Assembly: GCA_963826115.1 (NCBI GenBank)
Contig: CAWGVS010000005.1
Coordinates: 2,016,001 to 2,080,000, forward strand
Direction: 5' to 3'
DNA from: an uncultured Candidatus Rokubacteria bacterium
Lineage (GTDB): Bacteria > Methylomirabilota > Methylomirabilia > Rokubacteriales > DASRDR01
DNA length: 64,000 nucleotides
Part shown: positions 1 to 64,000 of the stretch, in pieces
Layout: each line of letters opens with the position of its first letter
Numbering within the stretch: position 1 is the first letter of the stretch
Position numbers and translations under genes: made by a program
Notes under the pieces: model-generated
The model's database searches: none
Told to the model about the DNA's origin: nothing
Seen by the model: the letters and a program-made list of their open reading frames with translations, nothing else

Positions 1-1
1 T

Positions 2-1360
2 GCCCATTGGGGTGTCGCCATGGCGGCCCTCGAGAATCCCTTCACCTGGCCCCCGAACGCGAAGATGCTGACCGACGGTGCCGCCGCCGTGGGGCGGGCG
101 CGGGCGGCGGGGGCGAAGAGCCAGCGCGAGCTCGATTACATCGCCGCGATCGAGGTCTTCTACAAGGACTACGACAAGGTCGAGCATCGACCCCGCGCGG
201 TGGCCTACGAGAAGGCGATGGAGCAGCTCTCGGCGCGGTACCCGGACGACCGCGAGGCGGCGATCTTCTACGCCCTCGCTCTCAACGCGACCGCGCAGGT
301 GACCGACAAGACCTACGCCCAGCAGCTCAAGGCGGCGGGGATTCTCGAGGCGGCGTTCCGAGAGCAGCCCGATCACCCGGGCGTCGCGCACTACTTGATC
401 CACAGCTACGACTACCCGGCGATCGCGGACAAGGGGCTCGGAGCGGCCCGGCGCTACGCGACGATCGCTCCCTCGGCGTCGCACGCGCAGCACATGCCCT
501 CCCACATCTTCACCCGGCGCGGGCTCTGGGAAGATTCGATCAAGTCGAACATGGTCTCGGCGACCGTTTCCGACAACGACTTCGACCGCTACCACGCGTG
601 GGACTACCTCGCCTACGGCTACCTCCAGCTCGGGCAGGACCGAGCGGCCCGCGGCGTGCTCGACCAGATTCTCTCGATCGAGAAGCCGAACGTCACAAAC
701 TTCCCGGTGGCCTTCGCGCTGGCAGCGATCCCGTCGCGCTACGCCCTCGAGCGGGGGCTGTGGGCGGACGCCGCGTCACTGTCCCTGCGCCCGGCGGACT
801 TCCCGTGGGCGCGATTCCCGCAGAGCGAGGCGATCCTCATCTTCGGCCGAGGGCTCGGGGCGGCGCGGAGCGGGAATCTCGTCCAGGCGAAGGAGGACCA
901 GGCACGGCTCGCGGCGCTCCGTGATGCCTTGCTGGCGGCAAAGGTCGGCTACTGGGCCGACCAGGTCGACATCCAGCGACTCTTGGTGGCCGGCTGGATC
1001 GCCCGGGCGGAGGGTCGCAACGACGACGCGCTGCAACTCCTCCGCGCGGCGGCGGACCGGGAAGACGCCACGGAAAAGCATCCCGTGACGCCGGGGCCGA
1101 TCGTGCCCGCGCGGGAGCTCCTCGGCGAGCTCCTCCTCGACCTCGGCCGGCCGGCCGAGGCCCTGCGCGAGTTCGAGGCGTCCCAGCAGCGAGAACCGAA
1201 CCGTCTCCGAGCCTACTACGGCGCGGCACGCGCCGCGGAGCTGTCGGGCGACACCGCGAAGGCCAAGCTCCAGTACGGCCAGCTGGTGACGCTCGCCGCG
1301 CAGGCGGACAGCGAGCGGCCGGAGGTCACGCGAGCCAAGGCGTTCCTCGCGAAGCCCTAG
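2..1360 (+). CDS. TPR/helical-repeat protein (5'-partial)
   Basis: Frame is open from position 2 (AHWGVAM...). Ala/Leu-rich helical repeats; motifs HPGVAHYLIHSYD and HAQHMPSHIF are typical of a widespread TPR-containing family. Confidence 0.75.
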   Translation, partial: AHWGVAMAALENPFTWPPNAKMLTDGAAAVGRARAAGAKSQRELDYIAAIEVFYKDYDKVEHRPRAVAYEKAMEQLSARYPDDREAAIFYALALNATAQVTDKTYAQQLKAAGILEAAFREQPDHPGVAHYLIHSYDYPAIADKGLGAARRYATIAPSASHAQHMPSHIFTRRGLWEDSIKSNMVSATVSDNDFDRYHAWDYLAYGYLQLGQDRAARGVLDQILSIEKPNVTNFPVAFALAAIPSRYALERGLWADAASLSLRPADFPWARFPQSEAILIFGRGLGAARSGNLVQAKEDQARLAALRDALLAAKVGYWADQVDIQRLLVAGWIARAEGRNDDALQLLRAAADREDATEKHPVTPGPIVPARELLGELLLDLGRPAEALREFEASQQREPNRLRAYYGAARAAELSGDTAKAKLQYGQLVTLAAQADSERPEVTRAKAFLAKP

Positions 1361-1418
1361 GGAGCCGGAAGGCCGGCGAGCCGGCACCTGCGGTCAGGCG
1401 CCGGGCGGAGAGCTGATG

Positions 1419-1456
1419 CGACGACGGCGCAGGGCATGGACCCTGCGCCGTCGTCG
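1419..1456. terminator. Perfect 16-bp hairpin between convergent genes
   Basis: CGACGACGGCGCAGGG / CCCTGCGCCGTCGTCG with a 6-nt loop; no U-tract. Confidence 0.55.
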
Positions 1457-1522
1457 TCTACCTGACCAGCGCGGACACGCCCCGAAGGGCTGCGCCGCGG
1501 TCACGACCAGTGGTCGTGGACG

Positions 1523-1894
1523 CTACCAGCGGGGCGTGCGGCGCGGACCGCCGCCATAACCGCCGGCACCGCCACCACCGAACCCGCCGCCCGACCGCGA
1601 GCCACCCGGACGCCCGCCGCCGGGACGCCCGCCGCCGCCGCCAGCTCCCTGGGGGTTCGCGACGTTTACCGTGAGGCGCCGCCCTTCGAAGGGCTTGTCG
1701 TTCAGCTTCGAGATGGCAGCCTGACCATCGGCCTCGGTCGCCATTTCGACGAACCCGAAGCCGCGAGACTGGCCGGTCGCCCGGTCGGTAATCACCGTGG
1801 CGGATTCGACCGTCCCGCACTGGGCGAAGTACTCCCGAAGACTCTCGGACGTGGTGGAATAGGACAGGCCGCCGACGAACAGCTTGGTCGCCAC
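1523..1894 (-). CDS. RRM (RNP-1) RNA-binding protein with Gly-rich tail
   Basis: KLFVGGL (RNP2) and RGFGFVEM (RNP1); GTG start preceded by AAGGAGG. Confidence 0.92.
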   Translation of the reverse strand: MATKLFVGGLSYSTTSESLREYFAQCGTVESATVITDRATGQSRGFGFVEMATEADGQAAISKLNDKPFEGRRLTVNVANPQGAGGGGGRPGGGRPGGSRSGGGFGGGGAGGYGGGPRRTPRW

Positions 1895-2104
1895 AGGGGC
1901 GCCTCCTTCGGAGCCCCGGGCCCTATGGATGCCCGGAGCCATCACTCTTCCGCACTTCTCTCTGCGCCCCTGACATGCGGAAGAGTGGCCTATCGGAGGC
2001 GAGGTCCACGCCCGAATGGCGCGGCACGTCAGAACCAGTCTAGCACGGAGCAATCCCCTCTCGGTGGGGCGGATGAAAGGGGGGCGGCGGCCAGTCCGAG
2101 CCGC

Positions 2105-3463
2105 TCAGATTGGGTCGGCGGGGGCCATCGTGAATCCGATCGCCTCTTCGGCCCAGCGGGCCGCGGCCAGGAGCCGCGCCTCCTCGAATGACCCCCCGAT
2201 GAGTTGAGTGCCCAGCGGAAGCCCGTCGGACGCGAGGCCGGTCGGCAGTGACACCGTGGGTACCCCAAGCCCCGTCCAGGGGCCATTGAATGCGGCGTCG
2301 CCGGTCGTTCCTCGGTCGGGAGCCGGTCCCAGGGCCGACGGCATGACGAGTGCGTCGTAGCGGGCAAGGAGCGGGGCCAGATCCTGGCGGGCCTGCCGCC
2401 GGATCCGCTGGGCACGGAGGTAGACGTCGGCCGGAATGCACTGCCCGAGCTCGATTCCGGCGCGAATTCGGGGACGATAGGCGTCTGCATGCCTTCGGTG
2501 CAAGTCCGCATGCGCCGCGCCGGCTTCTGCTCGAGAGACCGTGATGACGGCCGAGTAGAGTGCGCCGACGAGCGACGGGAGCCGAACGGGCTCCACGTGC
2601 GCCCCGCGCGCTTCGAGCCTCCGCGCGACCTCGCCCAGATGGGCCCGGGCCTCCGGCGTCGCGCGCGCCAGGAAGGGCTCCCCGATCAGGCCGAAGCGCG
2701 GAGAACGCGCCGGCGGGGCGGCCACGAGCGCCGCCACGTCGGGAGGCGGCGCGATCGCCGAGCCAGGGTCCGCGGGATCGTGTCCGGCAACGACCGACAT
2801 GACCAGGGCGGCGTCCGCCACCGAGCGCGCGAAGACGCCCACGTGGTCGAGCGACCACGCGAGCGGGACGACGCCGCGCCGGCTCACGCGGCCGTACGTC
2901 GGCTTCAACCCGACCACACCGCAGAAGGCCGCAGGCCTCAGCACGGAGCCGACGGTCTGGGACCCGAGAGCCGCGGGAACCATCCGGGCCGCAACCGCGG
3001 CGGCCGAACCCGCGGACGAGCCACCGGGTGTCCGGTCCGCGTGCCACGGATTCCGCGTCACCGCGGGATCGCTGAACGCGAACTCGGTCGTCTGGAGCTT
3101 GCCCAGGATCACGGCGCCGGCCGCCCGGAGGCGCGCCACGCACGGCGCGTCCTCGCGGGGAGCGGTGTCGGCGAAGCCGCGAGCCCCCGCAGTCGTCTTG
3201 AGCCCGGCCGCGTGGATGATGTCCTTCAGGCCCACGGGGACGCCGTGGAGCGGGCCGCGCAGCCGACCCTCTCGCGCCTCGACGTCCAGGCGCCGGGCGG
3301 TCTCGAGGGCACCCGATCGATCGACCGCGACCCAGGCCTGGACCTGCTCCTCGCAGACGTCGATGCGGCCCAGGCAGGCCTCGACCAGATCGACGGCCGA
3401 CAGCCGGCCCTGGCGGATCGCCGCCGCGGCGTCGACGACCGACAGCTCGAAGGGCGCCGTCAT
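2105..3463 (-). CDS. Amidase-signature family amidase
   Basis: GVPVGLKD, TPGGSSAGSAAAV and GSQTVGSVLRPA (Lys/cis-Ser/Ser triad). Confidence 0.9.
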   Translation of the reverse strand: MTAPFELSVVDAAAAIRQGRLSAVDLVEACLGRIDVCEEQVQAWVAVDRSGALETARRLDVEAREGRLRGPLHGVPVGLKDIIHAAGLKTTAGARGFADTAPREDAPCVARLRAAGAVILGKLQTTEFAFSDPAVTRNPWHADRTPGGSSAGSAAAVAARMVPAALGSQTVGSVLRPAAFCGVVGLKPTYGRVSRRGVVPLAWSLDHVGVFARSVADAALVMSVVAGHDPADPGSAIAPPPDVAALVAAPPARSPRFGLIGEPFLARATPEARAHLGEVARRLEARGAHVEPVRLPSLVGALYSAVITVSRAEAGAAHADLHRRHADAYRPRIRAGIELGQCIPADVYLRAQRIRRQARQDLAPLLARYDALVMPSALGPAPDRGTTGDAAFNGPWTGLGVPTVSLPTGLASDGLPLGTQLIGGSFEEARLLAAARWAEEAIGFTMAPADPI

Positions 3464-3654
3464 CGGCCATCTCCCTCGAGGAGGAAGAACCCGGGCTCGG
3501 TCTCGGCGGGAAGCTCGGCCGCGGCGACCTCGGCCAGATCCGACGCCAGCGCCTCGATCTCGCGGCCGAGCGCCGATGCGCGGCCAGGACCGAACCGCCG
3601 AGTCACCTCCGCGGTGAGAAGCAGCCGCATCGCCTCCCGTCCATGCTCGTGCAT
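3460..3654 (-). CDS. Small protein (64 aa) translationally coupled to the amidase; possible GatC/AtzG-like partner
   Basis: GGAGG RBS, ATG at 3654, ATGA overlap with the amidase start; ends LPAETEPGFFL. Confidence 0.6.
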   Translation of the reverse strand: MHEHGREAMRLLLTAEVTRRFGPGRASALGREIEALASDLAEVAAAELPAETEPGFFLLEGDGR

Positions 3655-3792
3655 TCGCTGGCCTCCGGAGGAATGGGTTCGCCGCCTCGCGGCTCTCTCG
3701 CTATCACCGGTCGTGGAGGGCGTCAAGGCGGGTCGCGGTTGACAGGGTACGGAAGGCTCGGCGACGATGCCTCCACACTCCGAGGAGGATCG

Positions 3793-5352
3793 ATGACCGA
3801 GCGATTCGACGTGGTCGTGGTCGGCGGTGGGCACAATGGCCTGGTTGCCGCCACCTACCTCGCCCGCGGCGGGCTGAAGGTACTGGTGCTGGAGCGCCGG
3901 CCGATCGTCGGCGGAGCCTGCGTGACCGAGGAGCTGTTCCCGGGCTACCGGCTCTCGTCCTGCTCGTACATCTGTCACCTGCTCCAGGAGCAGGTGATCC
4001 GGGACCTCGACCTCCCGCGGCACGGCTTCAAGGTATTCCCGCTCGAGCCGGCTCGCTTCCACCCGTTCCCGGACGGGCGCCACCTCGTCGTGTGGGAGGA
4101 CGTCGGCCGCACGGCGGCGGAGATCGAGCGCTACTCGAAGCGGGACGCCGCGGCCTATCCACGCTGGATCGCGCTCTGGGAGCGGGCGGCGGCTCTGCTC
4201 CACCCCTACTTCCTCGCTCCGGCGCCCACATATGCGGAGCTGGCGGCTCGGGTCCAGGGCACGCCCGACGAGGAGATCTTCGAGACGCTCCTGACCCGGC
4301 CCATGTGGGACCTCGCCCACGAGTACTTCGAGTCGGACGTGATGCGCGCCCATGCCTTGAACGCGCAGGACCTGGGCGACCCGCGGGCGCCCGGCAGCGC
4401 GCTCATCTACGCCTACATCCGGGTGAACCTTCGCTCGGCGCCCGACACGGTGGGGATCGTCAAGGGCGGCATGGGCGCCATCACCCAGGCCATGGCGGGC
4501 GCGGCCAGGGAGGCCGGGGTCACGATCCGGACCGGTGTCGAGGTCGCCCGGGTCGACGTGCGGAACGGCCGCGCGGCCGGGGTCGTCCTCGCCGACGGCG
4601 GGCACGTCGCGGCGGACGCCGTCGTCTCGAACGCCGATCCGAAGCGCACGTTCCTCCGGCTGGTCCCCCCGGACGCGCTCCCCGCCGACTTTCGGGGGCA
4701 GATTGCCGCCCTCTCGACCCGGGCGGCGTACTTCAAGTTCCATGCGGCGCTCAGCGAGCTGCCCGACTTCTCCGCCTACCTCGGACCCGGGTTCGATCCC
4801 CGGTACCTGGCACAGGTGAAGATCTGCCCGTCGGTGGAAGGATTCCTCGCCGCCTGGCAGGACGCCCAGGCAGGCCGGCTGCCTCGCGCCCCGCTGATGG
4901 AAGTGCAGATCCCGACGGTGTACGACGATTCGATGGCGCCGCCCGGCCACCACGTCGTCTCCATCTGGGCGCTCTGGGCGCCGGTGCGTCCGGCCGAAGG
5001 CACCTGGGACACGCGCCGCAAGGAGATGGGCGAGCGGATGATCGATCTGCTCACGGAGTACGCGCCCAACTTCCGCCGAGCGCTCGTGGACTGGATGCTT
5101 CTCACCCCGCCGGACATCGAGGCGCGGGTCGGTCTCACGGACGGGAACATCCGCCATCTCGACCTGGTGCCCGCGCAGATGCTCGGCCGCCGCCCCCTGC
5201 CCGGCTGGGCCCACTACCGCACCCCGATCACCGGCCTCTACCTGTGCGGCGCGGGCACCCACCCGGGAGGCGAGGTCACCGGTGCCCCGGGGCACAACGC
5301 CGCGCGCGCGATCCTCAAGGACCTGCTGAGGGACGTGGCCGCTGGCGACTGA
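3793..5352 (+). CDS. Phytoene desaturase-like NAD(P)/FAD oxidoreductase
   Basis: VVVGGGHNGL dinucleotide motif, GGMGAIT, LYLCGAGTHPGGEVTG; GAGGAGG RBS. Confidence 0.88.
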   Translation: MTERFDVVVVGGGHNGLVAATYLARGGLKVLVLERRPIVGGACVTEELFPGYRLSSCSYICHLLQEQVIRDLDLPRHGFKVFPLEPARFHPFPDGRHLVVWEDVGRTAAEIERYSKRDAAAYPRWIALWERAAALLHPYFLAPAPTYAELAARVQGTPDEEIFETLLTRPMWDLAHEYFESDVMRAHALNAQDLGDPRAPGSALIYAYIRVNLRSAPDTVGIVKGGMGAITQAMAGAAREAGVTIRTGVEVARVDVRNGRAAGVVLADGGHVAADAVVSNADPKRTFLRLVPPDALPADFRGQIAALSTRAAYFKFHAALSELPDFSAYLGPGFDPRYLAQVKICPSVEGFLAAWQDAQAGRLPRAPLMEVQIPTVYDDSMAPPGHHVVSIWALWAPVRPAEGTWDTRRKEMGERMIDLLTEYAPNFRRALVDWMLLTPPDIEARVGLTDGNIRHLDLVPAQMLGRRPLPGWAHYRTPITGLYLCGAGTHPGGEVTGAPGHNAARAILKDLLRDVAAGD

Positions 5353-5400
5353 CCCGCGCGGCGGCCGGGACCGCCCGCCGCCGAGCCGCCGTCCGTCGGG

Positions 5401-7767
5401 TCAGCCCGTCTCGCCCGAGCGGCGCCGGGACCTGGCGTAGAGGAAGGACGCGATCAGCAGGGCCGCGCCGAGTATCAGGACCGACAGGATGCGGTAGAGC
5501 GCGTCGAGGCCCGCCAGATCGACGGTGAGCACCTTCAGCACCGTGACGCCGAAGAGCAGGATCGCGCCGATCCTGAGCGGCACCAGGTCGCGCCAGAGTC
5601 CCCAGGCCATCGCCGTGAAGGCGTACACCGCCCACAGCACCGAGAGCGCGGCGCTGCGGAGCTTCGCGGGATCGAAGCGGGTCTCGGGCAAGGGCACCAG
5701 CACGACCTCGACGCTCAGGTTCCAGAGAAGCAGGAGGGCCGCCCCGATCGAGCCGACCGCGGCCAGCCGCTGGCGGGTGCGATGCCCCAGGTACGACAAG
5801 GTCTCGGCCACCTGGCCGTAGAGCCAGATGAGCACCACGAGGAGACAGCCGGCCAGGAAGCGCGGGTTGCCGATCGCCGGCCGGAGGGAGGGCTGGATCC
5901 GGGCCCAGCGATCCGTGCCGCCGAGGGCTTCTCCGACGAGCGCGAGCAGCAGGAGGGTCGCCACGCCGAGCAGGACGCGCGTCCCGTCACCGCGAGCCAG
6001 GGCCAGCAGCACCATCGTGGCCAGCATCCAGACGACGGACTTCACCACGGGGACGTACGGCGGCGGGATGGCGAGCGTGCGGAACTGGCCGAGCTCCACG
6101 GTCAGGAGAAGGGCCGCGCTCCCGACCGAGACCAGGAGCAGGACCGGGTGCGCGAAGCGCTCCCACCGACCGAGGGTCGCGGCACTGCGCTCGCGCGCCC
6201 GGTAGGCCAGTGCGCCGATCACCGCGGTCGCCACGACGGCGAGGGTGGCCGGCAGCGCCGGGTGCGCGATCAGGAATGTCCCCGCCCCGCCGGCATTCTC
6301 CCCGAGCGCCTCGAACCACCGCCCCCACGCGAGGACGCTGATCGCGAGACCACCCGCGCGTAGCCCCGGCGCGTCGAGGGCAAAGCCGCCCAGCAGGAGC
6401 ACCAACCCCTCCACGCACCAGGCGATCACCAGGTCGTGCCGCCCGAGGGTCACCGCGGGCGCCAGCATCAGGAAGGCCAGCGCGAGCGCGCGGTTGAGCA
6501 GCGCGACACGCGGGCCACCACCCGCGCTCCGGCTCGCCACCCGCGCCGCCACGAGGTAGGCCCCCGCAAGCGCCAGCGCCAGAAGGGCCAGGCGACGCCC
6601 CGACGGGTCGTCCAGCACGCGGCGCGCGGCCGCGAAGTAGAGCGCCGGCGCTCCGAGAATGACCAGCGCCCGACCGAGCCGGAGGGCGCCCGCGGAGCCC
6701 CTGCTCGCGGGCCCGGCGAGCGACCAGGCGGCGAAGGCGAGGAAGAACCCCGTCGCCCAGCCAAGACCGACGGGGAGTCGAGCGGTCTGGTACCAGCGGT
6801 CGAGCCAGCTCCAATAGAGGAACTGTGTGCCCGCGAACGCGAGCAGCCCGAGGCCCAGCCACCCTCGTCGGGACGCAACGACGAGCACACCCAGATCGAG
6901 AAGTGCGAGGTACGTGAAGAGCGCCGCGGCGGCGTCGTTGTCAGTGTTGAGGATGATCGGCGTCAGGAGCCCGCCCAGGGTCGCGAGAACCGCGAGGGCG
7001 CGGGAGTCCAGGCGGAGCGCCGTCGCGAAGCCCACGGCGGTCACGAGGGCCATGGCCACGAAGGCAGCCGGGGCCCCCACGAGCGCGTAGAAGGCGTGGG
7101 CGGCGTAGAGAGAGAGGTAGCTGACCCCGATCCCGACCGCCACGAGACTCTGGGCCGGCACACGGTAGGTCGCGCCACCGGCAAGTCTGACGCCGCCGGC
7201 CGTCATCGCGACGCCTGCCACGAGCCCCGTCAGAACGCGACCTCTTGGCCCGATCCACTCCTGATCGAAGGCGTGCTTGAGGAAGAAGCCCACGCCAAGG
7301 AAGAAGAGGATCGCTCCGACGCGCGAGAGCCAGGTGCCGCCGAGCCGACCCTCCCACTGACCCACGCCGGCAACGGGCGCTGGCTCCGGCGCGGGCGATG
7401 GAGCGGGAGGCGCCGGGGCGGCCGGCGCACCGTCCGTCCCGAGGTCTCCCGCCACGGCTTCCGGAGCCGGGATCCCGGCGCCCACTTCGGCCGGGCCGGC
7501 TTCGAGGCCGGGGAGAGTCTCCTGCGCGTCGAGAACGGGCGATGTCGACAGGAGAGGCTCACCCGGTGCGACCGCGCCGACCACCGGCGGAACAGAGCCG
7601 GCATGCGACGCCGCCGGGCGCTGCTCCAGGTCGGCCAGGCGAGCCTCCAGCCGGCGGACCCGGCTCCTCAAGCTCAGGAGCACGAGAATGAGGACGAGAA
7701 CGATGATCGGGGTCGCGAAGAAGAGAAGGCCGAGCGCGACCAGCGGCACGACCGGCAGCCCAGTCAT
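5401..7767 (-). CDS. DUF2339-type multi-pass membrane protein
   Basis: N-terminal TM helix plus Pro-rich linker, WEGRLGGTWLSRVG, GVGFFLKHAF, C-terminal KVLTVDL..L..LYRILS. Confidence 0.8.
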   Translation of the reverse strand: MTGLPVVPLVALGLLFFATPIIVLVLILVLLSLRSRVRRLEARLADLEQRPAASHAGSVPPVVGAVAPGEPLLSTSPVLDAQETLPGLEAGPAEVGAGIPAPEAVAGDLGTDGAPAAPAPPAPSPAPEPAPVAGVGQWEGRLGGTWLSRVGAILFFLGVGFFLKHAFDQEWIGPRGRVLTGLVAGVAMTAGGVRLAGGATYRVPAQSLVAVGIGVSYLSLYAAHAFYALVGAPAAFVAMALVTAVGFATALRLDSRALAVLATLGGLLTPIILNTDNDAAAALFTYLALLDLGVLVVASRRGWLGLGLLAFAGTQFLYWSWLDRWYQTARLPVGLGWATGFFLAFAAWSLAGPASRGSAGALRLGRALVILGAPALYFAAARRVLDDPSGRRLALLALALAGAYLVAARVASRSAGGGPRVALLNRALALAFLMLAPAVTLGRHDLVIAWCVEGLVLLLGGFALDAPGLRAGGLAISVLAWGRWFEALGENAGGAGTFLIAHPALPATLAVVATAVIGALAYRARERSAATLGRWERFAHPVLLLVSVGSAALLLTVELGQFRTLAIPPPYVPVVKSVVWMLATMVLLALARGDGTRVLLGVATLLLLALVGEALGGTDRWARIQPSLRPAIGNPRFLAGCLLVVLIWLYGQVAETLSYLGHRTRQRLAAVGSIGAALLLLWNLSVEVVLVPLPETRFDPAKLRSAALSVLWAVYAFTAMAWGLWRDLVPLRIGAILLFGVTVLKVLTVDLAGLDALYRILSVLILGAALLIASFLYARSRRRSGETG

Positions 7768-8082
7768 ATCTTGGCTGTCATCATAGCCCCGGAACGGCAG
7801 CGTGCCACGAAGCCTCGAACTTCAGGCCGGACCGGGGGCGGGCTGCGACGGCGGCGCCGTTCCTGGGCGGCGCGGCCACGCCTTCGGCCGGCACCGGCGT
7901 GGTACCGAGGCTGGCGCCCGCGCGCCGCCATCGCCTAGTCCGCGATCACACCTGAACGCGAGACGGCGGCCCGCATTGCCAACGACACGCTTGGAAGGCC
8001 CACAATTCGCGGCCGGGATTCTCGGTGGCGTCGCGCGGAGCAGGGGCGTCGAGCGGCGAGGGGGCGATGACGTCCGGATCGG

Positions 8083-8367
8083 TCACGACATGCGGTCGCC
8101 ATCGGGCGGGCGGGCGCTTTCGAGAGGCGTCGCGCCCGAGGGCTCCGGCTCGAGCAGCCGATCATCAGGGTGCTTGTGGGCGCCGCACCAGCGCGACGCA
8201 CGCATGAACTGCAGCGTCGCATTGAGTCCCCCGCGCCCGGCTTCGGCCCGGTACTCCGGATTCCCGTAGCGCCCCTCGCTGGGGCACCGTCCCGTCCCGC
8301 TGAACTTGCCGTGCCAGCAGCGCTCCACCGTGCGATGCTCCTCCGACGATGGCGTCTCCCTCGACAA
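8083..8367 (-). CDS. Hypothetical small protein with Cys/His residues
   Basis: 94-aa ORF with TTG start; CWH...C...WC.AH pattern; lies in otherwise empty intergenic space. Confidence 0.4.
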   Translation of the reverse strand: MSRETPSSEEHRTVERCWHGKFSGTGRCPSEGRYGNPEYRAEAGRGGLNATLQFMRASRWCGAHKHPDDRLLEPEPSGATPLESARPPDGDRMS

Positions 8368-8544
8368 GGCGCCACGCCTCTCGTTCGCGCACTACAATGA
8401 GAGTGGGCGTGGAGGATCCCGCGCTTCCGGCTCGGCAGGTGCGACGGCCCGGGGCCAGTCAGGCTTACCTATCGGTGAACGCCGTGACGTCGGCTGAGGG
8501 TGCTCCCCCAGTGCCTCCAGCGGCACCAGGTTGCCCGACGACAC

Positions 8545-8606
8545 ACGATAGGACCGCGGGCGCGCGTTGTCTTGACATTGCGCGACATTCTCTTGACACT
8601 TGCGCC
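8545..8606 (-). promoter_or_regulatory. Tandem direct repeat (GCG...TGTCAAG x2, 21-bp period) with a -10-like TATCGT; probable AraC-family binding site
   Basis: CTTGACA at 8571-8577 and 8592-8598, immediately upstream of and divergent from the AraC gene. Confidence 0.55.
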
Positions 8607-8653
8607 GCTCCGGCGGCCGAGCAGGGAGGATTGGATCCGTGCGCAGGAGACCG

Positions 8654-9652
8654 ATGATCTCTCTGAGCGCCGCGACCGGCCTGCTCGAGGCGATCGAGGG
8701 CGCCGGAGCGAATCCCGACCAGGTTCTGCGTCTGGTCGGGCTGGATCGCGCGGCGATGTCCAGACCGGACGGGTTCATCGCCTGCTCCGACTTCGCTCGG
8801 ATCCTCACGGAGGCGGCCCGCGCGACGCGCGACGACTGCTTTGGCCTGCACTTCGGCGAGCGCTACAACCCCAGGGACGTCGGGCCGGTCGCGTACGTCA
8901 CGACGAACTCGCCCACGATGGGGATCGGCCTCCAGAACGCGGTGCGCTACATGAGAGTTCACAACGAAGCCGTCAAGGTGTCGTTCGACGTCGAGGGGAG
9001 GTTCGCGTACGCGCGCCACGTGCTGGTCGACCCGGCGATCCAGGCGCCACGTCAGCACAACGAGTACAGCATGGCCGTGGGCTTGAGCTTGATCCGCCTG
9101 ATGATGGGAAGCCGCTGGGTCCCGGTCGAGGTGCACTTCGCTCACGAGGCCCCGCCGCAGGATTCGGAGCAGGTCAGGGTCTTCGGCGCGCCGATCTCAT
9201 TCGGCCACGCGGCGAACGCCTTCGTCATGGAGGGAGAGCTCCTCGATCGGCAGGTGCCCGCCGCCGACCCGCGGTTGTATCCGATCCTGAGGCGCTACCT
9301 CGACCAGGTTCTGAGCGAGATGCCGCAGGAGGACGACCTGCTCGCCTCGGTGCGGCGGATGGTCGGGGAATCGATGAGGAACGGCGACCCGAAGCTCGCG
9401 CACGTCGCCGGCAGGATCGCGGTCGGCCCGCGCACGCTGCAGAGACGACTGAACGACTCCGACGTCGACTTCAAGACGCTGGTGGCCGACACGCGCCGGC
9501 GGTTCGCGCTCAACTACCTGCGGGACGGCAGGCACACGCTCGCCGAGATCGCCTATCTCCTGGGGTACTCGGAAGTCAGCGCGTTCAACCGCGCCTTCAG
9601 ACGGTGGACCGGCTCCACGCCCTCGGACTACCGCCGGCGGGCGTCCCGGTAG
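8654..9652 (+). CDS. AraC-family transcriptional regulator (Arabinose_bd_2 N-terminal type)
   Basis: C-terminal RTLQRRL...IAYLLGYSEVSAFNRAFRRWTG double HTH. Confidence 0.92.
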   Translation: MISLSAATGLLEAIEGAGANPDQVLRLVGLDRAAMSRPDGFIACSDFARILTEAARATRDDCFGLHFGERYNPRDVGPVAYVTTNSPTMGIGLQNAVRYMRVHNEAVKVSFDVEGRFAYARHVLVDPAIQAPRQHNEYSMAVGLSLIRLMMGSRWVPVEVHFAHEAPPQDSEQVRVFGAPISFGHAANAFVMEGELLDRQVPAADPRLYPILRRYLDQVLSEMPQEDDLLASVRRMVGESMRNGDPKLAHVAGRIAVGPRTLQRRLNDSDVDFKTLVADTRRRFALNYLRDGRHTLAEIAYLLGYSEVSAFNRAFRRWTGSTPSDYRRRASR

Positions 9653-9667
9653 TCCGGGATCTGCCTC

Positions 9668-10924
9668 TCAGATCTCGTCGGCCCAGACGTCGGCGGGCTC
9701 CTGGCGACGCCGGAGGAGGCGCAACGTGCCGTCCGGCTCCAGCATGACCTCGGGGGCGCGGGGATAGGAATTGTAGTTGATGGTGGACATCGCCGCGCAA
9801 TAGGCGCCGGCGCCGCTCACCACGACCAGGTCGCCGATCTGGGGACGGGGCACCCAGCGGGGCCCGAGGGCCTCGGGGTCGCCCGGCGCCGGCGTGAGGA
9901 TGTCGCCCGACTCGCAGCAGGGACCCACGAAGACGACGGCGGCCGCCTCCCTTCCCTGGGCGAGAACGTCGATCGGGTGCTGAGCCCCGTACAGCGACGG
10001 ACGCGTGACCTCGGTCATGCCGGTGTCGAGCTTGGCGAACAGGTAGCCCTCGCGGCCGGTGTCCACCACGTCGACGCAGCTCGCCACCACTGCGCCGGCG
10101 CGGGCGACGAGGTACGTGCCGGGCTCGATCTCGAGACCGAGCCGGCGGCCATCCCGGGCCTGGAAGGACAGGAGCTCCGCGCGCACGTGCGCACCCACGT
10201 CGGCGAGATCGACCGTCGGCTCCTCGGGCATGCGCCCCACCTTGAACCCGCCTCCCAGGTTGACGGCGCCCACCTCGGGCAGCTTCGCCGCCAGCTCGAG
10301 CGTCATCCGGATGCAGCGCTTCCAGATCTCCGGATCCGTGCCCGAGCCCACGTGCGAGTGGAGGCGCGTGATGCGAAGACGGTGGCGCTCCGCGATCGTC
10401 TTGACCTCGTCGAGGTACTCGTGCCATATCCCGAAGCTCGACGCGGGCCCGCCGGTGTTGGTGCGCTTGGTGGAGCCGGTCCCCAGCCCCGGATTCATCC
10501 GGACCGACACCTCGCTCCCGGGAGCGACGCGCCCGAAGCTGTCGAGCTGGTGGATGGAGCACGCGTTGAACAGGACGCCCCGTCGGACGTGCTCGGCCAG
10601 CCGCCGCGACGGCATCTGGGAGGTGAGCTGGATCTCCGCCGGCGCGAAACCCGCCTCGATCGCCCGCTCGACCTCGAAGTCGCTGGACGCGTCGATGTGA
10701 ATGCCCAGCGCGCGGAACACGCGGAGAATGCCGCGCGACGGATTCGCCTTCATCGCGTAGCGCAAGGTGAAGCCGAACGGCGCCGGGAAGGCCAGGGCCG
10801 CGCGGGCGGCCGCCTCGAGCGCGGTGCGGTCGTAGACGTAGCAGGGGGTGCCGAACCGCGCGCGTACCTCGGCGGCGACCCCGGGGCTGAGAAACGGGGT
10901 GGCAGGGGCGATCGAGTGGTCCAT
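9668..10924 (-). CDS. lysA: Diaminopimelate decarboxylase
   Basis: YAMKAN (PLP Lys), HSHVGSG, NLGGG, EPG, GPCCESGD, GAY..AMS..NYNS. Confidence 0.85.
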   Translation of the reverse strand: MDHSIAPATPFLSPGVAAEVRARFGTPCYVYDRTALEAAARAALAFPAPFGFTLRYAMKANPSRGILRVFRALGIHIDASSDFEVERAIEAGFAPAEIQLTSQMPSRRLAEHVRRGVLFNACSIHQLDSFGRVAPGSEVSVRMNPGLGTGSTKRTNTGGPASSFGIWHEYLDEVKTIAERHRLRITRLHSHVGSGTDPEIWKRCIRMTLELAAKLPEVGAVNLGGGFKVGRMPEEPTVDLADVGAHVRAELLSFQARDGRRLGLEIEPGTYLVARAGAVVASCVDVVDTGREGYLFAKLDTGMTEVTRPSLYGAQHPIDVLAQGREAAAVVFVGPCCESGDILTPAPGDPEALGPRWVPRPQIGDLVVVSGAGAYCAAMSTINYNSYPRAPEVMLEPDGTLRLLRRRQEPADVWADEI

Positions 10925-11078
10925 GGGCGGTCATCCTACCTCAGGACGGCGACTCTTGCGCGTCCGAGTGAGCCCGCCGAGCCCTCGTCCCCCTTGTCTG
11001 AGCCTCGGCCGTCCGCTAGAGTTGAGCCGGCTCGATTCCGGCCCGGCCCAGAACCCTCTCTGACACTCAGGAGGTCCG

Positions 11079-11894
11079 GTGAAGGCGCGCGAGATCTTCG
11101 AGTACAACAAGCTCACCTGGCCCGAGATGAACGACGCGATCGAGCTCGGGAAGGTGATTCTCCTGCCCACGGGCTCGACCGAGCAGCACGGCGCTCACCT
11201 GCCCCTCGACACCGACCTGTTCCTGGTCGAATCGGTGTGCCGGGAGCTCGGCCGGCGGGCGCCGGACAAGGTGCTCGTCCTGCCCGGCATTCCCTACGGG
11301 CTCAACATGCATCACTTCGACTTCCCGGGGACGATCCACGTCGAGCCTCAGCACTTCATCGACTTCTGCGCGGACGTGCTGAAGAGCGTCGCCTACCACG
11401 GGTTCCGCCGGATGGCCGTGATCAACGGGCACGGCTCGAACATGCCGATGGCCGACCTGATCGCCCGCCGGGTGGTGCTCGAGACTCCCGCCATCTGCTG
11501 CGCGTTCGGTTACTACAACATGGGGCGCGACGAGAGCCTCGAGAGCCTCGAGAGCGGCGTGTACGCGCACGCGGACGAGTGGGAGACCTCGCTCTACCTC
11601 CACTTCGACGCCGAGCGCGTCCAGATGGACAAGGCCGTGCAGGACACCGACCGCGTGGGACGCACCATGACCTCCGACAGCACCACGAACGTCCGGTTCA
11701 ACGACTTCTGGGGACGCTGGACCAAGACGGGCGTCCACGGCGACCCCACGAAGGCCAGCCGCGAGAAGGGCCGCCGGATCGCCGAGGCCCTCATGAAGGA
11801 GATGCTGGTCTGGCTCGACGAGTTCCGAGCCTGGCCGATCGAGGGACGTCAGGACCAGCACCGGCTGCCGGTGCAGCGGGAGATCCGCTGGTGA
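11079..11894 (+). CDS. Creatininase family amidohydrolase (MftE-like)
   Basis: GSTEQHGAHLPLDTD, NGHGSN, HADEWETS, GVHGDP. Confidence 0.9.
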   Translation: MKAREIFEYNKLTWPEMNDAIELGKVILLPTGSTEQHGAHLPLDTDLFLVESVCRELGRRAPDKVLVLPGIPYGLNMHHFDFPGTIHVEPQHFIDFCADVLKSVAYHGFRRMAVINGHGSNMPMADLIARRVVLETPAICCAFGYYNMGRDESLESLESGVYAHADEWETSLYLHFDAERVQMDKAVQDTDRVGRTMTSDSTTNVRFNDFWGRWTKTGVHGDPTKASREKGRRIAEALMKEMLVWLDEFRAWPIEGRQDQHRLPVQREIRW

Positions 11895-11914
11895 CAACCA
11901 AGGAGGAGACGGTG

Positions 11915-13498
11915 ATGCGATCAAAATGGTCGACACAATACGGGCTCGGTCACGCGGGCGGCTGTGTCACGGTGGTGCTGGCGCTTCTCCTGGGTACGAC
12001 CCTGATCGGTGCGCCCGCGGCCTCGGCTCAGGGCACCCAACTGAAGGTCGGCCTCCAGGGAGACACGTCCGACGTTGACCTCCACATGACCACGCACTAC
12101 GTGAGCCGCGTGGCCCTGCTGAACGTCTACGAGATGCTCTACGCCCTCGGTGAGGATCTCTCGATCCAGCCGATGCTGGTCGACAAGCACACCGTCAGCT
12201 CCGATGGCCTCGTCTACACGCTCACGCTCCGACGGGGAGTGAAGTTCCACAGCGGCAAGACGATGGATTCGAAGGACGTCGCCTATACCTTCAAGCGGAT
12301 CATGGGCGACCAGAAGGCGTGCCGCTCCGCCGAGCTCCGCAACTTCATCAAGGAGGTGGCGGAGGACGGCCCCCTGGCGGTGAAGATCACGCTGAACGCG
12401 TCGAACTCCGCGTTCCTGGCGGCACTGGCGAACGTGATCTGTCCCGTCGTCGTGTACCCGGACGGCGAGGCCGAGCGCCAGGGCGGCAAGGTGATCAAAC
12501 CTGTGGGCACCGGACCGTACGAGTTCGTCGAGTGGAAGAAGGACGCCTACCTCCGGGTGAAAAAGTTCAAGGACTACGCCGCCGACTCCCGGCCGACCTC
12601 CGGGCTCGCGGGTCGAAAGACCGCGATCATGGACACGGTGGACTTCATCCCCATCCCTGACGGGTCCGTGCGGTCCGCGGCAATCGAGCGGGGCGATGTC
12701 GACATCGCGATCGAGCTGAACGCCGAGGACGTCCCGCGGCTCAAGGCGACCCGGGGTGTCGTCGTCGGGTCGGTGCCCGGGATCGCGTTCGACGACCTGC
12801 GATGGGGCTTCAAGCAGGGGATCTTCAAGGACAATCTGAAGCTCCGCCAGGCCGTGGCATACGCCATCGACAAGGAAGAGCTGGCCAAGGCCGTCACCGC
12901 GGGGCTCGGCAAGCCCGTCACCGCGGGATTCCCGGCCGGCATGCCGTTCCACGGCGCGATCCACCAGCAAGACCCCTTCGCGAAGCCCGACCTCCAGAAG
13001 GCCAAGCAGCTCATGCAGGAGGGAGGCTATCAGGGCCAGGAGATCGTCCTCACCGCCCACCTGGTTCCCGACCGGATCGCCCAGGGCGCGGTCGTCATCC
13101 AGAGCCAGCTCCAGGCCGCCGGCTTCAAGGTGAAGGTGGTGACGCTCGAGTCCGCCGCGCTCCAGGTGGCCTTCAACAACGGCGACTTCGAGCTCTTCTA
13201 TTCCGGGCTCACGCCGCGCCCGGACGCGGACATCTACTACTGCGCCAACAACGAGAGCAAGGTGAGCCAGGCGCGCTACAACAACCCCGAGTGGGACCGT
13301 CTCTGCCAGGAAGGTCGCAAGGCCCTCAAGGCCGAGGACCGAGCCAAGGTGTACGTGCAGCTCGAGCAGCTCCGGCGCGCGGAGGGAGTCTACTACCCCA
13401 CGTACTACGTCCCGCAGATCGCCGCCTGGCGGGAGAACGTCAAGGGCTTCAAGCACTGGGCGGCAGGCTACGCGCGCGTCTGGGGTGTCTCGAAGTAA
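11915..13498 (+). CDS. ABC transporter substrate-binding protein, family 5 (peptide/nickel)
   Basis: Signal peptide ending ASA-Q; YTLTLRRGVKFHSG; PVGTGPYEFVEW; AGGAGG RBS. The longer ORF starting at 9977 is a shadow extension. Confidence 0.92.
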   Translation: MRSKWSTQYGLGHAGGCVTVVLALLLGTTLIGAPAASAQGTQLKVGLQGDTSDVDLHMTTHYVSRVALLNVYEMLYALGEDLSIQPMLVDKHTVSSDGLVYTLTLRRGVKFHSGKTMDSKDVAYTFKRIMGDQKACRSAELRNFIKEVAEDGPLAVKITLNASNSAFLAALANVICPVVVYPDGEAERQGGKVIKPVGTGPYEFVEWKKDAYLRVKKFKDYAADSRPTSGLAGRKTAIMDTVDFIPIPDGSVRSAAIERGDVDIAIELNAEDVPRLKATRGVVVGSVPGIAFDDLRWGFKQGIFKDNLKLRQAVAYAIDKEELAKAVTAGLGKPVTAGFPAGMPFHGAIHQQDPFAKPDLQKAKQLMQEGGYQGQEIVLTAHLVPDRIAQGAVVIQSQLQAAGFKVKVVTLESAALQVAFNNGDFELFYSGLTPRPDADIYYCANNESKVSQARYNNPEWDRLCQEGRKALKAEDRAKVYVQLEQLRRAEGVYYPTYYVPQIAAWRENVKGFKHWAAGYARVWGVSK

Positions 13499-13518
13499 CC
13501 TCCCCGGCTGTCTCTCCC

Positions 13519-13551
13519 GACCCCTCGCGAGGCGTTGCCTCGCGAGGGGTC
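13519..13551. terminator. Perfect 15-bp hairpin after the SBP gene (terminator or mRNA stabiliser)
   Basis: GACCCCTCGCGAGGC-GTT-GCCTCGCGAGGGGTC. Confidence 0.55.
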
Positions 13552-13636
13552 CCGGGGAGCTCCTCGCGCTTCGAATCGGACCGTACCCGTCTGACGGCCG
13601 GCTGATCTCCTCCGCAGCATCATCGTGGGAGGCAGG

Positions 13637-14197
13637 ATGCCCGAATCCATTCCGGCGCCGCTCATCATCGACACCCTGAAGGACACGTTTCGGGAGGCCC
13701 GGGCCGCCCTGGCCGCCGAGGTTGCCGAGCCGCCGATGCACAGCCATCTCGGCTGGATCCTCAGCGTGCCCGACACACACCAGAAGACCGTGCTCGCCGC
13801 GCTCGACAAGGAGGAGTCGATCCGTGTCGTCACCTGCGCGACCGAGGACGAGGCGACCGCGATCGCGGCCGGGCTCCACGTCGGCGGGGAGCCCGTGGTG
13901 CTGATGATTCAGCACGCGGGACTCTATGCGTCGATCAACACGCTCCGCGGCGTCGCGATGGACGGCCGAGTCCCCGTCTTCTACATGATCGGCCTTCTGA
14001 ACCGGGAGAAGGACAAGGACCCGCGGGAATCACGGCACTCCATGGTCCGCTACTGCGAGCCACTTCTCGACACCTTCGGTGTGCCGCACGCGCGCTTGGA
14101 AGGGCCGAACGACGTGCGCCTCATTCCCGAGTACTACCGCCTGAGCCGCGCGCGCCTCGGGCCGGCCGCCGTGCTGGTCGGGCTGGAGACGAGCTGA
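13637..14197 (+). CDS. ThDP-dependent decarboxylase alpha subunit (sulfopyruvate/phosphonopyruvate decarboxylase-like, PYR domain)
   Basis: SVPD, TEDEATAIAAG, LMIQHAG; followed by the beta subunit. Confidence 0.75.
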   Translation: MPESIPAPLIIDTLKDTFREARAALAAEVAEPPMHSHLGWILSVPDTHQKTVLAALDKEESIRVVTCATEDEATAIAAGLHVGGEPVVLMIQHAGLYASINTLRGVAMDGRVPVFYMIGLLNREKDKDPRESRHSMVRYCEPLLDTFGVPHARLEGPNDVRLIPEYYRLSRARLGPAAVLVGLETS

Positions 14198-14198
14198 G

Positions 14199-14813
14199 GT
14201 GGCCCCGGTCCCTGACATCGCAATGAAGCCAGAGGACGTCCTGCGCGCCATCGCCGCCGAGCGCGGCGACGCCATCGTCGTTCCCACCATGACGACGGCC
14301 CCCGCCTGGCGCAGCATCGCGCCCAACGACCTCTCCGTGACCTGCGTCGGCTTCATGGGCGGCGCCTCCTCCCTCGGGCTCGGCCTGGCGCTCGCCCGTC
14401 CCGACCGGCGCGTTCTCGTGCTCGACGGCGACGGGTCCTTGCTCATGCAGCTCGGATCGCTCGCCACGGTGGCCGGGGCCGCCCCCCGGAATCTGGTCCA
14501 CTTCCTCTTCAGGAACGGCGTCTACCACACGTCGGGCGCGCAGGGGATCCCGGGCGGCCTGTCGGTCGACTTCGTGATGATGGCCAAGGGGGCCGGCTAC
14601 CGGATGGCCAGTGCCATCGACGACTTGGGGGACCTCAAGCGCCGGCTCCCCGACCTGCTCGGAGCTGCAGGGCCGGTCTTCGTTGAGCTCCACACAGGAC
14701 TCGCCGAGCAGACACCGATGACCGTCCGCGAGCGCACCCCGTTCCACCAGCAGCTCCACGATGCTCGGGTCAAGCTCCTCCGCCCTCGCGGAAGCGCGGT
14801 CGCCGACACCTGA
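14199..14813 (+). CDS. ThDP-binding decarboxylase beta subunit (ComE-like, PP domain)
   Basis: MGGASSLGLGLALA and DGDGSLLMQLGSL...NG ThDP motif; start may be ATG at 14223. Confidence 0.8.
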   Translation: MAPVPDIAMKPEDVLRAIAAERGDAIVVPTMTTAPAWRSIAPNDLSVTCVGFMGGASSLGLGLALARPDRRVLVLDGDGSLLMQLGSLATVAGAAPRNLVHFLFRNGVYHTSGAQGIPGGLSVDFVMMAKGAGYRMASAIDDLGDLKRRLPDLLGAAGPVFVELHTGLAEQTPMTVRERTPFHQQLHDARVKLLRPRGSAVADT

Positions 14814-14838
14814 CCCTCACCCGCCCCAGGAGGCCATC

Positions 14839-15042
14839 ATGCCGCTCGACCCTCAAGCTCAGCGTGTCGTCGACGCGATGGCTGCGCTCAATCTCAAGCC
14901 CGTCGAGTCCTCGGCGCCCGCCGAGGCGCGCGAGTCGATCCGCACTCGCACCGCCGCCCTCGGGCCCGCTCCGGACGTCGCGGCGGTCGCCGATCACCGG
15001 GTGCCCGTGGCGGGCGGTGAGATCATCGTGCGCGCGTACTAA
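14839..15042 (+). pseudogene. N-terminal remnant of an HSL/Aes-family alpha/beta hydrolase
   Basis: AGGAGG RBS; MPLDPQAQ...VADHRVPVAGGEIIVRAY then TAA, stopping just before the expected HGGG region. Confidence 0.7.
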
Positions 15043-15996
15043 ATGCATCCGCTGGCCAGACTCGTCCTCGGGCGCTTGATCGCGCTCGTGCCCATGCTCC
15101 TCGCCCTCAGCATGGCCTCGTTCGCGCTCGTCCACGTGATCCCGGGCGACCCGGCGGTCGTGATGCTCGGCAGCGAGGGGTCCCTCCAGGCCGTGGCCGA
15201 GCTCCGCGAGCGGCTTGGTCTGAATCGCCCGCTCCACGTGCGGTATCTCGAGTGGCTCGGGCAGATCGCACGCGGCGACTTCGGGGAGTCCCTCTACAAC
15301 AAGACGCGTGTGTCCGAGGAGCTGGTCTGGCGGATGCCGACGACCGGCGCCCTCGTGATCCTCGCCCTCGGGTTCTCCATGGCCATCGGCATCCCGGCCG
15401 GGATCCTGTCCGCCGCCTTCCGAAACTCGTGGGTCGACCACGCGGCGAGACTCCTCACCCTGGTGAGCTTGTCGCTGCCGAGCTTCTGGCTCGGGCTCAT
15501 GCTGATCATCCTCTTCTCGCTGAAGCTCAACCTCCTGCCGATCGTGGGCTACGAGCCAATCACGCAGGACTTCTGGAAGGGGCTCCCCTTTCTCATCCTC
15601 CCGAGCGCCGCGCTCGGGACGTACCTGGCGGCGCTTCTCACGCGACTCACGCGCTCGAGCATGCTCGAGGTTCTCGGGCAGGATTACGTGCGCACCGCGC
15701 GGGCCAAGGGACTCACAGGATGGGCTGTGGTGACCCGGCACGCCCTCCGCAACGCACTCATTCCCCTCGTCACCGTCATCGGCATCAACCTGGGCATCCT
15801 CCTCGGCGGGAGCGCCGTCATCGAAACGGTCTTCGTGCTACCGGGGGTTGGCCAGTTCGTCGTGCGGTCCATATACAACCGGGACCTCCCGGTGATCCAA
15901 GGCCTGATCCTCTACGTTGCCTTGGTGTACGTGCTGATCAACCTGCTCGTGGACGTGCTCTACACGTACCTCGATCCACGGCTCCGGCCGAACTGA
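15043..15996 (+). CDS. ABC transporter permease (DppB/OppB-type)
   Basis: IPGDPA, GDFGES, EAA loop DYVRTARAKG...HALRNA. Confidence 0.93.
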   Translation: MHPLARLVLGRLIALVPMLLALSMASFALVHVIPGDPAVVMLGSEGSLQAVAELRERLGLNRPLHVRYLEWLGQIARGDFGESLYNKTRVSEELVWRMPTTGALVILALGFSMAIGIPAGILSAAFRNSWVDHAARLLTLVSLSLPSFWLGLMLIILFSLKLNLLPIVGYEPITQDFWKGLPFLILPSAALGTYLAALLTRLTRSSMLEVLGQDYVRTARAKGLTGWAVVTRHALRNALIPLVTVIGINLGILLGGSAVIETVFVLPGVGQFVVRSIYNRDLPVIQGLILYVALVYVLINLLVDVLYTYLDPRLRPN

Positions 15997-16009
15997 GTCG
16001 GTGTCGACC

Positions 16010-16963
16010 ATGGGCGAGCGAGTCGGACCGACGGCATTGGGCGCGGCCGAATCGTCCGGCGTCGCTTTCGGAATCGACGGCGCCGGGCCAGGGTTGGGCC
16101 CGGCCGCGGCGCTCCCGCCGCGGCGGTCGAGCGGGGCACGCATCCGCAGCTGGATGCGCAAGAACCCTCTCTCCGTGGTGGGCGCCGCCATCGTGCTCGC
16201 ACTGGTGGTGATGGCCGCGGTGGCACCGTACCTGCCCCTGCAAAACCCGGTGCGGATGAACGTGCCCAAGCGTTTCACCCCGCCCGGGGCGGCCTTTTGG
16301 TTCGGAACGGATCACCTGGGCCGGGACGTCTTCAGCCGGGTCATCCACGGCGCCGCGTTCAGCCTCACGATCGGCGCCCTGACCATCCTGCTCGCCGGAG
16401 TACCGGGCGTCCTTGTCGGCATCTTCGGCTCGACCGCCCCGCCGCGTCTGGCCGGTCTCGTGATGCGAGCGCTCGACGTGCTGATGTCCTTCCCGGCGCT
16501 CCTCCTAGCCGTCGCGGTCGGTGCGGCGCTCGGAACCGGCGGGCGAAGCATCGTCATCGCGCTGAGCGTCGTGTACTTCCCGCGGATCGCTCGAATGACT
16601 CGCGGCATCGCGCTGTCCGTGATGGCGCAGGAGTACGTCACCGCCTCGCGCGCCCTTGGCACTTCCGCTCACCGCCTCGTCCTCCGGACGGTGGTGCCCA
16701 ACTGCCTCTCGGTGGTGGTCGTGCAGTGCAGCCTCTACTTCGCGGAGGTGCTGCTCGCCGAGGCCGCCCTGTCGTTCCTCGGGCTGGGCGAGTCCCCGCC
16801 CCGCCCCACCTGGGGCAACATGCTGTACGAGGCGCAGAAGAACATGCGCAACGCGCCGTGGATCGCCATCTTTCCCGGCACCGCCATCGCGGTGTCGGTC
16901 TTCGGGCTGAACCTGTTCGGCGACGCGGTGCGGGACGCGATGGACCCGCGCCTCAGGACGTGA
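16010..16963 (+). CDS. ABC transporter permease (DppC/OppC-type)
   Basis: FGTDHLGRDVFSR, EAALSFLGLG, PTWG, GDAVRDAMDPR. Confidence 0.93.
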   Translation: MGERVGPTALGAAESSGVAFGIDGAGPGLGPAAALPPRRSSGARIRSWMRKNPLSVVGAAIVLALVVMAAVAPYLPLQNPVRMNVPKRFTPPGAAFWFGTDHLGRDVFSRVIHGAAFSLTIGALTILLAGVPGVLVGIFGSTAPPRLAGLVMRALDVLMSFPALLLAVAVGAALGTGGRSIVIALSVVYFPRIARMTRGIALSVMAQEYVTASRALGTSAHRLVLRTVVPNCLSVVVVQCSLYFAEVLLAEAALSFLGLGESPPRPTWGNMLYEAQKNMRNAPWIAIFPGTAIAVSVFGLNLFGDAVRDAMDPRLRT

Positions 16964-17083
16964 GGCGCGGGCAGGTCGCGCCGACAAGGACGATGCGGCC
17001 CCCTGACAGCCGAGCGGGCTGTTCCTCATCGAGGCGGGTTGCGCGGGCTGTCTCGGCCCCGCTTCGGGAGTAGACGGGGACCG

Positions 17084-17347
17084 CTAGGGACGGATGGTGC
17101 GCTCGGCGGAGCGCAAGGTGTCGCTCACCTGCGCCTTGCCGTGGTCGAGCATCTCCTCGGCCCTGCGAATGGGAGCGGCGGCGCGATCGAACGCGCGCTC
17201 GGCCGTCTCCTCGACCGAGTGGATCCGGTCGGCCGCGCCCACGCGCGCGAGCCGGGTCTGCTCATCGAGGTAGGCTTGGATGTCGTCCCGGAAGAACCAC
17301 ACGATCAGACCGCCCGTCACGACGCCCGCGAGAAAACCCTTCACCAT
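17084..17347 (-). CDS. Small membrane-anchored protein (YtxH-like architecture)
   Basis: GFLAGVVTGG hydrophobic N-terminus plus amphipathic helix; GGGGAG RBS; own extended -10 at 17393-17401. Confidence 0.65.
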   Translation of the reverse strand: MVKGFLAGVVTGGLIVWFFRDDIQAYLDEQTRLARVGAADRIHSVEETAERAFDRAAAPIRRAEEMLDHGKAQVSDTLRSAERTIRP

Positions 17348-17435
17348 GGCTCCCCCTTCTGGCTGTTCAGGACCACTGGCCCGGCGCCGATCACGGTAGC
17401 ACAGGCCCGGTCGCGGGGGGAGCCGACGGAGGCCC

Positions 17436-18089
17436 TCAAGCCGGCCGTGCGGGTCGCGGCGCGAGCGCGGCCTCGGGAGCGGCCCGCCGGGCGCGGGCCC
17501 GGGCGCGGCGCACCGCGTCGACGATCCGGACGGCGAAGAGGAGCGCCAGCCACGCCGCGTAGTAGTACGGCCCGCGCACGCCGACCTTCGCGAGCCAGAA
17601 GTAGTGGAGCACGCCCAGAATCCCGATCAGGTAGACGAGGCGGTGGAGGCGCCGCCACGCGACCCCGCCGAGCCGCCGGATCATGCCCGCGGTCGAGGTC
17701 GCCGCCAGCGGGAGGAGCAGAACGAGTGCCGTGAAGCCAACCGTGACGTACGGGCGCTTCACGATATCGGCCGCCATCTCCGGCCAGTCGAAGAAGTGGT
17801 CGACGACGAGCCACACGCTGAAATGCAGGAGCGCGTAGAGAAAGGCGAAGAGTCCGAGCAGGCGCCGCAACGTCACGGGCCACGACAGACCGAACAGGAT
17901 GCGGAGGGGCGTCATGGTGAGGGAGAGCAGCAGGATCCTCAGGGTCCAGTCGCCCAGCGTGTCCGTCGCCACGTCGATCGGATTCGTGACGAGCGGATCG
18001 GTGAAGAGCCGCCAGAGAAGGCTCGCCAGCGGGGTGAGGCACCCCGCCCACACGACGGACTTCAACCCGATCCGTTGCGGGCGGGTCAC
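17436..18089 (-). CDS. msrQ: Protein-methionine-sulfoxide reductase heme membrane subunit
   Basis: RRLLGLFAFLYALLHF, KRPYVTVG, WRRLHRLVY, LHYFW. Confidence 0.92.
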   Translation of the reverse strand: MTRPQRIGLKSVVWAGCLTPLASLLWRLFTDPLVTNPIDVATDTLGDWTLRILLLSLTMTPLRILFGLSWPVTLRRLLGLFAFLYALLHFSVWLVVDHFFDWPEMAADIVKRPYVTVGFTALVLLLPLAATSTAGMIRRLGGVAWRRLHRLVYLIGILGVLHYFWLAKVGVRGPYYYAAWLALLFAVRIVDAVRRARARARRAAPEAALAPRPARPA

Positions 18090-18111
18090 GTTTGCGGGGG
18101 CTCCGACGCGG

Positions 18112-18702
18112 CTACGCCCGCCCCTGGTCGGGGCAGTCGCGGCGGTCCGGGTCCGGTCGCGAGTGCCGCCAGAGACCCTGCGACGGCACCCGAAGCGCCC
18201 GGTTGAACTTGCTGGACGCGTTCTCCCACGCGATCACCGCCGTCAGCTCCACGAGGGCGTCGTCGTCGTAGAAGCGGCGAAGCCGGTCGAAGAGCTCGTC
18301 GCCGACCTCGCGATCGCTGAACGTCATCGCGTCGGCGTACTCGAGCGCCGCGCGCTCCGCGCCGTCGTAGAATAGGCTCGTCGCGTAGCCCGGCAGCGCC
18401 AGGATCTTCTCCTCCGGCACCCCGAGCGCGCTGCCCACGGCAGCATTGATGTCCTGTCAGAACCCGCAGCCGTTCAGAAACGCCACGCGCCGGTTGGCGA
18501 GGGCCTTGAGCCTCTCGTCGATCAACCCGGAGGCGCCGATGCCCGCCCACATCCCGCGTGCGCCCCGAAAGATCGAGGGCCGGCGCGCGTACACGAGGTG
18601 ATTCAGGAGAGGAGCGCCCCAGTGCTTTGCCTGCGCGGCCAGCACCTTCTCGGCGTAGTCGTCTCCCGCCTCGCCTGGCCGGACACCCTCGACGCGGGCC
18701 AC
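18112..18702 (-). CDS. CMD/AhpD-like protein, predicted selenoprotein (C-G-F-U; UGA at 18457-18459)
   Basis: GTG start 20 nt after the msrP stop. ...RRVAFLNGCGF-TGA-QDINAAVG... continues in frame into the CMD C-terminal half (ERAALEYADAMT...LVELTAVIAWENASSKFNRAL). The UGA occupies the second Cys of CxxC. 197 codons. Confidence 0.85.
18430..18459 (-). promoter_or_regulatory. Putative bacterial SECIS element
   Basis: UGA-CAGGACAUCAAU-GCUGCC(GUG)GGCAGC: 6-bp stem from +13, loop begins with G. Confidence 0.7.
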
Positions 18703-18722
18703 CGCCTCTGCCCTCCCCGCGC

Positions 18723-19697
18723 CTAGTACTGCTTCTTCAGATCCATCCCGGCGTAGAGGGACGCGACCTGGTCGTAGCCGTTGAACATGAGGGTCTTCCG
18801 GCGGCGGAACTCGCCGATCCGCCGCTCGGTCGCCTGGCTCCAGCGGGGGTGGTCCACGTTCGGATTCACGTTCGAGTAGAAGCCGTACTCGGCCGCCGCC
18901 GCCTTGTTCCAGCTGGTCTTCGGCTCGTCGGCGACGAGCCGGATTCGGACGAGGGACTTGGCGCTCTTGAACCCGTACTTCCAGGGCACCACCACGCGGA
19001 CGGGGGCGCCGTTCTGGTTGGGAAGCACGTGTCCGTACATCCCCACCGTGAGGAGCGCCAGGGGGTGGTTCGCCTCGTCGAGGCGGAGCCCCTCCACATA
19101 CGGCCAGTCGAGCGACGAGCCGAAGAAGCTCGGCTTCGTGCCCGGCATCTGCTCGGGGTCGACCAGGGTCTGGAACTCCACGTACTTGGCGGCGCCGGTC
19201 GGCTCGACCCGCTTGAGAAGGGCCGAGAGAGGGTAGCCGATCCACGGGATGACCATCGACCAGCCCTCGACGCAGCGGAGCGCGTAGACGCGCTCCTCGA
19301 GCGGCGCCAGCTTCAGGATCTCGTCGATGTCGAAGGTCTTGGGCTTCTGACAGAGGCCTCCGACGTCCACCGTCCACGGCCGGGGGCGGAGCGTGTGGGC
19401 GTTCAGCGCCGGGTCGGACTTGTCGGTCCCGAACTCGTAGAAGTTGTTGTACGTCGTGACGCTGTCCCAGGGCGTGGGCGGGTCGGTCACGCTCACCGCC
19501 TGGTTTCGGGTCGCGGCCAGAGGCTGGCCCTTCACCGCCGGCTTGAGCGCGGCTTCCGCCGGAGCGTTCGAGCCTCCGACCGTGGCCGCGGCGGCCGCGG
19601 CCACGCCGGCCATGAAGGCCCGGCGGTTCAGGTACACCCCTCGCGGCGTGATCTCCGACGGGCGCGGATCGTGTGGTCCTGGAACGCGGATCAGCAT
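18723..19697 (-). CDS. msrP: Protein-methionine-sulfoxide reductase catalytic molybdoenzyme
   Basis: Tat motif NRRAFM; [11 protein letters not shown]; [13 protein letters not shown]; [11 protein letters not shown]; [10 protein letters not shown]. Confidence 0.96.
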
Positions 19698-19710
19698 GGC
19701 TCCTCCTAGA

Positions 19711-20898
19711 CTAGACTACGCCGCCCGCCCGCAGGCGGTCGTACTCGGCCCGCTCGAGCCCGAGTCGGCCGAGATAGATCTCTTCGTTGTCCGCTCCGAT
19801 CTCGCGCACGCCGGCGTGCCGGATCGCGCCCGGCGTGCCCGTGAGGCGCGGCACGACCCCGGACATGTGAACCGTCCCCAACCCCGGATCCGGCACCGCC
19901 ACGATGTTCTCGCGGGCCTTCAGTTGCACGTCCTCGAAGAGGTCGCGCACCGAGTTCACGAGCGCGCACGGCACCTCGGCGGCGTCGAGGGTCGACAGCG
20001 CATCCGCGGCATCCCGAGCACCGACCCACGCCTGGACGAGCCCGTCCAGCTCGGCGCGCGCCGCGAGCCGGTCCCGCACCCCTGGAAACCGCGCGACCAG
20101 GTCCGGCGTTCCCATGGCCCGGGCCAGACGGGCGAACATGCGGTCGTTCGTGCAGGCAACCGCCAGCCAGCGGCCATCCCGGCTCTCGTAGTGGTTGTGG
20201 GGCGCGGCGCTCTCGGCAGCCGAGCCGATGCGCTCCCGGACGTACCCCAGCGCCCCGAACACGGGGATCGCGTCGTCCAGAATCCGCACGATGGGCTCGT
20301 AGAGTCCCAGGTCCACCACCTGCCCCTCGCCCGTCCGCTCCCGCGCTCTCAGCGCGATCAGGGCGCCGAGCGCTCCCATGATCCCCGCCAGGTAGTCCGG
20401 CACCGTCGGCGTCCCGGGGGTCACCGGGGGCCGGTCGGGGTATCCCGACAGATATGAGATGCCTCCAACCGCCGCCGCGATGCGCCCGAAGCCGGGGCGC
20501 TCCCGGTAGGGCCCGGTCTGGCCGAACGCCGAGATCCGGACCATCACGAGCCCGGGGTTCTCGGCGCGCAGGGTCTCGTATCCGAGCCCCCAGCGCTCGA
20601 GGGTCCCCGGCCGGAAGTTCTCCGCCACCACGTCGACCCCCCGGCACAGCCGGCGGATCAACGCCTGCCCGCCAGGATCCCGAAGGTTGCACGTGATCGA
20701 CTTCTTGTTGCGGGCGTCGGAGAGCCACCAGAGGGACACGCCGTCGGCCTGGCGCCCGAGCCGCCGGAGGTCGTCCCCCACACCCGGCTGCTCGACCTTG
20801 ATGACCTCCGCGCCGAACTCGCCGAGGAGCGTGGCGCACATGGGCGCCGCGATGAACGTGGCGACGTCCAGCACGACGAGGCCGTCGAGCGCGCCCAC
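19711..20898 (-). CDS. CaiB/BaiF family III CoA-transferase
   Basis: [43 protein letters not shown]. Confidence 0.92.
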
Positions 20899-20926
20899 GT
20901 GGTCAGGCCTCGCCTTCCGTCACGAG

Positions 20927-21027
20927 GAAATCAAAGTCAAGGGTCAGACCCTGACTTTGACTTCGGGCGAGGTGGCGGCGGCTGAGGGCGGGGGAATCAA
21001 AGTCAGGGTCTGACCCCACTTTGATTT
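20927..21027. repeat. Pair of AT-armed palindromes (REP-like, GGGTC(A/T)GACCC core) in inverted orientation
   Basis: GAAATCAAAGTCAAGGGTCAGACCCTGACTTTGACTTC (20927-20964) and AATCAAAGTCAGGGTCTGACCCCACTTTGATT (20995-21026). Confidence 0.8.
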
Positions 21028-22901
21028 CAACGGAGGGCCTCGAGAACCTCGGCGACGACCTCGAAGCGGCCGAAGGACGGCATGAGATAGGCGCCGGCGT
21101 GCCGACGCCGCACCTCCGCGAGGGTCGCCTGGGCTGTCTCGATCCCGATCCGGAGGGCGTGGTCTCCCGCGTCGCGAAGCCGCGCCCGGACCGTGTCGGG
21201 GACCGTGATGCCCGGCACCTCGTTGTGCAGGAACTCGGCGTGGCGGAACGAATGGAGCGGCAGGATGCCGATCACCAGGGGCACCTGGACACGCCCCAGC
21301 TGCGCCAGGAATCCGTCGAGCTGCTCGAGATCGTAGACCGGCTGTGTCTGCGCCCACATGGCGCCGGCCGCCACCTTGGCGTGGAGCCGGTCGATCTCCC
21401 GGGCCGCGTCCGCCGCGCCGGGATCCACCGCGACCCCGATCCCGAAGGCGGTGGGCTCGCCGATCGAGTTGCCCGACGCGTCCACGCCCCGGTTCATGCC
21501 CGCGACGATCCGGACGAGGCCGATGGCGTCGACGTCGAAGACGGCGGTGGCGTTGACGTAGTCGCCCGCCCGCGGCGGGTCGCCGGTCATCGCGAGGATG
21601 TTCCGGACCCCGAGCGCGTGGGCGCCGAGGAGGTCCCCCTGGATGCCCATGAGGTTCCGGTCGCGGCAGGTGAAGTGCATGCTGATGTCGAGGCCTGTCG
21701 CCTCGCGGACGAGGAGCGCGGTGGGCAAGACCGCCATCCGGACGCGCCCGAGCGAGCCGTCGTTGATGTCGACCACGTCGACGCCCCGCTCCGCGAGAAG
21801 CTTCGCTCCCTGGACGAGCTTCTCGATGTTGTGGCCCCGCGGCGGGTCGAGCTCCACCGTCACCAGGAACTCGCCGGCGTGGAGCCGCGAGAGGAGCCGC
21901 GACGGTTCCGCAGCCACCCCGAGGGCCAGGGCCTCCTCCCGCTCCAGCGCGACCGGCGTGGCGACCGACACGGTGCGCCGCGGCTCTCCCGCGCCACGGG
22001 CGTGGCGGTCCACCACGTCGCGCATCGCGCGGATGTGGGCGGGCGTGGTCCCGCAGCAGCCGCCGACGATCCGCGTCCCGGCGTCCAGCATGCGGGAGGC
22101 GTAGTCGGCCATGTAAGCCGGCGACGAGAGGTAGATGAGCCGCTCGCCGTGCCGGCTCGGGAGCCCGGCGTTCGGCCTGATCGACACCCAGACCTCGGGC
22201 GCCGCCTCGTGAAGGAGGAGCCCCACGTCGAAGAGAACGCTCGAGCCCACGCCGCAGTTGGCTCCGATGACCTGGACCGGCAGCGAGGCCAGCTCGCGCG
22301 CCACCTCACCCGGGTCCTGGCCGCGGAAGGTGACCCGCTCGTCGTTGAACGCCATCTGGGCCACGAGGGGAAGATCGGCCGAGACGGCGCGGATGGCCGC
22401 CACGGCAAGCCGGAGCTCGCGAACGTCCGAGAAGGTCTCGGCGACGAATCCGTCCACCCCTCCCTCGAGCAGCGCCTCCGCCTGCTCGCGGAAGGCGGCG
22501 ACCGCCTCCGCCTCACCGAGGGTTCCCAGCGGCAGGAGGTACTTGCCGAGCGGGCCGATGGAGCCGAGAACGAACACATCGCGGCCCATCGTCTCGCGGA
22601 CGTCGCGCGCGAGCCGCGCGCCCGCCCGGTTGATGTCGCGAACCCGGCCCTCGAGCCCGTGCACGGCGAGCTTGAAGCGGTTGGCGCCGAACGTGTTGGT
22701 CTCGAGCAGGTCTGCGCCGGCGGCGACGTACTCCCGGTGGATTACCTGGACGGTCTTCGGATCGTGGATGTTCAGGACGTCGAAGCACGCATCGAGCGAG
22801 ACGCCGCGGGCGTACAGCATGGTGCCCATGGCGCCGTCGGCGAGGAGCGGCCCTTCCTGGAGTCGCCGGCCGAGCGCCCCGGAGCCCGTCGCGCTAGACA
22901 T
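21027..22901 (-). CDS. yitJ: Bifunctional homocysteine S-methyltransferase / 5,10-methylene-THF reductase (YitJ-type)
   Basis: DGAMGTML, ETNTFGAN, GANCG and GGCCGTTP (Zn ligands), then MTHFR domain ELDPP, HFTCRDRN, TGDPP, TQPVYD. Confidence 0.9.
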   Translation of the reverse strand: MSSATGSGALGRRLQEGPLLADGAMGTMLYARGVSLDACFDVLNIHDPKTVQVIHREYVAAGADLLETNTFGANRFKLAVHGLEGRVRDINRAGARLARDVRETMGRDVFVLGSIGPLGKYLLPLGTLGEAEAVAAFREQAEALLEGGVDGFVAETFSDVRELRLAVAAIRAVSADLPLVAQMAFNDERVTFRGQDPGEVARELASLPVQVIGANCGVGSSVLFDVGLLLHEAAPEVWVSIRPNAGLPSRHGERLIYLSSPAYMADYASRMLDAGTRIVGGCCGTTPAHIRAMRDVVDRHARGAGEPRRTVSVATPVALEREEALALGVAAEPSRLLSRLHAGEFLVTVELDPPRGHNIEKLVQGAKLLAERGVDVVDINDGSLGRVRMAVLPTALLVREATGLDISMHFTCRDRNLMGIQGDLLGAHALGVRNILAMTGDPPRAGDYVNATAVFDVDAIGLVRIVAGMNRGVDASGNSIGEPTAFGIGVAVDPGAADAAREIDRLHAKVAAGAMWAQTQPVYDLEQLDGFLAQLGRVQVPLVIGILPLHSFRHAEFLHNEVPGITVPDTVRARLRDAGDHALRIGIETAQATLAEVRRRHAGAYLMPSFGRFEVVAEVLEALR

Positions 22902-22927
22902 GGCTCCTCGGCTCCGGAACTCGCGAG

Positions 22928-23563
22928 CTAGACATCCCCCTCCCGGCGCTCGCCGACGCCGGCGGGCAAGCCCCGGGACGAGCCACCCCCCGCCGGAGCT
23001 TCCACGGGGCGGGCGGTTCGCTCCCGCTCCCGGAGATGGCGCACGATCCGGCCAACCACCGCGTCGACGGTCATGCGGGTCGTGTCGAGCGCCAGGTGAG
23101 CGCGACGATAGAAGTCCTGACGGGCCCGATAGAGCGCTGCCGCGTCTTCGGCCGAGCGGCCCGCGAGCATCGGTCGCCCGCCGATCCGGTTGGCTCGGGC
23201 GTACGCCGCATCGAAGTCGGCGGCGAGCCAGACGACCGTTCCCAGCTGCAGCAACCGGTCCATCACCCCCGGCTCGCAGGGAAACCCGCCTCCCGTCGCG
23301 ACCACGTGGGCGCGCTTGTCGGTCAGCGCTTCCAGGACCTCCGCCTCGAGCTGGCGGAAGTAGGGCTCGCCGCGGTCCGCGAAGATCTCGGAGATGGAGC
23401 GGCCCTCGCGGGCGGTGATCATCGCGTCGGTCTCGACGAAGCAACGGCCAAGGCGCCGCGCGAGCAGGCGCCCTACCGTGGACTTCCCGGCTCCCATGAA
23501 GCCCACGAGGATGACGTTTCGCGGCACCGCCGGCGTGACCGGGAGAGGGGCCATGGCTGCCAT
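22928..23563 (-). CDS. aroK: Shikimate kinase
   Basis: GFMGAGKSTVG P-loop, GEPYFR, VVATGGG, RPML. Confidence 0.92.
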   Translation of the reverse strand: MAAMAPLPVTPAVPRNVILVGFMGAGKSTVGRLLARRLGRCFVETDAMITAREGRSISEIFADRGEPYFRQLEAEVLEALTDKRAHVVATGGGFPCEPGVMDRLLQLGTVVWLAADFDAAYARANRIGGRPMLAGRSAEDAAALYRARQDFYRRAHLALDTTRMTVDAVVGRIVRHLRERERTARPVEAPAGGGSSRGLPAGVGERREGDV

Positions 23564-23587
23564 GGCTGGATGATAGCACCGGGATAT

Positions 23588-23666
23588 GGGGCCCGGTTTT
23601 GACTTCCCGACATTCGCGCGCCGAATGAGGACCCGCGGAAACGCTGGGAAATCAGACTCTGACCCC
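23588..23666. repeat. Inverted pair of ~26-bp GGGGTCAG-family REP-like repeats
   Basis: GGGGCCCGGTTTTGACTTCCCGACAT (+, 23588-23613) and GGGGTCAGAGTCTGATTTCCCAGCGT (-, 23641-23666). Confidence 0.65.
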
Positions 23667-23674
23667 GACGCATG

Positions 23675-24084
23675 CTAAGATCGAAGGAGGCCATGTAGTG
23701 CTGGTTCAGGCGGAGCCGGTAGTCCTGGACGACGACGAGGACCTTCACGAGCTCGAGGGCCAACAGGGTGAGATAGCCGGCCCGACACGTCCAGCGACGC
23801 GTGAACAGGAGCAGCGCGGCCACCGCCAGGGTGACGTACCCCCAGAGGAGCGCGTCGACTCCCGCCGGCCCGAGAACCCGGAATCGGTGACACTCCTCGA
23901 AGAACGGCCAGCAGATGGGCACGCCGTCCCTCGACAGGACGCGCCGGAGCGAGGACGTCCGGTGCCAGTTTGCGAAGGTCAGGACGTGGACGACGGCCAG
24001 GACCGACCCGTAGACCCGCAGGATCGGGTCCGCGGCGATCTCTTCGATGCTCCGGCGGAAGAAACCACGAAGGTGAGAGATCAC
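23675..24084 (-). pseudogene. Probable N-terminal remnant of a membrane protein
   Basis: Three hydrophobic segments with ICWPFF..C and QDYRLRLNQHYM; the frame then runs into the repeat and out of frame across the aroK start. Confidence 0.5.
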
Positions 24085-24124
24085 CCGCGGTCACCGTTGG
24101 CCGGAGAGCTCCTCCGGCGAAGGC

Positions 24125-25015
24125 TCACGCCCCGCGGAGGCGGGGGTCGAGGGCGTCGCGGAGACCGTCCCCCAGGAGGTTGAATCCGAGGACGGCCAGC
24201 ATGATGGCGAGGCCCGGGATCGTCGTGATGTGAGGCGTGATGAGCAGGAAGTCGCGTCCCGTCGCCACCATGAGCCCCCAGGACGGCGTGGGGGGCTGGA
24301 CGCCCAGGCCCAGGAACGACAGCGCCGCCTCGACCAGGATCGCGTTCGCCATGAAGAGGGTCGCGTACACGATCACGGTCGGCAGGATGTTCGGCAGGAT
24401 GTGGCGCGTGACGAGCGCCGGCCCCGCCGCGCCGAGCGCGCGGGCGGCCCGCACGAACTCCGTTTCGGTGAGGGCCAGAACGGCGCCGCGGACGATCCGG
24501 GTGACGGGGGGCGTTCCCCAGATGCCCACCGCGATCGTCGTGTTGAGCGCCCCGGGGCCGAGGGCCGACACGACGGCGATCGCCAGCAGAAGGTAGGGAA
24601 ACGCCAGCAGCACCTCGACCCCCCGCATGATGCCGCCGTCCACCCAGCCCCCGAGGAAGCCCGCCAGGCTGCCGAGGACGAGCCCGAGGCCGAGCGCGAT
24701 CCCCACGGACACCAGACCCACCACGAGAGCGACCCGGGCTCCGTAGATGACGCGGGAGAGGATGTCTCGCCCGAACTCGTCCGCCCCGAGGATGTACTTC
24801 CCCCCCGGTCGGGCACGCTTCTCGACGAGGCTCTGCTTCGCGGGGTCCTGAGGGGCGAGCCATGGCGCGAGCCCCGCCGCCGTCACGATCACGGCGACGA
24901 TGAGCAGGCCGACCACGGCCAGGCGGTTCCGCCGGAACCGGCGCCAGGTGTCGCCGGCGAGCGTGTCGGCCCGCCCGGCGGTCGGCGCGAGCGCCTCGAC
25001 CGCCGCACTGCTCAT
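24125..25015 (-). CDS. ABC transporter permease (DppC-type)
   Basis: LGADEFGRDILSR, EFVRAARALG, EAALSFLGLG, GDGLRDALDPR. Confidence 0.93.
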   Translation of the reverse strand: MSSAAVEALAPTAGRADTLAGDTWRRFRRNRLAVVGLLIVAVIVTAAGLAPWLAPQDPAKQSLVEKRARPGGKYILGADEFGRDILSRVIYGARVALVVGLVSVGIALGLGLVLGSLAGFLGGWVDGGIMRGVEVLLAFPYLLLAIAVVSALGPGALNTTIAVGIWGTPPVTRIVRGAVLALTETEFVRAARALGAAGPALVTRHILPNILPTVIVYATLFMANAILVEAALSFLGLGVQPPTPSWGLMVATGRDFLLITPHITTIPGLAIMLAVLGFNLLGDGLRDALDPRLRGA

Positions 25016-25106
25016 CGCGTCCGGCTCGCGGCGTGCGCGCGGTGCGTACCGCCGCCGGTCGCGTGTGGCGCCGGCCAGGGCCAGAGCGCCGGGGCCCGGA
25101 CTCCTG

Positions 25107-25892
25107 TCACCCGAGCATCCAGTGGCCACCGTCGACGCTGATCGTCTGGCCGGTGACATATCGGGCGTCGTCGGAAGCGAAAAAGAGCACGGCGCGGGCA
25201 ATGTCCTCCGGCTCGCCCAGCCGCCGGAGCGCGATCGAATCGAGAAGGCGGCGCTGACCGTCCTCGCCCATGGCCTGCCACTGGCGCTCCGACGCCGGGT
25301 TCGAGCGGACGAATCCCGGCGCCACGCAGTTGACGCGGATCCCGAACGCGCCGAGCTCGCGCGCCGTCTGGCGGGTGAATCCGATCAGCCCCGCCTTGGC
25401 GCTCGCGTAAGCCTGGATCCCCGTGAGGCTGTAGGAGCGGCCCGCACCCGATGAGATGTTCACGATGCTGCCGCGCCGGCGCGCCTTCATCGCAGGGACG
25501 GCGGCCCGCGTGAAGTGAAACGCGCCGTCCAGGTTCACCGAGAAGATCGCGCGCCAGGCCTCCTCGGACACCTCCTCCACCGGCTTCATGGTCTGGCCGA
25601 CGACCCCGCCTGCGCAGTTCACCAGGACGTCCACCCGCCCCTCCGCCGCGACGAGCTCGTCGACGAACGCGGAGACCCGCCGCGCCTCCGTCACGTCCAC
25701 GACGGCCACGCGGCACGGCCCCTCGGCGCGCTCCCCCACCGCCCGGCGGGTCTCGCCCAGCTCGCGCTCGAGCACATCGCACGCCCAGACCGACGCGCCC
25801 TCGCGCGCCAGTTCCACGGCGATGGCGCGGCCGATTCCGTGGGCCGCCCCGGTCACGATCGCCACCTCGCCGAGCAGCCGCCGCTCTCCCAT
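25107..25892 (-). CDS. SDR family oxidoreductase
   Basis: TGAAHGIG, YASAK, VTGQTISVDGG. Confidence 0.92.
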   Translation of the reverse strand: MGERRLLGEVAIVTGAAHGIGRAIAVELAREGASVWACDVLERELGETRRAVGERAEGPCRVAVVDVTEARRVSAFVDELVAAEGRVDVLVNCAGGVVGQTMKPVEEVSEEAWRAIFSVNLDGAFHFTRAAVPAMKARRRGSIVNISSGAGRSYSLTGIQAYASAKAGLIGFTRQTARELGAFGIRVNCVAPGFVRSNPASERQWQAMGEDGQRRLLDSIALRRLGEPEDIARAVLFFASDDARYVTGQTISVDGGHWMLG

Positions 25893-25896
25893 GTCC

Positions 25897-26820
25897 CTAC
25901 CCCTGCCGCGATACGCGCGGATCGAGCACGCCGTACGAGAGGTCCACGACCAGGTTGATCACCACGAACGCCACCGCGAAGATCAGGACCGCGCCCTGGA
26001 GCAGGACGTAGTCGCGGGCGAAGATGGCCTTCACCATGAGCCGGCCGAGCCCGGGCCAGGCGAAGACCGTCTCCGTCAGGACGGCGCCGCCCATCAGCTG
26101 GCCCGCCTGGAGGCCGACGAGCGTCAGGATCGGGATCGCGGCGTTCCGGAGCGCGTGCTTGGCCACCACGAGCCGCTCGCGCACGCCTTTCGCCCGGGCC
26201 GTCCGGACGTAGTCCTCGCGCAGGACTTCGAGCACGCTCGACCGCGTCATGCGGGCGATCATCGCGATGGAAGGAAGCGCGAGGGTCACGGCCGGCAGGA
26301 CGAGATGGGCCGGCGAGCCGACGCCGCCCACCGGCAGCAAGGGCAGCCAGAATGCGAAGACGACGATCATGACCAGGCCCGTCCAGAAGACCGGCATCGA
26401 CAGCCCGAACAGCGAGGACAGCCGAGACAGGGCGTCGAACAGGGAGTTGGGCCAGACGGCGGACACGATTCCGGTCGCGATGCCGACCAGAGCCGCCAGC
26501 ACGAGCGCCGCGGCCGTCAGCTGGACGGTCGCCGGCCACGCGTCCGCGAGCTCGTCCACGACCGGCCGGTTCTGCTGGATGGACCGGCCCAGATCCCCGG
26601 TGGCGATCTGGCCGAGATACCGCGCATAGCGGACCACCAGCGGCCGGTCGAGGCCCAGGTGCTCCCGGAACCTGGCGACGTTTTCCTTGGTGGCCGCGTC
26701 GCCCAGCATGAGCGCAACGGGATCGCCGGGAATGAGATCCATCGTCAGCATGACGACGAACAGCACTCCCAGCAGAACCGGGACGGTCAGCAGGAGGCGC
26801 CGGGCGATGAAGATCAGCAT
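25897..26820 (-). CDS. ABC transporter permease (DppB/NikB-type)
   Basis: IPGDPV, GDLGRS, DYVRTARAKG, ETVFAWPGLG. Confidence 0.93.
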   Translation of the reverse strand: MLIFIARRLLLTVPVLLGVLFVVMLTMDLIPGDPVALMLGDAATKENVARFREHLGLDRPLVVRYARYLGQIATGDLGRSIQQNRPVVDELADAWPATVQLTAAALVLAALVGIATGIVSAVWPNSLFDALSRLSSLFGLSMPVFWTGLVMIVVFAFWLPLLPVGGVGSPAHLVLPAVTLALPSIAMIARMTRSSVLEVLREDYVRTARAKGVRERLVVAKHALRNAAIPILTLVGLQAGQLMGGAVLTETVFAWPGLGRLMVKAIFARDYVLLQGAVLIFAVAFVVINLVVDLSYGVLDPRVSRQG

Positions 26821-26832
26821 GAGTCAGGCCGG

Positions 26833-26879
26833 GATGGGCGCGGCCGCGGGTCCTCGGGCCACCCGCGGCCGTGCCCGTC
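26833..26879. terminator. Long GC hairpin between the SBP and permease genes
   Basis: GATGGGCGCGGCCGCGGGT...ACCCGCGGCCGTGCCCGTC. Confidence 0.5.
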
Positions 26880-26894
26880 GCGCCTCGGACGCGA

Positions 26895-28496
26895 CTACTT
26901 GTCGACCCAGGTCGTCCAGAGACCGAGGTTGTACTCGACCGGGTGGATGACGAACCCCTTGACGCTCGCCCGGGTGATGATGATTTCCTTCGTGTTGTAA
27001 ATCGGCAGCCAGCTTGGATCCTTGGCCAAAATGTCCTGCACCTCGCCGTAGAACTTCTCCCGCTCCGTCTGGTTCAGGCTGCGGCGCGCCCCTTCCAGGA
27101 GCTCGTCGACCCGAGGATTGGAGAAGTGTGTACGGTTCCAGCCCACGGGCTTCAGCTGCTTCGAGTGAAAGAGGGTGAAGAGGGAATAGTCCGCATCCGC
27201 GTTGGTGGTCGCCCAGCCGAACGTCCAGTTGTGTCGATTGAATTCCGCCTGATTGTACTCGTTGAACACGGTCGCCCATTCGCGGAACTCAACCTTGGCG
27301 TCGACCCCAACCTCCTTCCACATCTGCTGGACCGCCTCGGTGATCTCCCCGTCCTTCGGGTAGCGGCCGCGCTGCGCGATCCAGTTGAGAGTGAGCTTCT
27401 GCCCGCCTTTCTGGAGGATGCCGTCCGAGCCGGGAGTCCAGCCGGCCTGGGCGAGGAGCGCCTTCGCCTTCGCGCGATCGAACGGCAAGAGCTGGTCGAA
27501 CTGCATGTCCTTGTAGCCGAACACTCCGGGCGAGAGATAGGACTTCGCCGGCACGCCCAGTCCCTCGACGATGTTGTCGAGAATCGCCTTCCGGTCCACA
27601 GCCTGGATCAACGCCTGGCGGACTCGCGCGTCGTCGAGCGGAGCCATCTTGTTGTTCAGGCCGACGTACACGACCCGGAGGCCGGGCGCCTCGTGCACGG
27701 TGTACTTCGCGTCCTTGCGGAACGTCGGGAGCTGCGCCGGCGACGGGAACATGACCATGTCCGCGTCGCCCGTCTGGAGCGCGATCATCCGCGCGCCTTC
27801 CTCCGGCACCACCTTGAAGACCACGCGGTCGAGGAGGGCCTTCTCGCCCCAGTAGTCGGGGTTCCGCTCGATGACGATCTGGGTGTTCGTCTTCCACTCC
27901 ACGAACTTGAACGGGCCGGTGCCGACGGGCGCCCGCAGCGCCCCTTCGCCCAGCTTCTGGACCGCGGTGGGGGATACGATCGACACGTAGAGCATCGCCA
28001 TGGAGCGCAGGATCGGGCCGTAGGGCTCCTTGGTGGAGATGTCGACGGTGAGGTCGTCGACCACCTCGGCCCCGGCGATCGGGCCTGCGAGGCTGGCCCA
28101 CCGCGCCGGCGGGTTGCTCTTGAACGCCCGGTCGAAGGTGAACTTGACCGCCGCCGCGTTGAAGGGCGTGCCGTCGTGGAACTTCACGCCGGGCCGGAGT
28201 TTGAAGCGGACCTTCGTCGGGTTCATGACTTCGTAGCTCGTGGCCAGCTTCGGCTGGATCGTCATCTTCTCGTCGAGATAGATGAGCGGCTCCAGGATGT
28301 TGTAGTAAACCCACGCGCCGGGGGCCGTCGTCTCGGTGTGCGGGTCGAGTGACACCGGATCCGTCGGCCGGACGATCGTCAGCGTCCCTCCGCGCTTCTG
28401 CGCTTGAACCGAGCCCGCGAGGGCGATCACGCTCACCGCGAGCACACCCGCCAGGACGACTCGAATCCCGGGCGGCAGTCTCCTCCAGCTATGCAT
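26895..28496 (-). CDS. ABC transporter substrate-binding protein, family 5 (GsiB/DppA-like)
   Basis: Signal peptide ending VQA-Q; LRPGVKFHDGTPFNA; PVGTGPFKFVEW; AAGGAG RBS. Confidence 0.92.
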   Translation of the reverse strand: MHSWRRLPPGIRVVLAGVLAVSVIALAGSVQAQKRGGTLTIVRPTDPVSLDPHTETTAPGAWVYYNILEPLIYLDEKMTIQPKLATSYEVMNPTKVRFKLRPGVKFHDGTPFNAAAVKFTFDRAFKSNPPARWASLAGPIAGAEVVDDLTVDISTKEPYGPILRSMAMLYVSIVSPTAVQKLGEGALRAPVGTGPFKFVEWKTNTQIVIERNPDYWGEKALLDRVVFKVVPEEGARMIALQTGDADMVMFPSPAQLPTFRKDAKYTVHEAPGLRVVYVGLNNKMAPLDDARVRQALIQAVDRKAILDNIVEGLGVPAKSYLSPGVFGYKDMQFDQLLPFDRAKAKALLAQAGWTPGSDGILQKGGQKLTLNWIAQRGRYPKDGEITEAVQQMWKEVGVDAKVEFREWATVFNEYNQAEFNRHNWTFGWATTNADADYSLFTLFHSKQLKPVGWNRTHFSNPRVDELLEGARRSLNQTEREKFYGEVQDILAKDPSWLPIYNTKEIIITRASVKGFVIHPVEYNLGLWTTWVDK

Positions 28497-28516
28497 CGAC
28501 CTGTCTCCTTTTTTGG

Positions 28517-30271
28517 CTACGGACCGAAGGCATCCATCACCCCGGCCGCCTCCTCGAGGGCGTGCACTACCCGGTTGCGCTCCCGGACGAGCGCGGCCGC
28601 TGCGAAGCGGAACCCGTCGGACGACCGATCGAGGTCGGACAGCTCGCGGGCCCGCTGGAGTCCCGCGAGCGGCGGCACCGGTATCGCGAGATCGTGGTGG
28701 AATCGGTCGCCGGTCGTGTAGAAGAGCGGGATCAGGACCCTCGACAAGGCGCCCATGGCGCGGTTCGCGGCCTCCGTTCGGGCCGGATCGGCTCGCCCTC
28801 CGGCGGCGATGGCGTCCACCGCCCCCGCGAACGCCTCGGCCCGCTCGGCGAGGTGCCGGGCCGCCGCGACGGCCGGCCCGGCGTCCCACCGCCCGCCTCC
28901 CGCGGAGCCGAGCTCTTCCACGGTCGCCAGGATCGCGCGCGCGAACCGCGTGTAGTCCAGCGGGAGCACCGGCCCGCCGACGAGTCGAAGCGCCGCCGCC
29001 ACGTACACGCGGGTGTCGAGCGCGAGGACGTCGGCGTCGATCTTGTCGATCGTGTCCTCGCGCGTGTGCCACCACCAGGGAAAGCCCGCCGTGCCGAAGA
29101 GGCGCTCCATCCACCGCGAGAGGTCGGTGTCCTGCCGAGGGATCCCGGACAGCGACATCAGAGCCGACGGGATCCCGATCCCCCAGAACGACTGGTCGCC
29201 CGCGCGAGGAAAGCGCCGGGCCCGCGGGGTCTGGCCCGTCACGTCGCCCACCACTCCCTCCACGAAGCTCTGCGCGTCCTCGGTCGCGTGAACGACCGAG
29301 TAGTCAGTGGCGCCGCGGGCGCCCGTCGAGTCGATGTTCAGGTGCACCGCGCATCGCCGCTCGAGCTCCAGCCACGCGTGATCCGCGTACCACGTGGAGC
29401 CCGCGTAGCGCCCGTGGGAGTGCCCCGACCAGAAGGCCAGGCGCAGCCCTCGCCGGAGCGCGCTCCGCCGCGTCGCCAGGAGTCGCGCGACCTCGAGCAT
29501 CGTCGCGTTCGCCGTCCCGTTGTCCATCGCGCCGTAGTGCCAGCCGTCCACGTGCCCGGAAAAGAGCACGAAGCGGTCCTCGGTCGTCCCGTCGAGGTGT
29601 GCCGTCAGGTGCGGGATCGGCGACCAGCCCGTGCGCACCCGGGTCACGAGACGCACGCGGCCGCGGCCCTCCTGGATCAGCTTCCGGATGCGCTCCCCAT
29701 CGGTCCGACGGACCGACAGACACGGGGTGCGCGGGATCCTCCAGGCGGTGTCCGGCTCGGGCGTCCCCCAGATCGTGGTCACGATCATGTTGTGGAGGTG
29801 GTCGCGGTTGACGAAGATCTGCCCGACCGTCCCCGCCTCCTGAGCGGCCCACGCCTTGCCCGGCGTGGCCAGGCTGTCCAGGAGGGCGATCTTGCCTGCC
29901 GCGCGCGCGAGATCCGCCGGGTTTCCGTCTCCGACGTCGACCACCTCGGCGTCGAGGCCGTCGGTCGAGGGCGAGAACGCGTGAGTGAGCCCCTCGATCA
30001 CCGCGCCGTCCGGAAGGGCGACGCGGCCCTCCAGCGGCAGGCTGATGAAGGCCTCGATCTCCCGGCGCTCGACGGCGTAGCCGTAGCTCTTGAGCGCCCG
30101 CTCGATGTGGTCGTAGGACTGCGCCTCGCCCGGCGTCCCGGACTCCCGCTCCCACGCGGCGATCGCGCGGGTGTGCGCCATCAAGGTCTCCGACGATACG
30201 GCCGCCAGCAGATCCGGCTCGTGGGGGTCCCGGTAGTGCCAGTACGGGGTCAGGCTTCGATCGCTAGACAC
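28517..30271 (-). CDS. M28 family metallopeptidase
   Basis: FSGHVDGW..GAMDNGT, FWSGHSHGRYAGS, HLNIDS, WWWHT..D; GTG start with GGAGG. Confidence 0.85.
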   Translation of the reverse strand: MSSDRSLTPYWHYRDPHEPDLLAAVSSETLMAHTRAIAAWERESGTPGEAQSYDHIERALKSYGYAVERREIEAFISLPLEGRVALPDGAVIEGLTHAFSPSTDGLDAEVVDVGDGNPADLARAAGKIALLDSLATPGKAWAAQEAGTVGQIFVNRDHLHNMIVTTIWGTPEPDTAWRIPRTPCLSVRRTDGERIRKLIQEGRGRVRLVTRVRTGWSPIPHLTAHLDGTTEDRFVLFSGHVDGWHYGAMDNGTANATMLEVARLLATRRSALRRGLRLAFWSGHSHGRYAGSTWYADHAWLELERRCAVHLNIDSTGARGATDYSVVHATEDAQSFVEGVVGDVTGQTPRARRFPRAGDQSFWGIGIPSALMSLSGIPRQDTDLSRWMERLFGTAGFPWWWHTREDTIDKIDADVLALDTRVYVAAALRLVGGPVLPLDYTRFARAILATVEELGSAGGGRWDAGPAVAAARHLAERAEAFAGAVDAIAAGGRADPARTEAANRAMGALSRVLIPLFYTTGDRFHHDLAIPVPPLAGLQRARELSDLDRSSDGFRFAAAALVRERNRVVHALEEAAGVMDAFGP

Positions 30272-30366
30272 GCAGCTCACCTCCAGGCGCCGGGGGTCAG
30301 ACCTTGGTTTCCAGACCACTCACCGGCGGCCGCCAGGAACATGTTTGGAAGTCAAAGCCTGACCCC
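30246..30366. repeat. Three GGGGTCAG-family REP-like repeats overlapping gene ends
   Basis: GGGGTCAGGCTTCGATCGCTAGACAC (+30246), GGGGTCAGACCTTGGTTTCCAGAC (+30293), GGGGTCAGGCTTTGACTTCCAAACAT (-30366). Confidence 0.72.
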
Positions 30367-31371
30367 GACCATCTCGTCGAGATTCTCCCACCCCATCGCC
30401 CGGCGGCCGGCCTCGATCTCACCGATGAGGGCCAGCAGCCGGCGGGTCAGCGGGAGCCGGAGACCGTGGCGTTCGGCTCGCTCGAGCGTCGCACCCAGGT
30501 GCGCCTCGACCTCCGTCTTCCGCTTCCGGACGACGAGGTCTCGCCAGATGCCCGTCTTCGTCTTGGTGTGCCCTCGGTAGAACTTGGAGATGGCGGCCAT
30601 CGCCCGCGCGACGGCTCCCGCATCTCCTGCACGGCCCGCGCGGTACCACGCGGGGTCGAACTCGTCGAAGGCCTCGACGTGAACGCCTTCGGCCTCGGCG
30701 ACCGACATGCCCTCGGCCACCAGCGCGACCAGCATCCGCTGGATCTCGGGAGAGCGCTCGACGACCTCGTAGACGTGCGCGTCGACGAGCGCGGTGGCCA
30801 CCAGGAGCGCGCTGTAGACGTGCTTCGCCCACTTCAGGCCCCCGATGTTCGAGGAGACCTGCGTCGGCGTGACCGCGCTCAGCATGTCCGCCAGCTCCTT
30901 GACACGCGCCGAGAGCTCCCCGTCGAGCTCGCCCACCGCGAACGTCCCCGTGCCGCCGTGCTGGATCCGCCCCGGCGCGATCCAGTCGGCCGCCCAGTTG
31001 ACGAGGCAGCCCACGGTCCTCGCCTGCCCCACCCGCGCCGCGATGACGGACTCGTTCAGCCCGTTCTGGAGCGACACGACCGTGCCGCGCGGGTGGAGCC
31101 GGGGCACGACGCGGTCGAGGGCAATGCCGGTGTGCTGCGCCTTGACGGCGAGCAGCACGAGGTCGAGGGTCCCCGGCAAATGGTCGGGGGTGACCGCCCG
31201 CACCGACGCGGTCCAGACCCCGCCCGGGGTCACGATCGCGAGGCCGCCCTCGTTCATGGCCGCGACGTGGTCGGCCGCCTGGTCGACCAGCAGCACGTCG
31301 TGCCCGGCACGCGTCAGCGACGCTCCCGTGACTCCGCCGATCGCGCCGGCCCCGACGATCGTGACAGCCAT
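30352..31371 (-). CDS. Ketopantoate reductase (PanE/ApbA) family protein
   Basis: IVGAGAIGG, LAVKAQH, SLQNG, KWAK, RKTEVE. Confidence 0.85.
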   Translation of the reverse strand: MAVTIVGAGAIGGVTGASLTRAGHDVLLVDQAADHVAAMNEGGLAIVTPGGVWTASVRAVTPDHLPGTLDLVLLAVKAQHTGIALDRVVPRLHPRGTVVSLQNGLNESVIAARVGQARTVGCLVNWAADWIAPGRIQHGGTGTFAVGELDGELSARVKELADMLSAVTPTQVSSNIGGLKWAKHVYSALLVATALVDAHVYEVVERSPEIQRMLVALVAEGMSVAEAEGVHVEAFDEFDPAWYRAGRAGDAGAVARAMAAISKFYRGHTKTKTGIWRDLVVRKRKTEVEAHLGATLERAERHGLRLPLTRRLLALIGEIEAGRRAMGWENLDEMVGVRL

Positions 31372-31506
31372 TCGCCCCTCTCTATCACAGGGCCCAGGGA
31401 GCGTCAACGCGACGGGCCTGCCGGCATATAATCGGGGCGTCCGTCGAGCGTTGGGGGTCGTTCGGAGCGATCGGCCCGATCCGTCACTCGAGACCAGGAG
31501 AGTTCG

Positions 31507-32433
31507 ATGAAGCTCGTTCGCTACTCCGTGCGCGGCTCGTCCCCTCGCCTCGGCGCCCTCGTCGGCGACCGCATCCGCTGCCTGGGTGAGACCTACCACC
31601 GCTACCTCGCCGGCCGGGGGGTCGTGCGCGCGGGCGAGCTGGCCCACGCGCTGTTTCCGCCGAGCGCGCGCGAGTTCCTCCGGGCCGGGGCGGCCGCCGA
31701 GGACGCCCTCCACACCATGGAGGAGGAGATTCGGGCCGGGCGGCTCGAGTGGCACACGCATCCCGCCGCCGAGGCGCACCTCCACGCGCCGATCCACGAC
31801 CCCGAGAAGTTCCTCTGCATCGGGCTCAACTACATCGACCACGCCGAGGAGACCAAGAGCCCCATCCCGAAGGAGCCGCCGCTCTTCGCCAAGTTCCCGA
31901 ACGCGATCGTGGATGCGGCGGCGCCGATCGTGCGCCCGAAGGGATGCGAGAAGCTCGACTACGAGGTCGAGCTCGGCTTCGTGATGGGGCGCGAGGCGAA
32001 AGACGTCCCCGCCGAGCGGGCGCTCGACTACATCTGGGGCTACGTGGTCGTCAACGACGTGAGCGCGCGGGACTTCCAGATGGCGACCTCCCAGTGGATG
32101 GCCGGCAAGGCCTGCGACACCTTCGCCCCGATGGGCCCGTGGATCGCGGATCGGGCCGAGGTTCCCGACCCGCACACCCTCGAGCTCCGCACCTGGGTGA
32201 ACGGGACCAAGCTCCAGGACGGAAACTCGAAGAACCTCATCTACAACATCAACTATCTCGTCGCGTTCCTGTCCGCGAAGATGACCCTCTTGCCCGGCGA
32301 CCTCGTCATCACCGGAACCCCCGCCGGCGTGGGCTTCACGCGAAAGCCGCCGGTCCTCCTCAAGGGCGGGGACCGCGTGCGGATGGAGATCACCGGGCTC
32401 GGGACCCTGGACAACCCCGTCGTGGAGGCCTGA
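31507..32433 (+). CDS. Fumarylacetoacetate hydrolase family protein
   Basis: CIGLNYIDH, DYEVEL, NDVSARD, GK..DTF.P.GP, TGTPAGVG. Confidence 0.93.
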   Translation: MKLVRYSVRGSSPRLGALVGDRIRCLGETYHRYLAGRGVVRAGELAHALFPPSAREFLRAGAAAEDALHTMEEEIRAGRLEWHTHPAAEAHLHAPIHDPEKFLCIGLNYIDHAEETKSPIPKEPPLFAKFPNAIVDAAAPIVRPKGCEKLDYEVELGFVMGREAKDVPAERALDYIWGYVVVNDVSARDFQMATSQWMAGKACDTFAPMGPWIADRAEVPDPHTLELRTWVNGTKLQDGNSKNLIYNINYLVAFLSAKMTLLPGDLVITGTPAGVGFTRKPPVLLKGGDRVRMEITGLGTLDNPVVEA

Positions 32434-32772
32434 CCTTCGCGCGGTTCCCCGGGTGCAGAGCGCGGACGCCGGGACGCTTCTGGCTGGCCGACGCGCTCCC
32501 CGGTCTTGCGGGTCCGACGGACCTCCGGGTCCGTACCGGGCTCGCTTCCACAACCCCGTGGGGCTGACCGTTCGGTCACCTCGTCCGTCTGGCACGTCGC
32601 CTGCAGTCCTTCTCCGGGGAGCCGCGCGGCGACGACGACGGTCGTTGTCTCGGGAGGCCCCGTCACCGGGCGCCGGACTTCCGCCAAGTGAGCATCGCGG
32701 CTGGTGATTCAGCGGACAATCGAGGCCTACACGGAGCGCGCCGGGGACTGATGGCGGCGGCTCCATTGTGGC

Positions 32773-35643
32773 GTGGGGCACCCGAGAAGGAGACGCACCT
32801 TGTCAGTCGGTCACCGGCTGAGTTGGCTCGGGCTGAGTCTCTGGGGCCTCTGTCACCTCGCCTCTCCAGTCGACGCCGCCACCCTTGGAATCGGCCTCGA
32901 GCCCGTGGCCGGCCTGACGAACATCCCCAGTCCAGTGGCTCTTGCGCACGCCGGCGACTCGCGGCTGTTCATCGTCCTGAAGGGCGGCAAGATCCGCGTC
33001 TTCGATGGCACCGACACCACGACGTTTCTCGACATCTCCGGGCTCGTCAGCACTGACGGCGAGCGGGGGCTGCTGGGTCTTGCCTTCCACCCCAACTACG
33101 CGAGCAACGGCTTCTTCTTCGTCTACTACTCCAACTCGGGCGGGAACGAGGTCATCGCACGCTACAGCGTCTCCCCCGATCCGGACCTTGCCGATGCCGA
33201 CTCGGCACGGATTCTCTTGACCATCCCTCACCCGGGCCAGTCGAACCACAACGGCGGGGGTCTCGCATTCGGACCTGATGGTTACTTGTACGCCGCGGTC
33301 GGGGACGGTGGCAGCGCGGGCGATCCGCCGAACAACGCTCAGAACCTCGGAAAGTTCCTGGGCAAGATCCTTCGCCTCGACGTGGACGTGGCCGCCGGCT
33401 GCCCGCCAACATGCTATGAGATCCCGGCCACCAATCCCTTCCTCGAGTCCCCTGTCGACAACCCGGCGACGCTCCCGGAGATCTGGGCGTACGGTCTGCG
33501 CAATCCGTGGCGCATCACCTTCGACCGCTTGACCGGAGACCTCTTCATCGGCGATGTCGGTCAGGGCGCTCGGGAGGAGATCGACTTCCAGCCCGCCACG
33601 GGCTCAACGGGCGGGAGAAACTACGAATGGCGGTGCAAGGAGGGATTCGCGGACTTCAGCCCCTCGACGACCTGCTCTGGAACCCTGGTCCCACCGATTC
33701 TCGACTACGATCACGGCGAGGGCTGTGCCGTCACCGGCGGGTATCGCTACCGCGGGGCCCAGCTCCCCTCACTTCAGAAGGTGTACGTGTTCGGCGATTT
33801 CTGCAGCGGCACGATCTGGGGCGGGATCGAGGGGACCCCGGGTAACTGGAGCAGGGTCGTCCTGGTCGCCTCGGGGCTCCACGTCAGTAGCTTCGGCGAG
33901 GACGTGGACGGCGAGCTGTACGTCCTGGATCTCGGCGGCGGCGTCTATCGGATCGTGCCTCCGCGAGTCATCGTGACCCTGGCGGGGCCAGGCACCGGCG
34001 GCGTGTCGGGGGCTGGTGGCCTGGACTGCCCGGACACCTGCGCGGCCGAATACGAACCAGGGAGCCTCGTGGACCTCACCGTGAACGCCGCCTCTGACTC
34101 CCTGTTCGCGCAGTGGAGCGGCTCCTGCGAAGGTTCGGGGGCCTGTCACCTGACGATGGATGGAGACAAGGCGGTCACCGCGACGTTCAGCCTGCGGCCA
34201 TTCCTCGAGTTCAGCGCGGCCGGCTACACTGTCGGGGAAGGCGGCAGCGCGACGATCATGGTCAAGCGCCTCATCTCGACCGTGGGGACGGTGATGGTCG
34301 ATTACGCAATCCTGCCGGGGAGCGCGACCGCTCCCGCCGGGCCGGATCCCGACTACGGCATCCCTCAGACCGGCCTGGCCGGGACGCTGACGTTCACCCC
34401 GGGCCAGTCGAGCCGGACATTCACCATTCCGACCGTCAACGACACGCGCGCGGAGGGTCCGGAGACGATCCTGCTCGCCCTGAGCGGTCCGACAGACGGG
34501 GCGATCCTCGGCGCCCAGCACACGGCCGTCCTCACGATTCAGGATAACGACAGCGCGGGGAGCCTCCAGTTCGAGAAGGGCACGTATACCGTCAATGAAG
34601 GCGCGGGCACACTGACGATCAAGGTCAAGCGTTCCGGCGGCAAGGCGAGCGACGTCTCGGTGGATGTCATGGTGACCGGTGGAACCGCGACGCCCGGAGC
34701 GGACTACGCGATTCCGGACGCCCTAATCCCCAACTCGCTGGTGCGCCTCACCTTCGGAGCGAAGCAGACGTCGGCCAGCTTCACGATCGTGCCGGTCAAC
34801 GACGGCGACGTCGAGCCCGACAAGACCATCGAGCTCGGTCTCCAGAACCAGACGGGCGGCGCGGCGCTCGGAAGCCAAAAGACGACGACCGGCACGATAG
34901 TGGACAACGACCGTGTCGGGACGTTCCAGCTGACCAAAGCCGCCTACACAGTCGTGGAATCGAACGGGACAGTGCCGCTGGTCGTGACTCGAACTGGACC
35001 GACCGGGACGCCCGCGTCGGTGAACCTCGTCTTCAGTCCCGTTGATGCCGCCGCGGGAGTCTGCGGCGGCGCTGCCGACTACACGCCGCCCTCGTCACCA
35101 ACGGTCAGCTTCAGCACGGGACAGTCGAGCCGGACGATCGATGTTCCGATCTGCGTCGACACGACCCTCGAGCCGACGCCCGAGACCTTCACCGCGGAGC
35201 TGCAAGACCCATCCAGCGGGTATGTCCTCGGCGCGGTGAAGCAAGCGGTGGTCACGATCGTCGATGACCGGGTCCGGTTGAGCGCCGACAGCTACACCGT
35301 GGGCGAGGGTTCCGGTAGTGTGAAGCTGACGCTCCTCCGGCCAGCCGGCACGAACCAGCCCCTCACCGTCAACTACGCCGCGACAGCCCTCGGGCCAGGG
35401 CCGGGACACGCCACCGCGGCGCCCACTCCATCGGCCTGCGCCCCGGGCGCGGACTTCCGGCCCGTGAACGGGGCCGTCACGTTCGGGTCCGGCCAGACCT
35501 CGATGACCGTGAGCATCCGCCTGTGCCCCGACAGCCTGGTGGAGGGGGACGAGACGTTCACGGCTGCCCTGACCGGCCCGTCGACCGCCGTAGGCGACCC
35601 CGGGAGCGCGTCCGTCAAGATCCTGGACAACGATGGCCCCTGA
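32773..35643 (+). CDS. Secreted PQQ-dependent sugar (glucose/sorbosone) dehydrogenase with InlB-B-like and Calx-beta repeats
   Basis: Signal peptide; ERGLLGLAFHP, NHNGG, GDGG, GKILR, YGLRNPWR; then four F...Y.V.E...TI.D(N)D Calx-beta-type repeats. Exact start uncertain. Confidence 0.85.
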   Translation: MGHPRRRRTLSVGHRLSWLGLSLWGLCHLASPVDAATLGIGLEPVAGLTNIPSPVALAHAGDSRLFIVLKGGKIRVFDGTDTTTFLDISGLVSTDGERGLLGLAFHPNYASNGFFFVYYSNSGGNEVIARYSVSPDPDLADADSARILLTIPHPGQSNHNGGGLAFGPDGYLYAAVGDGGSAGDPPNNAQNLGKFLGKILRLDVDVAAGCPPTCYEIPATNPFLESPVDNPATLPEIWAYGLRNPWRITFDRLTGDLFIGDVGQGAREEIDFQPATGSTGGRNYEWRCKEGFADFSPSTTCSGTLVPPILDYDHGEGCAVTGGYRYRGAQLPSLQKVYVFGDFCSGTIWGGIEGTPGNWSRVVLVASGLHVSSFGEDVDGELYVLDLGGGVYRIVPPRVIVTLAGPGTGGVSGAGGLDCPDTCAAEYEPGSLVDLTVNAASDSLFAQWSGSCEGSGACHLTMDGDKAVTATFSLRPFLEFSAAGYTVGEGGSATIMVKRLISTVGTVMVDYAILPGSATAPAGPDPDYGIPQTGLAGTLTFTPGQSSRTFTIPTVNDTRAEGPETILLALSGPTDGAILGAQHTAVLTIQDNDSAGSLQFEKGTYTVNEGAGTLTIKVKRSGGKASDVSVDVMVTGGTATPGADYAIPDALIPNSLVRLTFGAKQTSASFTIVPVNDGDVEPDKTIELGLQNQTGGAALGSQKTTTGTIVDNDRVGTFQLTKAAYTVVESNGTVPLVVTRTGPTGTPASVNLVFSPVDAAAGVCGGAADYTPPSSPTVSFSTGQSSRTIDVPICVDTTLEPTPETFTAELQDPSSGYVLGAVKQAVVTIVDDRVRLSADSYTVGEGSGSVKLTLLRPAGTNQPLTVNYAATALGPGPGHATAAPTPSACAPGADFRPVNGAVTFGSGQTSMTVSIRLCPDSLVEGDETFTAALTGPSTAVGDPGSASVKILDNDGP

Positions 35644-35790
35644 GGTAGAGCGCCATCAGCTACACGGTGCTCGGCCAGCCGGGGTAGTCGCGGGAAGCTG
35701 CGGAACCCACGCCAGTCGGCGGGAGTGAACGACGCGCGCAAGCGCCAGATACGCTGGAGAGGTCCACGGGAGTCGCGGACGGCGAAGCGG

Positions 35791-36705
35791 TTATCGCGAG
35801 CGGCTGCGAACGACCCGGGCGATGAGACGGATGTGCTCGGGCGTCGACCCGCAGCACCCGCCGACCACGGTGGCGCCCGCGTCGAGAAGCGCCGGGTACT
35901 CGCGAGCCATCGCCTCGGGGTCGAGCTCGTAGGTCACCTGGTCGCCGGTCGTGATCGGGAGGCCCGCGTTCGGATAGGCCACCAGCGGCGCGTCGGTCAC
36001 TGCGCGCATCTCGCGGATGATGGCAATGGCGCGGTCGGGTCCACGGCCGCAGTTCATTCCCACCACGTCGGCCCCGGTGGCGAGGAGGTTCTTCGCGACC
36101 TCGGCGGGGCTCTCGCCCCACATGGTCCGGTCGCGGTCGTGGAGCTCCTCGTACTGGAAGAACATCGTGGCCATGACGGGCAGCCCCGTCGTCCTGCAGG
36201 CGCGCACCGCGGCGACGGCCTCCTGCGGGAACATCATCGTCTCCACGGCGAAGAAATCGACGCCGCCCTCCGCCAGGGCCTCGGCCTGCTCGCGGAACGT
36301 GTCGAGGTACTCCTCGTCCGTCGTGTCACCCAGGGGCTCGTACTCGGCCGGGAGGCGGCTGGTCGGGCCGACCGACCCGGCCACGTAGCCGTGGGGGGGC
36401 GCCGCCGCGCGCACCAGCCGCGCGCCCCGCTCGTTGAGCTCGCGAGTTCGGTCGCCGAGCCCGTACTCGTTCAGCTTGAGGCGCGAGCCACCGAACGTGT
36501 TGGTCTCGACGAGGTCCGAGCCGGCATCGAAGTAGCCCTGGTGGATGCTCCGGACGACATCGGCATGCGTGTCGTTCCAGAGCTCGGGGCATGCGCCATT
36601 CGCGAGACCGGCCGCGAACAGCATCGTGCCGTAGCCCCCATCGAAAACGAGCAGCTCGCCGGCTCGGACGCGCGCGAGCCACTCCCGGCCCCGGCTCGCG
36701 CTCAT
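35791..36705 (-). CDS. Homocysteine S-methyltransferase domain protein (stand-alone MetH N-terminal module)
   Basis: DGGYGTML, ETNTFGG, GMNCG, PNAGLP, GGCCGSTPEHI. Confidence 0.9.
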   Translation of the reverse strand: MSASRGREWLARVRAGELLVFDGGYGTMLFAAGLANGACPELWNDTHADVVRSIHQGYFDAGSDLVETNTFGGSRLKLNEYGLGDRTRELNERGARLVRAAAPPHGYVAGSVGPTSRLPAEYEPLGDTTDEEYLDTFREQAEALAEGGVDFFAVETMMFPQEAVAAVRACRTTGLPVMATMFFQYEELHDRDRTMWGESPAEVAKNLLATGADVVGMNCGRGPDRAIAIIREMRAVTDAPLVAYPNAGLPITTGDQVTYELDPEAMAREYPALLDAGATVVGGCCGSTPEHIRLIARVVRSRSR

Positions 36706-36720
36706 CCCCGCGTCTCCACC

Positions 36721-37398
36721 CTACCCGGGCGCCGCCACCGGGGCGGTCGACAGCTCTTTGGCCCGCACCACGGCGAGCGTCGCGTCCCTGGCGTGGCCGT
36801 CGGCGCCGATCTCGTCGGCGAAGGCCGGGCTGACCGGCGCTCCGCCGACCATGACCTTCACGCGGTCCCTGAGCCCCGCGCGGGTGAGGGCGTCGAGCGT
36901 GCGCTTCATCCCGGGCATCGTGGTGGTCATGAGGGCCGAGATGCCGACGATGGTGGCGCCGTGCTCCTCGACGGCGGCGCAGAACTTCTCGGGAGAGACG
37001 TCGCGACCGAGATTCACGACCTTGAAGCCCGCGCCTTCCAGCATCATGGCGACCAGGTTCTTGCCGATGTCATGGAGGTCGCCCTGAGCCGTGCCGATCA
37101 CGACTGTGCCGAGATATTCAGTCGTCGAGCCCGCGGTCAGGAGCGGCTTGAGAAGGTCGAGGCCGGCGTACATCGCCCGTGCCGAGAGCAGCACCTGCGG
37201 CACGTAGTACTCGTTGCGGCGAAACTTCTCCCCGACCACGTCCATCCCCGGGATCAGCCCCTTGAAGATGATCTGCTTCGGATCGAGCCCGGCATCGAGC
37301 CCCTCGCGGGTCATCTGGCCGACGGTGTCGCGGTCGCCCAGGATGAGGGCGCGCGCGATCCTCGGGTAATCGTAGCGAGTGTCGTCGGGAGCCGTCAT
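36721..37398 (-). CDS. Cobalamin-binding corrinoid protein (cap + B12-binding domains)
   Basis: GMDVVGEKF..NEYYVP, GDLHDIGKN (DxHxxG), SALMTTT, VMVGGA. Confidence 0.92.
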   Translation of the reverse strand: MTAPDDTRYDYPRIARALILGDRDTVGQMTREGLDAGLDPKQIIFKGLIPGMDVVGEKFRRNEYYVPQVLLSARAMYAGLDLLKPLLTAGSTTEYLGTVVIGTAQGDLHDIGKNLVAMMLEGAGFKVVNLGRDVSPEKFCAAVEEHGATIVGISALMTTTMPGMKRTLDALTRAGLRDRVKVMVGGAPVSPAFADEIGADGHARDATLAVVRAKELSTAPVAAPG

Positions 37399-37553
37399 CG
37401 CTCCGGGTTGTATCACGGGGCATGGACCGACACAAGCTTCGCGGCCAAAACCTGGTCGGTCGGTGGCCTTCGTGGCCGGGAGGGGCGCGACGCGCGCCCG
37501 CATCGCCGCGCCGCTCTCCGGACGCCAGCGTCAGGACATCAGGCCGAGGTGCG

Positions 37554-37705
37554 TCAGGGCGCCACTATGACGAGGTTCCTGACCCGCTCGAAAACTGGCT
37601 CCGGCACGGCCTTCTTCAGGTCCTCGACCTGCTTGAATGGCCTCGTGGCCTTGATCTTCTTGACCATGTCGTCGCTCCCCACCCGGCAGCGCCGAGCACC
37701 CCGGA
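37554..37705 (-). pseudogene. C-terminal remnant of a helix-hairpin-helix (ComEA-like) protein
   Basis: SALPG / VGSDDMVKKIKATRPFKQVEDLKK...FERVRNLV, with a frameshift inside the LPGVG motif near 37685 and no credible start. Confidence 0.55.
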
Positions 37706-37799
37706 CATTCCCAGTGTGTCGCGCGGACCGCCCCGCGTTCATGGGACTTTGGTCCAACTCCGCCAACGTCAGCAGGGAATGGGAACATCCGCCCGCTGG

Positions 37800-38741
37800 C
37801 TATCTCGCCGGGTCGTGGGCGAGAAGATCCACCCGACGCGCCGAGAGCACGCAGCGCTCGTTCTCCAGGCAGTCCGGCGTGACCGGCTCGGCGTGCACGA
37901 CGACGTGAGCCCCCGGGATCGTCGCCGCGATCTCCTTCTCGACGTGGTCCACGAGGTCGTGCGCCTCGCCGAGCGGCAGGTGCCGGCAGGCCAGGATCGT
38001 GAAGTCGATCTGCCGCTGGGAGCCGGAGCGCCGAGTCCGGAGGCTCCTGTGGCCGACGACGAACCGGTGGCGGTGGATCACCTCCTCGATCGCGCGCTGC
38101 TCCGCCTCCGGGAGGGCCGCGTCCATCAGGTCGTTGATCGAGCGCACGAGGAGCCGGTATGCGGAGCCGAGGATGACGCAGGCCACCGCGATTCCGATCA
38201 CGGCGTCCCACACCCCGGAGCCAGTCACCCAGAGGAGCGCGAGGCCAACCATCACGCCGGCGTTGGTCCAGACGTCCGTCTGGTAGTGGAGCGCGTCGGC
38301 GATGAGGACGACCGAGTCGGTTTCCCGGCCGACCCGGCGCAGATGCCGCGTGACCAGCCAGCTGACCACGGTTGCCACGCCCATGACCGCAATGCCCCAC
38401 TCCGCGTGCTCGGGCCGGGCGCCCCGGAGCAGCCGCCGGACCGCCTCCACCAGTAGCCCGCCACCCACGACCGAGATGACCGCCGTCTGCAGGAGCCCGG
38501 CCAGGTTTTCCGCCTTGCCGTGCCCGAAGGGGTGCCCCTCGTCGGCGGGAGAGTCGGCGATCCGGATGGACAGGAGGTTGAAGCTCGAGATCGCCACGTC
38601 GAACAGGGAATCGGCGGCGGCCGAAAGAAGGCCGATCGAGTTCGTCGCGAGCCCGACCCCGAGCTTTCCCGCCGCCAGCGCCGCGGCGGCGCCGATCGCC
38701 ACTCGCTCGGCGCGAATCTTCGGCGAGGCCGCCGTGCTCAT
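37800..38741 (-). CDS. Cation diffusion facilitator (FieF-like)
   Basis: DSLFD, HPFGHGKAE, ADALHYQTD, LMD, AHDLVD, HAEP. Confidence 0.93.
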   Translation of the reverse strand: MSTAASPKIRAERVAIGAAAALAAGKLGVGLATNSIGLLSAAADSLFDVAISSFNLLSIRIADSPADEGHPFGHGKAENLAGLLQTAVISVVGGGLLVEAVRRLLRGARPEHAEWGIAVMGVATVVSWLVTRHLRRVGRETDSVVLIADALHYQTDVWTNAGVMVGLALLWVTGSGVWDAVIGIAVACVILGSAYRLLVRSINDLMDAALPEAEQRAIEEVIHRHRFVVGHRSLRTRRSGSQRQIDFTILACRHLPLGEAHDLVDHVEKEIAATIPGAHVVVHAEPVTPDCLENERCVLSARRVDLLAHDPAR

Positions 38742-38799
38742 ACGCCGATCTTAGCAGCCCCGCGTGAGACGACGCGGGGTTCGATCGGCGGGCTGCCGC

Positions 38800-39591
38800 T
38801 CAGCCGCGAGCGGCCTTCCAGGACTCCAGGAGCTCGGCGAGGTCCCGGACGACCATGTCCGCCTGCCCAGGCTCGTGGCGCTCGCCCACCGGATCGACCC
38901 ACACGGTGACCATCCCCGCCGCGCGGCCCCCGGCAACGTCGGTCGTCAGGCTGTCGCCGACCATCATCGCCTCCGGGGGCCGACAGCCAAGGCGCTCGAG
39001 GGCCATCTCGAAGATGGGGGCGTGGGGTTTCCCCACCACGACGGGACGGGCGCCGCCGGCCACGGCGACGGCCTCCGTCAAGGCGCCGCAGCCGGGGTCG
39101 AACTCTCCCGGCGCCACCGGGAGGCGCGGATCGAGGTTGACCGTGAAGAGCGTCGCGCCCGCGGCCACGGCGCGCGAGGCGGCCCGCAGACGGCCGAAGT
39201 CGAAGAGCGGATCGTTGCCGACCGCCACGACCCGCGCCCGTCGCCAATCATCGAAGTCCACCACGCTGTGCCCGGCCGCTTCGAGGACTTCCCGCATCTC
39301 CCGGGTGCCGAGCGGCAGCACGGCCGCGGGTCCGACCCGGCGCCGGATCGCCTCTCCCAGGAGGTCGAGGGCCGCGAGCACGTCCTTCGCCTCCGCCGTG
39401 ATACCCAGCCGCGAGAGGCGCTCCGCGATCTGACTCGCGCGCTCCCGCGAGCTGTTGGTGACGAAGACCACCCCGCGGCCGTCGGCGCGGAGCGCCTCCA
39501 CCAGCTCGCGGGCCCCGGGAAGCAAGGTCGACCCAGCCCAGATGCAGCCGTCGAGATCGAACGCAAAGCCGCGAAGCGCGGCGAGCCGCAT
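38800..39591 (-). CDS. HAD-IIA (NagD-like) hydrolase
   Basis: FDLDG, VTNSS, VVGKP, MVGDSLTTDV. Confidence 0.9.
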   Translation of the reverse strand: MRLAALRGFAFDLDGCIWAGSTLLPGARELVEALRADGRGVVFVTNSSRERASQIAERLSRLGITAEAKDVLAALDLLGEAIRRRVGPAAVLPLGTREMREVLEAAGHSVVDFDDWRRARVVAVGNDPLFDFGRLRAASRAVAAGATLFTVNLDPRLPVAPGEFDPGCGALTEAVAVAGGARPVVVGKPHAPIFEMALERLGCRPPEAMMVGDSLTTDVAGGRAAGMVTVWVDPVGERHEPGQADMVVRDLAELLESWKAARG

Positions 39592-39596
39592 CGGAC

Positions 39597-39881
39597 TCAG
39601 GTCCTGACCTTCTCGGCGTTCGGACGCCCGAAGGGGCAACCGACGAGCTGGGCGACCCGCAGGCAGACGAGATCGCGAAGCTCCGCCGGAAGCTGTCCCG
39701 ACTTCTCAAGGGCGATCGACAGCCCTGCCGCTGCGCGCACCAGGGGCGGGCAGTGCGCCATCACCAGCGTGGGCGCGAGCGGGGCGCCCCACTGCCGCGT
39801 CTGCCGCCCCAGGACCTCTTGGATCTCGGGCGGGGCCGCCGCGGAATCAATCGGCGGAATGCGGCCGGTGACCTCGCCCAT
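39597..39881 (-). pseudogene. N-terminal half of a CMD/AhpD-like protein, ending just after GCPF
   Basis: Aligns by eye with the N-half of 18112-18702 (WGAPL..., SG.L...L..L...RVA.L.GC.F); second Cys/Sec and C-terminal half are missing. Confidence 0.65.
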
Positions 39882-39940
39882 CGCCGACTACCCGGCCAGT
39901 ACCGGGGCCGACCGCGGGAGCGTGACGCGCGGCCTGCGGC

Positions 39941-40723
39941 TCATGGGCGGATGTCCTGACGGAATCGCGTGACGATGTCCTGACTCCCCTGCACCACCAG
40001 CGAGGTATCCGAGCCGAGCGTCAGGAACTGGTAGCCCTTCCCGTACAGCTCGCGCGCCTGCTCCCAGCCCCGCGTGATGTTGCCGAGGGCGAGGCCGGCC
40101 GCGCGCGTCGACGCCTCCACCCGAGCGAAGGCCGCCTGCACGTCCGGGTGGGCGGGATTCCCCATGTGTCCGAGCGCGGTCGACAGGTCTCCCGGCCCGA
40201 TGAAGATCACGTCGATCCCGGGAACCCGCACGATCTGGTCGATCTCCTCTACGGCCGTCCGCGTCTCCACCTGGAGAACGACGAGGATCTCCTCGTTTGC
40301 GCGCTTCCAGTACTCCGCCGCGTGCCGCCCGTAGCCGCCGGCGCGATGGCTACCCGCGATTCCCCGGATGCCATCGGGCGGGTACTTGGCGGCGCGCACG
40401 GCCGCCTCGGCGTCGGCGCGGCCCCCGATCCATGGCACCATGACGCCGTAGGCACCCATGTCGAGCACTCGCTTGATGATGGCCGGGTCGTTCCACTGGA
40501 CGCGGACCACCGGGATCGCCTCGCTCCCCTCGATCGCCTGTAACTGGGCGAGCAGCGTCTGGAGGTCGCCGTGCCCGTGCTCCATGTCGACGAGGAGCCA
40601 ATCGAAGCCGGCTCGGCTCATGATCTCGGCGCTGATCCCGCTGCACAAGTGGAGCCAGGCGCCCGAGGTCGGGCGCCCCTCGCGGAGCGCGCGCTTGACG
40701 TGATTGGTCTTCACCCAGCTCAC
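39941..40723 (-). CDS. HpcH/HpaI aldolase family
   Basis: GFDWLLVDMEHG, YPP.G.RG, QVET, FIGPGDLS; GTG start with GGAGG. Confidence 0.92.
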   Translation of the reverse strand: MSWVKTNHVKRALREGRPTSGAWLHLCSGISAEIMSRAGFDWLLVDMEHGHGDLQTLLAQLQAIEGSEAIPVVRVQWNDPAIIKRVLDMGAYGVMVPWIGGRADAEAAVRAAKYPPDGIRGIAGSHRAGGYGRHAAEYWKRANEEILVVLQVETRTAVEEIDQIVRVPGIDVIFIGPGDLSTALGHMGNPAHPDVQAAFARVEASTRAAGLALGNITRGWEQARELYGKGYQFLTLGSDTSLVVQGSQDIVTRFRQDIRP

Positions 40724-40908
40724 TCGGTCCTCCACGCGAGCGCCGTGAAGACACTCGCCAAACTTGACTTTTCTCGGTGTGCTGTGGGATATATCCCCGA
40801 CACGGACGGGATCTCTGGGCTCGCCAGACGGCGGGCCATCCACGAGGGGGCGGCCACGGCACCGGTCACTATACGGCAGGGCGCGAGGGCCTGACAACCG
40901 TCGCCCTT

Positions 40909-41679
40909 ATGCTCCTCGAGATCCTCGGCTGCCATGGTGGCAGTGTGCCGAAGCGGCGCCTGCCCAGCTTTCTCATCAACGGCCACGTCCTCCTCGAGGC
41001 GGGCTCGGTGACGAGTGCGCTGCCCCTCGGCGCCCAGGCCGGTATCGAGCATGTCCTCGTCTCCCACGCTCATCTCGACCACACGGTGGGGCTGGCGTTC
41101 CTGGTCGACAACATCCAGTCGACCCAGACCGCAGCCGGTCGGAACGCCGCCGTGACGGCAGCGTCCATCGCGCCCGTGGTCGACGACCTCCGCAGCTACT
41201 GCTTCAACAACCGCCTGTGGCCGGACTTCACGAAGCTACCGACGCCCGAGGACCCCGCGCTCAGGCTTCAGACCCTGCGCGAGCGTGAGCCGATCGAGTT
41301 CGGATCGCTGACAGTGGTTCCGGTGCCCGTCCACCACACCGTCCCTGCCACCGGCTTCATCATCCACGACGGCACCGCCGGCCTGGTGTTCTCGGGGGAC
41401 ACGGGTCCCACCGACGAGATCTGGAAGGTGGCCCGAGAGTTCAAGGGCATTCACGCGATCATCGTGGAGACCGCCTTCCCGAACCGCCTGGAGGACCTTG
41501 CCACCGTCTCCGGCCACTTCACGCCGGCCCTGCTCCAGCGCGAGATGGACAGGATGCCGGACGCGCCACTGTGGATCTACCACATCAAGCCGGCTCACTT
41601 CGAGGAGACGGCGGAAGAACTCGAGCGGCTGGGTGACCGCATTCACATCCTGGAGCAGGACCAGACCCACACCTTCTGA
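40909..41679 (+). CDS. Class II cyclic-nucleotide phosphodiesterase / MBL-fold hydrolase
   Basis: ILGCHGG, SHAHLDH, FNN.LWPDF, SGDTGPT, ETAFPN, GHFTP, YHIKP. Confidence 0.85.
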   Translation: MLLEILGCHGGSVPKRRLPSFLINGHVLLEAGSVTSALPLGAQAGIEHVLVSHAHLDHTVGLAFLVDNIQSTQTAAGRNAAVTAASIAPVVDDLRSYCFNNRLWPDFTKLPTPEDPALRLQTLREREPIEFGSLTVVPVPVHHTVPATGFIIHDGTAGLVFSGDTGPTDEIWKVAREFKGIHAIIVETAFPNRLEDLATVSGHFTPALLQREMDRMPDAPLWIYHIKPAHFEETAEELERLGDRIHILEQDQTHTF

Positions 41680-41818
41680 GGCCAGCCCCGCGCGCGACCG
41701 CGCGCCGCCGGCCGGCCCGCAGCGAGCGGGACCACCCGGGACCGCCGCGCTCACCGGGCAGCGCCCGCGCCGGGTCGGTGCGGGGGTACGGCCTTCGGCC
41801 TACGCTCCCTTCGAGGGC

Positions 41819-42649
41819 TCACGGGCGAACACCCACCGCCCCGTAGTAGTTGAGGCTCATGAAGAAGTCCCCACGGGCAGCGGCCGCCTCCGCGCTCCGG
41901 AGCCAGCGGAGGCCGTCCCGGGCGGCGACGACGCGCCACTGCGTCGCAAGGTCCACACGGCGCTCCAGCATGGCGCGGACGTAGTCGTCGTAGGCCCGAT
42001 CCACGACGACGAAGGCCTGGCTCCGGACGCGCGAAAGCCCGGCCAGCCGCAGGCGGCGCGCGAGCGTTCGCCCGCTCCACGGCTCGGCGTAGAAGCGCTC
42101 CGCGTGTCCATCGACGATCCGGCGGGTCAGCGCGCGATCGGGCACGTCCAGGACGAATGTCCCGAAGTCCTGATCGAGGACCGCCACCCGGCCTCCCGGC
42201 CGCGTGACACGCATCATCTCGCGGAGAATCCGGTCGCTCTCGGGCACGTGGAGGAGGACCGTGACCGCGAGCGCGACATCGAACGACGCCGACGCGAGCG
42301 GCAGGGCGAGACCGTCACCGTGACGGAACAGCGGCCGGGGGCCGGAGCCGGTGATCCGCGCCTGCCGCCGTGCCTCTCCGAGGAGCGCCCGGCTCGGATC
42401 GACGCCCACGACGGCGCCCCCGGCTCCCACACGCGCGGCGGCATCCCGCGTCACCACGCCCGTTCCGCAGCCGACGTCCAGCACGCGCATCCCGTCCCGG
42501 ACGCCCGCCAGCGACAGGAACGCCCGTCGAAGTCGCGCCTGATTCGGTTGCCTGCCCCGGGTTTCGAGAATCCGCGCGAATCGCGCGGGATCCGCCTCGC
42601 GATCGATCGCGCGATACGGGTCGACGGCTCCTGGCACCGCCGAGCTCAC
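41819..42649 (-). CDS. Class I SAM-dependent methyltransferase (UbiE-like)
   Basis: VLDVGCGTG, LPL...SFD, RVTRPGG. Confidence 0.88.
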   Translation of the reverse strand: MSSAVPGAVDPYRAIDREADPARFARILETRGRQPNQARLRRAFLSLAGVRDGMRVLDVGCGTGVVTRDAAARVGAGGAVVGVDPSRALLGEARRQARITGSGPRPLFRHGDGLALPLASASFDVALAVTVLLHVPESDRILREMMRVTRPGGRVAVLDQDFGTFVLDVPDRALTRRIVDGHAERFYAEPWSGRTLARRLRLAGLSRVRSQAFVVVDRAYDDYVRAMLERRVDLATQWRVVAARDGLRWLRSAEAAAARGDFFMSLNYYGAVGVRP

Positions 42650-42665
42650 GGGCGCGGGCCGCCGG

Positions 42666-42926
42666 TCACGAGCGGGCGGCGTACTTGTCGGCGCAGGTCG
42701 CGCTGCAGAAGTAGCGGGTCGCCGGGCCGCTCCCGCGGCTGATCGCCTTTTGGCGCGGGATGTAGGTCTCGCAGACGGGATCCTTGACGAGCTCGTCGAG
42801 ACCCGCGCGCCGCTTCGGCTCGGCGCGAGTCGCGCCGCGGAGCCCTCCGAGGAAGGAATACAGGCTCGCCCGAATGATCAGGAAGAGCAGGAAGGCCAGA
42901 ACCGCGAGGGCGAGAAAGCGGACCAC
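42666..42926 (-). CDS. Small membrane-anchored YHS/TRASH-domain protein
   Basis: N-terminal TM helix; DPVC...YFCS..C. Confidence 0.82.
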   Translation of the reverse strand: MVRFLALAVLAFLLFLIIRASLYSFLGGLRGATRAEPKRRAGLDELVKDPVCETYIPRQKAISRGSGPATRYFCSATCADKYAARS

Positions 42927-42956
42927 GGCGCCTCGGGGTTCGCGGCGAAAGGACCG

Positions 42957-43301
42957 CTACCCGCTCTCCGGCTGGATGCGGACCGTGCGCAGGAAGTCCC
43001 GGTCGAGCTTCGTCAGCTCGTAGCGCAGGTCGCGCGCGTCTTCGCTGTCTTCCTCCGCCGCCTCTCCGGCGTCGGATGCGCGGTCCGCGTCCACGACCTC
43101 GGTTGCCTCGTCGGTCGCATCGTCGGCGGCCTCGTTCGAGCGGGCGGTCGCATCCGCCAAGAGGATGAGCCGCGGCTCGAAGCCGTTGCGTACGAGCTCA
43201 TCGAGCGCCTCGCGCACGGCGGAGGAGCCATCGAGCGAAGCCTCGACGGCCTCGATCAGCTTCGCCACCAGGTCGCGCACGACGTCCCGCTCGTCCATCA
43301 C
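42957..43301 (-). CDS. Conserved-looking hypothetical protein
   Basis: Helical N-terminus, acidic linker, C-terminal LTKLDRDFLRTVRI; operon-like spacing. Confidence 0.65.
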   Translation of the reverse strand: MMDERDVVRDLVAKLIEAVEASLDGSSAVREALDELVRNGFEPRLILLADATARSNEAADDATDEATEVVDADRASDAGEAAEEDSEDARDLRYELTKLDRDFLRTVRIQPESG

Positions 43302-43338
43302 GATGCTGCGCCCAGGATAGCCGTCGCTCGGGTCGGTG

Positions 43339-44151
43339 TCAAACTTCGGGACGTCGCCGGATGGCGTCTTCGAGGCGCCGGAAGCGTCGGCGGAGCGGCT
43401 CGAGCGCCTCGTCGTGCGTGATCACGTAGAGCGCGCCGGTCCGAATGGCCGCCAGCGTCTGCGCCGCGACGTCGTCGGGATCGAGGGTGCGCCCGATCAG
43501 CGTTATCTCGTTCCTTTCCTCGGCGCCCGCGGCGCTCCGCAGAGCGGAGGGCCGGTTCCGTCCCGCCTGCCGGATGCGCGTCGCGACACCCATCGGGCAC
43601 ACCACTGTGACCCCGATGCCGTGAGAGCGAAGGTCCTTGGCGAGGGTCTCGGAGAGCCCGACGACGGCGTACTTGGTGGTGTTGTACACCCCGAGCCCCT
43701 GCGAGGCGATCAGCCCCGCCATGGAGGCCGTGTTCACGATGTGCCCACCCTCCCCGCCCGCAATCATGCGCGGCACGAACGCCAGGAGGCCATGGACCAC
43801 GCCCCAGAGGTTGACGCCCACGACCCATTGCCAGTCCTCCCACGTGGCCGCCTCGAGCCCGCCGTGCACGACGACGCCCGCGTTGTTGCACAGGATGTGG
43901 GTCGCGCCGAAGTGGTCGAACACGCGGTCGGCCAGGAGATCCACCTGACGCCGGTCGGCGACGTCCGCGCGGACCGCCAGCCCCTCCGCGCCGGCAGCCG
44001 CCGCCTGTCGCACGGTCTCGGCGGCGTCGGCCTCGTCGATGTCGGCGACGACGACCCGGGCGCCTTCCCGGGCCAGGGCCAGGGCCAACGCACGGCCGAT
44101 GCCACTTCCTCCCCCCGTGACGACCGCGACCTTCTTGTCGAGGGTCTTCAT
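43339..44151 (-). CDS. SDR family oxidoreductase
   Basis: TGGGSGIG, NNAGV, NTASMAG, YNTTK. Confidence 0.92.
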   Translation of the reverse strand: MKTLDKKVAVVTGGGSGIGRALALALAREGARVVVADIDEADAAETVRQAAAAGAEGLAVRADVADRRQVDLLADRVFDHFGATHILCNNAGVVVHGGLEAATWEDWQWVVGVNLWGVVHGLLAFVPRMIAGGEGGHIVNTASMAGLIASQGLGVYNTTKYAVVGLSETLAKDLRSHGIGVTVVCPMGVATRIRQAGRNRPSALRSAAGAEERNEITLIGRTLDPDDVAAQTLAAIRTGALYVITHDEALEPLRRRFRRLEDAIRRRPEV

Positions 44152-44825
44152 GGGTCGCGGGGCCGTTCGCCCCGCGCCTGGTGGATCGCGCGAAGCTGCG
44201 GGGCGACGACCTGCTCGTAGCACTGGGGACAGACCCCATGGCTGAACTGGGCGTCGGTATGGACGCTCAAGTATTCCTCCACCCGCTGCCAGTAGTTCTG
44301 GTCGTTCCGGATCTTCTTGCAGTAGGAGCAGATCGGCAGGAGGCCATGGAGCTGCTTGACGCGGGTCATGGCCACCTCGAGCTCGCGCACGCGCTCGGCC
44401 AGCTTGCGCCGGAGCTCCACCACGCGCATGGCCACGATCAGGCGGGCATGGAGCTCATCGTGATCGAAGGGCTTGCCCATGAAGTCGTCGGCCCCGGTCT
44501 CCAGGCCCCGAACGACGTTGGCCCGATCGGCATTGGCCGTGAGCAGGATCAGGTAGGGAGGTGTCGGGCTTCCCTGCGCTCGAACGCGCCGGCAGATCTC
44601 CACGCCGTGGATGCCCGGCATGACCCAGTCGAGGATCGCCACGGACGGGGCCTCGGGCCGCTGGAGCGCCGCCCACGCCTCGTCCCCGTCCACCGTGACC
44701 ACGACCCCGTGGCCCCAGCGCCGGAGCGTGGCCTCGAGAAGGCGACGGGACGCGGCGTCGTCCTCGGCGATGAGGACGGGGGGCAGCGCCACAGGGCTTG
44801 CCGCCGGGGAATCGAGCGTCGTCAT
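44148..44825 (-). CDS. Response regulator with C-terminal CxxC...CxxC zinc-ribbon-like tail
   Basis: LIAEDD, ILDWVMP, GADDF..KP; LPICSYCKKIR...SHGVCPQC. Confidence 0.9.
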   Translation of the reverse strand: MTTLDSPAASPVALPPVLIAEDDAASRRLLEATLRRWGHGVVVTVDGDEAWAALQRPEAPSVAILDWVMPGIHGVEICRRVRAQGSPTPPYLILLTANADRANVVRGLETGADDFMGKPFDHDELHARLIVAMRVVELRRKLAERVRELEVAMTRVKQLHGLLPICSYCKKIRNDQNYWQRVEEYLSVHTDAQFSHGVCPQCYEQVVAPQLRAIHQARGERPRDP

Positions 44826-44959
44826 GGTGCGTCCCCTCCACCCTCAGGACGGCACGAGCGGTTCCGGGCGTCCCGAGTCGGCCTCCGCCTCCTCTAACAT
44901 GCCCCGCGAGAAGCCGGCGGGCACTCCTTCCACCGGGTCGGGACACTCTCCCATCAAAC

Positions 44960-46006
44960 CTACACCTCCGGAGCCTCGGAGCGGCCGGTCTCGAGCGACC
45001 GGTACGCCGCCAGCACCACCGCCAGATCGACGCGGGCGGATTCCGGAGGGAGAGCGGGCAGTCGTCCTTCCCGCACCGCCGCGACGAACTCGCCCAGCTG
45101 GGCCACCAGCCCCCGCTTGTCGCGCACGAACGCGCGGGCGCGCCTGATGGAGCGACCCCGGAGCCAGAGAGCGCGGCCCCGGTGGTCCACGCCAAGGGAT
45201 CCCTCGCTGCCGGTCACCCAGGCCCACTGGAGGCGGGGCAGGCCGGGGGCCGCAATGGAGTTGACCAGCGTCGCCACCGCACCACCTTGGAACCGGACGA
45301 GCAGGAAGACCGTGTCCTCGCCTTCGACCGTGGGGAACAAGTTCGGAGGCGCCTGGGCGAAGATCTTCGCGATCGGTCCCGCCCAGTCCTGCAGGAGGTG
45401 CAGGTAGTGGATGCCGCCGTCGATCAGGAGCCCGCCTCCCATCTCGGCGCGCCGGCTCCGCCAGCCCACGGGTCGCCGGTGGCCGCGCGCCGCCACGACG
45501 ATCTGACGCACCTCGCCGATCGCTCCGTCCCGCAGATAGCCACGCACCGCGACGAAGCCCGGCGCGAAGTGCACGTTCTCGGCCACCATCAGCACCACGC
45601 CCGCCGAACGCGCCGCCGAGAGGATGCCGTCGGCCTCGGCGAGAGTTCGCGCGATCGGTTTCTCGAGCAGGATGGCCTTGCCGTGCTCGGCGGCCAGGCG
45701 CGCGTGCGCCTCGTGCAGGTGGTGAGGCGTGCAGACGACGAGGGCATCGACGCGAGGGTCTGCGGCCGCAGCCTCGTAGGAGCCGAAGGCGGCGAAGCCT
45801 CCGAAGCGCCGCCGGTAGGCTTCCGCCCGGTCCGCATCGCGGCTCGCGAACGCGATCCGCACCGCGCCACCCAGCTGCCGGGCGGCGCGAGCGTGAAACG
45901 CGGCGAAACGGCCGCATCCCACGACGCCAAGCCCGAGCGGGCCCGAGCCCGGCCACGCGCGGAGCGGGCGGATCGAAGGGCCACCGCTCGCGTGCGGCAC
46001 CGCCAT
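44960..46006 (-). CDS. Gfo/Idh/MocA oxidoreductase
   Basis: GVVGCG, TPHHLH, LEKP, GGGLLIDGGIH. Confidence 0.9.
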   Translation of the reverse strand: MAVPHASGGPSIRPLRAWPGSGPLGLGVVGCGRFAAFHARAARQLGGAVRIAFASRDADRAEAYRRRFGGFAAFGSYEAAAADPRVDALVVCTPHHLHEAHARLAAEHGKAILLEKPIARTLAEADGILSAARSAGVVLMVAENVHFAPGFVAVRGYLRDGAIGEVRQIVVAARGHRRPVGWRSRRAEMGGGLLIDGGIHYLHLLQDWAGPIAKIFAQAPPNLFPTVEGEDTVFLLVRFQGGAVATLVNSIAAPGLPRLQWAWVTGSEGSLGVDHRGRALWLRGRSIRRARAFVRDKRGLVAQLGEFVAAVREGRLPALPPESARVDLAVVLAAYRSLETGRSEAPEV

Positions 46007-46013
46007 GTCGCGC

Positions 46014-46055
46014 ATCCTACGCACCCTTCCGAGGCCGCGCAACGTCGGATACAAT
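46014..46055. promoter_or_regulatory. Back-to-back -10 boxes for two probably leaderless genes
   Basis: TACAAT (46050-46055) 6 nt before the thiolase ATG; TAGGAT (-, 46014-46019) 7 nt before the Gfo ATG; no SD on either side. Confidence 0.55.
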
Positions 46056-46061
46056 CGGGGC

Positions 46062-47222
46062 ATGCGAAGGATCGCGGTCGTCGGCGTCGGCGTGACGAAG
46101 TTCGGCAAGCACGATCGGACGTGCGCGGAGCTGTTCGCGGAGGCCGGGCTCGACGCCCTGGTGGACGCGGGAATCCGCCCGCGTCAGGTCCAGGGCGTGT
46201 ACGTCGGCAACGTCGTCGGCGAGGCCGGCGAGCGGCAGCTCCACCTCGGCCCGCAGGTCACCTCGGCGCTGGGCATCCCGGAGGTGGCGGCGACGCGGTT
46301 CGAGACCGCCTGCGCCTCGAGCCACGCCGCCTTCCGCCACGCGCTGTTCGAGATCGCCTCCGGCGCGGCGGACGTGCTGCTCGTGGGCGGCACCGAGCGG
46401 GTCCTGACGATGTCCACCGAGCGCTCGACCGAGGTGTTCGCCTACGCCTCCGATGCGATCTTCGAGCAGCCGGCCGGCCTGACGTTCCCGGGCGTCTTCG
46501 CGCTGATCGCCCGCGCCCACATGGCGAAGCACGGCACGACCGAGGAGCAGATGGCGCACGTAGCCGTGAAGAACCACCGCCACGGCGCGCGCAATCCCAA
46601 GGCCCAGTTCCAGAAGGAGATCACGCTCGACCAGGTGCTGCGTAGCGCCAAGGTCGCGGATCCGCTCAAGCTCTACGACTGCTGCCCGTTCTCCGACGGC
46701 GCGGCCGCGGTCGTCATCGCCTCCGAGGAGGTCGCGGCGAGGACGCGGAAGCCCGTGTGGGTGCTGGGCTCGGCCCAGGCGGGAGACTCCATGTGCCTGC
46801 ACGACAAGCGGGATCTCGCGCGGGCCGTTGCCACGGAGCGCGCGGCGCTGGCGGCCTACCAGCAGGCCGGGCTCGGGCCCCGGGACGTGGACGTCGTCGA
46901 GCTCCACGACTGCTTCACGATCGCCGAGATCGTCGCCACCGAGGGCTTGGGCCTCTGCGAGCCGGGCACGGGCGGGATCGCGGCGGAGAAGGGGGAGACG
47001 AGCCTGGGGGGCCGGATTCCGGTGAACGTGTCCGGCGGCCTCAAGGCCAAGGGGCACCCGATCGGGGCGACCGGCGCGGCGCAAGTGGCCGAGATCGCCA
47101 CCCAGCTCCGCGGCGAGGCTGACCGGCGCCAGGTCGAGGGGGCCGCGGTCGGGCTCACCCACACGCTGGGCGGGAACACCGCCACCGTCCTCGTCAGCCT
47201 CTTCGGCCGCGAGCCGCGATGA
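46062..47222 (+). CDS. SCP2-type thiolase / acetyl-CoA acyltransferase
   Basis: ETACASS, VKNH, ELHDCF, KGHPIGATG. Confidence 0.92.
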   Translation: MRRIAVVGVGVTKFGKHDRTCAELFAEAGLDALVDAGIRPRQVQGVYVGNVVGEAGERQLHLGPQVTSALGIPEVAATRFETACASSHAAFRHALFEIASGAADVLLVGGTERVLTMSTERSTEVFAYASDAIFEQPAGLTFPGVFALIARAHMAKHGTTEEQMAHVAVKNHRHGARNPKAQFQKEITLDQVLRSAKVADPLKLYDCCPFSDGAAAVVIASEEVAARTRKPVWVLGSAQAGDSMCLHDKRDLARAVATERAALAAYQQAGLGPRDVDVVELHDCFTIAEIVATEGLGLCEPGTGGIAAEKGETSLGGRIPVNVSGGLKAKGHPIGATGAAQVAEIATQLRGEADRRQVEGAAVGLTHTLGGNTATVLVSLFGREPR

Positions 47223-47626
47223 GCGTGCCGGCCGCGACGTCGGACGCGACGCGCGGCATGACCACGCGCGAGTTCTTCGAAGGCGTGCGAGAGGGTCGCC
47301 TCGTCGTCCAGCGGTGCGCAGCTTGTCGAGCGCTCGCGGTGCCTCCCAAGGCGGTCTGTCCGAGCTGTGAAGGCGTCCGCTGGGAGCGTTCGACGCTCGA
47401 CGGTGACGGCGAGATCGCCTCGTACACGGTGATCCGCGTCCCGCCCGCCCAGTTCGCCGCCGAGGCGCCCTTCGTGGTGGCCGTCACCCGAATGGTCGAG
47501 GGCGTGTCGCTTCTGGGCCGCCTGGCCGGCATGCCGATCGACTCCGTGCGCGTCGGCATGCCGGTTCGCTTCGGCGGTTCGGCCACGAGCACCGACCCGC
47601 CCGTCATCCTGTTCCGTCCCCGCTAG
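47219..47626 (+). CDS. DUF35 Zn-ribbon/OB-fold protein
   Basis: QRCAAC...PPKAVCPSC followed by an OB fold; ATGA-coupled to the thiolase. Confidence 0.9.
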   Translation: MSVPAATSDATRGMTTREFFEGVREGRLVVQRCAACRALAVPPKAVCPSCEGVRWERSTLDGDGEIASYTVIRVPPAQFAAEAPFVVAVTRMVEGVSLLGRLAGMPIDSVRVGMPVRFGGSATSTDPPVILFRPR

Positions 47627-47768
47627 CCCGTCGAGCCTTCTCGCCCCAGGATCATGTCTCCCTCGGCGGTGCATCGAGGGAACTCGCCTCTCGCCCGCAG
47701 GGTTGCATAATGGAGAGGAGCGCTGCGGAGCTATGACGACTGCGACGCCGCGCTCCAGGAGGCCAAAC

Positions 47769-48791
47769 GTGCAGACGCCCCGCATCGTCGCCACCGGCAC
47801 AGCCGTGCCCGCCCGGCGCTTCACCCAGGAGGAGCTCGCCGACCTCTTCGGCTATGGCGATGGGCTTCAGCGCAGCTTCTTTCACAACAGCGGCATCGAC
47901 GGAAGAAATCTCTACATCACCGCCGCCGAACCCCGGCGCGAGACCATCGACGAGCTGTCGGCCCGATTCGCGGAGGGCAGCGTGCGGTTGGGCGTCGAGG
48001 CCGTCGAGACCTGTCTCGCCCGGGCCGGGCTGGGCACGGCGGACGTCGACTTTCTCGTGACGACGACCTGCACGGGCCGACTCGTCCCGAGCCTCGACGC
48101 ACACCTGATCGGAGCGCTCGGCCTCCGGACAGACGTGCAGCGCGTTCACGTAGGAGACACCGGCTGCGCCAGCGCGATGGTCGCCCTCCAGCAGGCGTGG
48201 AACTATCTCCGTGCCTTCCCGGAGCGTCGCGCGCTCGTCGTGTCGGTCGAGCTGTGCTCCACCACCTACTATCTGGACGACGAGGCGGAGACCGCGGTGG
48301 CGAATGCAATCTTCTCGGATGGGGCCGCCGCGGTGCTCCTCAGCACGAGCGGCGACGGGCCAGAGGTCCTCGGTCACCGGACGCTGATCCGTCCGGAGTA
48401 CCTGGATCGCATGGGATTCACCTTCCCGGGCGGCTCCTATCGCATCCGCTTGTCGCCAGAAGTCCGGCGGATCGCGCCGGCGATGATGGACGAGCTGACC
48501 GGTACGCTCCTCAAGGACCACGATCTCACCAGGGAGGACGTGAGTTTCTGGGTGCTCCACTCCGCTGGCCGGCGGGTGATCGAGAACGCGCAAGCCCTGC
48601 TGGGCCTGTCCGACGCCGATGTCGCCTACTCCCGGGACGTTCTCCGCCGGCTCGGGAATCTTTCGTCCGCCACCGTGCTCTTCGTCCTCGAAGCGGTTCT
48701 CCAGAGCGGCCGGCCGCGGCCGGGCGACGTGGGTCTCATGGTCGCGCTCGGCCCCGGTTTCGCGGCCGAGGGCGCACTGCTCCGATTCTAG
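47769..48791 (+). CDS. Type III polyketide synthase
   Basis: Cys-His-Asn triad (TGCAS, VLHSAG, GNLSSA); VELCS, FSDGAAA, LGPGF. Start is GTG with AGGAGG, or ATG at 47733. Confidence 0.93.
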   Translation: MQTPRIVATGTAVPARRFTQEELADLFGYGDGLQRSFFHNSGIDGRNLYITAAEPRRETIDELSARFAEGSVRLGVEAVETCLARAGLGTADVDFLVTTTCTGRLVPSLDAHLIGALGLRTDVQRVHVGDTGCASAMVALQQAWNYLRAFPERRALVVSVELCSTTYYLDDEAETAVANAIFSDGAAAVLLSTSGDGPEVLGHRTLIRPEYLDRMGFTFPGGSYRIRLSPEVRRIAPAMMDELTGTLLKDHDLTREDVSFWVLHSAGRRVIENAQALLGLSDADVAYSRDVLRRLGNLSSATVLFVLEAVLQSGRPRPGDVGLMVALGPGFAAEGALLRF

Positions 48792-48799
48792 GTCTCGTC

Positions 48800-49531
48800 G
48801 TGGCGCCGCTGGCCCGCGAAGCCTCACGCACCGAGTTGATGGATCGGCTCGAGGCGTCCCCCGCCGAGCTCGCCCGGAACCTCGCCGACATCGCCCGTCT
48901 GAACCGGATCGGCGCCACCCAGGCCATCCTGCGGCACGTCGCGCCGTTTCTCGCGCTGCTCTCCCCGGGCGAGACCCTCCGGATCCTCGACGTCGGCACC
49001 GGGGCGGCGGACATCCCGCTGGCCCTCGCGGGATGGGCCCGGCATCACGGTCATCGCGTGCGGATCGTGGCCCTCGAGCTTCATCCGACCATCCTGCGGT
49101 ACGCCGCGCGTGCCGCGACGGGCACGCCCGAGGTGAGCGTCGTCGCGGGCGACGCGCTCGAGACACCGATCCGCCCGGGTTCAGTCGACGTGGCGATCTG
49201 CTCGTTGGTCCTCCACCATCTGCCGGAGGAAGCCGTGGTCGCTCTGCTCCGACGGCTCGCCGACCTGGCGCGCCTTGGCTTCGTCGTGAGCGATTTCCGG
49301 CGGGGACGGGTCGCCTGGGCCGCTGTGTGGCTCGTCACGCGGGCCGTCTCCCGGAGCCGGATGACCCGACACGACGGGCCCCTCTCGGTGCGACGGGCCT
49401 ATACCCCGGAGGAGCTGGCGCTCCTGTCACGACGCGCCGGGCTCCCCGACATCCGGTGGCACCGGGCCCCTGCATTCCGTCAGATCGGCGTCTGGACCCG
49501 CGCGAGCGCCGGGACCGGTCATGACGGCTGA
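48800..49531 (+). CDS. SAM-dependent methyltransferase (type III PKS-associated type)
   Basis: ELMD, ILDVGTGAAD, SLVLHHL, HDGPLSVRRAY. Confidence 0.88.
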   Translation: MAPLAREASRTELMDRLEASPAELARNLADIARLNRIGATQAILRHVAPFLALLSPGETLRILDVGTGAADIPLALAGWARHHGHRVRIVALELHPTILRYAARAATGTPEVSVVAGDALETPIRPGSVDVAICSLVLHHLPEEAVVALLRRLADLARLGFVVSDFRRGRVAWAAVWLVTRAVSRSRMTRHDGPLSVRRAYTPEELALLSRRAGLPDIRWHRAPAFRQIGVWTRASAGTGHDG

Positions 49532-50783
49532 TGCCGTCATAGTCGGCGCGGGGCCGGCGGGGGCCGCCACCGCGATCTTCCTCGCTGAGCAGGGGCTTTC
49601 CGTGGTCCTTCTCGATCGCGCGCGATTTCCCCGCGACAAGGTCTGCGGCGAGTACCTCTCGCCGGCGGGGCGCCGGATCCTGGACCGCCTGGGCGTCCTC
49701 TCCAGGGTGGAGGCGCGCGGGGCGCGTAGGCTCCGAGGGATGCGCATCCTCGCGCCCGACGGCACCCTCCTCGTCGCCGACTACCCCACCGATGAACCCT
49801 GGCACGGCCGTCGTCCGTACGCTCTCGCCATGCGTCGTCGGGCGCTCGACCTGGCGCTCGTGGAGCGCGCACGGGAGGTCGGCGTCACGGTCCGCGAAGG
49901 GATGCGCGTGAACGATCTTCTCCGCTCAGGCAGGCGGGTGAGCGGCGTGGTCGCCGAGCCCATCGAGGCCGGAGGACGGGGCCCCGCGGAGCGCGTCTCC
50001 GCGCGGCTGGTCGTCGCCGCCGACGGCCGCACCTCGGTGGTCGCCGAGCGGCTGGGACTCCGGCGCCCGCACCGCTGGCTCCATCGGCTCGCGCTGGTCG
50101 CCGACGTGGCAGGCGCGTGCGGCGACCCCGAGCGAGGCGAGATCCTCCTCGCTCCGCCCCACTACTCGATCCTGAATCCGGTGGCCCCCGGCGTGGGAAA
50201 CCTGAGCCTCGTGGTCCCGATCGAGGAGGCGCGGCGGCAGAAGGCCGATCTTGCTGGCTACTTCGACAGGGCCACCCGGGCCCTGCCGGGATTCCGAGAA
50301 CGACTGCGCGACGCTCGGCGTGTGGGACCGGTCCGCGCCCTGGGCCCTCTCGCCTACCGTGTCGATCCCCCGTCCCAGGACGGGGTTCTCCTGGTGGGGG
50401 ACGCCGCCGGCTTCCTCGATCCCTTCACGGGCGAGGGGATCTACGCGGCCCTCCGCTCCGCCGAGCTCGCGGCGGAGGTCGGAACCCGGGCCCTACGGAC
50501 CGGCGACGTTTCCGCTGCCGCGCTACGGCCCGCTCACGTCCGGCGCGCGGTGGAGTTCGCGGCCAAGACCCGGGTGACCCTTCTCCTCCAGCGTGTCATC
50601 GCTCACCGGGCCCTCTCGGTCGCCGCTGCACGGCTCCTGGCTGCCCGGCCCGCCCATCTTTCGCGCCTGATGGGCGTCCTCGGTGACTTCGTGCGACCGG
50701 GCGCCCTCCTGGCGCCGGGATTCCTCGCCGGTCTCCTTGCACGCCCCCGGTCCCGCCTGGTGCGGTCACCGGAGATCCGCTAA
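49521..50783 (+). CDS. FAD-dependent oxidoreductase (geranylgeranyl reductase/monooxygenase-like)
   Basis: VGAGPAG, FPRDKVCGE, AADG, GDAAGFLDPFTGEGI. Confidence 0.9.
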   Translation: MTADAVIVGAGPAGAATAIFLAEQGLSVVLLDRARFPRDKVCGEYLSPAGRRILDRLGVLSRVEARGARRLRGMRILAPDGTLLVADYPTDEPWHGRRPYALAMRRRALDLALVERAREVGVTVREGMRVNDLLRSGRRVSGVVAEPIEAGGRGPAERVSARLVVAADGRTSVVAERLGLRRPHRWLHRLALVADVAGACGDPERGEILLAPPHYSILNPVAPGVGNLSLVVPIEEARRQKADLAGYFDRATRALPGFRERLRDARRVGPVRALGPLAYRVDPPSQDGVLLVGDAAGFLDPFTGEGIYAALRSAELAAEVGTRALRTGDVSAAALRPAHVRRAVEFAAKTRVTLLLQRVIAHRALSVAAARLLAARPAHLSRLMGVLGDFVRPGALLAPGFLAGLLARPRSRLVRSPEIR

Positions 50784-50796
50784 GCTTCGGGCCGTC

Positions 50797-51621
50797 GTGG
50801 ATCCGCGCAGCCGGCTCGTGGCGCTGGCCGGGACGGTCGATGCTCGCTCGCTCGCCGAGGGAGCGCTCTGGATCGCCGCCGAGGCTTGTCCCGGGCTCGA
50901 CGTCCCGCACTGGATGGGACGCCTCGATGCACTGGGGCACCGCGCGTCCGAACGGCTCACGTCGGAGATGGACGTGGACCGGGCGGCCTCCGCCGTGGCC
51001 GGGTTTCTCTTCGAGGAGGAGGCGTTCCGGGGCAACACGGAGGACTACTACGACCCTCGCAACAGCTTCCTCAACGACGTGCTCGACCGCCGGCTCGGCA
51101 TCCCGATCACGCTCTCCGTGGTGTACGTGGCCGTCGCGGCCCGGGCGGGGCTCGAGGCCGCCGGCGTGGGCCTGCCGGGTCACTTCGTCGTGCGGGCCGA
51201 GCGCGGCGGCCGCCACCGGCTTCTCGATCCCTTTCACGGCGGCAGGCTCCTCGACCGTGCCGCCTGCGAGGCGCTGGTCTCGCGGGTCCGCCCCGGCGGC
51301 GGCCCGCTCGACCCGCGCTGGCTCACGCCGGTCACGACGCGCCAGATCTTCGTCCGGATGCTCAGCAATCTGAAGGCCGTGTACTCGGCGCTCGGAGACT
51401 GGGCGCGCGCCCTGGCCGCCGTGGAGCGCATCCTTCTGCTCCTTCCCGACTCACTGGAGGAGATCCGCGATCGCGGCACGCTCAACGCCCGGCTCGGGAA
51501 CGCGGCGGCGGCCGTGCAGGACTGGGACACGTATCTCCAGCGCGCGCCGGAGGCGTCCGACGCCCGCGTGGTCCGAAACCGGCTGCGCGCGCTGCGCCAG
51601 GCCCTGGCCTCCCGGAACTGA
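50797..51621 (+). CDS. SirB1/transglutaminase-like protein with TPR
   Basis: FRGNTEDYYDPRNSFLNDVLDRRLGIPITLS, GLPGHF, DPFHGG, RMLSNLK, RDRG. Confidence 0.9.
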   Translation: MDPRSRLVALAGTVDARSLAEGALWIAAEACPGLDVPHWMGRLDALGHRASERLTSEMDVDRAASAVAGFLFEEEAFRGNTEDYYDPRNSFLNDVLDRRLGIPITLSVVYVAVAARAGLEAAGVGLPGHFVVRAERGGRHRLLDPFHGGRLLDRAACEALVSRVRPGGGPLDPRWLTPVTTRQIFVRMLSNLKAVYSALGDWARALAAVERILLLLPDSLEEIRDRGTLNARLGNAAAAVQDWDTYLQRAPEASDARVVRNRLRALRQALASRN

Positions 51622-51769
51622 TCACCACGCTCAGCGGGACTCTGATCACCTCACGCGGACTCCGGTCGCTCAGCAGCATCGCCGCCTGGTCGTCCATGAG
51701 GGCCCGCTCGAGGGCCAGCCTCCGATGATCAGCGTCGAGATTCCTTGCGGCCGGCCGGGGGCGGTCACT

Positions 51770-52057
51770 GCCCGTCCCCTGGCGCGCCAGGCGAACTCTG
51801 GCCGCGATCGCCCGGGGTCGGGCATCCAGAACGGCACCGGACACCCGGCCGCCCAGACGCTCCGCCAGGCCGCCGACGAGATCGTAGATCGGCACCCGTC
51901 GGCAGCCCGCCAGGCCGAGGACACGCGCCACGCGCAGAGCCTCGAACGGAGGGATCCGGAACGCGAGCACGCAGTCACCCGTGAGCGTCTCCACGACCAG
52001 CACGGCCTCCGCCTCCCGCGCCACTCCTTGCAGACCACGCACTCGCACCGGCGTCAT
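51770..52057 (-). pseudogene. Degenerate or truncated bifunctional nuclease (DUF151-like)
   Basis: GGAGG RBS; VLVVE..., I..FEA, RVPIYDL...LGGRV...ARVRL; no C-terminal PSDAIALA-like motif; the open frame runs into the convergent gene. Confidence 0.45.
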
Positions 52058-52176
52058 CGTTCGCCTCCAGTCTGCCTCAGCGTGGTTCGTGTTACCAAAT
52101 ATGTATGATTAGGTGACCTTAATCCATCATCATGTCAAGACCTTCTTCGAGAGGGACGGGGTGGGCGCGGGAACGA

Positions 52177-52371
52177 CTAGTGCCGGACGAACCGGCGGAG
52201 GTTCTTCAGGTAGTACCCCATCACGAGGGTGATCACCGCGGAGATGAGAGCGATCACGAGGTGGCTCACCTCGCGCGTCTCGCGATAGGCAAGCGCCTCC
52301 CACCCCGTGTAGAACACGCCGAAGCAGATCGCCGTCCCGATCAAGAGCCGGTGCGCGATGATGATGAGCAT
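52177..52371 (-). CDS. Small two-TM membrane protein
   Basis: GGAGG RBS; HRLLIGTAI.F...; YYLKNLRRF. Confidence 0.7.
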   Translation of the reverse strand: MLIIIAHRLLIGTAICFGVFYTGWEALAYRETREVSHLVIALISAVITLVMGYYLKNLRRFVRH

Positions 52372-52388
52372 CGGTCAGCCACCCTCCG

Positions 52389-53180
52389 TCATCCGATCAC
52401 CCAGCCGCCGTCGACGCGCAGGACCTGGCCCGTCACGTAGTTCGAGGCGGGCGACGCCAGGAAGAGGACGGCCTCCGCAATGTCTTCCGCCTGCCCCATC
52501 CGCGGGATCGGAAGCTCCTGGGCCGCGTAGGCGTATCCACGGGTCATCTCCGTGTCGACACCGCCCGGGGCGACACTGTTGACGTAGATCCCGTTCTGAC
52601 CCACGTCCTTGGCGACCCAGCGCGTGAACGCGATGACACCCCCCTTGGCCGCCGCGTAGGCGGGGCCCGAGCGGCCGCCTCGAGCGTCCGGACTGTCCCC
52701 GGACCGTGACACCACACCCCCGATGATCCCTGAGATCGACGAGATCGTCACGATCTTGCCGTAGCCCTGGTCGCGCATCACGGGCACCACAGCCTGGACG
52801 GCGTGAAAGGTCCCCGTCAGTACCACCTCGACGACGCGGCGCCATACAGTCTCGGTCGTCTCCTCGAGCGGGTCCCGGTGAATGATCCCGGCCGCGGTCA
52901 CGAGGATGTCGAGGCGCCCCAGCGTGGCCATCACGCGCCCGACCACTGCACGGACCGCCTCGGCGTCGGTCACATCCAGGGTGAGGCCCATCGCCCGCCT
53001 GCCAGTCGCCGAGATGCCCGCCTCGGCCTCACCGGTGGGCAGGAGATCTGCCACGGCGACATCCGCACCGGCCCGAGCCAGAGCCACGGCGGACGCACGA
53101 CCGATCCCCCGAGCGCCTCCGGTCACGAGCGCCACCTGGCCACGAAGATCGGCCGGACCGCTCGACCGGGGAATCGGCAT
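52389..53180 (-). CDS. SDR family oxidoreductase
   Basis: TGGARGIG, YAAAK, VTGQVLRVDGG. Confidence 0.92.
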   Translation of the reverse strand: MPIPRSSGPADLRGQVALVTGGARGIGRASAVALARAGADVAVADLLPTGEAEAGISATGRRAMGLTLDVTDAEAVRAVVGRVMATLGRLDILVTAAGIIHRDPLEETTETVWRRVVEVVLTGTFHAVQAVVPVMRDQGYGKIVTISSISGIIGGVVSRSGDSPDARGGRSGPAYAAAKGGVIAFTRWVAKDVGQNGIYVNSVAPGGVDTEMTRGYAYAAQELPIPRMGQAEDIAEAVLFLASPASNYVTGQVLRVDGGWVIG

Positions 53181-53183
53181 CGG

Positions 53184-55613
53184 CTACCCCTTCCTCCGCG
53201 GCACCGCGAGGGCGCCCGGGGCGAATCCCAGGGCCGACATGAGAGGCGCCAGCGCCTCCCGATCGCCCGGGGATCCGTCGCGCCACAGACGGGCGACGAC
53301 GTTCTGGGCCTCCCAGAGATCCGGGGGGGCCTCGAGCCCAGCCCCGAGCGCCAGGAGCGCGAGCCCATCGGTGACGGCCGTGGCCGTGGCAGCAGCCCGG
53401 AGCGCCTCGAGCACGCGCCCGAGGGCCGACTGGATCGACGGCACGACCTGCTCGGCGGTCAGCTCCAAGGAGATTCCCAGCGACCGCGTCTCGGCGACGA
53501 GCTCGCGAAGTCTTTGCGCGGCTTGGGTCACGGGACCGCCGGCGGCGAGCACGGCGAGCTCCTCCCTCGCCGCCCGAGCCAGAAGGCGACGGGCCACGTC
53601 CGCGAGAGACGGCGGGATGGGGCCCTCCACCAGGCGAAGCTCGGCCAGGAGCCGGCGGCTGCCGGCGTCGATCCACTCCCCCGCACCCTCCGGGGCCGCC
53701 AGGGCACGCTCGGAGAGACGGGCCAGAAGACGGCGGCGCTCGTCGGGAAAAACGTCATCGGCGCCGTATGACCGGCCGCCGAAGTGCCGGTCGAGCGCGG
53801 CAGGCAGGTCCCCCTGCCCTCGGCCCGAGAACTCCCGCAAGAGCGCGTCCCGAGCGAGCGCGAGCGCCTCCCCCTCCGATCCCGTTCGCACACGGCAGTG
53901 GACGTGGCCGTCATGGGCGTGCAGCACGGCCAAGTCCGCCTCCTCGCACTCGGTCGTGAGGCGCGCGGTCACGCGCACCCGGCCGACCGCGAGCGAAGCC
54001 TCGCCCGCGGCCACGCGGGACCACCGGAGCCGCTCGACCCGAAACGCGTGGACGTCGGCCGGGTCTCCGTAGCCCTCTGACGGTCCCGCGATCGCGTAGT
54101 GGGCGGCCACGCGCGCGAGATCGGTCACGGCGGGTAACACGTGGCGCCGCCACACGACGGCGCCGTCCTGCAGCTCGGGAACGTTCGATGGAGCGACCGC
54201 CAGACGCCGGACCAGCTCCGCCTCGAGCCCGGCGTCGCCGCCGAGCGCATTCGCCAGCTGCAGCACGCGCGCCGCGTACCGGAGCACCTGGACCGTCTCG
54301 ATTCCCGAGATCTCGTCGAAGAACCAGCCGCACGACGCGTACATGAGCAGGCGGTGGCGCTGGAGCTCGAGACACCGGAGCGCCTGGACGCGGCCCGCCG
54401 CGTCCAGCGGGCGGAGCGCGTGGCGCTCGAGGAAGGCCTCCACGGACGCGGGGCTCCGGTCGAGGACCACCTCTACGTATGCGTCACGCGCGGCCCAGGG
54501 ATCCTTGAGCAGCGCGCCCGCTCGCGCCTCGTAGAGCGCGTCCACGGAGTCGCGCAGCCAGTCGAGCGCCTCGCGGAGGGGCGCCCGCCAGCGCTGCGTC
54601 CAGCCGTGATGGCGGCCGGCCCGGCATCCGCAATCGCCCCGCCACCGCTCGACGCCGTGCGCACAGCTCCACGAGGACCCCTCGACCACCCGCGCCTCCA
54701 GCGTGGGGGGATGAGCCGCGAGGAAGGCAGCGTGGTTGGTCAGGCTCGCGGCGCCGCTCGCCTCGATCCGGGCGGACGCCGCTGCCAGCGCCATCTCGCC
54801 GAAGCGATGGTGGTGGCCGTAGCTCTCGCCGTCGGTGGCGACCTGAACGAGCTGAGGGTGCGCGCCCTCGTCGAAACCGGCCAGGAGGCGCGTCGCCATC
54901 GCCTCACCTGATCGGAGAAGTCCGTCGAAGGCGACCGCGTGGGAGATCGCCCCGTCGTAGAAGAAGAGCGCGAGTGCCCGGCCCTGCCCTCCTTCCCAGC
55001 GGTACGCCCGTCGCGGATCGAGCGCCAGGGCTCCGGGCCGCCACTCCCCATCTGGCTCCCGCACGCCGGCGGCCTGCCCCGGCGCGAGGAGCGTGAAGCG
55101 CACCCCCTCCTCGGCCAGCACGTCGAGGGTCTCGCGATCCGCGGCGGTCTCGGGAAGCCACATCCCGGCCGCCTCGCGACCGAAGCGGTGCCGGAAGTCG
55201 GCGAGACCCCATCGCACCTGAGTGACCTTGTCGCGCCGGCTGCAGAGCGGAAGGATGGCGTGCCCATATGCCTGAGCGATCGCGTTCCCGTGTCCGCGGT
55301 CCCCCCGGCTCACCCGGTCCGCTTCCAGGATCGCGCGGTAGACGTCGGGACGCTCCCGCTCGAGCCAGGCCATGAGCGTGGGGCCGACGTCGAAGGCGAG
55401 CGCGGCGAAGTTGTCGACGACGTCCAGGATCCGGTTCTGCGCGTCCACGCGGCGCGCGGCCGTGTTGGGCGCGTAGCACTCCGCGGCGACGCGCGCGTTC
55501 CAGTCGTGATACGGGGCGGCGGAGTCCTGGGTCTCGACGCGCTCGAGCCAGGGGCTCTCGCGGGGAGGCTGGTAGAAGTGACCGTGGATCGCGACGAACC
55601 GCGGGCGACTCAT
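53184..55613 (-). CDS. Glycoside hydrolase family 57 / DUF3536 protein
   Basis: IHGHFYQPPRE, GMWLPETA, ATDGESYGHH, SWSCAHGVERW, MYASCGWFFD. Confidence 0.9.
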   Translation of the reverse strand: MSRPRFVAIHGHFYQPPRESPWLERVETQDSAAPYHDWNARVAAECYAPNTAARRVDAQNRILDVVDNFAALAFDVGPTLMAWLERERPDVYRAILEADRVSRGDRGHGNAIAQAYGHAILPLCSRRDKVTQVRWGLADFRHRFGREAAGMWLPETAADRETLDVLAEEGVRFTLLAPGQAAGVREPDGEWRPGALALDPRRAYRWEGGQGRALALFFYDGAISHAVAFDGLLRSGEAMATRLLAGFDEGAHPQLVQVATDGESYGHHHRFGEMALAAASARIEASGAASLTNHAAFLAAHPPTLEARVVEGSSWSCAHGVERWRGDCGCRAGRHHGWTQRWRAPLREALDWLRDSVDALYEARAGALLKDPWAARDAYVEVVLDRSPASVEAFLERHALRPLDAAGRVQALRCLELQRHRLLMYASCGWFFDEISGIETVQVLRYAARVLQLANALGGDAGLEAELVRRLAVAPSNVPELQDGAVVWRRHVLPAVTDLARVAAHYAIAGPSEGYGDPADVHAFRVERLRWSRVAAGEASLAVGRVRVTARLTTECEEADLAVLHAHDGHVHCRVRTGSEGEALALARDALLREFSGRGQGDLPAALDRHFGGRSYGADDVFPDERRRLLARLSERALAAPEGAGEWIDAGSRRLLAELRLVEGPIPPSLADVARRLLARAAREELAVLAAGGPVTQAAQRLRELVAETRSLGISLELTAEQVVPSIQSALGRVLEALRAAATATAVTDGLALLALGAGLEAPPDLWEAQNVVARLWRDGSPGDREALAPLMSALGFAPGALAVPRRKG

Positions 55614-55752
55614 GGAGGCAGGAGACGCTCGGCCGCCCGGGCGCGTCGCGCGCGCCTCGGGACGGCGAGGTGACTCGCGTACGACCATGCCCAGCCGCTG
55701 GCCAGGACCCGTGCAGATCCGGTCAGGGCGATCGAAGACGAGGTCGCGGAAG

Positions 55753-56088
55753 CTACCAGCGTGGGGGCCGGCCCGAGCCTCCGCGGCCACCGCCGCCCAT
55801 GCCCGACCCGCCGCGGCCACCGCCACCGCCACCGCCCGCCCCCTGCGGGTTGGCGAGCTCGACCTTGATCGTGCGACCGTCGAGTCGCTGGCCGTTGAGC
55901 ATGCTGACGGCCTTCTGGGCTTCCTCGTTGGTCGCCATCTCGACGAAGCCGAACCCTCGCGACTGCCCAGAGTATCGGTCGGTGATGACCGTCGCCGACT
56001 CCACCGTCCCGCACTGGACGAAATGCTCGCGCAGGGCCTCGGAGGTAGTCGAGTACGAGAGACCGCCCACATACAGCTTGACCGCCAT
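55753..56088 (-). CDS. RRM RNA-binding protein with Gly-rich tail (second paralog)
   Basis: KLYVGGL, RGFGFVEM; AAGGAGG RBS; extended -10 TGCTATGCT at 56131-56139. Confidence 0.93.
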   Translation of the reverse strand: MAVKLYVGGLSYSTTSEALREHFVQCGTVESATVITDRYSGQSRGFGFVEMATNEEAQKAVSMLNGQRLDGRTIKVELANPQGAGGGGGGGRGGSGMGGGGRGGSGRPPRW

Positions 56089-56467
56089 GGGACCTCCTTT
56101 GGTGACGGGTCGGAGCGTTCTTAGCCCCGAAGCATAGCACGGTCACCGGGTCCCGGGTCGAGGGCTCCGGCCACCGGTCATCCCACTCCCGAAACCTCGT
56201 GTGGCCGGTCTCGGTTCCCGTCGCCAGGGCGCTCAGGCGAGTGGTCACGGCGGGGTCGACCGCCCGGCTTCCTCGCGGAGCTTCCATCCGCGACGCTGAG
56301 CGTGGGCGGGGGGCCGCCCGGCGCGAGGCTTGTCCGGCGGGCGTGGAATTCATCCGGGCGGGTCTAGGAAGCCGGACGAGGTCCACGGCCGAGGCGAGCC
56401 GGTCCGGGTCGTCGCTCGGGCCGCCGCCGCCGAGCCCCCGCGCGCCTGCGCAGGAGCAAGACGGCAC

Positions 56468-57841
56468 CTAGCCGAACGGGAGGAGCAGCTTCGTCAGGGT
56501 CGCGCGAACCTCGTCGGGCGTCGTGACCCCGACGGCCCGCACGATCCCCTTCTTGTCGACCACGACGTTGTGCGGCACGCCGCGGAGGCCGAGCCGGGCG
56601 ATGTACTCCCCGGTCGCATCGATGAGCACGGTGCCCTGGATGTTGTGGATCTTGCAAAAATGGAGGGCCTCACGCCGTGGATCAACGTGCTCCCACACGT
56701 TGACCATGACGATTTCGAGCCCGAACTTCGCGGCCCGACGACGCACTTCCTCGAGTAGCGGAGCCTCCGCGTTGCAGGGTCCTCACCAGCTGGCGAAGAA
56801 GTTCAGGATGTACTTCTTGCCTCGATACTCCTCCGACGTGCGCGGTTTCCCGTCCGCCATGTCCGGCAAGCTGAACGACGGGAGGGGCTTTCCGATCAGA
56901 GGATGCTGCCAGTCCTTCGGGAGCTCGGCCGGCTCACCGTCCAGCCGATCCTGGAAGATGCTCACCGTGCTGGTGGCCGCGTCCGAGACGTACACGGTTC
57001 CCGACTGCTGGTCGACAGCGAGGTCCCCGGGAGCCTTGCCGACCGGAACCCGCGCCCACTCCCGGCCCGTCTGACGGTCGATCACGCTCACCCGCCCCGT
57101 CCCCCGGTTGGCCGCGTAGATGCGATCACCCGCGCGCCCCAGACCCATGCCTACGGGGGCGCGCTCCACGGTGAGGGTGTCCACGACCTCCTGCTTGTCC
57201 AGGTCCACCACCGCCACCGTGCTGACCAGCGAGTTCGCGACGTAGGCGCGCCCCCGCGGCGCGTCGATGGCGATCTTGCAGGGCGCGTAGTCGAGCTTGA
57301 TCTCCCCGATGGGCTCGTTCGACTGACCGTCGATGACGGTCATCGACGCGTCCCCGAAGTTGACGCAGTAGACGCGGTCCCGCACCGGGTCGGAGCCGAG
57401 GCTGCCCGCCGCGGTCTTGGCCGGCACGGTCGCGATGACCTCCAGCCGGTCGGCGTCGATGACGCTCACGGTGTTGTCCGCCGTGTTCCCGACATAGACC
57501 TTGCGACGCTCCGGATAGAAGCCCGCTCCGGCGGGGTAGTGCTGGACGGGGATCTGCGTGATGGTCTTGAGGGTCGCCGTGTCGATGACGGACACGACGT
57601 CCGAGCGCGCGTCGGTCGTGAACACGTGGCCACCCTGCTTGTCGTGCACGAGCCCGATCGGCTCGCGGCCCACCGGCACCTGGGCCACGACCTCGCGCGA
57701 ATCGAGGTCGAACACGGCGACGCTGTCGCTCCGCGCGCACGCCACGTACCCTCGCCGACCCTCGCCATCGACGGCGATGCCCTCGGGCCCGTAGCCAACT
57801 GGAATCGCGCCTGGCGCGGGGAAGCTCTCCGACGTGCCCAT
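56468..57841 (-). CDS. YVTN/YncE beta-propeller fused to a TlpA/redoxin domain, predicted selenoprotein (W-U-G-P-C; UGA at 56783-56785)
   Basis: About seven YV.N..S.TVSVID blades, then LIGKPLPSFSLPD...LNFFASW-TGA-GPCNAEAP...VNVWE...RGVPHNVVVDKKG (thioredoxin fold with cis-Pro). 458 codons. Confidence 0.87.
56758..56785 (-). promoter_or_regulatory. Putative bacterial SECIS element
   Basis: UGA-GGACCCUGCAAC-GCGGA(GGC)UCCGC: stem from +13, loop begins with G. Confidence 0.68.
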
Positions 57842-57982
57842 GTGCTCTCCTCGAGACCAAACTCGCTCGTGCTAGGTGAGGGCCGGCGTTCCCGGCTCTG
57901 AGCCCGGCACACTATGCCCGATCACCCTTGGCGTCGCAAGTGATTCATGCCTCGTCGAGGGCTCGGCGCAAGGGGGCCGCCG

Positions 57983-59027
57983 TCACCCCTGCCCCTGCCC
58001 GCCCGCAGGATCCGCGAGCGAAAGCCGACGTCGACGGGCCAGCCCCCGGAGGCGCGCCGTCGCCTCGACCAGTCCGCCGGGAAGGAGGAGCACGATCCCG
58101 ATGAACAGCACCCCGAAGATGAGCAGGTGCAAGTCGACCCAGCGCAGCGCCAGATACTCCCGCAGGAAGACGAAGAGGGCCGCGCCGAGGACCGGCCCGT
58201 GCACCGTGCCCACGCCCCCGATGAAGGTGATCAGCACGGCATCGAAGGTCCACGTCGGGCTGAACGCGTGCTGCGGGTAATAGCTGATGTGATAGAAGGC
58301 GAACAGCCCTCCGGCGAGCCCGGCGAGACCCGTGGACACGGCCACGGCGGCGAGCTTGACGCGGAAGGCCCCCACACCGGACGCCTCGGCGGCCGTCTCG
58401 TCCTCCCGGATGGCCTCCATGGCGAGCCCGAGCCGCGAGGCGGCCAGCCACGTCACGGCCAGCGTTGTCCCGACCGCGAGCGCGGCCGCGGCGTAGTAGC
58501 GGTCCGTGAGCCGATAGGCCGCGATGGCCTTCGCCGGACAGCGTGGAGATCTCGGGGAGCAGGTTGCCGACCGCGATCCGGAGCACCTCGGCGAGCGCCA
58601 GGGTCCCGATCGCGAAGTAAGCGCCGCGCAGCCGGAACGCGGCGAGCCCGACGGCCACGCCCGCCACGGTCGCGAGCGCGGCCCCCGCCGCCATCGCGAC
58701 GGGAACCGCCACGCCACCCGCCCACAGATGGCGCGTCGCCAGAGCGCCGAGCCCGAAGAAGGCTGCGTGGCCGAGGTTCACCTGGCCCGCCTGCCCGCCC
58801 ATCACGTTCCAGCTCTGAGCCAAGGCCACCAGCAGAAAGAACACGACCCCCAGGTTGAGCCAGTCCTCCCGGGTGACGGCGAGAGGCGCGAGCCCGAGGA
58901 GAGCCAGGGCCACCGCCGTCCCCGCGGCGCGGCCGACCCCGACGCGACGCGCGCCCGCGCTCCACCGGGCCATTCGGGCCCGGCGTGAGAAATCGATCGG
59001 ACCGCCGGCGGCCTTGGCGGGGGTCAC
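57983..59027 (-). pseudogene. Branched-chain amino acid ABC permease (LivM-type), frameshifted near 58539
   Basis: SWNVMGGQAGQVNLGHAAFFG...EISTL, then a +1 shift to PAKAIAAY...AIREDETAAEASG...FIGGVGT. Length 1045 nt = 3n+1. Could be a sequencing indel. Confidence 0.8.
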
Positions 59028-59897
59028 GCGCGCCCGAACAGGCCCTGTGGACGCGCCACCAGGACGCAGAAGAAGAGGAGCAGGCCCACCACCTCGCGGT
59101 ACGCGCCTCCGAACACCACCGCGCTCAACGCCTCGGCACACCCGAGCACGATCCCGCCCACGAAGGTGCCGAATGCGGACCCGAGTCCGGCCAGCACGAT
59201 CACGATCAGCGCCTTGAGGGTCCACTCGAGCCCGATGGACGGGCTGATCGAATAACCCAGGCTCACGAGCGTCCCGGCCGCCCCGGCGAGGGCGGTGCCG
59301 ATGGCAAACGCGAGCCCGTAGGCGCGGCGCACATCGATCCCGACCAGGCTCGCCGCTTCCCAGTCCTCGGCCGTCGCGCGGATCGCCTGGCCCCACCGAG
59401 CCCGGCGAAGGAAGGCGTGCAGGAGAGTGAGTCAGCCCGAGGGCGACGAGGAGACTCAGGAGGCGTCCCAGCGGAACCACGACGCCCCCGACCGCGAGGG
59501 TGCGGCCTCGGTAGGCCGTCGTGATCGAGCGCTCGTCCGCGGTGAACAGCCGGACGGCCAGCGCCTGGAGGGTGAGGGCGAGCCCGAAGCCGACGAGGAG
59601 CGAGTTCTTGATCCGCGTCTCCTCGCCGTGGCGCACGATGAAGCGGAACACGCCGCCGTAGAGGAGAGCGCCCAGCGCCCCCGCCATCGGGATGACGAGC
59701 AGCAGCGCCACGAATGGATCGAGCCCGAGGAGCGCGACCAGCCAGAAGGCGCCGTACCCGCCCAGCATGATCAGCTCGCCGTGGGCCACGTTGAGGACCC
59801 GCAGGACGCCGAACACGAGCGAGAGCCCTGCGGCCGCCAGGCCGTAGAGCCCTCCGAGCAGGATGCCCAGGATCAGTTGCTGCGCGAGCGCCGTCAC
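59024..59897 (-). pseudogene. Branched-chain amino acid ABC permease (LivH-type), frameshifted near 59432
   Basis: GLSLVFGVLRVLNVAHG...LVALGL, then a +1 shift to LTLLHAFLRRARWGQAIRATAED...VLAGLGS. Length 874 nt = 3n+1. Confidence 0.8.
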
Positions 59898-59910
59898 GCC
59901 CGCCTCGCCG

Positions 59911-60630
59911 TCATGACTCGACCGCCAGCGGCCCGAGGTAGGCTCGCCGGACCTCGGGATCGGCCAGGACCTCCGCGCCCCGGCCCTGCCCCACCACCCG
60001 GCCGTGCTCGAGCAGATATGCGCGGTGCGCGAGGTCGAGCGCAGCCCGGACGTTCTGCTCGACGAGAAAGACCGCCACCCCTGCCCGGTTGATCTCCGCG
60101 AGCACGGCGAGCAGCGATTCCACCACACGGGGCGCGAGCCCCAGCGAGGGCTCGTCCAGCATCAGGAGACTCGGCTGAGTCATGAGTGCCCGCCCGATGG
60201 CGGCCATCTGCTGCTCGCCGCCCGACAGAGCGCCCGCCGGCTGCCGGCGTCGCTCGGCCAGACGCGGGAAGATCGCGTAGACGCGGTCGAGGGTCGCCCG
60301 GCGCCCGGCACGCGCCCGGGAACTGAAGGCTCCGAGCGAGAGGTTCTCCTCGACCGTCATGTGGCCGAAGAGCCGGCGGCCCTCGGGTACCATCGCCACG
60401 CCGCGCTCCACCACCCGGTGCGGCGGGAGCCCGCCGAGATCCTGGCCCTGCCAGAGGACGCGTCCCGCGCGCGGCCGCGTCAGGCCCGCGATGCAGCGAA
60501 GGAGTGTGGTCTTCCCCGCTCCGTTGGATCCGACCAGCGCCACGATCTCGTCGGAGCCGATCTGGACGCCGACTCCGACGAGGGCACGAAGCTCCCCGTA
60601 GGCCGCGTGGAGATCCCGCACCTCAAGCAT
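59911..60630 (-). CDS. livF: Branched-chain amino acid ABC ATPase (LivF-type)
   Basis: GSNGAGKT, LSGGEQQM, LDEPSLGLAP, VEQN. Confidence 0.9.
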   Translation of the reverse strand: MLEVRDLHAAYGELRALVGVGVQIGSDEIVALVGSNGAGKTTLLRCIAGLTRPRAGRVLWQGQDLGGLPPHRVVERGVAMVPEGRRLFGHMTVEENLSLGAFSSRARAGRRATLDRVYAIFPRLAERRRQPAGALSGGEQQMAAIGRALMTQPSLLMLDEPSLGLAPRVVESLLAVLAEINRAGVAVFLVEQNVRAALDLAHRAYLLEHGRVVGQGRGAEVLADPEVRRAYLGPLAVES

Positions 60631-61390
60631 CCGTCCTGCTCCCGGTTCTCTTCCCGCTTCCCCCGCGACCTAGATAGGCGTCGACGACAGCCGGATCGAC
60701 CGCGACCGTGGCCGGCGCCCCGTCGGCGATCTTCTCGCCGGCGCTCAGGACCACGATCCGGTCGGAGAGGTCGAGCAGGGCCCACACGATGTGCTCCACG
60801 ATCAGGAGGGTCGTCCCCTCACCGCGGACACGCCGGATGACGTCCATGGCGTCGCCGGTCTCGGCAGGGGTCAAGCCGGCCATGAACTCGTCGAGCAGGA
60901 GAAGGTCTGCCCCGGTGGCAAGCGCGCGGGCCAGCTCGAGCCGCCGCCGCTCGATGAGGCTCAGACGGGTGGCCATGAGGTGTGCCTTCCCGCCGAGTCC
61001 AACCAGGGCCAGGAGGTTCGCGGCCGCGCGCTCCGGGTCCCGCCTCTTGCCCCGCAGGCGGCCGTGCAGAAGACCGACGAGGACGTTGTCGATCGCCGTG
61101 AGGCCGAGGAACGGCCGCACGTGCTGGAAGGTCCGCGCGACACCGTCAGCGCAGCGCTGATGCGGCGGCAGCCGCGTGACGTCCCGGCCGCGCAGGCGGA
61201 TGCGGCCGCCGTCGGGACGGAACATCCCTGCGATCAGATTGAAGAGCGTCGTCTTGCCGGAGCCGTTCGGCCCCATGATGCCGACGACGCTGCCGGCCGA
61301 GACGTCGAGGGTCACGCCCCGAACCGCCTGCACGCCCGCGAAGGCCTTCGAGACGCCTTCGAGGGCGAGCAGGGGCTCGGCGCGCGTCAC
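60623..61390 (-). CDS. livG: Branched-chain amino acid ABC ATPase (LivG-type)
   Basis: GPNGSGKT, ARTFQ, LELARAL, LLDE, VEH, AYLG. Confidence 0.9.
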   Translation of the reverse strand: MTRAEPLLALEGVSKAFAGVQAVRGVTLDVSAGSVVGIMGPNGSGKTTLFNLIAGMFRPDGGRIRLRGRDVTRLPPHQRCADGVARTFQHVRPFLGLTAIDNVLVGLLHGRLRGKRRDPERAAANLLALVGLGGKAHLMATRLSLIERRRLELARALATGADLLLLDEFMAGLTPAETGDAMDVIRRVRGEGTTLLIVEHIVWALLDLSDRIVVLSAGEKIADGAPATVAVDPAVVDAYLGRGGSGKRTGSRTDA

Positions 61391-61415
61391 GCGAGGTTCA
61401 GGCGCCGGCCACGGC

Positions 61416-62618
61416 TCACCGCTTGGAATAGGCCGGTGCCGGGTAGGCCAGCGGCTTGGTGGCGAACTCCTTCGGCCAGACCATCTCCTGCTGGCCGTCG
61501 AGCCACTGAAGGAAGGCTCCCTGCACGACGCCCGTGCCGTCGGCGCGGAACTTCACCGGTCCGACCACGGTCATCATGTCCGTGGCGGCGATGGCGTCGC
61601 GCACCTTCTCACGGTCCAGGGCACCGGCCTTCGTGAGCGCCGCCGTCAGGATCTGCACGCACGCGTACGCCGGGCCGGTGATCGGGTCGGAAGGCCGCCC
61701 GATCTTCTTCACGTGCGCGGCGTTCAGCTCGGTCACGCCCGGATACTTGAACGCGTGATGCCAGCCCGGGGCGAACACGACGTAGTCACCGTCCTTGCCG
61801 AGGTTCTTCGACCAGACGGGCGCGTCGGGCGCGCGGATCATGAGCGCCAGCTTGGGATTGAAGTCGAGCTCGTGCATCTGCTTGACGATCGCCATGCCGT
61901 CGGGCGGGGTCGGGAGGGCGAACACCGCGTCGGCCTGAGCCGTCTTGGCCTTCAGGATCAGGTCAGAGTAGTCCTTCGCGCCTGGGGCATACTCACCCTG
62001 GACGACCACTTCGTACCCGGCGGCCTTCCCCGTCTCCACCCACGCCGCGGCCATCTCCCGGCCCCAGTCGGTCTTCTCGAGGAAGAGCGCGACCTTCTTG
62101 GGACGCTCGGCGGCCGGAATCGAGGTCAGCATCGGCACCATCTGCTGGCCGATGTCCGGCGACTTCCAGAACGGGGAGAAGAGGTATCGGAACCCCTGCT
62201 GGTGGATCTTGTGGAGGGCGAAGGCCACGCCAAGATACGGGATCTTGTTCTTCTCGGCCGCAGACGCCGCCGCCGCGTGGAGATCCGAGCCGAACGTGCC
62301 CAGGTACGCCACGACACCCTGCGTGGCCAGGCTCTCGTAGCGGGCCACGGTCTTCGTCGCGTCGGACTCGTCGTCCAGGAGCACGAGCTCGAGCGGCATC
62401 TTCGCCCCGCCCACCGTCACGCCCCCGGCCCGGTTCACGTCCTCGATTGCGAGCTCGTAGCCGACCCGCACCTGTGAGCCCGGAGCCGCGTACCGCCCCG
62501 TCAGCGGCACGACCGCTCCGACCTTGATCGTCTGGGCGGAAACCGCCCCCGGCCAGGCGAGCCAGCCGGTCGCCAACACCGTCACGAGCCCGCTCAGGAT
62601 CCATCCTCGTCGCGTCAT
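61416..62618 (-). CDS. Branched-chain amino acid-type ABC substrate-binding protein
   Basis: Signal peptide ending VSA-Q; IKVGAVVPLTG; LDDESD; DREKVRDAI. Confidence 0.92.
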   Translation of the reverse strand: MTRRGWILSGLVTVLATGWLAWPGAVSAQTIKVGAVVPLTGRYAAPGSQVRVGYELAIEDVNRAGGVTVGGAKMPLELVLLDDESDATKTVARYESLATQGVVAYLGTFGSDLHAAAASAAEKNKIPYLGVAFALHKIHQQGFRYLFSPFWKSPDIGQQMVPMLTSIPAAERPKKVALFLEKTDWGREMAAAWVETGKAAGYEVVVQGEYAPGAKDYSDLILKAKTAQADAVFALPTPPDGMAIVKQMHELDFNPKLALMIRAPDAPVWSKNLGKDGDYVVFAPGWHHAFKYPGVTELNAAHVKKIGRPSDPITGPAYACVQILTAALTKAGALDREKVRDAIAATDMMTVVGPVKFRADGTGVVQGAFLQWLDGQQEMVWPKEFATKPLAYPAPAYSKR

Positions 62619-62894
62619 TGCGCCCCTCTCTTTCGGTGAGAGCTCCGGGCCAGACGGCGCCGCGCCGAGCGCCCGTGCGTCGGGCGCACCGACCCGGCGC
62701 TCGGCGCCGGCTCGTCGTGCCGTGCCTCGTAGAAGGTGACGTTCAAGAAGCTCGGAGGCGTCGGGGCAACAAGAAGCCGGGCGACCCCGGGCCGACGTCC
62801 ACCGGTGTGTCTCGCGCCCATCTCCCCGATCAGGGCCGCCCACCGATCGCGCCGGCGCCCGGACCGCTTGACAGATTCCATCGAATGGTGTGTG

Positions 62895-62924
62895 ACACTA
62901 GCGAACCAAGCTTGCCGCTGTCAA
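62895..62924 (-). promoter_or_regulatory. Sigma70-like promoter for the liv cluster
   Basis: TTGACA (62924-62919), 18-nt spacer, TAGTGT (62900-62895). Confidence 0.6.
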
Positions 62925-63221
62925 CACGCCTGCCGGGCGCCCAGTCTGCCAGGTTGCTCGGCAAGCGGCGTGCGTCGGCCCGGGCCGGCCCGGGCCGCGA
63001 GGGAGGATCGTGGCGTCTGTCCAGTCACACGGGAGCGGGACGCATCCCGCATCCGACCATGCCCGCGCCGGACCAGCCAGGATCGCCTCCCCCCCACCAT
63101 CCCGGAGGCGGACCCCAGTAGCTGGCCCAGGCCGAGCGCGGCAGCGCCGCGCCCCCGAAACCGCGACGGCCCGCGCGAGCCGGGAAGATTCCGGCCCCGC
63201 GTGGCGCCAGGAGGTCCCGCG

Positions 63222-64000
63222 ATGACCGCGCCCTACCGCGCCGATCAGGTCGGCAGCTTCCTTCGCCCCGCCGGGCTCCTCCAGGCGCGCAGCGACCCCG
63301 CGACACGGCCCGAGCGCCTGCGGGAACTCGAAGACCGCGCCATCCTCGAGAGCCTCGCCCGCCAGCGCGAGCTCGGGTTCGAGATCTTCACCGACGGGGA
63401 GCTCCGGCGCTCGAACTTCATGAGCGACTTCTGGGACGCGGTGGCCGGCCTCGACCACGGCAACGCCGTGGCCCGGACGTGGCAGGCCGGCGGCGCGGCC
63501 GAGGCCCCCGTGAGCCGGGTCACCGGCATCGTGACGCAGAAGCTGCGGCAGCTCCGACGGCTCACCGCGCACGAGCTCCCGTTCATGAAGCAGCACAGCC
63601 CCGGCGCGATCAAGATCACCCTTCCGAGCGCTACGCAGTTCCCCGCCATCACCTACAAGCGAGGCATCTCCGACCGCGCCTACGCGAGCCCGTCCGAGTT
63701 TCTGTGGGACGTCGTGGCGATCCTGAAGGCCGAGGTGCGGGCGCTCGTCGACGACGGGGTCTCGTACATCCAGATCGACGCGCCCCGGTACAGCTACTAC
63801 ATGGACCCGAAGTGGCGCGAGTGGATCCGCACCGAGATGGGCCAGGACCCCGAAGCGGCGCTGGACGAGGCGGTCCGAGCGGACAACCAGTGCCTGGAGG
63901 GGGCGCACCGGCCGGGTGTGACCCTCGCCATCCACCTCTGCCGAGGCAACAACCGGAGCCACTGGTACGCCGAGGGCGGCTACGACGCCATTGCCGAGAA
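63222..64000 (+). CDS. Cobalamin-independent methionine synthase II family protein (3'-partial; not in the ORF track)
   Basis: AGGAGG RBS; MTAPYRADQVGSFLRP, FTDGELRR, KITLPS, YIQIDAP, AIHLCRGN...GGYDAIAE; runs off the window. Confidence 0.9.
   Translation, partial: MTAPYRADQVGSFLRPAGLLQARSDPATRPERLRELEDRAILESLARQRELGFEIFTDGELRRSNFMSDFWDAVAGLDHGNAVARTWQAGGAAEAPVSRVTGIVTQKLRQLRRLTAHELPFMKQHSPGAIKITLPSATQFPAITYKRGISDRAYASPSEFLWDVVAILKAEVRALVDDGVSYIQIDAPRYSYYMDPKWREWIRTEMGQDPEAALDEAVRADNQCLEGAHRPGVTLAIHLCRGNNRSHWYAEGGYDAIAE

Follow-up and report, generated by a model that had tools for sequence, protein, structure and literature searches.

The window, by which we mean the whole 64,000-nucleotide stretch of DNA that was analysed, carries on its minus strand a gene of 457 codons and a TAG stop (56468..57841) that is interrupted by an in-frame TGA. 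The frame opens with an ATG at 57841, 5 nt downstream of GAGGAG, a putative ribosome-binding sequence (57847..57852, minus strand), and runs for 352 codons (57841-56786) to the residues LNFFASW; after the TGA (56783-56785, minus strand), which we read as selenocysteine 353 (Sec353) because the codon is conserved across homologous loci, it continues in frame for 104 codons to the TAG at 56468-56470. The first-pass annotation had held that reading through the TGA gives a W-U-G-P-C redoxin and that a separately called 92-aa ORF is the tail of the same product, and the sequence and the profile scores bear out both statements. The domain scan that it had recommended places two kinds of domain above their cut-offs in the read-through product, namely the YVTN repeat (TIGR02276, 160.4 bits against 27.85) and Redoxin (PF08534, 71.1 bits against 26.6, residues ~316-443), with AhpC-TSA (PF00578) scoring 68 bits within residues 316-443, while none of the whole-protein NCBIfam equivalogs reaches its cut-off with the 457-aa product. 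An AlphaFold2 model of this product from a 41-sequence alignment (pLDDT 94.3, pTM 0.92) contains 28 strands that form seven four-stranded blades, closed by residues 11-14, followed by a 19-residue linker (residues 298-316; 56894..56950, minus strand) and a thioredoxin fold; the pTM suggests that the two modelled domains are held in a fixed arrangement.

Public records split this gene in two: database proteins end at FASW, as in the Streptomyces RefSeq entry WP_381569886.1, a 369-aa “YVTN family beta-propeller repeat protein” that finishes at the Sec codon, and the tails are recorded as hypothetical proteins of 79-97 aa. Annotation in this form truncates what appears to be a selenoprotein family shared across phyla. 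Scans for promoters, terminators and Rfam families at the gene found nothing. A gene 379 bases downstream (55753-56088, minus strand) encodes an RRM protein with a glycine-rich tail, is conserved at this place in the host genus and is probably a separate transcription unit.

Homologous loci were fetched by a pattern scan that left the codon itself free, and all 156 that reach it (43-96% identity) have TGA followed by G-P. These comprise 78 of 78 loci from genome collections (the best 78 of 432 confirmed stretches) and 78 of 78 from metagenomes (among the best 80 of 439 confirmed stretches, which were fetched), the two further metagenome loci ending before the codon and one locus (L152) being frameshifted just after it; some loci are near-copies of each other and all are kin, so the counts are not independent. 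Closer to the source genome, which together with its family contributes 17 loci, 16 have the TGA with a 104-codon tail, and in the seventeenth (L036) the TGA is present and the contig ends after 94 codons. A search of 40 relatives recovered the gene in 15, including 13 of 14 in the genus, always with one TGA at the same place; three of the 13 genus copies are split by frameshifts upstream of it. The downstream frame is kept, and homologues that end at the TGA with no continuing frame, which the first-pass annotation would have taken as a counter-argument, were not seen among these loci.

A sequencing error at the TGA had to be excluded because permease genes nearby carry frameshifts in this assembly. 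We reject it, since the codon is conserved in family, genome-collection and metagenome loci and independent assemblies carry the same TGA, which speaks to the earlier doubt whether the codon is real. At 57989-59822 and 62618-62791 (minus strand), both upstream branched-chain-type ABC permease genes are frameshifted relative to the homologous locus L131, probably through assembly errors, and the regulator gene matches that locus over no more than its final 58 codons. A second copy of the fusion gene on contig C11 (89% identical) was considered as a paralogue and rejected: over 69% of its length this 239-kb contig follows the C5 region collinearly at ~80% identity, the contamination of the assembly stands at 5.34%, and C11 is probably a co-binned relative. 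In a comparison with sequencing runs all shares were below 0.2 and the contigs belong to relatives; a single contig from an RNA library runs across the codon, with two other letters, and shows neither expression nor habitat.

Cysteine counterparts of Sec353 are found at the level of the redoxin domain. The UGA aligns with the catalytic Cys of ResA and with the Cys of stand-alone redoxins such as P0381 (NFFASWCGPCNAE, 41% identity), so the TGA/Cys pairing that the first-pass annotation had proposed to look for exists for the domain only. No Cys form of the whole fusion appeared in a full-length search (best 120 listed among 7,999 candidates scored), nor in redoxin-region searches of proteins of 251-800 aa (6 matches, 492 candidates) and 30-250 aa (112 matches, 178 candidates), which together cover proteins up to 800 aa and leave room for rarer Cys forms beyond the best loci. 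Because no such form was found, the family makes a case for asking what needs selenium. Among the matches listed in the protein searches this propeller likewise never occurred by itself, nor this redoxin with a different partner; a profile search was swamped by long repeat proteins.

The source genome (G000) encodes SelA, SelB and tRNA-Sec together on contig C8, as well as SelD, and the Sec genes (on C8 and at C5:561687) do not lie beside the fusion gene. A genome without Sec machinery, a further objection that had been anticipated, was therefore not what we found: selA, selB, selC and selD are all present, and SelD itself contains a TGA (Sec form). All 15 gene-carrying relatives among the 40 searched have selA. 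Among 49 carrier genomes, reached by submitting 50 of the 78 loci, 44 have selA, the isolates without exception (12 of 12), and the five carriers with no selA match are all MAG-titled. In an even sample of 301 Streptomyces genomes selA occurs in 60 and the fusion in four, all selA-positive, of which one is the seed and two were already known; 400 other Actinomycetota genomes, with four candidates scored per genome, yielded no full fusion. Named carriers belong to the Rokubacteria/Methylomirabilota (nearest, 96% identical), the Armatimonadota, one Acidobacteria bin and many Actinomycetota. The 12 isolate carriers are Actinomycetota, and the gene is present in cultured Streptomyces, Actinoallomurus and Microtetraspora, which means that its function can be tested.

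A candidate SECIS hairpin spans 13-25 nt after the UGA (56758..56770, minus strand; 5-bp stem, GGC loop, -7.0 kcal/mol). The published SECIS model (PMC13188914) places the loop 16-37 nt after the UGA and has a G in the loop, a stem of at least 4 bp and an energy of -7.5 kcal/mol or lower; the candidate fits its spacing (loop from 17 nt), loop and stem, misses its energy cut-off and shows no covariation. It lies on the most synonymously constrained five-column window of the gene among 19 closer sequences (codons 358-362; excess 0.43 against a gene mean of 0.038, sd 0.125), where the rare codon GCT, with 9% usage, is kept in 17 of the 19. The hairpin is the weakest when set beside 22 hand-picked Sec candidates of the genome that have one (-7.4 to -15.3 kcal/mol) and selD (-15.5); by itself it does not exceed chance in this 72% GC genome, where the same test gives an energy of -6 or better for 37% of TGA triplets taken at random, and the region after the UGA folds no better than shuffles or synonymous recoding (z +0.45). 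In the 74 more distant sequences a long hairpin can be drawn from +12 to +49, with 84.5% of positions paired against 27-55% in slid controls, an MFE z of -1.78 relative to synonymous recoding and one pair that varies between G-C, C-G and U-G, figures that flatter the structure in that it was derived from the same 74 sequences on which it was scored. R372, whose codon lies outside the proposed long hairpin, is encoded by CGG in all of the 72 distant sequences compared.

The case for selenocysteine rests on conservation and machinery, with the hairpin in a supporting role, and we regard the TGA at 56783-56785 as almost certainly decoded in this way. Several features of a bacterial SelB-dependent selenoprotein are found here together: an in-frame UGA with the frame kept beyond it, alignment to Cys at domain level, and the genes selA, selB, selC and selD. 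SelB and tRNA-Sec, guided by the hairpin just after the UGA, would insert Sec at position 353, a step for which the sequence support is strong. That the TGA is instead a genuine stop, or is decoded as Trp or Cys, leaving two separate genes, is barely credible. Gene callers do end the proteins at FASW and list the tails separately, and one 173-aa fragment known as a protein only (P0285) has W at the Sec position; against this, a stop would halve a CxxC motif, the frame is kept in all loci but one, the residues on both sides of the TGA are invariant, the codon is never swapped for TAA or TAG in the 156 loci that reach it, TGA is used as an ordinary stop in the same genomes (it ends this very gene in L038 and L041), and the carriers have selA. 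It is also very improbable that the UGA is inefficient by design, with selenium supply setting how much 352-aa propeller-only form is made relative to the full selenoenzyme. The weakness of the hairpin speaks for two products, as does a modelled propeller that is complete ahead of the UGA and could fold by itself, whereas the short form would end in 36 residues of a redoxin start that cannot fold, the long hairpin of the distant clade is strong, and the searches gave no propeller standing by itself.

The C-terminal domain (residues 317-457; 56471..56893, minus strand) is a TlpA/ResA-type redoxin, as judged from PF08534/PF00578, the match to ResA (4nmu, E 1.8e-19) and its invariant residues. 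It has the attributes of that group, with PF08534 over its cut-off, W-U-x-x-C at a helix start and a Pro loop ahead of the final hairpin: the W-U-G-P-C-N motif and a G-V-P-x-N loop are both present, W352-C356 sits in the model at the start of helix 354-373, and G421-V-P423 is invariant or nearly so. The second residue of the UxxC, C356 (56774..56776, minus strand), is Cys in 93 of 93 sequences, and the invariant surface of the domain further comprises N357, E364, E384, G421, P423 and N425, with W383 in 92 of 93. ResA, TlpA and DsbE (CcmG) are the nearest solved relatives among the matches listed, and the ResA motif N-F-x-A-S-W-C-x-x-C aligns exactly with that of the fusion. These are membrane-anchored, exported Cys enzymes, whereas the fusion has no signal or anchor: a hydrophobic N-terminal stretch occurs in 0 of 113 family members examined, which supports the location in the cytoplasm that the first-pass annotation had predicted from the lack of a signal peptide. 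The fusion misses the equivalog cut-offs of ResA, TlpA and DsbE (60.4/170, 42.5/230 and 61.3/123 bits), as well as that of a ResA-like WAxxUGC selenoprotein (NF041054; 47.6 against 300 bits), and its motif is U-G-P-C, not U-G-C.

The YVTN propeller is usually seen as a surface or scaffold module. Here it occupies residues 11-297 (56951..57811, minus strand), as defined by TIGR02276, DSSP of the model and the fold match to 1l0q (Z 39.0, rmsd 1.7, 276 aligned), the best obtained. The seven YVTN blades of the first-pass annotation stand, and TIGR02276 over its cut-off and the modelled seven-bladed fold are what is expected of a YVTN repeat protein; the extent of ~315 aa given earlier does not, as the model gives about 290 residues. 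Its “several Cys” come to exactly three in the propeller, C396 sitting in the redoxin. C35 (57737..57739, minus strand) lies in a C-x-R-S loop of blade 1 and is Cys in 91 of 93 sequences, with R37 in 92; C159 (57365..57367, minus strand), in the Y-C-x-N-F of strand B of blade 4, is likewise Cys in 91, with F162 in all 93; and C188 (57278..57280, minus strand), at the start of strand A of blade 5, is Cys in 93 of 93 and is the candidate catalytic residue. Across 93 non-redundant full-length sequences the propeller residues E20, E60, G146, F162, C188, V230 and R246 are invariant; C35, C159 and Y102 (91/93 each), R37 and N161 are nearly so, and R79 is present in 69. In a signature screen of 883 propeller stretches, everything with at least seven of 12 signature residues proved to be a family member or a fragment of one, and unrelated propellers match at most five. 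From the order of strands in the model, all signature residues except C159 appear to map to the top face, at the starts of inner strands (D-A loops) or in B-C loops. The earlier proposal that the propeller selects substrates or partners can be refined accordingly: judged by conservation, its invariant Cys and polar positions resemble an active or ligand site more than a surface that passively selects partners, and they offer concrete residues for mutation. Mutual-information contacts were noise at an effective depth of 31. Many actinobacterial loci, such as L081-L111, encode an N-terminal extension that is acidic and contains an extra Cys motif (55 of 146 by pattern), and many have a C-terminal extension with a W-H-W-Q-like sequence.

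A 2026 review tabulates 119 selenoprotein families (PMC13188914), and the available part of its Table 1 includes UxxC entries of redoxin or TlpA type: “Redoxin family protein” (PF08534, UxxC), “Thiol-disulfide isomerase-like” (cd02966, UxxC) and “Prx-like thiol:disulfide oxidoreductase” (PF00578). So far as that source shows, the catalogued UxxC redoxins share with the fusion the fold, Sec as the first residue of the CxxC motif and a coding-region hairpin after the UGA, here a candidate one; the fusion differs in carrying a YVTN propeller of 290 aa, which has an invariant Cys site of its own, and the searches gave no Cys version of the entire protein. The propeller fusion is absent from the 119 entries as available to us, in agreement with the earlier suggestion that it may be undescribed, and databases may contain members filed under a redoxin label. 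A term search for “propeller” and “YVTN” gave no mentions in the accessible text of PMC13188914, 10.1101/2022.07.06.499078, PMC12013277 and PMC13326102, and searches of the literature on the fusion or on new bacterial selenoprotein families gave no description among the matches listed, with other selenoprotein data sets (BSepDB, deep-Sep) as places that could contain members. Propeller-redoxin selenoproteins are thus apparently a cross-phylum, uncatalogued family whose redoxin domain is itself of a known chemical kind.

Two groups of known proteins invite comparison. YVTN and YncE propellers (the archaeal surface-layer protein 1L0Q, E. coli YncE, the beta subunit of hydrazine synthase) have the same repeat type and fold, yet lack the E20/C35/R37/E60/Y102/C159/F162/C188/R246 signature (at most five of 12 in the stretches screened) and have no redoxin fused to them. 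A PDB sequence search returned 1L0Q, YncE and ResA as separate matches, fold searches returned propellers only, mostly of scaffold type, among the matches listed, and the fusion falls short of the YncE equivalog NF052280 (101.2 bits against 400). The closer parallel is NHLRC2/SOQ1 with its bacterial Trx-NHL homologues, in which, according to the part of PMC6107167 available, a TlpA-like redoxin is also joined to a beta-propeller with conserved face residues. There the Trx domain comes first, the propeller has six NHL blades and the motif is CC(I/V)NC, whereas the fusion has the propeller first, seven YVTN blades and UGPC; NHLRC2/SOQ1 were not among the sequence or fold matches listed. By analogy NHLRC2/SOQ1 is a functional counterpart, and the fusion, given its different domain order, blade type and motif, is not a member.

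In thioredoxin-fold chemistry the first motif residue attacks and the second, a Cys, resolves. Following that chemistry, Sec353 would be the attacking nucleophile and Cys356 would resolve the selenenylsulfide, with the UxxC re-reduced by a thioredoxin reductase or a low-molecular-weight thiol pool. The top-face pocket formed by E20, E60, Y102, F162, R37, R246, C188 and C35 would bind an oxidised substrate, probably polar or anionic; sulfoxides, persulfides, disulfides and oxyanions are the kinds envisaged. One of the propeller Cys, with C188 the likeliest, would join in the chemistry, and the UxxC would then restore it intramolecularly. In its combination of Cys, Glu, Tyr and Phe the pocket is reminiscent of the sites of methionine sulfoxide reductase A, and a precedent is offered by redoxin-Msr fusions, for example PilB. 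We liken this mechanism to SOQ1 and NHLRC2 because a redoxin is there fused as a dedicated reductant or forms a Trx-propeller cleft; the Trx domain of SOQ1 is described in 10.1101/2024.11.01.621559 as reducing paired cysteines that sit in a different domain of its own polypeptide. As the last propeller strand should exit at the bottom face, the 19-residue linker would have to wrap round for such a relay. That the protein is a two-domain cytoplasmic selenoenzyme with a redox relay from the UxxC to a Cys-based propeller site is a proposal to which we give even chances. More tentatively, and on balance doubtfully, the whole may be a Sec-only family with no Cys form of the entire protein, in which a YVTN propeller has been turned into a Cys-dependent reductase site recycled in cis by a Sec-redoxin, as an independent parallel to NHLRC2 and with two SECIS shapes for one codon. 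If true, a new thiol/selenol reaction would be common to Rokubacteria, Armatimonadota and Actinomycetota, and testable in cultured Streptomyces.

Other roles for the propeller have to be set against the relay. The top faces of seven-bladed propellers commonly bind peptides, and the fold matches of this one are mostly such scaffolds, so it is possible, if unlikely, that the propeller only selects a protein or peptide client which Sec353 attacks directly, its own Cys being structural or used in binding. The WCGPC-like motif and the invariant or near-invariant W383, E384, G421-P423 and N425 round the redoxin site would suit that role, but a docking surface would not usually call for three near-invariant Cys in company with Glu, Tyr and Arg, and no gene for a client accompanies the family from phylum to phylum. 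The NHLRC2 cleft is described as a ligand or partner site in the accessible part of PMC6107167, which would also fit docking. Rather improbable is a pocket whose Cys and Arg bind selenite, selenide, arsenic or a soft metal for reduction or transfer by the UxxC, possibly feeding SelD. The family offers three Cys and three Arg positions (R37, R79 in 69/93, R246) for this, and its gene adjoins selA-selB-selD in six loci, in two arrangements (divergent in four, co-oriented in two), with tRNA-Sec nearby in 13 of 60 loci scanned; the selenium donor of SelD is moreover unresolved according to the available part of the review (PMC13188914). However, the Sec-gene linkage is confined to one actinobacterial subtree, counts as few events and is absent in the source genome; only four of 60 selA-positive Streptomyces carry the fusion, which is hence no core Sec component; and no ars or mer cluster recurs among the neighbours. 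We prefer the relay from the UxxC to the propeller site.

These groupings come from a quick, midpoint-rooted tree, from which neither a donor nor a direction of transfer is deduced. In most loci the gene stands by itself; which genes surround it depends on the clade, and no neighbour conserved across phyla was found among the fetched loci, so that context names no pathway. Clade-local neighbours are phosphonate genes (seven loci), ABC transporters and AhpD/CMD-like genes. The seven loci L070, L076, L139, L140, L151, L153 and L182, all of one clade, have a PEP mutase gene downstream on the same strand, and most of them also have TPP-decarboxylase and class-V aminotransferase genes, an assemblage resembling phosphonate biosynthesis. 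In L081, L087, L090, L093, L110 and L111 the SelD adjacent to the gene is a Cys form (G-C-S-C-K), in contrast to the Sec form of the source genome.

The window holds a second Sec candidate at 18457-18459 (minus strand), where C-G-F is followed by TGA (CxxU) and 114 further codons; it has a 7-bp hairpin with a GUG loop 18 nt downstream (-10.4 kcal/mol) and looks AhpD/CMD-like by eye. A coding-potential scan of the source genome returned 430 TGA junctions, and 23 were picked by eye for redox motifs among the matches listed, including redoxins and AhpD-like, rhodanese-like, DsbA-like, FDH and MoeB-like genes. A hairpin 16-26 nt after the TGA is present in 22 of these 23, and the sequence survey suggests that this genome has a large selenoproteome.
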